Below, piece by piece: positions 1 to 64,000 of a DNA stretch of 64,000 nt (positions are counted from its first letter, which is position 1; each line of letters opens with the position of its first letter). The translations under genes and the position numbers were made by a program. This DNA is from Escherichia coli (GTDB lineage: Bacteria; Pseudomonadota; Gammaproteobacteria; Enterobacterales; Enterobacteriaceae), in assembly GCF_003334815.1 (NCBI RefSeq), contig NZ_QOWO01000001.1; one strand, written 5' to 3'. The notes beneath the pieces were generated by a model, which saw nothing but the letters and a program-made list of their open reading frames with translations, did not search any database and was not told the origin of the DNA.

Positions 1-15357: not shown

Positions 15358-15654
15358 TTACAATGACCACATCTCAAGAATGTGTAGTCACGCAAGTTTA
15401 GCGTTTATGCATTTAATTGCCGTAATCAGGAACCTAACTTACGTAATTAACAGTCGCTTATGCATTAGCGCAACATTCCAACAGGTGGTGACAATATACC
15501 CTACCGTTCAGCCAAAACAACATCAATTTGATAACAATTAATTTACTTTTAAGCAGAATTTGCATGCCGTGACGCAGGCATGTTTCTCAATAACGAAATT
15601 TGATAAAATCCCGCTCTTTCATAACATTATTTCAGCCTTCTTCAGGGCTGACTG

Positions 15655-15694
15655 TTTGCATAAAAATTCATCTGTATGCACAATAATGTTGTAT
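15655..15694 (+). promoter_or_regulatory. ARG-box operator region (ArgR autoregulation) in argR promoter
   Basis: tttgcataaaaattcatc followed by tgtatgcacaataatgtt, matching the TGAAT-ATTCA ARG-box pattern just upstream of argR. Confidence 0.6.
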
Positions 15695-15713
15695 CAACCA
15701 CCATATCGGGTGA

Positions 15714-16187
<474 letters not shown>

Positions 16188-16551
16188 TCTCTGCCCCGTC
16201 GTTTCTGACGGCGGGGAAAATGTTGCTTATCCCTCTCAACCCCCTGCTTTCCCCTGCGATTAATTTAACGAATAGTGCGTTTTACTGCGACATGTCATTC
16301 ACACAATGAATACATAAGGTAAAAAAAGCACATTATGCAAAATTCATTATCTAATTGAAAAAACTAGAATTAACGATAAATAACCGTATTTTTAATTCTT
16401 TTTTGTTATTAAAATTCACATTTTTAACACTTAGTATCAACTGAAACAGTTAGCGCGGTATTAATTAGCTCAATAATTAGTGTATACTTGATTTTGTGAT
16501 ATGGGTCACGAAACAAAGGCCCAGCTAAAAGATTATGTCGAGGTAAAAATC

Positions 16552-16815
16552 ATGAAAATCAAAACCACTGTTGCTGCATTAAGCGTACTTTCTGTTCTCT
16601 CTTTCGGTGCATTCGCTGCCGACTCCATTGATGCTGCACAAGCACAAAATCGTGAAGCAATCGGGACCGTATCCGTAAGTGGTGTGGCGTCTTCGCCAAT
16701 GGATATGCGTGAAATGCTGAACAAAAAAGCGGAAGAGAAAGGCGCAACGGCCTACCAGATTACTGAAGCTCGTAGCGGTGACACCTGGCACGCTACGGCT
16801 GAACTGTACAAATAA
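16552..16815 (+). CDS. yhcN: DUF1471 (YhcN/BhsA family) periplasmic stress protein
   Basis: ORF 16501..16815; start at MKIKTTVAALSVLS gives 87 aa with signal peptide. Confidence 0.85.
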   Translation: MKIKTTVAALSVLSVLSFGAFAADSIDAAQAQNREAIGTVSVSGVASSPMDMREMLNKKAEEKGATAYQITEARSGDTWHATAELYK

Positions 16816-16842
16816 ACCCTCATCGTCTTGTCCGACGATATT

Positions 16843-16868
16843 GCCCCCGGTTCGGGGGCTTTTTTTTG
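16843..16868. terminator. bidirectional rho-independent terminator between yhcN and yhcO
   Basis: gcccccggttcgggggc hairpin followed by an 8-T run. Confidence 0.75.
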
Positions 16869-16870
16869 CG

Positions 16871-17143
16871 CTAATGACGAACATTAAAACGCAAATGCCC
16901 TTCCAGCTCTTCCTCTGCCTCATCAAACAGCAATATTAACGCGCCAAAACGGCGACGCGTTTTCTCTCCCAGATGAACAAATTCAATCTCAAGTGGTAGC
17001 GGCAGGACATCGTTCATTAACACATCCCATAGTGAGTCGAGATCGCGTACCTTATCTTTCGCCAGACCAAAGGTTTGGCTAAAGTCACGATAAAAATCCT
17101 CCTGACTCTCAATCTCATCAAAATCAAAGGTATAAATATTCAT
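16871..17143 (-). CDS. yhcO: barstar-like protein YhcO
   Basis: 90-aa [24 protein letters not shown]. Confidence 0.85.
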
Positions 17144-17234
17144 CTGTTGCCACCGTCACGTTTCGCGGCGAGTTCTGCCGTGCATCGCTAAGTATAGCCA
17201 TGAAAAAACCGACGCTTTTGGCGTCGGTTTTGAC

Positions 17235-19202
17235 TTAACTATCGGTCAACGCATGTTGATACTTATGGAGCATCCCCGCCAGCCGATTTACCGGTTCCGT
17301 CACCTGCGGTGGCGCTTGCCAGATGCGTAGCTTTTCCTGGTAGATTTCCAGTTCTTCCAGCAACTGGCCAAAGTACCGACGACGTTTATCATCGCTACGG
17401 GCAGATATCACATGGTCTGCTGTGCGGCGCATTTGTCGGTGAAACGCCGATAAATCCTCGTTAACCGGGATCGGTGCATCACGCAGGCGCTGGTGCGCGA
17501 TAATCATCGTCAGCGCCAGGCGAAATTTCGGCAAATCCCCTGGGAACTTATTCATCAGCAAAAACAGCTGCTGATAAAGTGCCGGGAGGTGGTTCTCTTT
17601 ACGACGTGCCACATTGGTAGTCATCGCGGAAACAGCGGCAGAAACAAACTGATTAAGCAGTACACGTCCGGTCCTGTCGCGCGATTTATCCCGCACCAGC
17701 AAAATAACGGTGAACGCGAGCACACAGCCGACGATTTGCCCTAATGCGCTGTCGAGAAACTGACTGAAATGGAAAGTCATCGGGTTATCCAGCACGATAA
17801 TATTTATGGTGCTGGCCAGTGCCCCCATCGAGCCCAGTCGCCGTTTCTGTACTTCTATACCGAGGAAGAATCCCAGCACTGCCAGGCTAATGCACAGCAG
17901 CAACATGCTCTGTTGGGTATTAGGGATAATCACCAAAAAGTAGAGCAGCCCTAACGGCAGCGCGGCCAGCGTCCCGTAGATAAAGTCGATCGCCACCATG
18001 CGTGGATTCGGCAAACGCATTGCCAGTGACGTCACTACCGCAATCATCACCATTGCACCACTGCCGGAAGTCCAGCCCGTCCACAGCCAGAAAAGCGTGC
18101 CCAGAATGCAGGAAAGTGTGGTTCGCCAGAAGTTAACCATTGCATGATGACGTTCGGCTGACTCTACTTTTACTTCCGGTTCGCCTTGCAGGATCTCTTC
18201 TTCGGTGGCGTTGATTTTTGTGTTACTGATAACGCCGCGCTTGAGAAGCTGATAACGCGTTGCCGCCGCGACCCAGCTATAAATGGTGACAGGCGTTTCC
18301 CGTTCCCCGGTCCAGGCGATAACTCTCCGCAGGCGTTTGAGCTGCTTGTGGACGTCCTGCGCGGTTTCTACCGGCGTGTCAAAAAATTCGCGGAAAGTAT
18401 CAGTGATCAATTCCGGGCGCGTATTCTGAATAAGATAAGTTTCGCAGGATTGGGTAATCAGCGTCAGCGATAGCGTATTGATCGCTTTTAAACGTCGATT
18501 GGCCCGCGCCCAGCGGGAAGATTCCATATTCAGGTTGCTGCGCATGCCTTGTAGCGCCGTGGTGCGTCGCACCAGGTCGCCCCAGGCTTTATCGACAACT
18601 TCACCATCGCCATGCTTGATACAGAGTTGCATTAATTGATATTGCGCGACCAGCAAACTTTCCAGCTCTCGATCCACTTCTTGTTTGATCGATCGCGGAG
18701 AAAAGAGCAAATCCGCCATAATCGCACACACAATACCGATAACGATCTCGCTACAACGTTCGACGGCAAACTGCGGCGTAAGCAATGGTTCCGGCTGAAT
18801 GGTGATCACAATGATCAGCGCGGTATAACCGGCCAGCCCCCACGCATACGAGTTTTCTATTCGTACCAGCGAGGATATCCAGGTACAAAAACCGGCCCAG
18901 ATACAGCACACCAGAATCATCAATAATGGTGCGCGGATCATCGCAATGATGATCACCAGTCCGGCAATACAGCCAATAAATGTGCCGATGATGCGCAAAA
19001 AGCCACGATAGCGAATAGCGCCAGAATACGGTTCACCTCCCGCAGCAAAGGCCGGACCGGCGGCAACAATCGCCGCTGTCAGTACCGCCCAGCGTGGCGT
19101 TTCCAGCTGGAAGTGAAAGCCAACAAACAGCGCCAGTACAATGGCGGTCGCCAGTTTTACCGCAAAGCGAATATGTTGGTTAGCAATGGAGAAAATACCC
19201 AT
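17235..19202 (-). CDS. aaeB: p-hydroxybenzoic acid efflux pump subunit AaeB
   Basis: 655-aa membrane protein; aaeXAB operon synteny. Confidence 0.92.
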
Positions 19203-19207
19203 CGTGA

Positions 19208-20140
19208 TTAACCAAACTCACGCAGGCGATGGGCCATTTTACGGAAGAACGAATCCTGGCTTTCGTCGCGATCTTGTTTGCCAGTGACCACCACTGTAGC
19301 AGTGGTGCCCGCAGGCCAGATGTTCTCTTGCTGGTTGTCGAGACGAATACGAACCGGAACACGTTGCGCAAGACGCACCCATTCAAGGTTAGAGTCTATA
19401 GTCGCCATCCCTTTGTCGTCACGCGTGCTGCTGGCGTTGGTGACCCCTGCGGCAACACTATCAACAGTCCCTTTCAGCACTTTGTTACTGCCAAGCGGCG
19501 TGATCTCTGCACGATACCCCGGACGCACCCCTTCCAGCTTAGTTTCTTCCATATAGGCCAGTACATAGAAGGAGTTCTGTTTCACCAGCGCAACCGCCGT
19601 TGATCCTCGAGTAATAAACTCACCGGTATAGACGTTGAGGTTGGTCACCCAGCCATCTGCTGGCGCGCGGATCACCGTGCGTTCAAGATCCAGTTTTGCC
19701 AGATCGCGGGTCGCCTGCGCTTTCGCTAACTGATGCAGAACCGTTTGTAGTACGTTGTTGGCCTGGTCGATCTCTTCGCGAGACATCGCCTGCACACCGA
19801 GACGGTTACGACGTCCGGCCTCCTGGCGTTTCTCCTGTGCCAGTACCTGATAATAAGCAACATCGGCTTGCGCTTCCTCAAGCGCCTTTTGATAGCGCGG
19901 CTGGTCGATGGTGAACAGTATCTGTCCTTTTTTCACCAGCTGGTTATCATGAACATTCACCTGGGTAATGAGTCCAGAAACGTCCGGCGCGATCGCAACG
20001 ACGTCAGCGCTAAAGCGCGCGTCACGCGTCCAGGGGGATTCGGTGTAATAGACCCAGGCATTAAAAATTGCGATGAAGGCCAGAATGACTAATACGACCG
20101 TGATGGCCGTACGGGAGAATTTTCTTATTAGTGTTTTCAC
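19208..20140 (-). CDS. aaeA: p-hydroxybenzoic acid efflux pump subunit AaeA (membrane fusion protein)
   Basis: 310-aa ORF with N-terminal TM anchor. Confidence 0.92.
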
Positions 20141-20147
20141 TTCAACC

Positions 20148-20351
20148 TCAAACGAACAGTCGCGATATCAAATAAAACAAGCAGCAATAGAGCGCGGTGT
20201 TGAACAACGCCGGATGCCAGACAAAGTCGTAGATACCTGTTGGCACAAGTACCCGGCGCACCAGCCAGAAAATCGCCAGTGATAAAAGCAATTCAAAAAA
20301 TATCGGTGGGAAGGACAGCCCAAACACCACGATAACGGGAAACAGACTCAT
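20148..20351 (-). CDS. aaeX: small membrane protein AaeX
   Basis: ORF 20148..20420; start at [14 protein letters not shown] gives 67 aa. Confidence 0.85.
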
Positions 20352-20533
20352 GTTGACCTTGGTTGTAAAGAGAGAGCAGGCGTTATTATTTTCAGCATCT
20401 GTCGCCGCAGAGAAGGGCATGGAAAGCCGGGCGAGAGCAACATTGCTGTAGATTGATATTTAATATATTAGCGTAACTGTTATGCTGTTATCTATATTAT
20501 GTGATCTAAATCACTTTTAAGTCAGAGTGAATA

Positions 20534-21463
20534 ATGGAACGACTAAAACGCATGTCGGTGTTTGCCAAAGTAGTTGAATTTGGCTCTTTTACCGCCGCCG
20601 CCAGACAGCTACAGATGAGCGTTTCGTCCATCAGTCAGACGGTATCAAAACTGGAAGATGAGTTGCAGGTAAAGCTGTTAAACCGTAGCACACGCAGCAT
20701 TGGCCTGACCGAAGCCGGTAGAATTTACTACCAGGGCTGCCGTCGTATGCTTCATGAAGTGCAGGATGTTCATGAGCAACTGTATGCCTTCAATAACACC
20801 CCCATCGGGACGCTACGCATTGGCTGTTCTTCAACTATGGCACAAAATGTTCTCGCCGGGCTGACAGCCAAAATGCTGAAAGAATACCCAGGTTTGAGCG
20901 TCAATCTGGTTACCGGAATTCCAGCCCCCGACCTGATTGCCGACGGTCTGGATGTGGTGATCCGCGTCGGCGCGTTGCAGGATTCCAGCCTGTTTTCCCG
21001 CCGTCTGGGCGCGATGCCAATGGTGGTGTGCGCCGCGAAAAGCTATCTCACACAATACGGCATACCGGAAAAACCCGCCGATTTGAGTAGTCATTCATGG
21101 CTTGAATACAGCGTGCGGCCCGACAATGAATTTGAACTGATCGCACCGGAAGGGATCTCGACTCGCCTGATCCCACAAGGAAGATTTGTGACTAATGATC
21201 CGATGACGCTGGTGCGCTGGCTGACGGCGGGTGCCGGGATCGCCTACGTGCCGCTGATGTGGGTGATCAACGAGATCAATCGTGGGGAGCTGGAGATCCT
21301 GCTGCCGCGTTACCAGTCAGATCCACGCCCGGTTTATGCGTTATATACCGAAAAAGATAAGCTGCCGCTGAAGGTACAGGTCGTGATCAACTCGCTGACG
21401 GATTATTTTGTTGAGGTCGGTAAATTGTTTCAGGAGATGCACGGGCGCGGGAAAGAGAAGTAA
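20534..21463 (+). CDS. aaeR: LysR-family transcriptional activator AaeR
   Basis: 309-aa ORF with N-terminal HTH; divergent from aaeXAB. Confidence 0.92.
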   Translation: MERLKRMSVFAKVVEFGSFTAAARQLQMSVSSISQTVSKLEDELQVKLLNRSTRSIGLTEAGRIYYQGCRRMLHEVQDVHEQLYAFNNTPIGTLRIGCSSTMAQNVLAGLTAKMLKEYPGLSVNLVTGIPAPDLIADGLDVVIRVGALQDSSLFSRRLGAMPMVVCAAKSYLTQYGIPEKPADLSSHSWLEYSVRPDNEFELIAPEGISTRLIPQGRFVTNDPMTLVRWLTAGAGIAYVPLMWVINEINRGELEILLPRYQSDPRPVYALYTEKDKLPLKVQVVINSLTDYFVEVGKLFQEMHGRGKEK

Positions 21464-21596
21464 TTCATATTGTACTGTTACGTTGTACAAACCTGTGCCA
21501 ACGGGTTCCCCTCACCCTAACCCTCACCCCAAAGGGGCGAGGGGACCGTTCGTGCACGTAGAAAGATTAATTATCCTTCTGAAAATAGTGAAATTA

Positions 21597-23057
<1,461 letters not shown>

Positions 23058-23090
23058 TTAGTTACTGCAGTAGAGGATTTTTTACGGCTG

Positions 23091-23325
23091 CCGGATGCGG
23101 CGTGAACGCCCTATCCAGCCTACGGTTATGTTCCGGTTTGTAGGCCTGATAAGACGCACAGCGTCGCATCAGGCAACGGCTGTCGGATGCGGCGTAAACG
23201 CCTTATCCGACCTACGGTTATGTTCCGTTTGTAGGCCTGATAAGACGCACAGCGTCGCATCAGGCAACGGCTGCCGGATGCGGCGTGAACGCCCTATCCG
23301 ATCTACGGTTATGTTCTGGCTCGTT
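23091..23325. repeat. REP/BIME cluster: three tandem ~90-bp units of palindromic REP sequence
   Basis: unit gccggatgcggcgtgaacgcc...gtaggcctgataagacgcacagcgtcgcatcaggcaacggct recurs at about 23091, 23182 and 23272. Confidence 0.85.
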
Positions 23326-23380
23326 GGCCTTTGGCAACGATTATCCTATGAGATTGGGGCAATTACGCGCCCTCGTCAAA

Positions 23381-26300
23381 TCATTGCGCTTTTTCTTTAC
23401 GCGGTTGGCGCAACACTTCGTTGATTTGCGGATCGTCCAGCGGACCCGAAATGTGATAGCGCAAAATGGAGACTTTGCTCCACAGCGGCCCCAGCACTTT
23501 ACTGGCGGCAAACACTGCCGCGCCAACAATGGGGTTAACCGCAAAAGCCGCAGCCACGCCCACCGTCGCAGAAATCTCTGGTGCGACAACCGCTTCCATA
23601 TTCAGGTCGCGACGTACCAGATTTACCGACCCTTTCATGGCGATATCCGCCTCCAGGCCATCCACCAGCGTGTCGTCGGTGTGCATAACGCCGTCTTTAA
23701 TCCACGCGGTGCTGCGAATGGAGTCAAAATAGAACCCTTCGCCAAAAGTGTCTCTGAAATCAAAACGCAGCTTACGCATCAGGGCATCTACGCTCAATAA
23801 GCGCAGCAATTGCCCGGCATGTCCGGTATTGATTTCGGTAATTTCGCCTTTACCCAGTTGAGTATGAATGATGCCATTCAACGTCGCTTCATCTGGCTGC
23901 CAGGGTGCTTTGCGCCAGTGTAAATCGTAATCCACATTAAATGACGACTGGCGTATGGGCGTCGTGACACCAAAAAATTCTGCGGCGGCATCAATTTTCT
24001 GCCCGCGCAGTTTTCCTTTCAGCGAGGTACGTTCATTCCCCGGATTATTAACCCATTCACCATCGGCAGTAAGCCGCGAGAAACCAGTATCAATCAGTCC
24101 ATTGGTCAGCGTTAACGTATCGCCAGAAATGGTGATATCACTGTCAATGCGACCGAATTTTTGCCCCCAGAACCAGCACTCTGTGCATCGTATTTGGGCG
24201 TCCGGCCAGCCACGGAAGTTAATGCGCTCCGTTGTCGGGAAAGGTGATGACGGCGTTGAATCACCACGAGTTTTCGCCACGCTCGGGTTGTAATAAAGAT
24301 ATTTGATATTCGCCAGCCACGGCGCGTTATTACGCATCGCTAGCGTGGCGTTGATTTCACGCCCTTGCGCTTCAACCAGGGTGCCATTTGCCGTCGGTTG
24401 CGAAACAATACTCAGGTTATTCCATTGCTGATTTCCCAGTGACAACATAGGCGTACGTAACGTTATGTGTTGTGGGAAACTCGCTGCACCACCGACACTC
24501 TCCGCAGCGCCTTTCTGGAACAGGGCCAGCCACTCGGCACCATTCATCGGCGGCATATTGAGTTCAACGCCACTTTGTTCCGGCAACGGCGGGAGCGTTT
24601 TACTGTCTGCCGCCCAAATAGCACGATCGAGCGTCAGCTTTTGACCGAGCAACCAGCGGCTATTGAAATGATTATCCGCACCAGCCTGTCCGGTTAATTC
24701 AAAGCTGTTGAGATTGCCATCAACCTTAACGTTTACCGCTAGTGGTTCACCCGCAGGTTTGGCTAACGGTGAAGGTAAGTGACTGCTCACATTCTTTAGA
24801 TCGCCGTTCAGCTCTATGTTATAGGTCGCACCAGCATGATAAGGCAGATCAATGCCCACTTTACCATCCCACGCCACGCTGCCACTCAATGCTTCGTTCA
24901 CCGCTTCAGGCAGAACGCCGGTTTTCGCCGGTTGCCAGTTACCGTTGAGGTTTACCGCTACCTGGTAGGCTTTTGCCCCTTCTTTGGTGGAAAAATCCAC
25001 GTTCAACGGCTGATTAAACCAGCTTGCTGTCAGTGGTTCACTTTGCAGATCGCTATTGATAAAGCTGAATTTACCGCTCAAATTTTTCAGGGTGCTGTCG
25101 AGTGGTTTGATAAACAGACTGTTATTACGCAGCGTCACTTCACCTTTCGCGGTTACCAGTTCGCCGTTCAGCGGGATATCAAGATGTAAGCGAGCATTCA
25201 CATCGCCGTCGAGCTGGAGTTCTTGCAGGGTCGCACCCAGAGAATCTTTCAGCGGTGTCTCATCAAAGTAAGGGCCAACGGCTTTACCCGGACCTTTAAT
25301 GTCAGCGTCAATCAGCAGTTTTTCTTTTGAGTAGTCAGGGATCACTGCGGTAAGATTACTCGCGCGCACGCCGCCCAGATTAACGCCATCGGTTTTCATC
25401 CATAAACCGTCGTTAATAAAGTCCAGTTCAATATCAAGGTTAGTTAATGCAGGCCAGTCCGGCTGGAAGGCAAACTTCGCGTTGCGCAGCGGCACCAGCA
25501 CTTCAAACTGACCTTCGTTGTGTTTATAGGGGAAGAGTTGCGGATTGCCACCATAAACCAGCGTCGCGTTATCCGCTTCACCGCCCTGAATCGCGCCACT
25601 TAAGTAATCAACCAGGTCTTTACCCATCAAGTTTTCCGGGAAATAGCGCCAGGCTTGTGAACCATCATCGGTACTGATGCCAGCCAGAATACCCAGCCAG
25701 GGTTCATCGTTAGCAGGTTGCAGGTAACGAAAACCGCCGCGCGCATGGACGGCTTTGGCTTTAACGTCAATATTACGCCCATCCAGCTGGAAACCTTTGT
25801 TATTGTTCAGCCAGCTTATAGTTGCCTGGCCGTCGGCGATTTCTAGTGGCGCACGGAATACCGTTTCGTAAGGCATCTTTGCCTGCTTCATCGACGCGGT
25901 AAGCAAACCATTTTCAACGCTGCCGGAAAGCGTCCCGGAGAAGTGTTCCGCACCCGGTAATAATTTCCATTGCTTCCAGGCCAGATCGCTCCACGATGCC
26001 TGAAAACGGGTCTTGTCTGCCGCCTGAAGCGGGATATCCAGCGCCAGAGTGTTAATCTTGCCGCTCGGTTGTGTGGAGCGCCAAACATCACCCAGTGCAG
26101 GTGAAAGTTTCGCGGCCAGCGGGCGTATGCCCTCCAGGCCTGCCAGCTCCAGATTACTGGCGCGAATCCGGAGTTCGTCACTGCGTTTATTGTCTTTGCC
26201 GCCAACGTCCTGTTCCGGTATCCAGGCCAGCGTCAATGCTCCGCTCGGCCAGGGTTTGCCGTCCATCGTGATCCGTGTATCGGGAATAGAGAACTGCCAG

Positions 26301-27181
26301 CCCGGATTTTCACGCGTAATATGCGCGGTCAGATTATCCACCGACAGCGTATGCGTTTGCTTCTCGCCCAACCAGCTGGCACCGCCCTGTTTCAGCCAGA
26401 CGTCACCGCCGGTTACATCGCCTTTGTCGATCGTCATCCAGCCTTCAAGGGAGAACTGTGCCGTTTCCAGCGCAATATTGTCCTGCATCCATTTACCGAG
26501 CCACGGCTTCAGGTCGATGTCATCCGCCTGGAGCCAGACGCGACCATTGCTTAACAACCCCTCATCATCGCGCAAATCCATGCGCACCTGCATCACGCCG
26601 TGCTGTCCGGTAAGGCTGGAGAGGCTTACCAGGCCTTCCGCACGGTGTCGACGTGGATCGTTCAGCCAGGTGAGTTGTGGGATCGCCAGCTCGGCGCGCT
26701 GACCGGATGGCGTCAGGAAACTGACTTCACTGTCGCGAAGATCGAAATGGTCAAATTGACGAAGAAACAGATCGCTGATGTGACTGGCTTCCAGACTGTC
26801 ATCACTACCACCGCTGGTGATAGGAGTGTTGGTGCGAAAGCGCAGCTGCCAGAAAGTGAGGTCGCGAAACTGCCAGCGCATATGTAACAGGCTCTGCCAG
26901 ACATCCAGCGCCAGAGTAACGCGTTTAACCGAAAATTCGCCGCCATCTTTTAGTTCTGCACGGATGTCGTGTGCTTCAAGCGTCGGGCCAAAATTCTGCC
27001 AGCTGGCTGAGAGCTGACTGGCTTCTACCGGCATGCCAGTCGCGGATTCTATTTTGTTGAGGATTTCCGGACGCCAGGCGTCAAGATGCGGTAAAGCAAT
27101 ACGCAGGCCGCTAACCAGCAGGGCAGCGATCACAACGAGCGCGGCTCCAGTAAGCAGTAAAATCCCCGGCAATCGCCTCAC
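23381..27181 (-). CDS. yhdP: AsmA-like large inner-membrane-anchored protein YhdP
   Basis: 1266-aa ORF with N-terminal TM helix. Confidence 0.92.
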   Translation of the reverse strand: MRRLPGILLLTGAALVVIAALLVSGLRIALPHLDAWRPEILNKIESATGMPVEASQLSASWQNFGPTLEAHDIRAELKDGGEFSVKRVTLALDVWQSLLHMRWQFRDLTFWQLRFRTNTPITSGGSDDSLEASHISDLFLRQFDHFDLRDSEVSFLTPSGQRAELAIPQLTWLNDPRRHRAEGLVSLSSLTGQHGVMQVRMDLRDDEGLLSNGRVWLQADDIDLKPWLGKWMQDNIALETAQFSLEGWMTIDKGDVTGGDVWLKQGGASWLGEKQTHTLSVDNLTAHITRENPGWQFSIPDTRITMDGKPWPSGALTLAWIPEQDVGGKDNKRSDELRIRASNLELAGLEGIRPLAAKLSPALGDVWRSTQPSGKINTLALDIPLQAADKTRFQASWSDLAWKQWKLLPGAEHFSGTLSGSVENGLLTASMKQAKMPYETVFRAPLEIADGQATISWLNNNKGFQLDGRNIDVKAKAVHARGGFRYLQPANDEPWLGILAGISTDDGSQAWRYFPENLMGKDLVDYLSGAIQGGEADNATLVYGGNPQLFPYKHNEGQFEVLVPLRNAKFAFQPDWPALTNLDIELDFINDGLWMKTDGVNLGGVRASNLTAVIPDYSKEKLLIDADIKGPGKAVGPYFDETPLKDSLGATLQELQLDGDVNARLHLDIPLNGELVTAKGEVTLRNNSLFIKPLDSTLKNLSGKFSFINSDLQSEPLTASWFNQPLNVDFSTKEGAKAYQVAVNLNGNWQPAKTGVLPEAVNEALSGSVAWDGKVGIDLPYHAGATYNIELNGDLKNVSSHLPSPLAKPAGEPLAVNVKVDGNLNSFELTGQAGADNHFNSRWLLGQKLTLDRAIWAADSKTLPPLPEQSGVELNMPPMNGAEWLALFQKGAAESVGGAASFPQHITLRTPMLSLGNQQWNNLSIVSQPTANGTLVEAQGREINATLAMRNNAPWLANIKYLYYNPSVAKTRGDSTPSSPFPTTERINFRGWPDAQIRCTECWFWGQKFGRIDSDITISGDTLTLTNGLIDTGFSRLTADGEWVNNPGNERTSLKGKLRGQKIDAAAEFFGVTTPIRQSSFNVDYDLHWRKAPWQPDEATLNGIIHTQLGKGEITEINTGHAGQLLRLLSVDALMRKLRFDFRDTFGEGFYFDSIRSTAWIKDGVMHTDDTLVDGLEADIAMKGSVNLVRRDLNMEAVVAPEISATVGVAAAFAVNPIVGAAVFAASKVLGPLWSKVSILRYHISGPLDDPQINEVLRQPRKEKAQ

Positions 27182-27248
27182 CCGTCACTCCTTGTCTGCT
27201 AAAAATGTGACTCAAAAACCCTTTGCCGGATGGCGGCCCAGCATCTGT

Positions 27249-28718
27249 TTACATCATTACGACGTCAAACTGCTCCTGGTTATAGAGCGGTTCAATTTGT
27301 ACTTTAACCTGTTTGCCAACGAAAATTTCCACTTCCGCCAGCGAGTGTGACTCTTCGCCTTTCAAGGCTTCAGCTACTGCCGGAGAAGCATAGACCAGGA
27401 AACGGTCGGAGTCGTAAGCATGGTGGACACGAACAATCTCGCGCATGATTTCATAGCATACCGTTTCCACGGTTTTCACCGTTCCGCGACCGTGGCAGGT
27501 TGGGCATTCGTTACACAGTACGTGCTCAATGCTTTCGCGGGTGCGTTTACGCGTCATCTCCACCAGCCCCAGCGCCGAAAAACCATTAACGCTGGTTTTC
27601 ACCCGGTCTTTGCTCAACGCCTGCTCCAGCGAGTGCAGCACTCGGCGGCGGTGATCTTCATTATTCATATCGATGAAATCAATAATGATAATCCCGCCCA
27701 GATTACGCAACCGTAACTGGCGAGCGATAGCCTGCGTCGCTTCAATATTGGTATTGAAAATGGTGTCGTCCAGATTGCGATGACCGACAAACGCTCCGGT
27801 ATTGATGTCCACGGTGGTCATCGCTTCGGTCTGGTCGATAATGAGATAACCACCGGATTTCAGTTCTACTTTGCGTTCCAGCGCTCGCTGGATTTCGTTT
27901 TCGACATCAAAGAGATCGAAAATCGGCTGGCGTCCTGTGTAATGCTCCAGCTTGCTTGTCATCTCGGGAATGTACTCCGAGGTGAACTCAAGTAACGCTT
28001 CGTAAGTCAGGCGTGAGTCAACGCGAATGCGGTCCAGTTCGGCATCGGCGAAATCACGCAGAACACGCTGCGCCAGCGCCAGTTCGCCGTACAGCTGATA
28101 ACGGGTCTGCGGGCGTTTTTTACGCTCCATAACTTTGGTCCAGACGCGTTTCAGATAAGCGGCATCGGAGGCCAGTTCAGCCTCGCCAACCCCTTCCGCT
28201 GCGGTACGGATGATAAACCCGCCCTGCTCGTCGCAATACTCTGCGACCACTTTTTTCAGGCGTTCACGTTCTGATTCGCTTTCAATACGTTGGGAAACCC
28301 CAACGTGAGAAGCCCCTGGCATAAACACCAGATAGCGAGAAGGGAGCGTGATATCGGTGGTCAGGCGCGCACCTTTAGTGCCAAGCGGATCTTTCACCAC
28401 CTGCACCATCAGATCTTGCCCCTGACGAACCAGTTCCGAGATGTCGCGCACCGTGAATTGCTTTTGTTCTTCACCCGCCACACATTCGGTGTGCGGCATG
28501 ATGTCGGATGCATGAAGAAACGCGGCTTTATCCAGCCCAATATCTACAAAAGCCGCCTGCATACCCGGAAGTACACGACTTACACGACCCTTGTAGATAT
28601 TGCCTACTATTCCGCGTCGCGCCTCACGTTCAATATGAATTTCCTGCAGAATACCGCCATCAATATACGCCACTCGCGTTTCCGAAGGCGTTACGTTTAC
28701 TAACAATTCAGCCGTCAT
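27249..28718 (-). CDS. rng: ribonuclease G
   Basis: ORF 27249..28736; start at [17 protein letters not shown] gives 489 aa. Confidence 0.94.
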
Positions 28719-29301
28719 GTTTATCCCTTTTCTCACGCAGTGCGTTAAAATTACTTAATAATTCATACGTTTCAACCAGCGGTAAGCCGACTACGGCGTG
28801 ATAGCTGCCATTTATCTTCCTGACAAAACAGCCACCCAGCCCCTGAATACCGTATGCACCTGCTTTATCTAACGGTTCATCGCTGGCGACATAGCCCGCG
28901 ATGTCTTCGTCTGTTAACGTTCTGAAAGTCACATCGGTGACCACTAGGCAATCGAGAATGTGCTGGCTGTCGGCCAACGCCACTGCTGTCATCACCTGAT
29001 GGGTCTGACCCGATAATTTGCGCAACATCTGCGCCGCATGCTCTGCGTCGCGCGGTTTCTCCAGCACTTCTCCGTTCAGGATAACGATAGTATCCGCACC
29101 CAGCACCGGGAGATCCTTCGCCGTTTGCGCGACACCTGCCCGTGCTTTCTCGCGCGCCAGACGCACAACATACTGCTGCGCGCTCTCCTGCGGCTGACGC
29201 TGCTCCTCAATGCCCGTAACAATACGTTCAAAGGTCACGCCAAGTTGCGCAAGTAACTCCTGACGACGCGGAGAACCGGAAGCTAAATACAGAGAAGTCA
29301 T
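28708..29301 (-). CDS. yhdE: Maf-like nucleoside triphosphate pyrophosphatase
   Basis: ORF 28708..29361; start at [17 protein letters not shown] gives 197 aa. Confidence 0.9.
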
Positions 29302-29309
29302 AGAAACCT

Positions 29310-30892
<1,583 letters not shown>

Positions 30893-30957
30893 AAGTTATG
30901 CGTATTCTCGTATCAGACCAGGCAGGGTAAACAGACACTTCCCCTGCCTGCATCCGA

Positions 30958-32127
<1,170 letters not shown>

Positions 32128-32305
32128 TTACAAATCTCTGCCTGAGTCCAGAAAGGCTTAATGCATCAGCAGCATTCCTCGCCTGTTTGCAACCGCGTAA
32201 GGTCATTCATCTGCATATGTGCTGCAACAATCTGGCGAGCAGACAAGCACACTCCCATGAGACGCAGCGCGCGTTATTCTACGTGAAAACGGATTAAACG
32301 GCAGG

Positions 32306-34246
32306 TTAAACCGAGTATCTTTGTGAATATTTTTTCACGTTAGTATCAAGTGGCTGTGAGGACGCGAAAAAATCCCCTTGCCCGCCTGTAACACCGCGCT
32401 GAATCAGGGTCTGCCACTCGCTTCGCGAACGCACGCCGGTGGCGTAAACCTGGGTGCTGGTCCCGGAGCAGGCTTCCACCAGGCTTTGAACCAGCAGCTG
32501 GTTCTCCGTTCGCTTCTCAATGTTTCTGACCAGCCCCGGATGGAGCTTGAGTAACTCAACATTAAGTTCTTTGATCCAACTGGTACTTACCAGCGTCAAA
32601 CCAGCCTGGTTGACGGCTACCCGTACCCCTAAAGCATTCACTAAACGAATAACAGGTTGTAAACGACTGATATGTTGACCTACATCGGCCTCTGCAAGTT
32701 CAATAATTATGCGTTTTCGTTGTGATTTTTCACATTGCATTAACGTATCGCGCAGCCAACGCTGAAAACGCGGGCGAATCAGCGACTCAACGGTAACCTG
32801 AATCGCCAGATTTTCCTCTGGCCAGTAACGCAATAGTGGAATAAGACGGCTGATTTGCAGACGGTCATACTCTTCCGATAAGCCAAACTGCAAGACCATC
32901 GGCATATACTCCGCCGAGCTAACCTCTTCATTACCATCGAAGATGCGGCACATGAGTTCGCGATGATGAACCTGACCTTCGCGAGTAACCGCCGGTTTTT
33001 GATAAAGGCGCGGGCCGCCGCGACTGAGCATTTGCTCGATAAGCGTACGCCAGCGAACATTACCGCGTCCTTTTTCAGGCAACGAGTCATCGTAAATAGC
33101 CCAGCTATTGCCGCCCTGCAATCCCGCATTACGCGTGGCAGACTCTGCATGTTCCATTACCTGCTCGGTATCCTGACCACTACGCCAGGCGCAGATACCA
33201 ATGTGGATCATATCGTCGCGATCGAGCATTTTATTGTTCGGCAAGGTATCAACGGCTTTGATTAACTGACCGGCGATGCTCTCTGCCTCTTTTAACGTCC
33301 GGTGCGGTAACAGCGCAGCAAAATCACTGCGGTGGTAACGCGCCAGCAGTGCGCCAGGGTAGCGCATCATAAATGTCGACAGCAGATTCGTCAGAGTGAA
33401 GAACTGTTCTTCAACCTGGCTGTGCCCCCAGGTATCGCTCAACATATTGAAATCCGGCAGACGAATCATCATCACGATCCCGTGGGTACCTACTTTCTCC
33501 TGATCTTCCAGTAACGTTGCTAACTGATTATCGAAAAAGAGTCGGTTATTGAGGCCGGTTTTCACGTCCTGGGCGGCATAAGAGCGGATCAGCGTATCAA
33601 GACGGCTGTGTTGTTCGCGTGCGTTCTGAATTTCACGAAGCAGCGTATCCAGCGCACTGCTGGTTCTGGGCGGCCATTCATAGATGGTTCCCAACACATT
33701 AGAGCCACGCTCACCGTTTAAGATACGAGTAGCCCGGGTTTCCAGCAATTCTTGCCCGGCAAGTTGCCGTTGTAACCAGCGTACCGCCAGGAAGAGCATA
33801 ACAATGATAAAGCCAATCGCCCCCGTGAGCGGCGCGGTGGTCATCAACGAATGGAAATAGTTGCCCATCGGATCCTGATAAACCAGACGCAACGACATCC
33901 CCGGATGCTTTATCAACGGAACGCTCAGTTCGCGAAACAGATCGCTGGAGCCAACTGGACGATAACTACCATTTCTGGCCAGGGTATAAACCTGTTTATC
34001 ACCATGGAGCAGGTCTACACGAACGATATCTGCCGACATCATTAATTCGGTAATTTGTGGCCTTAATACGCTGAAGTCATTCGACACAAGGTGGGTATCA
34101 ATCGCCGTCGCCACCGCCTGAACGCGATGACTAAACTTATACTGAATGGCGTTGTAGAAACTTAGCGAACAGCCCAGCAAAGTCACAAAAATTGTTAACC
34201 CGGTGAGCAGCGTAACAAAGGCCGAAAATTTCGTCGTTAATCTCAT
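32306..34246 (-). CDS. csrD: degenerate GGDEF-EAL protein CsrD (targets CsrB/CsrC for RNase E)
   Basis: 646-aa ORF with N-terminal TM helices. Confidence 0.9.
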   Translation of the reverse strand: MRLTTKFSAFVTLLTGLTIFVTLLGCSLSFYNAIQYKFSHRVQAVATAIDTHLVSNDFSVLRPQITELMMSADIVRVDLLHGDKQVYTLARNGSYRPVGSSDLFRELSVPLIKHPGMSLRLVYQDPMGNYFHSLMTTAPLTGAIGFIIVMLFLAVRWLQRQLAGQELLETRATRILNGERGSNVLGTIYEWPPRTSSALDTLLREIQNAREQHSRLDTLIRSYAAQDVKTGLNNRLFFDNQLATLLEDQEKVGTHGIVMMIRLPDFNMLSDTWGHSQVEEQFFTLTNLLSTFMMRYPGALLARYHRSDFAALLPHRTLKEAESIAGQLIKAVDTLPNNKMLDRDDMIHIGICAWRSGQDTEQVMEHAESATRNAGLQGGNSWAIYDDSLPEKGRGNVRWRTLIEQMLSRGGPRLYQKPAVTREGQVHHRELMCRIFDGNEEVSSAEYMPMVLQFGLSEEYDRLQISRLIPLLRYWPEENLAIQVTVESLIRPRFQRWLRDTLMQCEKSQRKRIIIELAEADVGQHISRLQPVIRLVNALGVRVAVNQAGLTLVSTSWIKELNVELLKLHPGLVRNIEKRTENQLLVQSLVEACSGTSTQVYATGVRSRSEWQTLIQRGVTGGQGDFFASSQPLDTNVKKYSQRYSV

Positions 34247-34397
34247 CCTTGTGTTAACTCCGATAGTGAGGAAGCGGGCATACTAGCAAATCAGATTTAT
34301 CTCGCAATTTATTGCGCTTCATCGGCTTTGCTTTTCCATTAGCGAGTATAGTCTTCAGAAATTATTTTCCAATCCATCATGCACATGAGGACCACTT

Positions 34398-35372
34398 ATG
34401 CAGGCGTTACTTTTAGAACAGCAGGACGGCAAAACTCTCGCATCAGTACAGACTCTGGACGAAAGTCGCCTGCCGGAGGGCGATGTCACGGTCGATGTTC
34501 ACTGGTCGAGCCTGAACTATAAAGATGCGCTGGCGATTACCGGTAAGGGAAAAATCATCCGTAATTTTCCGATGATTCCTGGGATCGATTTTGCCGGAAC
34601 TGTACGCACCAGCGAAGATCCGCGTTTTCATGCCGGTCAGGAGGTGTTACTCACTGGCTGGGGCGTTGGTGAAAACCACTGGGGTGGGCTGGCGGAGCAG
34701 GCGCGAGTGAAAGGTGACTGGCTGGTTGCCATGCCGCAAGGGCTGGACGCGCGTAAAGCAATGATTATCGGTACTGCCGGTTTTACCGCCATGCTGTGTG
34801 TGATGGCGCTGGAAGATGCCGGTGTTCGCCCGCAGGACGGGGAGATTGTCGTGACGGGTGCCAGTGGTGGCGTCGGCAGTACCGCCGTGGCGCTGCTGCA
34901 TAAGTTGGGTTATCAGGTCGTTGCCGTTTCCGGTCGCGAAAGTACCCATGAATATCTGAAAAGTTTAGGTGCTAGCCGTGTTCTCCCTCGTGATGAGTTT
35001 GCCGAATCCCGTCCTCTGGAAAAACAAGTCTGGGCTGGGGCAATTGACACCGTTGGCGACAAAGTGCTGGCAAAAGTGCTGGCGCAAATGAATTACGGCG
35101 GCTGCGTGGCGGCCTGTGGTCTGGCGGGTGGTTTTACTCTGCCAACCACGGTCATGCCATTTATTCTGCGTAATGTCCGTTTGCAAGGGGTGGATTCAGT
35201 AATGACGCCACCAGAACGCCGCGCACAAGCCTGGCAGCGACTGGTCGCCGATTTACCGGAATCATTCTATACCCAGGCGGCAAAAGAGATATCTCTGTCA
35301 GAGGCACCGAACTTTGCCGAGGCCATCATTAATAACCAGATCCAGGGTCGCACGCTGGTGAAGGTTAACTAA
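34398..35372 (+). CDS. acuI: acrylyl-CoA reductase / quinone oxidoreductase family (YhdH)
   Basis: 324-aa ORF with GASGGVGS NAD(P)-binding motif. Confidence 0.9.
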   Translation: MQALLLEQQDGKTLASVQTLDESRLPEGDVTVDVHWSSLNYKDALAITGKGKIIRNFPMIPGIDFAGTVRTSEDPRFHAGQEVLLTGWGVGENHWGGLAEQARVKGDWLVAMPQGLDARKAMIIGTAGFTAMLCVMALEDAGVRPQDGEIVVTGASGGVGSTAVALLHKLGYQVVAVSGRESTHEYLKSLGASRVLPRDEFAESRPLEKQVWAGAIDTVGDKVLAKVLAQMNYGGCVAACGLAGGFTLPTTVMPFILRNVRLQGVDSVMTPPERRAQAWQRLVADLPESFYTQAAKEISLSEAPNFAEAIINNQIQGRTLVKVN

Positions 35373-36349
35373 CCATTTAGCAGGGAATAATAAGAGAGGG
35401 AACTCATTTTGAAATCATTATTCAATCGGTTAACGGGAAAAGCGGTTAGCCGGACAGCTTTCGTCGAACACCTTGGTCAGGAAGTTATACAACATCATCC
35501 AAACTGGAAAGTCATGATTTCGACTGACCACAAATTGATGCGCATTGATACTCCACTAAACAGCTATTATTGATACGCCTCCGTCGCCTGTTAGGTTTAT
35601 GGTGCTTTGCCTGGGCGACGCTACGCTTAGCCCCTTACTTATTTCTGGTACCATGGGGTGAATAATCTGATTTTGTTTGACTACAAATTAATCACTCGAA
35701 CCTATTTAATGCTGAGCATTGTCAATCGGTTAATTTTGCGTGCTTTAGCATTCACATCTATCCAGACGATGCAGTGAAAATTGGGTAATCCCCAGCAACC
35801 GCTGCGTAATGTCGTCTATCTTGTCGCGATCCTGGCATCCCTACATTATTTGTGGTCTGTGAAGATTATCTCATTGCAGCCCCTCATCTTCGCAGGGCTG
35901 GCTTTTCAGCTTTTCACCTTACGTTATAAGAAGTTCCGTCGATGATGGCGCTAATTTCGTGAATTGTGCGGCTTGTTGCAAATTACACGGTGTTGAAGGT
36001 TATTTACATGTTAGCTGTTGATTATCTTCCCTGATAAGACCAGTATTTAGCTGCCAATTGCTACGAAATCGTTATAATGTGCGACCTCGTCCTCCCTGAC
36101 GCAGTTTTTGCGCTGCGGAAAAGGTGACATTGGCGCAACGAAGGTATATTTTGTTTTTTGCCGGAGGATAGCAGCAGATCGCTGCACAATGTCCGTCAAG
36201 TCTAACATTGACACTCTGGGGCAAAATAGACCGGCGTCCCGGCCTGCTGGAATTTATCGCTATGCATACAGCTGTCGGGGCATACGCTTTACAGACGGCG
36301 GTGAAACGCCTGTCACAATCACACTAAACAAAGAGTACGGAACCCACTC

Positions 36350-36820
36350 ATGGATATTCGTAAGATTAAAAAACTGATCGAGCTGGTTGAAGAATCAGGC
36401 ATCTCCGAACTGGAAATTTCTGAAGGCGAAGAGTCAGTACGCATTAGCCGTGCAGCTCCTGCCGCAAGTTTCCCTGTGATGCAACAAGCTTACGCTGCAC
36501 CAATGATGCAGCAGCCAGCTCAATCTAACGCAGCCGCTCCGGCGACCGTTCCTTCCATGGAAGCGCCAGCAGCAGCGGAAATCAGTGGTCACATCGTACG
36601 TTCCCCGATGGTTGGTACTTTCTACCGCACCCCAAGCCCGGACGCAAAAGCGTTCATCGAAGTGGGTCAGAAAGTCAACGTGGGCGATACCCTGTGCATC
36701 GTTGAAGCCATGAAAATGATGAACCAGATCGAAGCGGACAAATCCGGTACCGTGAAAGCAATTCTGGTCGAAAGTGGACAACCGGTAGAATTTGACGAGC
36801 CGCTGGTCGTCATCGAGTAA
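36350..36820 (+). CDS. accB: biotin carboxyl carrier protein of acetyl-CoA carboxylase
   Basis: 156-aa ORF with biotinyl-lysine motif EAMKMMN. Confidence 0.97.
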
Positions 36821-36830
36821 CGAGGCGAAC

Positions 36831-38180
36831 ATGCTGGATAAAATTGTTATTGCCAACCGCGGCGAGATTGCATTGCGTATTCTTCGTGCCTGTAAAGAAC
36901 TGGGCATCAAGACTGTCGCTGTGCACTCCAGCGCGGATCGCGATCTAAAACACGTATTACTGGCAGATGAAACGGTCTGTATTGGCCCTGCTCCGTCAGT
37001 AAAAAGTTATCTGAACATCCCGGCAATCATCAGCGCCGCTGAAATCACCGGCGCAGTAGCAATCCATCCGGGTTACGGCTTCCTCTCCGAGAACGCCAAC
37101 TTTGCCGAGCAGGTTGAACGCTCCGGCTTTATCTTCATTGGCCCGAAAGCAGAAACCATTCGCCTGATGGGCGACAAAGTATCCGCAATCGCGGCGATGA
37201 AAAAAGCGGGCGTCCCTTGCGTACCGGGTTCTGACGGCCCGCTGGGCGACGATATGGATAAAAACCGTGCCATTGCTAAACGCATTGGTTATCCGGTGAT
37301 TATCAAAGCCTCCGGCGGCGGCGGCGGTCGCGGTATGCGCGTAGTGCGCGGCGACGCTGAACTGGCACAATCCATCTCCATGACCCGTGCGGAAGCGAAA
37401 GCTGCTTTCAGCAACGATATGGTTTACATGGAGAAATACCTGGAAAATCCTCGCCACGTCGAGATTCAGGTACTGGCTGACGGTCAGGGCAACGCTATCT
37501 ATCTGGCGGAACGTGACTGCTCCATGCAACGCCGCCACCAGAAAGTGGTCGAAGAAGCGCCAGCACCGGGCATTACCCCGGAACTGCGTCGCTACATCGG
37601 CGAACGTTGCGCTAAAGCGTGTGTTGATATCGGCTATCGCGGTGCAGGTACTTTCGAGTTCCTGTTCGAAAACGGCGAGTTCTATTTCATCGAAATGAAC
37701 ACCCGTATTCAGGTAGAACACCCGGTTACAGAAATGATCACCGGCGTTGACCTGATCAAAGAACAGCTGCGTATCGCTGCCGGTCAACCGCTGTCGATCA
37801 AGCAAGAAGAAGTTCACGTTCGCGGCCATGCGGTGGAATGTCGTATCAACGCCGAAGATCCGAACACCTTCCTGCCAAGTCCGGGCAAAATCACCCGTTT
37901 CCACGCACCTGGCGGTTTTGGCGTACGTTGGGAGTCTCATATCTACGCGGGCTACACCGTACCGCCGTACTATGACTCAATGATCGGTAAGCTGATTTGC
38001 TACGGTGAAAACCGTGACGTGGCGATTGCCCGCATGAAGAATGCGCTGCAGGAGCTGATCATCGACGGTATCAAAACCAACGTTGATCTGCAGATCCGCA
38101 TCATGAATGACGAGAACTTCCAGCATGGTGGCACTAACATCCACTATCTGGAGAAAAAACTCGGTCTTCAGGAAAAATAA
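36831..38180 (+). CDS. accC: biotin carboxylase subunit of acetyl-CoA carboxylase
   Basis: ORF 36792..38180; start at [16 protein letters not shown] gives 449 aa. Confidence 0.97.
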
Positions 38181-38196
38181 GACTGCTAAAGCGTCA

Positions 38197-38226
38197 AAAG
38201 GCCGGATTTTCCGGCCTTTTTTATTA
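38197..38226 (+). terminator. rho-independent terminator after accC
   Basis: aaaaggccggattttccggccttttttatt. Confidence 0.8.
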
Positions 38227-38288
38227 CTGGGGATCGACAACCCCCATAAGGTACAATCCCCGCTTTCTTCACCCATCAGGGACAAAAA

Positions 38289-38531
38289 ATGGACACTCGT
38301 TTTGTTCAGGCCCATAAAGAGGCGCGCTGGGCGCTGGGGCTGACCCTTTTGTATCTGGCAGTTTGGTTAGTAGCCGCTTACTTATCTGGCGTTGCCCCCG
38401 GTTTTACCGGCTTTCCGCGCTGGTTTGAGATGGCCTGCATCCTGACGCCGCTGCTGTTTATTGGACTGTGCTGGGCGATGGTGAAATTTATCTATCGCGA
38501 TATCCCACTGGAGGATGACGATGCAGCTTGA
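38289..38531 (+). CDS. yhdT: small membrane protein YhdT (DUF997)
   Basis: 80-aa ORF overlapping panF start. Confidence 0.85.
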   Translation: MDTRFVQAHKEARWALGLTLLYLAVWLVAAYLSGVAPGFTGFPRWFEMACILTPLLFIGLCWAMVKFIYRDIPLEDDDAA

Positions 38532-39972
38532 AGTAATTCTACCGCTGGTCGCCTATCTGGTGGTGGTGTTCGGTATCTCGGTTTATGCGATGCGTAAACG
38601 GAGCACCGGCACCTTCCTTAATGAGTATTTCCTCGGCAGCCGCTCTATGGGCGGTATTGTGCTGGCGATGACGCTCACCGCGACCTATATCAGTGCCAGT
38701 TCGTTTATCGGCGGGCCAGGAGCTGCTTATAAATACGGGCTGGGCTGGGTATTGCTGGCGATGATTCAGCTTCCTGCAGTCTGGCTTTCACTCGGTATTC
38801 TCGGCAAGAAGTTTGCGATTCTTGCGCGCCGCTACAATGCAGTGACGCTGAACGATATGCTGTTTGCCCGCTACCAGAGTCGTCTTCTGGTGTGGCTGGC
38901 GAGTTTGAGTTTGCTGGTTGCGTTCGTTGGTGCGATGACCGTGCAGTTTATCGGCGGTGCGCGCCTGCTGGAAACCGCGGCGGGTATTCCTTATGAAACC
39001 GGGCTGCTGATTTTTGGTATCAGCATTGCGTTATATACCGCCTTTGGTGGCTTTCGCGCCAGCGTGCTGAACGACACCATGCAAGGGCTTGTGATGCTGA
39101 TTGGCACCGTTGTGCTGCTTATTGGCGTAGTACATGCCGCTGGCGGCTTAAGTAACGCAGTACAGACCTTGCAAACCATCGATCCGCAACTGGTTACGCC
39201 ACAAGGCGCTGACGATATTCTGTCGCCTGCCTTTATGACGTCGTTCTGGGTACTGGTGTGTTTTGGCGTGATTGGCCTGCCGCATACTGCGGTGCGCTGT
39301 ATCTCTTATAAAGACAGCAAAGCCGTACATCGGGGGATCATCATCGGTACGATTGTGGTCGCAATTCTGATGTTCGGTATGCACCTGGCCGGAGCGTTAG
39401 GTCGGGCGGTGATCCCCGATCTCACCGTACCGGACCTGGTGATCCCAACGTTAATGGTAAAAGTGCTGCCACCGTTTGCTGCCGGGATCTTCCTGGCTGC
39501 ACCGATGGCTGCGATCATGTCGACAATTAACGCCCAACTGCTGCAAAGTTCCGCTACGATCATTAAAGATCTCTATCTGAATATCCGTCCGGATCAAATG
39601 CAAAACGAGACGCGTCTGAAGCGGATGTCGGCGGTAATTACGTTAGTTCTCGGCGCGTTGCTGCTGCTTGCCGCCTGGAAGCCGCCAGAAATGATCATCT
39701 GGCTGAATTTGTTGGCCTTCGGTGGGCTGGAAGCCGTTTTCCTGTGGCCGCTGGTGCTGGGTCTTTACTGGGAACGCGCCAACGCCAAAGGCGCGCTAAG
39801 TGCGATGATCGTTGGCGGCGTGCTGTATGCCGTACTCGCGACGCTGAATATTCAGTACCTGGGCTTCCACCCTATCGTGCCCTCGTTACTACTAAGTTTG
39901 CTGGCTTTCCTGGTCGGAAACCGTTTCGGTACATCCGTCCCGCAAGCTACCGTTTTGACTACTGATAAATAA
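38521..39972 (+). CDS. panF: sodium/pantothenate symporter
   Basis: ORF 38515..39972; start at [18 protein letters not shown] gives 483 aa. Confidence 0.93.
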
Positions 39973-39983
39973 AGAGTTTTGCC

Positions 39984-40865
39984 ATGCCTTGGATCCAACT
40001 GAAACTGAACACCACCGGCGCGAACGCGGAAGATCTTAGCGATGCGCTGATGGAAGCGGGTGCCGTTTCTATCACTTTTCAGGATACCCACGATACGCCA
40101 GTATTTGAACCGCTGCCGGGCGAAACGCGCCTGTGGGGCGACACCGATGTGATTGGTCTGTTCGACGCTGAAACCGATATGAACGACGTGGTGGCGATTC
40201 TGGAAAACCATCCGCTGCTCGGCGCAGGCTTCGCGCATAAAATCGAACAACTAGAAGATAAAGACTGGGAGCGCGAATGGATGGATAATTTCCACCCGAT
40301 GCGCTTTGGTGAACGACTGTGGATCTGCCCTAGCTGGCGTGATGTGCCGGACGAAAACGCCGTCAACGTGATGTTAGATCCAGGGCTGGCGTTTGGTACG
40401 GGTACCCATCCAACCACCTCTCTGTGCCTGCAATGGCTCGACAGCCTCGATTTAACCGGTAAAACAGTCATCGACTTTGGCTGTGGTTCCGGCATTCTGG
40501 CGATCGCGGCGCTGAAACTGGGTGCAGCAAAAGCCATTGGTATTGATATCGATCCGCAGGCGATTCAGGCCAGCCGCGATAACGCCGAACGTAATGGCGT
40601 TTCTGACCGTCTGGAACTCTACTTACCGAAAGATCAGCCAGAAGAAATGAAAGCCGACGTGGTGGTCGCTAACATCCTTGCAGGCCCATTACGTGAACTG
40701 GCACCGTTAATCAGCGTCCTGCCGGTTTCAGGCGGTTTGCTGGGCCTTTCCGGTATTCTGGCAAGCCAGGCAGAGAGCGTTTGTGAAGCTTATGCCGATA
40801 GCTTCGCACTGGACCCGGTCGTGGAAAAAGAAGAGTGGTGCCGTATTACCGGTCGTAAGAATTAA
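39984..40865 (+). CDS. prmA: ribosomal protein L11 methyltransferase
   Basis: 293-aa ORF with SAM-binding [13 protein letters not shown]. Confidence 0.94.
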
Positions 40866-41126
40866 CCTTCGCATCGCCGTAGGGTGACGCGGGGCGAAGT
40901 GCGAGCAAGCTCACAAAAGGCACGTAAATTTGCCGATTATTTACGCAAATTTGCGTGCCAAAATTTTCATTCATAAAGAAAAATTGAGAACTTACTCAAA
41001 TTTCTTTGAGTGTAAATTTTAGTCACTATTTTCTAATATGATGATTTTTATGAGTAATTATCGCACCACGCTCATTTTAAATGCAATTCTTTGATCCATC
41101 TCAGAGGATTGGTCAAAGTTTGGCCT

Positions 41127-41154
41127 TTCATCTCGTGCAAAAAATGCGTAATAT
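41127..41154 (+). promoter_or_regulatory. dusB-fis promoter core (-35 TTCATC, 16-bp spacer, -10 TAATAT, GC-rich discriminator)
   Basis: ttcatc at 41127-41132 and taatat at 41149-41154 followed by acgccgcc, about 40 bp upstream of dusB; consistent with the known stringently controlled fis promoter. Confidence 0.65.
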
Positions 41155-41193
41155 ACGCCGCCTTGCAGTCACAGTATGGTCATTTCTTAACTC

Positions 41194-42159
41194 ATGCGCA
41201 TCGGACAATATCAGCTCAGAAATCGCCTGATCGCAGCGCCCATGGCTGGCATTACAGACAGACCTTTTCGGACGTTGTGCTACGAGATGGGAGCCGGATT
41301 GACAGTATCCGAGATGATGTCTTCTAACCCACAGGTTTGGGAAAGCGACAAATCTCGTTTACGGATGGTGCACATTGATGAACCCGGTATTCGCACCGTG
41401 CAAATTGCTGGTAGCGATCCGAAAGAAATGGCAGATGCAGCACGTATTAACGTGGAAAGCGGTGCCCAGATTATTGATATCAATATGGGTTGCCCGGCTA
41501 AAAAAGTGAATCGCAAGCTCGCAGGTTCAGCCCTCTTGCAGTACCCGGATGTCGTTAAATCGATCCTTACCGAGGTCGTCAATGCAGTGGACGTTCCTGT
41601 TACCCTGAAGATTCGCACCGGCTGGGCACCGGAACACCGTAACTGCGAAGAGATTGCCCAACTGGCTGAAGACTGTGGCATTCAGGCTCTGACCATTCAT
41701 GGCCGTACACGCGCCTGTTTGTTCAATGGAGAAGCTGAGTACGACAGTATTCGGGCAGTTAAGCAGAAAGTTTCCATTCCGGTTATCGCGAATGGCGACA
41801 TTACTGACCCGCTTAAAGCCAGAGCTGTGCTCGACTATACAGGGGCGGATGCCCTGATGATAGGCCGCGCAGCTCAGGGAAGACCCTGGATCTTTCGGGA
41901 AATCCAGCATTATCTGGACACTGGGGAGTTGCTGCCCCCGCTGCCTTTGGCAGAGGTTAAGCGCTTGCTTTGCGCGCACGTTCGGGAACTGCATGACTTT
42001 TATGGTCCGGCAAAAGGGTACCGAATTGCACGTAAACACGTTTCCTGGTATCTCCAGGAACACGCTCCAAATGACCAGTTTCGGCGCACATTCAACGCCA
42101 TTGAGGATGCCAGCGAACAGCTGGAGGCGTTGGAGGCATACTTCGAAAATTTTGCGTAA
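41194..42159 (+). CDS. dusB: tRNA-dihydrouridine synthase B
   Basis: 321-aa [25 protein letters not shown]. Confidence 0.95.
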
Positions 42160-42184
42160 ACAGAAATAAAGAGCTGACAGAACT

Positions 42185-42481
42185 ATGTTCGAACAACGCG
42201 TAAATTCTGACGTACTGACCGTTTCTACCGTTAACTCTCAGGATCAGGTAACCCAAAAACCCCTGCGTGACTCGGTTAAACAGGCACTGAAGAACTATTT
42301 TGCTCAACTGAATGGTCAGGATGTGAATGACCTCTATGAGCTGGTACTGGCTGAAGTAGAACAGCCCCTGTTGGACATGGTGATGCAATACACCCGTGGT
42401 AACCAGACCCGTGCTGCGCTGATGATGGGCATCAACCGTGGTACGCTGCGTAAAAAATTGAAAAAATACGGCATGAACTAA
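42185..42481 (+). CDS. fis: nucleoid-associated DNA-binding protein Fis
   Basis: 98-aa [24 protein letters not shown]...[13 protein letters not shown]. Confidence 0.98.
42465..42481. repeat. left direct repeat (attL core) aatacggcatgaactaa, formed by the last codons and stop of fis
   Basis: 17-bp sequence identical to 51811..51827; a degenerate third copy aacggcatgaaattaa lies at 42503..42518. Confidence 0.75.
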
Positions 42482-42506
42482 AGTCAAGCTGTAACGGCAT
42501 GAAATT

Positions 42507-42537
42507 AAAGGGGCTATTTCAGCCCCTTTACTTTTTG
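42507..42537. terminator. bidirectional rho-independent terminator supplied by the element (ends fis read-through and the cargo operon)
   Basis: aaaggggctatttcagcccctttactttttg. Confidence 0.7.
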
Positions 42538-42558
42538 TTGCAACCGTACTGACAACCC

Positions 42559-50407: not shown

Positions 50408-51643
50408 TTAATTATCTGATTTTAAAAGGTTTATTTTTTCTAAATATTTTATCCATTTGTCCAAGGCTAACCGTTTTTCCGGGATGTACTGGCTACGGTT
50501 GTACACCGCCATCACTCCTGGCATTGAGTGGCCCAGCAACTGTTCAACCACATGCGGGGCTATCCCCAAGTTATTTAGACTGGTGGCAAAAGTGCGGCGC
50601 AGGTCATGCAACGTCCACGGCGTTGAATGCTCTAATCGTCTGTATAAGATACGCCCCCACTGGCTGACAGCTTCGGGTTTCTTCATTTCACCAAGCAGCA
50701 TTCCGCTATCAAGATGATTTTGGCGTAGCTGTAAAATAAATGGCTGTATAGATTCAGGCACGGGTCTGATGATTTTCTCCCCACCCTTGCTATGTTCTCG
50801 CGGAACTGTCCAAATCCATTCTTTCACGTTCCATTCCGACCATGTCGAAAGACGAATTTCTTGTGTTCTTGCACCAAACACTATTAGCAATTTTAAAAGC
50901 GCGGTGTAGTAAGGTAGAAACGCATATTCGCTTTTTAGCGCATTCCAAAGGCCACTAAGTTCTTCAGAAGTTAAAACACGATCACGTTTTGCCTGCTTTC
51001 TTCCAACATCAGTAACTTTGATATCCTCCAGCGCATCACTGTAAACATCGTGCAGCCTGCGGTTGTGAATCAACGCCTGCTTGCAGTTACCTAATATGTA
51101 GCCGCTTGCTACCGGCGCGACTTTTTTGATTCTGCTAAATGTCTCCATCCATCTTGCTTTAGAGCACTGTTCAAGTGGCAATTCGCCGATGAAAGGATAA
51201 ATATGTCTTTCGAATTGGCGTCTATGCCTTTCAAAGTTGACCCGGTTTTCCGCCGCGTACTCATTAATCCAGCGTTCCAATGCTTCCCTGATAGTGACAG
51301 GTTTCATGGTTTTTGCTGACTCTTGGTCAAACTGGTCTTTAGGATCTAGATTATGAGCAAGCCACCGTTTGCATTGGTCGCGTTTCACCCTCGCCTCAGC
51401 AAGAGATAAGGCAGGATACTTGCCCAGCACTAGCGTCAAAGTATTGGCGCTTTTATGCTTATTCTTATAACGGAACAACCATTGGATGTTATTGGCCGGT
51501 CTCTTCTCGCCATCAAGGATTTTGCGCCTTGATGGTGTAACGCGAACAGAAAGGCTGCCACCGTCAGCAACATCAAAAGGTTTTTCGATGACTTTGCGGG
51601 TTAACGCACGCAATTGAACATCTGAGAGTTTATTTTCGGCCAT
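50408..51643 (-). CDS. tyrosine recombinase/integrase, P4-type (N-terminal DUF4102-like arm-binding domain)
   Basis: ORF 50408..51715 begins with TTG; ATG at 51643 gives ~411 aa; N-terminal KLSD...DGGSL...LGKYPALSLAEARVKRD; C-terminal catalytic signature LHDLRRTFAT...LLGHS...AVYNRSQY. Confidence 0.88.
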   Translation of the reverse strand: MAENKLSDVQLRALTRKVIEKPFDVADGGSLSVRVTPSRRKILDGEKRPANNIQWLFRYKNKHKSANTLTLVLGKYPALSLAEARVKRDQCKRWLAHNLDPKDQFDQESAKTMKPVTIREALERWINEYAAENRVNFERHRRQFERHIYPFIGELPLEQCSKARWMETFSRIKKVAPVASGYILGNCKQALIHNRRLHDVYSDALEDIKVTDVGRKQAKRDRVLTSEELSGLWNALKSEYAFLPYYTALLKLLIVFGARTQEIRLSTWSEWNVKEWIWTVPREHSKGGEKIIRPVPESIQPFILQLRQNHLDSGMLLGEMKKPEAVSQWGRILYRRLEHSTPWTLHDLRRTFATSLNNLGIAPHVVEQLLGHSMPGVMAVYNRSQYIPEKRLALDKWIKYLEKINLLKSDN

Positions 51644-51810
51644 AGAGTTAATGACAACCTTTTTGACAACTGTATGCAGGGAGTAACTGATAACTGATGA
51701 TACAATGCGAGCCAATAAAAAATAAATATCTCTTTCCGCATCAATTATTTATGATGAATACAAATTATCTAGAGTGATAATAAATTACGTATAATGACTC
51801 TGTATTTTAC

Positions 51811-51827
51811 AATACGGCATGAACTAA
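51811..51827. repeat. right direct repeat (attR core) aatacggcatgaactaa
   Basis: perfect 17-bp copy of the fis 3' end, located about 170 bp beyond the integrase start. Confidence 0.75.
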
Positions 51828-51852
51828 TTCAGGTTAGCTAAATGCTTGATTA

Positions 51853-51890
51853 AAAAGGCGCTACTCGGCATGGGGAAGCGCCTTTTTTAT
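51853..51890 (+). terminator. rho-independent terminator, probably the ancestral fis terminator displaced by the insertion
   Basis: aaaaaggcgctactcggcatggggaagcgccttttttat immediately right of attR and upstream of yhdJ. Confidence 0.65.
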
Positions 51891-51912
51891 AGGTGTCACA
51901 AAGGGAGTGACC

Positions 51913-52797
51913 ATGAGAACAGGATGTGAACCGACCCGGTTTGGTAATGAAGCTAAGACCATTATTCACGGTGATGCGCTTGCCGAACTTAAAAAGATCC
52001 CCGCCGAAAGTGTCGATCTGATCTTTGCCGACCCACCATATAACATCGGTAAAAATTTTGATGGTCTGATCGAAGCCTGGAAAGAAGATCTGTTTATCGA
52101 CTGGCTGTTTGAAGTGATTGCAGAGTGCCACCGCGTTCTGAAAAAGCAGGGCAGCATGTACATCATGAACAGTACGGAAAACATGCCCTTTATCGATCTC
52201 CAGTGCCGCAAGCTTTTTACCATCAAAAGTCGCATCGTCTGGTCATATGACAGTTCTGGAGTGCAGGCGAAAAAACACTACGGCTCCATGTACGAACCCA
52301 TCCTGATGATGGTGAAAGACGCAAAGAACTACACATTCAACGGTGATGCTATTCTGGTAGAAGCCAAAACCGGATCGCAGCGCGCGTTGATCGATTATCG
52401 CAAAAATCCTCCACAGCCTTACAATCATCAAAAAGTACCGGGTAACGTTTGGGATTTTCCGCGCGTGCGTTATTTGATGGATGAATATGAAAACCACCCG
52501 ACGCAAAAACCGGAAGCCTTACTGAAACGCATTATTCTCGCCTCTTCCAACCCAGGCGATATCGTTCTCGACCCGTTTGCTGGTAGCTTTACTACCGGTG
52601 CCGTAGCCATCGCCAGCGGACGAAAATTCATTGGTATTGAGATCAACAGCGAGTACATCAAAATGGGGCTTCGACGGCTGGATGTCGCGTCGCATTACTC
52701 TGCGGAAGAACTGGCGAAAGTGAAAAAAAGAAAGACCGGCAACCTGTCAAAACGAAGCCGGTTAAGCGAAGTTGACCCCGATCTCATTACAAAGTAA
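51913..52797 (+). CDS. yhdJ: DNA adenine (N6) methyltransferase YhdJ
   Basis: ORF 51907..52797; start at MRTGCEPTRFGNEAKT gives 294 aa; DPPY catalytic motif. Confidence 0.92.
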   Translation: MRTGCEPTRFGNEAKTIIHGDALAELKKIPAESVDLIFADPPYNIGKNFDGLIEAWKEDLFIDWLFEVIAECHRVLKKQGSMYIMNSTENMPFIDLQCRKLFTIKSRIVWSYDSSGVQAKKHYGSMYEPILMMVKDAKNYTFNGDAILVEAKTGSQRALIDYRKNPPQPYNHQKVPGNVWDFPRVRYLMDEYENHPTQKPEALLKRIILASSNPGDIVLDPFAGSFTTGAVAIASGRKFIGIEINSEYIKMGLRRLDVASHYSAEELAKVKKRKTGNLSKRSRLSEVDPDLITK

Positions 52798-52880
52798 AGG
52801 ATGTGTAAGCCTGGTTTTCAGATTATTCATTTCGTGTATATTTCCTGCCAGACTTGGTTAAACATGCACAGGCTCAGGTA

Positions 52881-53060
52881 ATGATTCGCAAGTATTGGTG
52901 GCTCGTCGTTTTCGCTGTCTTCGTTTTTCTGTTTGATACTTTACTGATGCAGTGGATTGAACTGCTGGCAACAGAAACAGACAAATGCCGCAATATGAAC
53001 TCAGTTAATCCACTAAAACTGGTTAACTGTGACGAACTGAATTTTCAGGACAGAATGTGA
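52881..53060 (+). CDS. yhdU: small membrane protein YhdU
   Basis: ORF 52854..53060; start at MIRKYWWLVVFAVFVF gives 59 aa. Confidence 0.8.
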   Translation: MIRKYWWLVVFAVFVFLFDTLLMQWIELLATETDKCRNMNSVNPLKLVNCDELNFQDRM

Positions 53061-53062
53061 AT

Positions 53063-53725
53063 TTACATGACACTTAATTCATTCGTTTGATGAATTAATT
53101 TCGTTATGTTTTCATCTGGCATGAACATTCTTAATACGTTATCGACCAGAGCGGGGGCTTGTTTATAAAGATCATAACCCGCCATATTCATTAACCAGTT
53201 TTGAACAATTCCGCTGAAGGCACCATCAATAATAATCATCACAACATCTAAATCGAGGTTATTTGCTACACAACCTTGTTGCTGACACGCCTGCAATACT
53301 TCGCGGAGAGTCTGCGGATTAAAGCCCATCTTTTCGCGTATCACTCCCTCGGCCAGCATCTCATCATTAAATTCACATTTGTGATATAAGATTTTCAGCA
53401 ACGCCTGCTGGCGGGGAATTTTGGCAATATATTGCAAGCCGACAATCAATTTTTCACGCAATTGTTGAAACGGGTCATGCTCTAATCCAGCCGTCAAGTG
53501 TTCCTGGATTAACTCCCGCAATGAAGGCTGTTGCAACCACATCTCATTAAACAGTTGAGTCTTGTTTTCGAAGTGCCAGTAGATAGCGCCACGCGTAACG
53601 TTAGCGGCGTCGGCAATGTCGTTGAGCGTCGTCTTGCTTACGCCATGCTGCGCAAACTGGGCGATGGCAGTTTCAATCAGTTCTTGCCGGGTCTTCAGAG
53701 CTTCGGCTTTGGTTCTTTTTGCCAT
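53063..53725 (-). CDS. acrS: TetR-family repressor AcrS (EnvR)
   Basis: 220-aa ORF; divergent from acrEF. Confidence 0.92.
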   Translation of the reverse strand: MAKRTKAEALKTRQELIETAIAQFAQHGVSKTTLNDIADAANVTRGAIYWHFENKTQLFNEMWLQQPSLRELIQEHLTAGLEHDPFQQLREKLIVGLQYIAKIPRQQALLKILYHKCEFNDEMLAEGVIREKMGFNPQTLREVLQACQQQGCVANNLDLDVVMIIIDGAFSGIVQNWLMNMAGYDLYKQAPALVDNVLRMFMPDENITKLIHQTNELSVM

Positions 53726-54123
53726 GATTAATTATTCAGGAAATAAATATATTCGACACAGAGTGAGAAAATAGCGAAGGTTAATCTATCACCTAATGTG
53801 TATTTATACGAGAGGCTAATATTGAGTTGCTATAAATCGTTAAATAAATAATATATATTATTTACCTAAGATACATTCACTACATCAATATATATTTCAA
53901 TTTACGAGGTTTTAATTCTGCCTCTTTCAACCCGCGTCAAAATAAAACAGTAGAATATTAATCTTTTTTTGTGTTTATGTGCCTTGAGATGCCTGTATTC
54001 ATAACTATTCCTTACATCGACGAATGATAATTTGTAGGATAGCGAACTGTATTTTTCTTTCTGCGAGTTAACGCGTTGCCTTTTTGGGTAAATAACGCGC
54101 TTTTGGTTTTTTGAGGAATAGTA

Positions 54124-55281
54124 ATGACGAAACATGCCAGGTTTTTCCTCCTGCCCTCCTTTATTCTGATCTCCGCGGCTTTAATCGCCGGTTGTAACGA
54201 TAAGGGAGAAGAGAAAGCTCACGTCGGTGAACCGCAGGTTACCGTTCATATTGTAAAAACGGCCCCGTTAGAAGTTAAGACTGAATTACCAGGCCGCACC
54301 AATGCTTATCGTATAGCCGAAGTTCGCCCACAGGTTAGCGGGATCGTACTGAATCGCAATTTCACTGAAGGCAGCGATGTGCAAGCAGGCCAGTCCCTGT
54401 ACCAGATCGATCCCGCGACCTATCAGGCAAATTATGACAGCGCGAAAGGCGAACTGGCGAAAAGTGAAGCCGCCGCCGCCATCGCGCATTTGACGGTAAA
54501 ACGTTACGTTCCGCTCGTGGGTACGAAATACATCAGCCAGCAGGAGTACGACCAGGCCATTGCTGATGCTCGTCAGGCCGATGCCGCCGTGATTGCCGCA
54601 AAAGCCACAGTCGAAAGCGCTCGCATCAATCTTGCTTATACCAAAGTCACTGCGCCAATTAGCGGACGTATCGGCAAATCGACTGTGACCGAAGGCGCTC
54701 TTGTCACTAATGGGCAAACGACTGAACTGGCGACTGTCCAGCAGCTCGATCCTATCTACGTTGATGTGACCCAATCCAGCAACGATTTTATGAGGCTGAA
54801 GCAATCCGTAGAGCAAGGAAATTTGCATAAGGAAAACGCCACCAGCAACGTAGAGTTGGTCATGGAAAACGGTCAAACCTATCCCCTGAAAGGTACGCTG
54901 CAATTCTCCGATGTGACCGTTGATGAAAGCACCGGCTCCATAACCCTACGTGCTGTCTTCCCTAACCCGCAACATACGCTTTTGCCGGGTATGTTTGTGC
55001 GTGCACGGATTGATGAAGGCGTCCAACCTGACGCCATTCTTATCCCGCAACAAGGCGTTAGCCGCACACCGCGTGGTGATGCAACCGTGCTGATTGTTAA
55101 CGATAAAAGTCAGGTTGAAGCGCGCCCTGTCGTTGCCAGTCAGGCGATTGGCGATAAATGGTTGATTAGTGAAGGACTGAAATCTGGCGATCAAGTCATT
55201 GTCAGCGGCCTGCAAAAAGCGCGTCCGGGAGAGCAGGTTAAAGCCACTACCGATACCCCCGCAGATACTGCATCGAAGTAA
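54124..55281 (+). CDS. acrE: multidrug efflux membrane fusion protein AcrE
   Basis: 385-aa ORF with lipoprotein signal (LIAGC). Confidence 0.93.
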   Translation: MTKHARFFLLPSFILISAALIAGCNDKGEEKAHVGEPQVTVHIVKTAPLEVKTELPGRTNAYRIAEVRPQVSGIVLNRNFTEGSDVQAGQSLYQIDPATYQANYDSAKGELAKSEAAAAIAHLTVKRYVPLVGTKYISQQEYDQAIADARQADAAVIAAKATVESARINLAYTKVTAPISGRIGKSTVTEGALVTNGQTTELATVQQLDPIYVDVTQSSNDFMRLKQSVEQGNLHKENATSNVELVMENGQTYPLKGTLQFSDVTVDESTGSITLRAVFPNPQHTLLPGMFVRARIDEGVQPDAILIPQQGVSRTPRGDATVLIVNDKSQVEARPVVASQAIGDKWLISEGLKSGDQVIVSGLQKARPGEQVKATTDTPADTASK

Positions 55282-55292
55282 GGTAATCTGAC

Positions 55293-58200
55293 ATGGCAAA
55301 CTTTTTTATTCGACGACCGATATTTGCATGGGTGCTGGCCATTATTCTGATGATGGCGGGCGCACTGGCGATCCTACAATTGCCCGTCGCTCAGTATCCA
55401 ACAATTGCACCGCCTGCGGTTTCTGTTTCAGCAAACTATCCGGGCGCTGATGCGCAGACCGTGCAGGATACGGTGACGCAGGTTATCGAACAGAATATGA
55501 ACGGTATCGATAACCTGATGTATATGTCCTCCACCAGCGATTCCGCCGGTAGCGTGACAATTACCCTTACCTTCCAGTCCGGGACCGATCCTGATATCGC
55601 GCAAGTGCAGGTGCAGAACAAACTCCAGCTCGCCACGCCGTTGCTGCCGCAGGAGGTTCAGCAGCAGGGGATCAGTGTTGAAAAGTCCAGTAGCAGCTAT
55701 TTGATGGTGGCGGGCTTTGTCTCTGATAACCCAGGCACCACACAGGACGATATCTCGGACTATGTGGCCTCTAACGTTAAAGATACGCTTAGCCGTCTGA
55801 ATGGCGTCGGTGACGTACAGCTTTTCGGCGCACAGTATGCGATGCGTATCTGGCTGGATGCCGATCTGCTAAACAAATATAAACTGACACCGGTTGATGT
55901 GATTAACCAGTTGAAGGTACAGAACGATCAGATCGCTGCCGGACAGTTGGGCGGAACGCCAGCGTTACCAGGGCAACAATTGAACGCCTCGATTATTGCT
56001 CAGACGCGGTTTAAAAATCCGGAAGAATTCGGCAAAGTGACCCTGCGCGTAAACAGTGACGGCTCGGTGGTACGCCTGAAAGATGTCGCACGGGTTGAAC
56101 TTGGCGGTGAAAACTATAACGTTATCGCTCGTATCAACGGAAAACCGGCGGCGGGCCTGGGGATTAAGCTGGCAACCGGCGCGAATGCTCTCGATACCGC
56201 GAAAGCCATTAAGGCAAAACTGGCGGAATTACAGCCATTCTTCCCGCAGGGAATGAAGGTTCTCTACCCTTATGACACCACGCCATTCGTCCAGCTTTCT
56301 ATTCACGAAGTGGTAAAAACGCTGTTCGAAGCCATTATGCTGGTGTTCCTGGTGATGTATCTGTTCTTGCAGAATATGCGAGCAACGCTGATCCCCACCA
56401 TTGCGGTACCCGTGGTGTTGTTAGGGACGTTTGCCATCCTCGCCGCTTTTGGTTACTCCATCAACACACTAACGATGTTCGGGATGGTGCTTGCCATCGG
56501 GCTGCTCGTCGATGATGCGATAGTGGTGGTGGAGAACGTCGAGCGCGTGATGATGGAGGATAAGCTCCCGCCAAAAGAAGCGACGGAAAAATCGATGTCG
56601 CAAATTCAGGGCGCACTGGTGGGTATCGCGATGGTGCTGTCAGCGGTATTTATTCCGATGGCATTCTTCGGCGGTTCTACTGGGGCAATTTATCGCCAGT
56701 TCTCTATCACCATCGTTTCGGCAATGGCGCTTTCTGTTCTGGTGGCATTGATTCTTACCCCTGCGTTATGTGCAACGCTGCTTAAACCCGTCTCTGCTGA
56801 GCATCACGAAAATAAGGGCGGTTTCTTCGGTTGGTTTAATACCACCTTCGATCATAGCGTTAACCACTACACCAACAGCGTCGGCAAAATCCTCGGATCC
56901 ACAGGACGATATTTACTGATCTATGCGCTGATTGTTGCAGGAATGGTGGTGTTGTTTTTACGTCTTCCGTCTTCCTTCTTACCTGAAGAGGATCAGGGTG
57001 TCTTTCTGACCATGATTCAGTTACCCGCTGGCGCGACGCAAGAGCGGACGCAAAAAGTGTTGGATCAAGTTACGGATTACTATCTGAAGAACGAGAAAGC
57101 GAACGTTGAAAGTGTCTTTACGGTTAACGGCTTTAGCTTCAGCGGCCAGGCACAAAACGCCGGTATGGCCTTCGTCAGTCTGAAACCGTGGGAAGAGCGT
57201 AATGGTGACGAAAACAGTGCGGAAGCGGTAATCCATCGTGCCAAAATGGAATTGGGCAAGATCCGCGACGGTTTTGTCATTCCATTCAATATGCCAGCCA
57301 TTGTTGAACTGGGCACGGCAACGGGTTTCGACTTTGAGTTAATTGATCAGGCTGGGCTGGGTCACGATGCCCTAACCCAGGCCCGTAACCAGTTGCTTGG
57401 TATGGCGGCGCAACATCCTGCCAGCTTAGTCAGCGTGCGCCCTAATGGCCTGGAAGACACCGCGCAGTTTAAACTGGAAGTTGACCAGGAAAAGGCGCAG
57501 GCATTAGGTGTTTCACTTTCTGACATCAATCAGACCATTTCAACGGCGCTGGGTGGGACTTACGTTAACGACTTCATCGACCGTGGTCGCGTGAAAAAGT
57601 TGTATGTTCAGGCGGATGCCAAATTCCGTATGCTGCCAGAAGATGTCGATAAACTTTATGTCCGCAGCGCCAACGGCGAAATGGTGCCATTCTCGGCCTT
57701 TACCACTTCACATTGGGTGTATGGCTCTCCGCGACTGGAACGCTACAACGGTCTGCCGTCAATGGAGATTCAGGGGGAAGCCGCGCCAGGAACCAGTTCC
57801 GGCGATGCCATGGCGTTGATGGAAAACCTTGCGTCAAAATTACCTGCGGGCATTGGTTATGACTGGACGGGTATGTCGTATCAGGAACGCTTATCGGGAA
57901 ACCAGGCTCCCGCTCTGGTAGCAATTTCCTTTGTGGTTGTTTTCCTGTGCCTTGCTGCACTCTATGAAAGCTGGTCAATTCCTGTCTCGGTTATGTTGGT
58001 AGTGCCGTTAGGGATTGTCGGCGTGCTGCTGGCGGCGACACTCTTTAATCAAAAAAATGACGTCTACTTTATGGTGGGCTTGCTAACGACAATTGGCTTG
58101 TCGGCCAAAAACGCTATTTTGATCGTTGAGTTCGCTAAAGATCTCATGGAGAAAGAGGGTAAAGGTGTTGTTGAAGCGACACTGATGGCAGTACGTATGC

Positions 58201-58397
58201 GTCTGCGTCCTATCCTGATGACCTCTCTCGCCTTTATTCTCGGCGTATTACCGCTAGCTATCAGTAACGGTGCCGGCAGTGGCGCGCAGAACGCTGTGGG
58301 TATCGGGGTAATGGGAGGAATGGTCTCTGCAACGTTGCTGGCAATCTTCTTCGTACCGGTGTTCTTTGTGGTGATCCGCCGTTGCTTTAAAGGATAA
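55293..58397 (+). CDS. acrF: RND multidrug efflux transporter AcrF
   Basis: 1034-aa [21 protein letters not shown]. Confidence 0.95.
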
Positions 58398-58649
58398 ATC
58401 AGAAACATAAAGGCGCTTTCGGGTGCCTTTATTATTTCCAGTGAAACCCATAAAAATTAATAAGATATTCTTCTGCTCACTCTTTAAAAGCTTTCTATAG
58501 TTCCCGCTCCCTTCACTATTTTTACAATTCACATAATTTGTCATTATTCATTCCGCAAGATTTATAACCTCCGGTGATAAAATGGCATTCAGCTCGTTAA
58601 TAAGAGAGTTAACTTATTAAGCGTTAGCGTTTATTACTGAGGTAACACC

Positions 58650-58871
58650 ATGAAAAGATTAATTCCTGTGGCATTGCTCACCGCATTGCTGGCGGGCTGT
58701 GCTCACGATTCGCCCTGCGTTCCGGTTTATGACGATCAGGGTCGTCTGGTTCACACCAATACCTGTATGAAAGGCACGACTCAGGATAACTGGGAAACGG
58801 CTGGGGCTATTGCCGGCGGGGCAGCTGCTGTTGCTGGCCTGACGATGGGGATCATCGCTCTATCGAAATAA
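58650..58871 (+). CDS. yhdV: small lipoprotein YhdV
   Basis: 73-aa ORF with lipobox LLAGC. Confidence 0.85.
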   Translation: MKRLIPVALLTALLAGCAHDSPCVPVYDDQGRLVHTNTCMKGTTQDNWETAGAIAGGAAAVAGLTMGIIALSK

Positions 58872-59301
58872 CTGAACAGGGCGCGGAGTTCCGCGCTCTT
58901 TTTAACGATACAGTATCTCTCCATAAGATAAAATATTGCTATATTCTGCTGGGTAATTCCCTGCTGATTTAGCATGTTACATCGCGTTATTTCGCTGCTT
59001 TCGAAATAACGCATCAATTTAATTTTCACACTTCCCACCAGAAATATACTCACGCTAACAATCATTATTCTGCTTAGTAAAACACGCGTAAATATTTTGC
59101 GCCAAAATGTGGCGCATGTTTCATTTTCGCACCATTGCGGGGCGCTGTTTTTATTATTTCCTGTCTACACTCAGCTTATTGCGACGCGAAATCGTGCGCA
59201 AAAGCTGGCACTACTTTTGCTTATAAGAGGATGGCCACAGACAGGTAAAAGACGTTTCCCAAACGTCCTATAACGATAATTTTCGCCTCACAGGAAGCAT
59301 T

Positions 59302-60327
59302 ATGAAAAAGATGATGATAGCCACACTGGCTGCCGCCAGCGTGCTGCTTGCCGTTGCAAATCAGGCGCATGCTGGCGCGACGCTTGATGCCGTTCAGAAA
59401 AAAGGTTTTGTGCAATGCGGGATCAGTGATGGATTACCTGGGTTCTCTTATGCCGATGCTGACGGTAAGTTTTCAGGTATTGATGTTGATATTTGTCGTG
59501 GTGTTGCCGCTGCTGTATTTGGTGACGACACGAAAGTGAAATATACCCCGCTCACTGCAAAAGAACGCTTCACCGCTTTACAGTCAGGGGAGGTGGATTT
59601 GCTCTCCCGTAATACGACCTGGACTTCATCTCGCGATGCCGGGATGGGAATGGCATTTACCGGCGTCACTTATTACGACGGCATTGGCTTCCTGACGCAC
59701 GATAAAGCGGGGCTAAAAAGCGCGAAAGAACTGGATGGCGCTACCGTCTGTATTCAGGCGGGTACTGATACCGAACTCAACGTCGCCGACTACTTCAAGG
59801 CAAACAATATGAAGTACACACCGGTGACTTTCGATCGCTCTGACGAATCAGCGAAGGCACTGGAATCTGGTCGCTGCGATACGCTGGCCTCGGATCAATC
59901 ACAACTGTATGCCCTGCGCATCAAATTAAGCAACCCAGCTGAATGGATTGTCTTACCGGAAGTTATCTCAAAAGAACCGCTTGGTCCGGTAGTTCGTCGT
60001 GGCGATGATGAATGGTTCTCGATTGTACGCTGGACGCTTTTCGCCATGCTGAATGCTGAAGAGATGGGCATCAATTCCCAGAACGTCGATGAAAAAGCGG
60101 CTAATCCAGCAACGCCTGATATGGCACATCTGCTGGGTAAAGAAGGCGATTACGGCAAGGATCTGAAGCTGGATAATAAATGGGCCTATAACATCATCAA
60201 ACAGGTGGGTAACTACTCGGAAATTTTTGAGCGTAACGTAGGTTCAGAAAGCCCGCTGAAAATTAAACGTGGGCAAAATAATCTCTGGAATAACGGCGGT
60301 ATTCAGTACGCACCGCCCGTGCGTTAA
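59302..60327 (+). CDS. yhdW: amino-acid ABC transporter periplasmic binding protein
   Basis: 341-aa ORF with signal peptide; first gene of yhdWXYZ. Confidence 0.9.
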   Translation: MKKMMIATLAAASVLLAVANQAHAGATLDAVQKKGFVQCGISDGLPGFSYADADGKFSGIDVDICRGVAAAVFGDDTKVKYTPLTAKERFTALQSGEVDLLSRNTTWTSSRDAGMGMAFTGVTYYDGIGFLTHDKAGLKSAKELDGATVCIQAGTDTELNVADYFKANNMKYTPVTFDRSDESAKALESGRCDTLASDQSQLYALRIKLSNPAEWIVLPEVISKEPLGPVVRRGDDEWFSIVRWTLFAMLNAEEMGINSQNVDEKAANPATPDMAHLLGKEGDYGKDLKLDNKWAYNIIKQVGNYSEIFERNVGSESPLKIKRGQNNLWNNGGIQYAPPVR

Positions 60328-60394
60328 GTCGGTGTGAGGTAACGAGCGTCGCTACGGCGGCGCTCTCTTCAGCGTTATGCTTTCCGAGGTTTCT

Positions 60395-61576
60395 ATGTCT
60401 CATCGCCGCTCAACCGTTAAAGGCTCACTCTCTTTTGCCAACCCTACGGTTCGCGCCTGGTTATTCCAGATCCTTGCCGTTGTTGCTGTTGTCGGCATTG
60501 TTGGTTGGTTATTTCACAACACTGTAACGAATCTCAATAATCGTGGCATTACTTCAGGTTTTGCCTTTCTGGATCGCGGCGCTGGCTTCGGTATTGTCCA
60601 GCATTTGATCGATTACCAGCAGGGCGACACCTACGGACGCGTTTTTATTGTCGGCTTACTCAATACGCTACTGGTTTCTGCATTGTGTATTGTGTTCGCT
60701 TCTGTTTTGGGCTTCTTTATCGGTCTGGCGAGACTTTCGGATAACTGGCTGCTACGAAAGCTTTCCACAATTTATATTGAGATCTTCCGTAATATTCCCC
60801 CGCTGCTGCAAATCTTCTTCTGGTACTTTGCCGTGTTGCGCAATTTGCCCGGACCACGCCAGGCTGTGAGCGCGTTTGATCTGGCCTTTTTGAGCAATCG
60901 TGGGCTTTATATTCCGTCACCGCAGCTGGGAGACGGATTTATTGCGTTTATCCTGGCTGTTGTTATGGCTATAGTCCTTTCTGTTGGGCTATTCCGCTTT
61001 AATAAAACATCCCAGATAAAGACCGGACAACTGCGCCGCACCTGGCCGATCGCCGCAGTGTTGATCATTGGTTTGCCTTTACTGGCGCAATGGCTTTTTG
61101 GCGCAGCACTACACTGGGATGTCCCAGCCCTACGAGGCTTTAACTTCCGCGGCGGGATGGTTTTAATTCCTGAACTGGCAGCCTTAACGCTGGCACTTTC
61201 GGTTTATACATCTGCATTTATCGCCGAGATTATCCGCGCTGGGATCCAGGCAGTGCCTTATGGTCAACATGAAGCGGCTCGGTCACTGGGATTACCCAAC
61301 CCGGTTACGCTACGCCAGGTCATTATTCCCCAGGCATTGCGGGTGATTATTCCACCGTTAACCAGCCAGTATCTCAACATCGTCAAAAACTCCTCTCTTG
61401 CCGCCGCTATTGGCTATCCCGATATGGTTTCGCTGTTTGCCGGCACCGTGCTGAATCAGACGGGGCAAGCCATCGAGACGATAGCCATGACCATGTCGGT
61501 CTATCTGATTATCAGCCTGACTATCTCGCTGCTGATGAATATCTATAACCGCCGCATCGCGATCGTTGAACGCTAA
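60395..61576 (+). CDS. yhdX: amino-acid ABC transporter permease
   Basis: ORF 60377..61576; start at MSHRRSTVKG gives 393 aa. Confidence 0.9.
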   Translation: MSHRRSTVKGSLSFANPTVRAWLFQILAVVAVVGIVGWLFHNTVTNLNNRGITSGFAFLDRGAGFGIVQHLIDYQQGDTYGRVFIVGLLNTLLVSALCIVFASVLGFFIGLARLSDNWLLRKLSTIYIEIFRNIPPLLQIFFWYFAVLRNLPGPRQAVSAFDLAFLSNRGLYIPSPQLGDGFIAFILAVVMAIVLSVGLFRFNKTSQIKTGQLRRTWPIAAVLIIGLPLLAQWLFGAALHWDVPALRGFNFRGGMVLIPELAALTLALSVYTSAFIAEIIRAGIQAVPYGQHEAARSLGLPNPVTLRQVIIPQALRVIIPPLTSQYLNIVKNSSLAAAIGYPDMVSLFAGTVLNQTGQAIETIAMTMSVYLIISLTISLLMNIYNRRIAIVER

Positions 61577-61582
61577 GGAGTC

Positions 61583-64000: not shown

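Follow-up and report, generated by a model that had tools for sequence, protein, structure and literature searches.

In the 64,000-nucleotide stretch of Escherichia coli DNA analysed here (the window), which is 99.9% identical to MG1655, the genes yhdP and tldD both lie on the minus strand and are separated by a spacer of 338 bp (23043-23380). A tandem array of REPs lies wholly inside this spacer. Tandem Repeats Finder reported it as the only array in the region, at 23084-23330, with a period of 91 bp, 2.7 copies, 90% matches and a score of 417. A gap-free repeat finder confirmed the unit spacing at 91-92 bp and found 14-nt inverted repeats within each unit. Reading of the sequence together with REP consensus matching gave five palindromes of alternating orientation in the order Y-Z2-Y-Z2-Y, which amounts to two full Y+Z2 units and a third Y. 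The features of the locus are as follows.

21597-23042, minus strand: tldD, the downstream gene (TldD, NCBIfam NF008006, 1063 bits, full length)
23084-23330, no strand assigned: the whole BIME-2 array (Tandem Repeats Finder and direct-repeat family)
23090-23123, minus strand (GTAG on the minus strand): Y REP no. 1 (consensus; RNA hairpin of -17.8 kcal/mol)
23124-23139, no strand assigned: 16-nt linker Y1/Z2a, between the GTAG/CTAC ends, GGTTATGTTCCGGTTT (sequence)
23140-23174, plus strand (GTAG on the plus strand): Z2 REP a (inverted repeat and consensus; hairpin of -20.2 kcal/mol)
23175-23181, no strand assigned: short linker Z2a/Y2, 7 nt, AACGGCT (sequence)
23182-23215, minus strand: Y REP no. 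2 (consensus; compensated foot pair GTCGG...CCGAC)
23216-23230, no strand assigned: 15-nt linker Y2/Z2b (sequence)
23231-23265, plus strand: Z2 REP b (inverted repeat and consensus)
23266-23272, no strand assigned: short linker Z2b/Y3, 7 nt, AACGGCT (sequence)
23273-23306, minus strand: Y REP no. 3 (consensus; hairpin of -14.9 kcal/mol)
23307-23350, no strand assigned: apparent decayed half-unit remnant (alignment and repeat finder, as the fourth copy of the direct-repeat family)
23381-27181, minus strand: yhdP, the upstream gene (YhdP, NCBIfam NF008148, 2170 bits, full length)

Both protein models are NCBIfam equivalog or exception models. A first-pass annotation had described a conspicuous tandem array of REPs, in three ~90-bp units at 23091-23325, between tldD and yhdP. 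The reported array and its five palindromes bear this out, the coordinates were essentially right, and full-length TldD and YhdP stand on either side. The period also holds, at ~91 bp, but the number of units does not, since 2.7 units correspond to five REPs.

Along the transcript from yhdP to tldD, Y REP no. 3 is the first hairpin and starts 74 nt past the yhdP stop codon, and Y REP no. 1 is the final one, 47 nt ahead of the tldD ATG. The linkers between successive REPs are 16, 7, 15 and 7 nt long, and the 15-16-nt linkers read GGTTATGTTCCG(G)TTT. The 34-nt Y consensus, allowing up to 3 mismatches, matches 3 times in the 64-kb window against 0.00 expected from 100 shuffles, and the cluster at tldD-yhdP is the only such Y REP cluster within the window.

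Next to the array, the segment 23307-23350 aligns with a linker, a Z2 lacking 22 internal nt, a short linker and the start of a Y, with a score of 27.8 (the maximum of 500 shuffles was 18.2). It looks like a further half-unit that has decayed. Alleles with a single REP have the same segment, as does E. albertii, and this suggests an original insertion larger than one REP.

A separate hairpin lies just past the yhdP stop, at 23351-23380 (GGGGCAATTAC.CGCCC), and has no T-run. It is conserved in Escherichia, Citrobacter and Salmonella (loci L077, L095 and L044), whether or not REPs are there.

Membership of the BIME-2 class

The array is a BIME-2, with alternating Y and Z2 REPs, a short linker, tandem units and no IHF site. 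Ton-Hoang et al. (2012, PMC3333891) define BIME-2 by Z2 and Y REPs, a short linker and tandem copies, and BIME-1 by Z1 and Y in a single copy, with a long linker that bears an IHF site. The assignment was made because Y is paired here with Z2 across the short linker AACGGCT, in units that are repeated in tandem and lack the IHF consensus. REP palindromes are 30-40 nt long with an internal stem mismatch; the five elements here are 34-35 nt long, and their folds carry a 2x2 mismatch in Y and a 1x1 mismatch in Z2. GTAG (CTAC on the other strand) stands at the foot of all five. Consensus matching gave Y and Z2 in alternating inverted orientation, joined by the 7-nt AACGGCT linker in 2.7 units of 91 bp, and the IHF consensus WATCAANNNNTTR was absent from both strands, also in a relaxed form. 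The spacer is extragenic, with no annotated CDS in five RefSeq records, and a query containing the array matched E. coli genomes at a median of 7-8 places.

Three other identities were considered and rejected. BIME-1 or RIP was ruled out by the lack of Z1, of the long L linker and of the IHF consensus. A CRISPR array was ruled out since the intervening segments (Z2 REPs and linkers) repeat too, so that the whole 91-bp unit is the repeat. The open reading frames at 23095-23424 (plus strand, 109 aa) and 23126-23260 (minus strand) are by-products of the palindromes, and none of the five RefSeq records has a CDS there.

Compared with the BIME-2 elements of E. coli, the array differs in nothing of kind: it shares the alternating Y/Z2 order, the short linker, the tandem and extragenic arrangement, the unit number that varies by strain, and the published gyrase cleavage. 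With BIME-1, RIP and RIB it has in common that a Y REP is joined by another REP in inverted orientation, but those have Z1, a single copy and a long L linker with an IHF site, whereas in the array the partner is Z2, the linkers measure 7 and 15-16 nt, and the IHF consensus is missing. Another comparison is with REPINs and the RAYT transposase that goes with them. Like a REPIN, the array is made of inverted REP doublets able to fold into one long hairpin, which is the minimum-energy fold of the Y3-Z2b unit. Unlike REPINs, these doublets are amplified in tandem and not dispersed, and no RAYT gene was found within the window.

The feature is already known. The first-pass annotation had called it a known REP/BIME class and not novel, and this can be sharpened to BIME-2: the family has been described since the 1980s-90s, the locus itself is named in a published gyrase map (PMC6379681), and variation between strains in the number of tandem BIMEs has also been published (PMC3333891). 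What the present analysis adds is the allele census, the cross-species picture and the exact relation of the window copy to MG1655. The locus is probably the REP245a-g of MG1655 in EcoCyc, because MG1655 has seven REPs here and the distance from rrnD P1 matches: its tldD-yhdP spacer is ~37 kb from rrnD P1, and Gaal et al. (2016) placed 'rep245' 35 kb downstream of it. If the name is right, the locus is one of eight REP regions whose exonuclease-protected coverage rose under stress.

Alleles in E. coli and its relatives

The copy number of the array was followed across 5426 complete E. coli genomes, the comparison across strains that had been proposed with the first description of the array. 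Three queries were used, and their coverage statistics separated the alleles. A flank-only query sized the alleles directly in 59 evenly sampled genomes and agreed with the census counts.

One Y: spacer 155 bp, 3569 of 5426 genomes, 65.8%
Two Y: spacer 247 bp, 11 of 5426 genomes, 0.2%
Three Y (the window allele): spacer 338 bp, 96 of 5426 genomes, 1.8%
At least four Y, or disrupted: sampled members 429 bp, 1750 of 5426 genomes, 32.3%

All sampled members of the last class have four Y and a 429-bp spacer, among them MG1655, BW25113, M19 and IAL7250. No allele of five or more Y was seen among the sampled genomes that could be sized; the coverage statistics do not distinguish such alleles from four Y.

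The window array is the MG1655 array without its third 91-bp unit, a clean deletion, plus one SNP. MG1655 has four Y and three Z2, and the window copy has three Y, two Z2 and a private change. This change, from C to T at 23302, lies in the third Y REP; it gives rise to a GATC (Dam) site and costs one pair at the foot of the hairpin. None of the 5426 complete E. coli genomes has T at this position, and the best match to the array among them has one mismatch.

Derivatives of K-12 also differ from one another. MG1655 and BW25113 have four Y; EMG2, WG1, MC1061, GM4792 and 'MG1655-pvir' have three; and OV2 has two. Either units have been lost on laboratory time scales, or the repeat has been collapsed in some of the assemblies.

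IS1397 inserts specifically into REP loops. In strain BH100 (NZ_CP024650.2; locus L007, 2462-4051) it sits in the loop of the single Y, with GCGGCGTGA on one side of the IS and GTGAACGCC on the other, and its transposase is annotated as frameshifted. Certain IS elements are described as associated with REPs (PMC1525189). The alleles of one, two, three and four Y and the IS1397 insertion in this one genome support the earlier suggestion that the array is a possible hotspot for rearrangement.

The GTDB representative of E. coli (SCPM-O-B-8794, locus L024) carries a distinct three-Y array in a spacer of 339 bp. Its units share substitutions of their own, namely a compensatory GGTG...CACC and the linker AATGGCT, which points to concerted evolution or to an independent expansion. 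From such comparisons, the units of one array evolve together within E. coli.

Outside E. coli, a degenerate pattern for a conserved TldD peptide located 107 loci in species-representative genomes, and the yhdP-tldD spacer was extracted from 86 of them. Most Enterobacteriaceae other than Escherichia have a spacer of 64-90 bp and no REP; in Citrobacter sp. Awk 4, for example, it is 75 bp. E. albertii, E. whittamii and two more Escherichia species carry a single Y whose position matches that in E. coli, in spacers of 148-155 bp that keep the flanking linker pieces of E. coli. A Z2-like and Y-like pair is found at a slightly different point in members of the Citrobacter freundii complex, and a further pair, at a third point, in C. 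werkmanii and Salmonella enterica subsp. arizonae. Since the REP pairs and their points of insertion differ by lineage, several lineages have acquired REPs in this spacer independently.

In Photorhabdus, Xenorhabdus, Providencia, Hafnia, Serratia and a Vibrio, the interval between yhdP and tldD is ~850-864 bp (loci L011, L018, L025, L043, L098, L114 and ~25 others), which leaves room for an extra gene that Escherichia lacks.

Two further observations were made elsewhere in the window. Directly downstream of fis, at 42482-51810, there is an insertion of 9.3 kb that MG1655 lacks, whose junction shows an overlap of 17 bp. Its open reading frames include one that is tyrosine-integrase-like (50408-51715, minus strand) and one for a phage tail tape-measure protein (42559-44832, minus strand), and it looks like a prophage remnant or an integrative island. 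K-12 lacks it, so that the window is not K-12 despite its identity to MG1655; a query with the part up to 44000 matched IAL7250 and almost every genome of the collection. The second observation lies within yhdP but on the other strand, at 25080-25494 (plus strand), where the Rfam family Rev11, an antisense RNA known from soft-rot Enterobacteriaceae, was matched below threshold (57.1 bits, gathering score 91.3, E = 6.6e-15).

RNA hairpins, transcription and gyrase cleavage

As RNA, each REP folds at -14.9 to -20.2 kcal/mol, and the RNA of the whole spacer folds at -137.6 kcal/mol (z = -6.7). Over ten distinct Y copies from the tldD-yhdP locus, drawn from several alleles and species, 97.3% of the stem cells are paired. 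Compensatory changes from CG to UA occur at two stem pairs among these ten copies, a small sample in which some copies are related. Several Y variants contain G-U pairs that form on the minus strand only, which is the mRNA sense. On that strand, two units match the Rfam covariance model for naRNA4.

23143-23212, minus strand: Y2+Z2a unit, match to naRNA4 RF02564 (77.3 bits against a gathering score of 59.5)
23234-23303, minus strand: Y3+Z2b unit, match to naRNA4 RF02564 (65.1 bits against a gathering score of 59.5)

The RF02564 model is the Y+Z2 unit of REP325, the array in the yjdM-yjdN spacer. REP325 resembles the window array in being a tandem Y/Z2 array between co-oriented genes and in matching the same Rfam model, and differs in having 12 REPs and a linker ~6 nt longer (seen as an alignment gap).

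The two matches, both above the gathering score and on the transcribed strand, could be read to mean that the units are genes for naRNA4-like nucleoid-associated RNAs, which would bind HU, bridge cruciform DNA and condense the chromosome; naRNA4 from REP325 has been reported to condense DNA together with HU (Qian et al. 2015, PMC4550694). The Rfam model is, however, a generic Y+Z2 unit. A match to it confirms that the array belongs to BIME-2 and is not evidence for a small-RNA gene or a function. The nucleoid model is also contradicted by the Harris et al. 2026 preprint, in which deletion or overexpression of REP325 had no effect on nucleoid size and Hi-C found no contacts between REPs. We consider it very improbable that these units are naRNA4-like genes.

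The array is probably transcribed together with yhdP, because the spacer has neither promoter nor terminator and the spacer of the REP-free relatives is very short. A scan of 23043-23380 found no sigma-70-like promoter, including between the array and the tldD ATG, and no intrinsic terminator in the form of a GC-rich hairpin followed by a T-run; the sole terminator match lies inside tldD. Our search of the literature on the operon structure of yhdP-tldD found nothing useful.

These results also bear on whether the array is a transcription terminator that splits yhdP and tldD into independent units. Its stem-loops are stable and GC-rich, as a terminator would need, and some REPs are partial Rho-dependent terminators (Harris et al. 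2026 preprint). None of its hairpins has a T-run, however, and the scan of the spacer turned up nothing terminator-like. Were termination complete, tldD would go unexpressed, with no sigma-70-like tldD promoter between the array and the ATG, and the 64-90-bp spacer of the REP-free relatives has no obvious terminator either. That the array separates the two genes in this way seems quite unlikely.

REP325 has been published as a partial Rho-dependent terminator and as a stabiliser of the upstream mRNA (Harris et al. 2026 preprint). In the same preprint, tandem gene pairs with a REP between them show upstream-biased expression genome-wide, and the effects of REPs depend on context and vary widely. 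By analogy with REP325, the stable hairpins, transcribed with yhdP, would block 3'-to-5' exonucleases and so protect the yhdP mRNA. They would also partly attenuate read-through into tldD, biasing expression towards yhdP. Stabilisation of the upstream mRNA and attenuated read-through are thus the likely transcript effects at yhdP-tldD, as far as the analogy goes. REP-dependent control of translation has been reported within a distance of 15 nt, and the first hairpin here, at 74 nt past the yhdP stop, is beyond it.

Sutormin et al. (2019, PMC6379681) named the 'BIME-2 ... between tldD and yhdP' as having multiple gyrase cleavage sites, and their data make it a strong in vivo site of DNA gyrase cleavage that is independent of transcription and lies mainly in the Y REPs. 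Table DS3 of that study gives the 307-bp tldD-yhdP element 35, 13, 3 and 10 sites for Cfx, RifCfx, Micro and Oxo respectively, counts that are possibly inflated by reads within near-identical units. The 35 Cfx sites are part of a total of 104 over all 263 BIME-2 intervals. In the portion of the table outside ~1.08-2.89 Mb, the next-highest Cfx rows are aceA-aceK with 8, sucB-sucC with 6 and rhaA-rhaD with 4, and the table gives 0 ciprofloxacin sites, against the 35 at tldD-yhdP, for the 582-bp interval assigned by position to REP325. Cleavage is far more frequent in Y REPs than in Z2, and the gyrase signal goes up when transcription is blocked (PMC6379681). The data are for the four-Y allele of a W3110 derivative, and the window allele has one Y fewer.

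The strong gyrase site of phage Mu is a natural comparison, since it too is cleaved strongly without dependence on transcription (PMC6379681). Its sequence is unrelated, however, and at tldD-yhdP the activity sits in repeated palindromes. Unlike the Mu site, the tldD-yhdP site is also absent from most strains. One might suppose that the array is a dedicated strong gyrase site of the chromosome, with a strength that would scale with the number of Y REPs, and that the alleles of one to four Y would tune, from lineage to lineage, local supercoiling or the ratio of yhdP to tldD expression. We think this unlikely. If it were true, the natural allelic series would serve as a ready-made titration in tests of BIME-2 function.

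Origin and significance

Following established knowledge of REPs (PMC3333891), the palindromes of the array would derive from non-autonomous elements that depend on a RAYT (TnpA-REP), and gains and losses of 91-bp units would come from slippage, or from unequal recombination between near-identical repeats. Any host function that the array has is dispensable, because two thirds of E. coli genomes have one Y and no Z2 and the other genera have none.

This leaves the question of whether the array has any function for the host or is a selfish or neutral repeat, made of REPs that landed in a tolerant spacer and drift in number by slippage, with gyrase cleavage and hairpins as by-products. A good deal is consistent with this. 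A single Y without Z2 is what 65.8% of genomes have, and the spacer is empty, at 64-90 bp, in most Enterobacteriaceae. The REP pairs and their positions differ by lineage, as independent insertions would give, and a decayed REP remnant adjoins the array. Laboratory derivatives of K-12 carry four, three or two Y with no known consequence. On the other side, the pairing of the hairpins has been kept by compensatory changes, an observation that recognition of the DNA hairpin by a RAYT would explain equally well, and a third of all BIME-2 gyrase sites are at this locus, far above what its length predicts (PMC6379681). We regard a selfish or neutral array as a serious possibility, while leaning slightly against it. 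It is compatible with the molecular effects set out above, and denies only that they are under selection.

Altogether, we hold with high confidence that the tldD-yhdP array is a BIME-2 and a published gyrase cleavage site, which would have originated from RAYT-dependent elements, would change in unit number by slippage and may act on the yhdP-tldD transcript.

Beyond correct annotation, the importance of the array is small. It is best masked as a repeat and not called as a gene or small RNA, the more so as the 109-aa open reading frame at 23095-23424 (plus strand) crosses it. Since its copy number differs among laboratory derivatives of K-12, it can lead assemblies astray, or be used to mark strains. 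The natural series of one, two, three and four copies, at the BIME-2 most strongly cleaved by gyrase, is a simple test system for the effects of such elements on supercoiling and operon expression.

Follow-up and report, generated by a model that had tools for sequence, protein, structure and literature searches.

Probable replacement of the dusB-fis terminator by a hairpin in the attachment site of an Escherichia coli phage-inducible chromosomal island

Elements that integrate at the end of a gene commonly bring a replacement for the 3' end of their target, as phage 21 and e14 do at icd, and P4 and many islands at tRNA genes. For fis, phage-inducible chromosomal islands (PICIs) and an att site that spans the terminator were described by Tommasini, Mageeney and Williams (2023, NAR Genomics & Bioinformatics; PMC10111431), who also restated the principle that an attachment site replaces the 3' part of its target gene. 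A total of 3,565 'fis GIs' were reported in that study, all of which were judged to be PICIs, and excision was confirmed experimentally for one Klebsiella member. The same authors noted that fis is followed by a rho-independent terminator and that the identity block of the att site can extend into it (PMC10111431). The terminators that flank dusB-fis have elsewhere been treated as the natural terminators of the operon (Gerganova et al. 2015, PMC4751926).

The window analysed here is a stretch of 64,000 nucleotides of E. coli DNA (contig NZ_QOWO01000001.1) in which an island lies between fis and yhdJ. The coordinates of its features are collected in Table 1. An exact direct repeat of 17 bp, AATACGGCATGAACTAA, bounds the island with a spacing of 9,346 bp, and the DNA to the right of attR aligns base for base with the empty fis-yhdJ junction of K-12 (BW25113). 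Together, this repeat and the match of the attR flank to unoccupied K-12 DNA define the insertion. The Fis protein is unaltered by the insertion, since carriers and K-12 have the accession WP_000462905.1 in common. The attL block includes the consensus published for fis PICIs, TACGGCATGAACTAA (PMC10111431), and the island has the features by which that family is recognised, namely a position at the 3' terminus of fis and a flanking identity block with TACGGCATGAACT(AA).

The att core recurs a third time, in partial form, as ACGGCATGAAATTAA at 42494-42508, where 13 of 15 positions match the core. This copy follows attL by 26 bp, stands immediately 5' of the hairpin described below and overlaps the TTGAAtTAAAA motif conserved in fis 3' UTRs. 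The copy is missing from a variant of the island, L003, and may be read as a relic, a secondary integrase site or a coincidence.

The terminator that now lies beyond attR had been taken as the probable ancestral fis terminator in a preliminary description of this DNA, which placed it at 51853..51890 and had the element displacing it by 9.3 kb. Both points were confirmed. The terminator is identical to that of the empty K-12 site, its coordinates agree within 1-3 nt, and the exact shift, given by the spacing of the repeats, is 9,346 bp. Terminators were compared by means of a d'Aubenton-Carafa-type score, d, computed with ViennaRNA energies; it is uncalibrated and only its relative values are meaningful. 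On this relative scale the native terminator (d = 18.5) stands well above the island hairpin (d = 4.7). A known sRNA in the displaced 3' UTR was also considered. The Rfam family STnc40 matched the native terminator at 25.6 bits against a gathering threshold of 45, with the similarity limited to the stem and U-tract, and this candidate was rejected as a sub-threshold match to the terminator part only. The main text of Sittka 2008 contains no mention connecting STnc40 with fis, and a literature search returned no paper with 'fis.3UTR' and nothing on a fis 3'-UTR RNA.

Table 1. Features of the fis locus and of the integrated island, in coordinates of the window.
Feature	Position	Strand	Basis or remark
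dusB, first gene of the dusB-fis operon	41194..42159	+	ORF list; RefSeq annotation of a 99.8% identical locus (L001)
fis	42185..42481	+	ORF list; RefSeq annotation of a 99.8% identical locus (L001)
attL identity block, AATACGGCATGAACTAA	42465..42481	.	Last five fis codons and stop (TAA); exact direct repeat
Island-derived spacer of the new fis 3' UTR	42482..42505	+	Aligns with the conserved TTGAAtTAAAA motif of fis 3' UTRs
Island-supplied, intrinsic-terminator-like hairpin and T-rich tail, TTTACTTTTTGTTG	42506..42540	+	
Tail tape-measure gene, 757 aa	42559..44832	-	phrog_28 at 2.7e-129
Island genes without assigned function (68, 149, 54, 104, 294, 74 aa)	44854..47962	-	
Conserved island ORFs, 149 aa and 294 aa	45070-45519 and 46087-46971	-	
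Conserved island ORF, 109 aa	47406-47735	+	Only + strand gene in the island
VapE-type primase/helicase (replication zone)	47972..49660	-	phrog_2249 DNA primase at 1.2e-82; RefSeq 'VapE domain-containing protein'
AlpA-family regulator/excisionase	49934..50113	-	Pfam Phage_AlpA PF05930 at 3.9e-13
Tyrosine integrase with arm-DNA-binding domain	50408..51643	-	Pfam PF00589 and PF13356
attR identity block	51811..51827	.	Second copy of the exact direct repeat
Native (ancestral) fis terminator, A5-GGCGC...GCGCC-T6	51852..51888	+	Identical to the empty K-12 site
yhdJ, usual downstream neighbour of fis	51913..52797	+	ORF list; RefSeq annotation

On its site and gene content, segment 42482-51810 belongs to the fis PICIs, the family of phage-inducible chromosomal islands that integrate at fis. 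Read from attR to attL, the genes are arranged in integration, replication and late zones, the layout of Gram-negative PICIs. The tyrosine integrase stands by attR with the AlpA-family regulator in the same zone, and the replication zone is followed by a late zone with a captured late gene and no full set of tail genes. The integrase shares 53-56% of its residues, over the full length, with the integrases of three other islands found at fis. The leftward gene block of the island ends with a tail tape-measure gene, convergent with fis, whose product has 58-60% identity, again over the full length, to the tape-measure proteins of myophages of about 41 kb, namely vB_EcoM_ECOO78, ECO1230-10, ep3 and Salmonella PT1. 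This was the sole structural gene recognised in the island by PHROG, NCBIfam, Pfam and phage tblastn checks, and it may represent a captured late gene that exploits or interferes with helper tail assembly. A literature search found no paper tying PICIs to a satellite-borne tape-measure gene of such a kind. No PHROG match was obtained for the seven small ORFs (68, 149, 54, 104, 294, 74 and 109 aa), no NCBIfam match for those of 149, 294 and 109 aa, and no Pfam match for that of 294 aa; the ORFs of 149 and 294 aa were also without a tblastn match among 50,697 phage genomes.

A relative of the island that lacks an integrase has been deposited as a plasmid, pM121-3 (L008, NZ_CP083588.1; 8,933 bp, circular). 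It carries the VapE primase, the tape-measure gene and the same small genes without assigned function, and its host strain, ECNB21-M121, has an unoccupied chromosomal fis site. The molecule may represent an episomal form or a satellite lineage that persists as a plasmid and, as a circle without an integrase, gives the one indirect hint at possible induction, excision and packaging that depend on a helper phage.

The preliminary description had also reported a hairpin and T-run of the element, at 42507..42537, right after the rebuilt fis stop codon. Such a structure was found at 42506-42540, within 1-3 nt of that placement. Its core, GGGGCT-ATTTC-AGCCCC at 42510-42526, has a GC stem (42510-42515 paired with 42521-42526) that begins 29 nt past the fis stop. 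The extended stem, TAAAGGGGCT/AGCCCCTTTA at 42506-42530, comprises 10 bp with 5 GC pairs around a loop of 5 nt (ATTTC), and is followed by the tail CTTTTTGTTG at 42531-42540. A/T-rich runs flank the stem on either side, and the T-run is broken by AC (TTTACTTTTT). The 77-nt intergenic stretch that contains the hairpin has a predicted fold of -26.5 kcal/mol (z = -4.49), equalled by none of 200 shuffles. On the fis strand the score of d = 4.7 was attained by 3 of 240 random 77-nt segments of the island (1.25%) and by 0 of 240 shuffles. A simple scan for terminator patterns returned 21 sites against 15.1 +/- 4.3 in shuffles, which is not significant; the case for a terminator therefore rests on fold stability, position and conservation.

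Position was assessed across fis islands with 30 distinct attL sequences from the supplementary attL alignment of PMC10111431, drawn from Klebsiella, Escherichia, Morganella, Pectobacterium, Providencia, Hafnia and other genera, to which the window and L003 were added. In all 32 sequences the GC stem of a predicted terminator begins +28 to +32 past the fis stop and d exceeds 0, with the stem starting at +29 in both the window and L003; the window hairpin has the lowest score of the set. The terminator region is island-derived (lower case in the authors' file) in most of the 30 published sequences, and the supply of a terminator is therefore the rule for fis islands (PMC10111431). When 16 fis 3' regions were aligned with MAFFT, the window hairpin shared columns with the native terminator, and a conserved TTGA-A/T-rich motif was evident just 5' of the hairpin. 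The new 3' UTR of fis measures about 55-58 nt against 61 nt for the native one; its stem is again preceded by an A-rich run and followed by a T-rich one, at the same spacing.

This equivalence is one of position and architecture. Alignment of the whole island 3' UTR with the native one gave p about 0.015, a value inflated by the terminator layout common to both, and alignment of the spacers only was not significant (p about 0.28). Beyond the shared layout, sequence homology could accordingly not be demonstrated. An origin of the hairpin as the native fis terminator of another species likewise gained no support from the genomes and viral contigs scanned. A scan of 100,044 species genomes for the end of fis followed within 10-40 nt by AAAGGGGC yielded two matches, one a chance match in a Cohnella repeat and the other in Photobacterium ganghwense, where a different, longer hairpin is present; a scan of viral contigs returned the L003-type island only. 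Neither search gave a supporting match. In the P. ganghwense locus (L012, 820-930) fis ends in TGA, and AAAGGGGCTTTCC...GACAGCCCCTTT at +26 is followed by direct repeats ATGTACCCCG and then by the start of an ORF. This arrangement points to a further island linked to fis, or to the arm sites of an integrase, in a member of the Vibrionaceae.

Pairing is retained wherever the stem varies within the island family. The window has GGGGCT/AGCCCC, L009 has GGGGCT/AGTCCC with a G:U pair (G-C to G-U), and L003 has GGGGCC/GGCCCC, a double change (T-A to C-G). From the 16 aligned fis 3' regions RNAalifold recovered a stem of 9 pairs in the same columns, with double changes at 4 of them. Window-type left ends themselves vary little (37 identical copies and 11 with one mismatch), so most of the covariation comes from other island types and host genera. 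The hairpin thus combines a GC-rich stem-loop and T-rich tract with a stability beyond chance and with compensatory changes, the attributes of an intrinsic terminator, and the conclusion that the 3' end of dusB-fis has been rebuilt with a hairpin and 3' UTR derived from the island is supported by these comparisons.

Covariation also bears on the possibility that the inverted repeat is an inert, attB-like leftover, or a feature of recombination at the level of DNA such as a binding or bending site, and that fis transcription is stopped elsewhere, for example by Rho in the untranslated antisense of the tape-measure gene. The hairpin does lie in the attachment-site arm beside the core, with the 13/15 partial core copy directly 5' of its stem, and its tail CTTTTTGTTGCAAC resembles CTTTTTCTTGCAAC from the attL of a capsid-encoding PICI, which suggests a conserved arm sequence. 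However, an inert relic would not retain compensatory changes. The stems vary widely across islands and genera while pairing, GC content, T-run and offset are kept, which indicates that selection acts on termination in the RNA, and not on a sequence bound by protein. A role confined to the DNA, or none at all, was for these reasons considered very improbable.

The linkage of the hairpin to other parts of the island was apparent from the L003 variant. Islands of the window type and the L003 type are about 93% identical over island positions 101-7756 and differ in the integrase (56% amino acid identity) and in the first 100 nt or so, a stretch that contains the hairpin and the last few tape-measure codons. 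In the window, the swapped module corresponds to 42482-42581 and 50114-51810. Because the last tape-measure codons differ along with the integrase, the attachment-site arm overlaps the 3' end of the tape-measure gene, and because both divergent parts are contiguous in the excised circle, the hairpin belongs to the integrase-att module.

An alternative on which these data bear is that the hairpin serves the island itself, by terminating its leftward late genes (the tape-measure operon), and follows fis only incidentally. The tape-measure stop codon (42559) is 28 nt from the hairpin with no terminator between them, A/T-rich runs lie on either side of the stem, and the L003 hairpin scores well on both strands (d = 22.2 on the fis strand and 17.4 on the minus strand). 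The window hairpin, however, is borderline on the tape-measure strand (d = -0.2), where its tail, TTTAATTTCATG, is poorer in T, and it is exchanged with the integrase, not with the tape-measure gene. In pM121-3, which has neither integrase nor fis, the tape-measure gene is followed by a different terminator, with T8 and d = 21.7 on the tape-measure strand and nothing usable on the other. The offset of +28 to +32 is moreover that of all other fis islands, including capsid-encoding PICIs that have a separate terminator for their last gene; in L005 and L006 this extra terminator-like hairpin lies between the last gene and the copy of the fis terminator. A hairpin that serves the late genes and stands behind fis by accident is therefore improbable.

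Among complete E. coli genomes the fis-yhdJ junction was intact in 5309 of 5426, leaving up to 117 without it. The window-type left end (81 nt) was present in 48 of the 5426 and the L003 variant, which has the same late genes and a different integrase, in 17; the other occupied genomes that were sampled contain capsid-encoding PICIs at the fis site. Since tandems occur, these 48 + 17 left ends exceed the 64 genomes in which such an end is directly adjacent to fis. One tandem is visible in the supplement of PMC10111431, where the attR of a 16-kb fis PICI (entry fis.Eco9562.16.fis) adjoins a window-type left end with the same hairpin, so that a capsid-encoding PICI and a tape-measure island stand in series at fis. 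The window hairpin sequence is missing from the attL file of that study and occurs once in its attR file, as this tandem neighbour.

The capsid-encoding PICIs also provide information on the crossover. In some of those found in E. coli (L006; Eco9562, Eco9106 and other attL entries) the fis stop codon is changed from TAA to TGA, so that the stop codon itself comes from the island and recombination by this integrase family must take place 5' of the second base of that codon. The fis stop codon in the window, and all DNA 3' of it, would by analogy come from the island as well. Capsid-encoding PICIs (L006 3516-3620; L005; Eco9562 and Eco9106) were in addition seen to bring a Klebsiella-like 3' UTR, which in combination with the TGA stop hints at a recent transfer between genera.

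The reading that we favour, to which a probability of roughly four in five was assigned, is that the hairpin is a replacement fis terminator carried in the attachment site of a fis PICI and keeps fis a closed unit. The tyrosine integrase would recombine within the last codons of fis, and the attachment site of the island would carry a substitute for everything 3' of the crossover, that is, a stop codon, a 3' UTR about as long as the native one, and a hairpin that is rich in GC and followed by a T-rich tail. Transcription of dusB-fis would then be predicted to stop at about 42533-42540, on the island hairpin, and not at the native terminator behind attR. We infer from the sequence both that RNA polymerase terminates at the island hairpin and how efficiently it does so. 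In addition to closing the fis transcription unit, the hairpin would prevent transcription that starts at the very strong fis promoter from running antisense into the convergent late genes. With the tape-measure stop so near and no second terminator in between, leftward transcription from the tape-measure gene probably ends at this hairpin too, which would in that case be used from both sides.

The level of Fis, a master nucleoid protein, follows the growth rate, and the promoter of fis is very strong early in exponential growth. An element that rewrites the 3' end of fis could in principle shift global regulation in about 2% of E. coli strains. It might be supposed that a deliberately weakened or altered island terminator shifts Fis dosage in carriers, or that growth-phase-dependent fis read-through, antisense to the late genes, couples silencing of the satellite to the growth of the host. 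The window hairpin does have the lowest of the 32 scores and an interrupted T-run, and the late genes are convergent with fis. Nevertheless, the hairpin of L003, from the same family of islands, is strong (d = 22.2), so weakness is no trait of the family; the length and layout of the 3' UTR are conserved; and differences between heuristic scores are uncalibrated. Such a design is very improbable. The preliminary description had raised an altered stability or expression of the dusB-fis mRNA in carriers, and the corresponding effect, by which a weaker terminator and a different 3' UTR would alter fis mRNA stability or Fis dosage, or growth-phase read-through would tie satellite silencing to growth, is likewise highly doubtful.

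Termination at the window hairpin may nonetheless be leaky, given the interrupted T-run and the lowest of the 32 scores, and somewhat more fis transcription may run on antisense to the tape-measure gene. The conserved spacing and 3'-UTR length suggest that fis expression is preserved and not altered, and the regularity with which fis islands keep a terminator at the native position points the same way. This regularity indicates strong selection on a satellite both to leave fis closed and to guard itself from the fis promoter. The locus is a tidy example of target-gene repair that reaches past the coding sequence into the 3' UTR, and one that opens no new question.

In comparison with known systems, the island resembles elements at icd and tRNA genes in that its attachment site duplicates the part of the target 3' of the crossover and the target stays functional. 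It differs from them in duplicating just five codons and the stop exactly, with most of what is replaced being non-coding, namely the 3' UTR and terminator. Bidirectional intrinsic terminators between convergent genes are familiar from SEnd-seq and Term-seq studies of E. coli. The window hairpin is like these in being a single GC-rich hairpin with A-rich and T-rich flanks between the convergent fis and tape-measure genes, and unlike them in that it is only borderline on the tape-measure strand (d = -0.2).

Capsid-encoding PICIs, with gene sets of the cf-PICI type (L004/L005, L006 and L007), share with the window island the integration site, the integrase family (53-54% identity) and the offset of the attL terminator. 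In contrast to the window island they are 13-17 kb in length and have capsid, portal, protease and terminase genes, and their attL carries a near-identical copy of a fis terminator.

The island agrees closely with the fis PICIs as published (PMC10111431). As in these, the 3' terminus of fis is the integration site and the identity block contains TACGGCATGAACTAA, the integrase and AlpA genes are found by attR and are followed by a replication zone and a late zone with a captured late gene, and yhdJ is located across the island from fis. Three differences were observed. The identity block of the window stops at the stop codon (17 bp), the hairpin is diverged and shorter (GGGGCT...AGCCCC) and not a near copy of GGCGC...GCGCC, and the late zone consists of a tape-measure gene instead of capsid or packaging genes. 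The rebuilt fis terminator is a general and already published property of fis PICIs and is not peculiar to this locus; what is slightly new is a subtype that combines an identity block of only 17 bp, a diverged, shorter hairpin and a tape-measure late zone.
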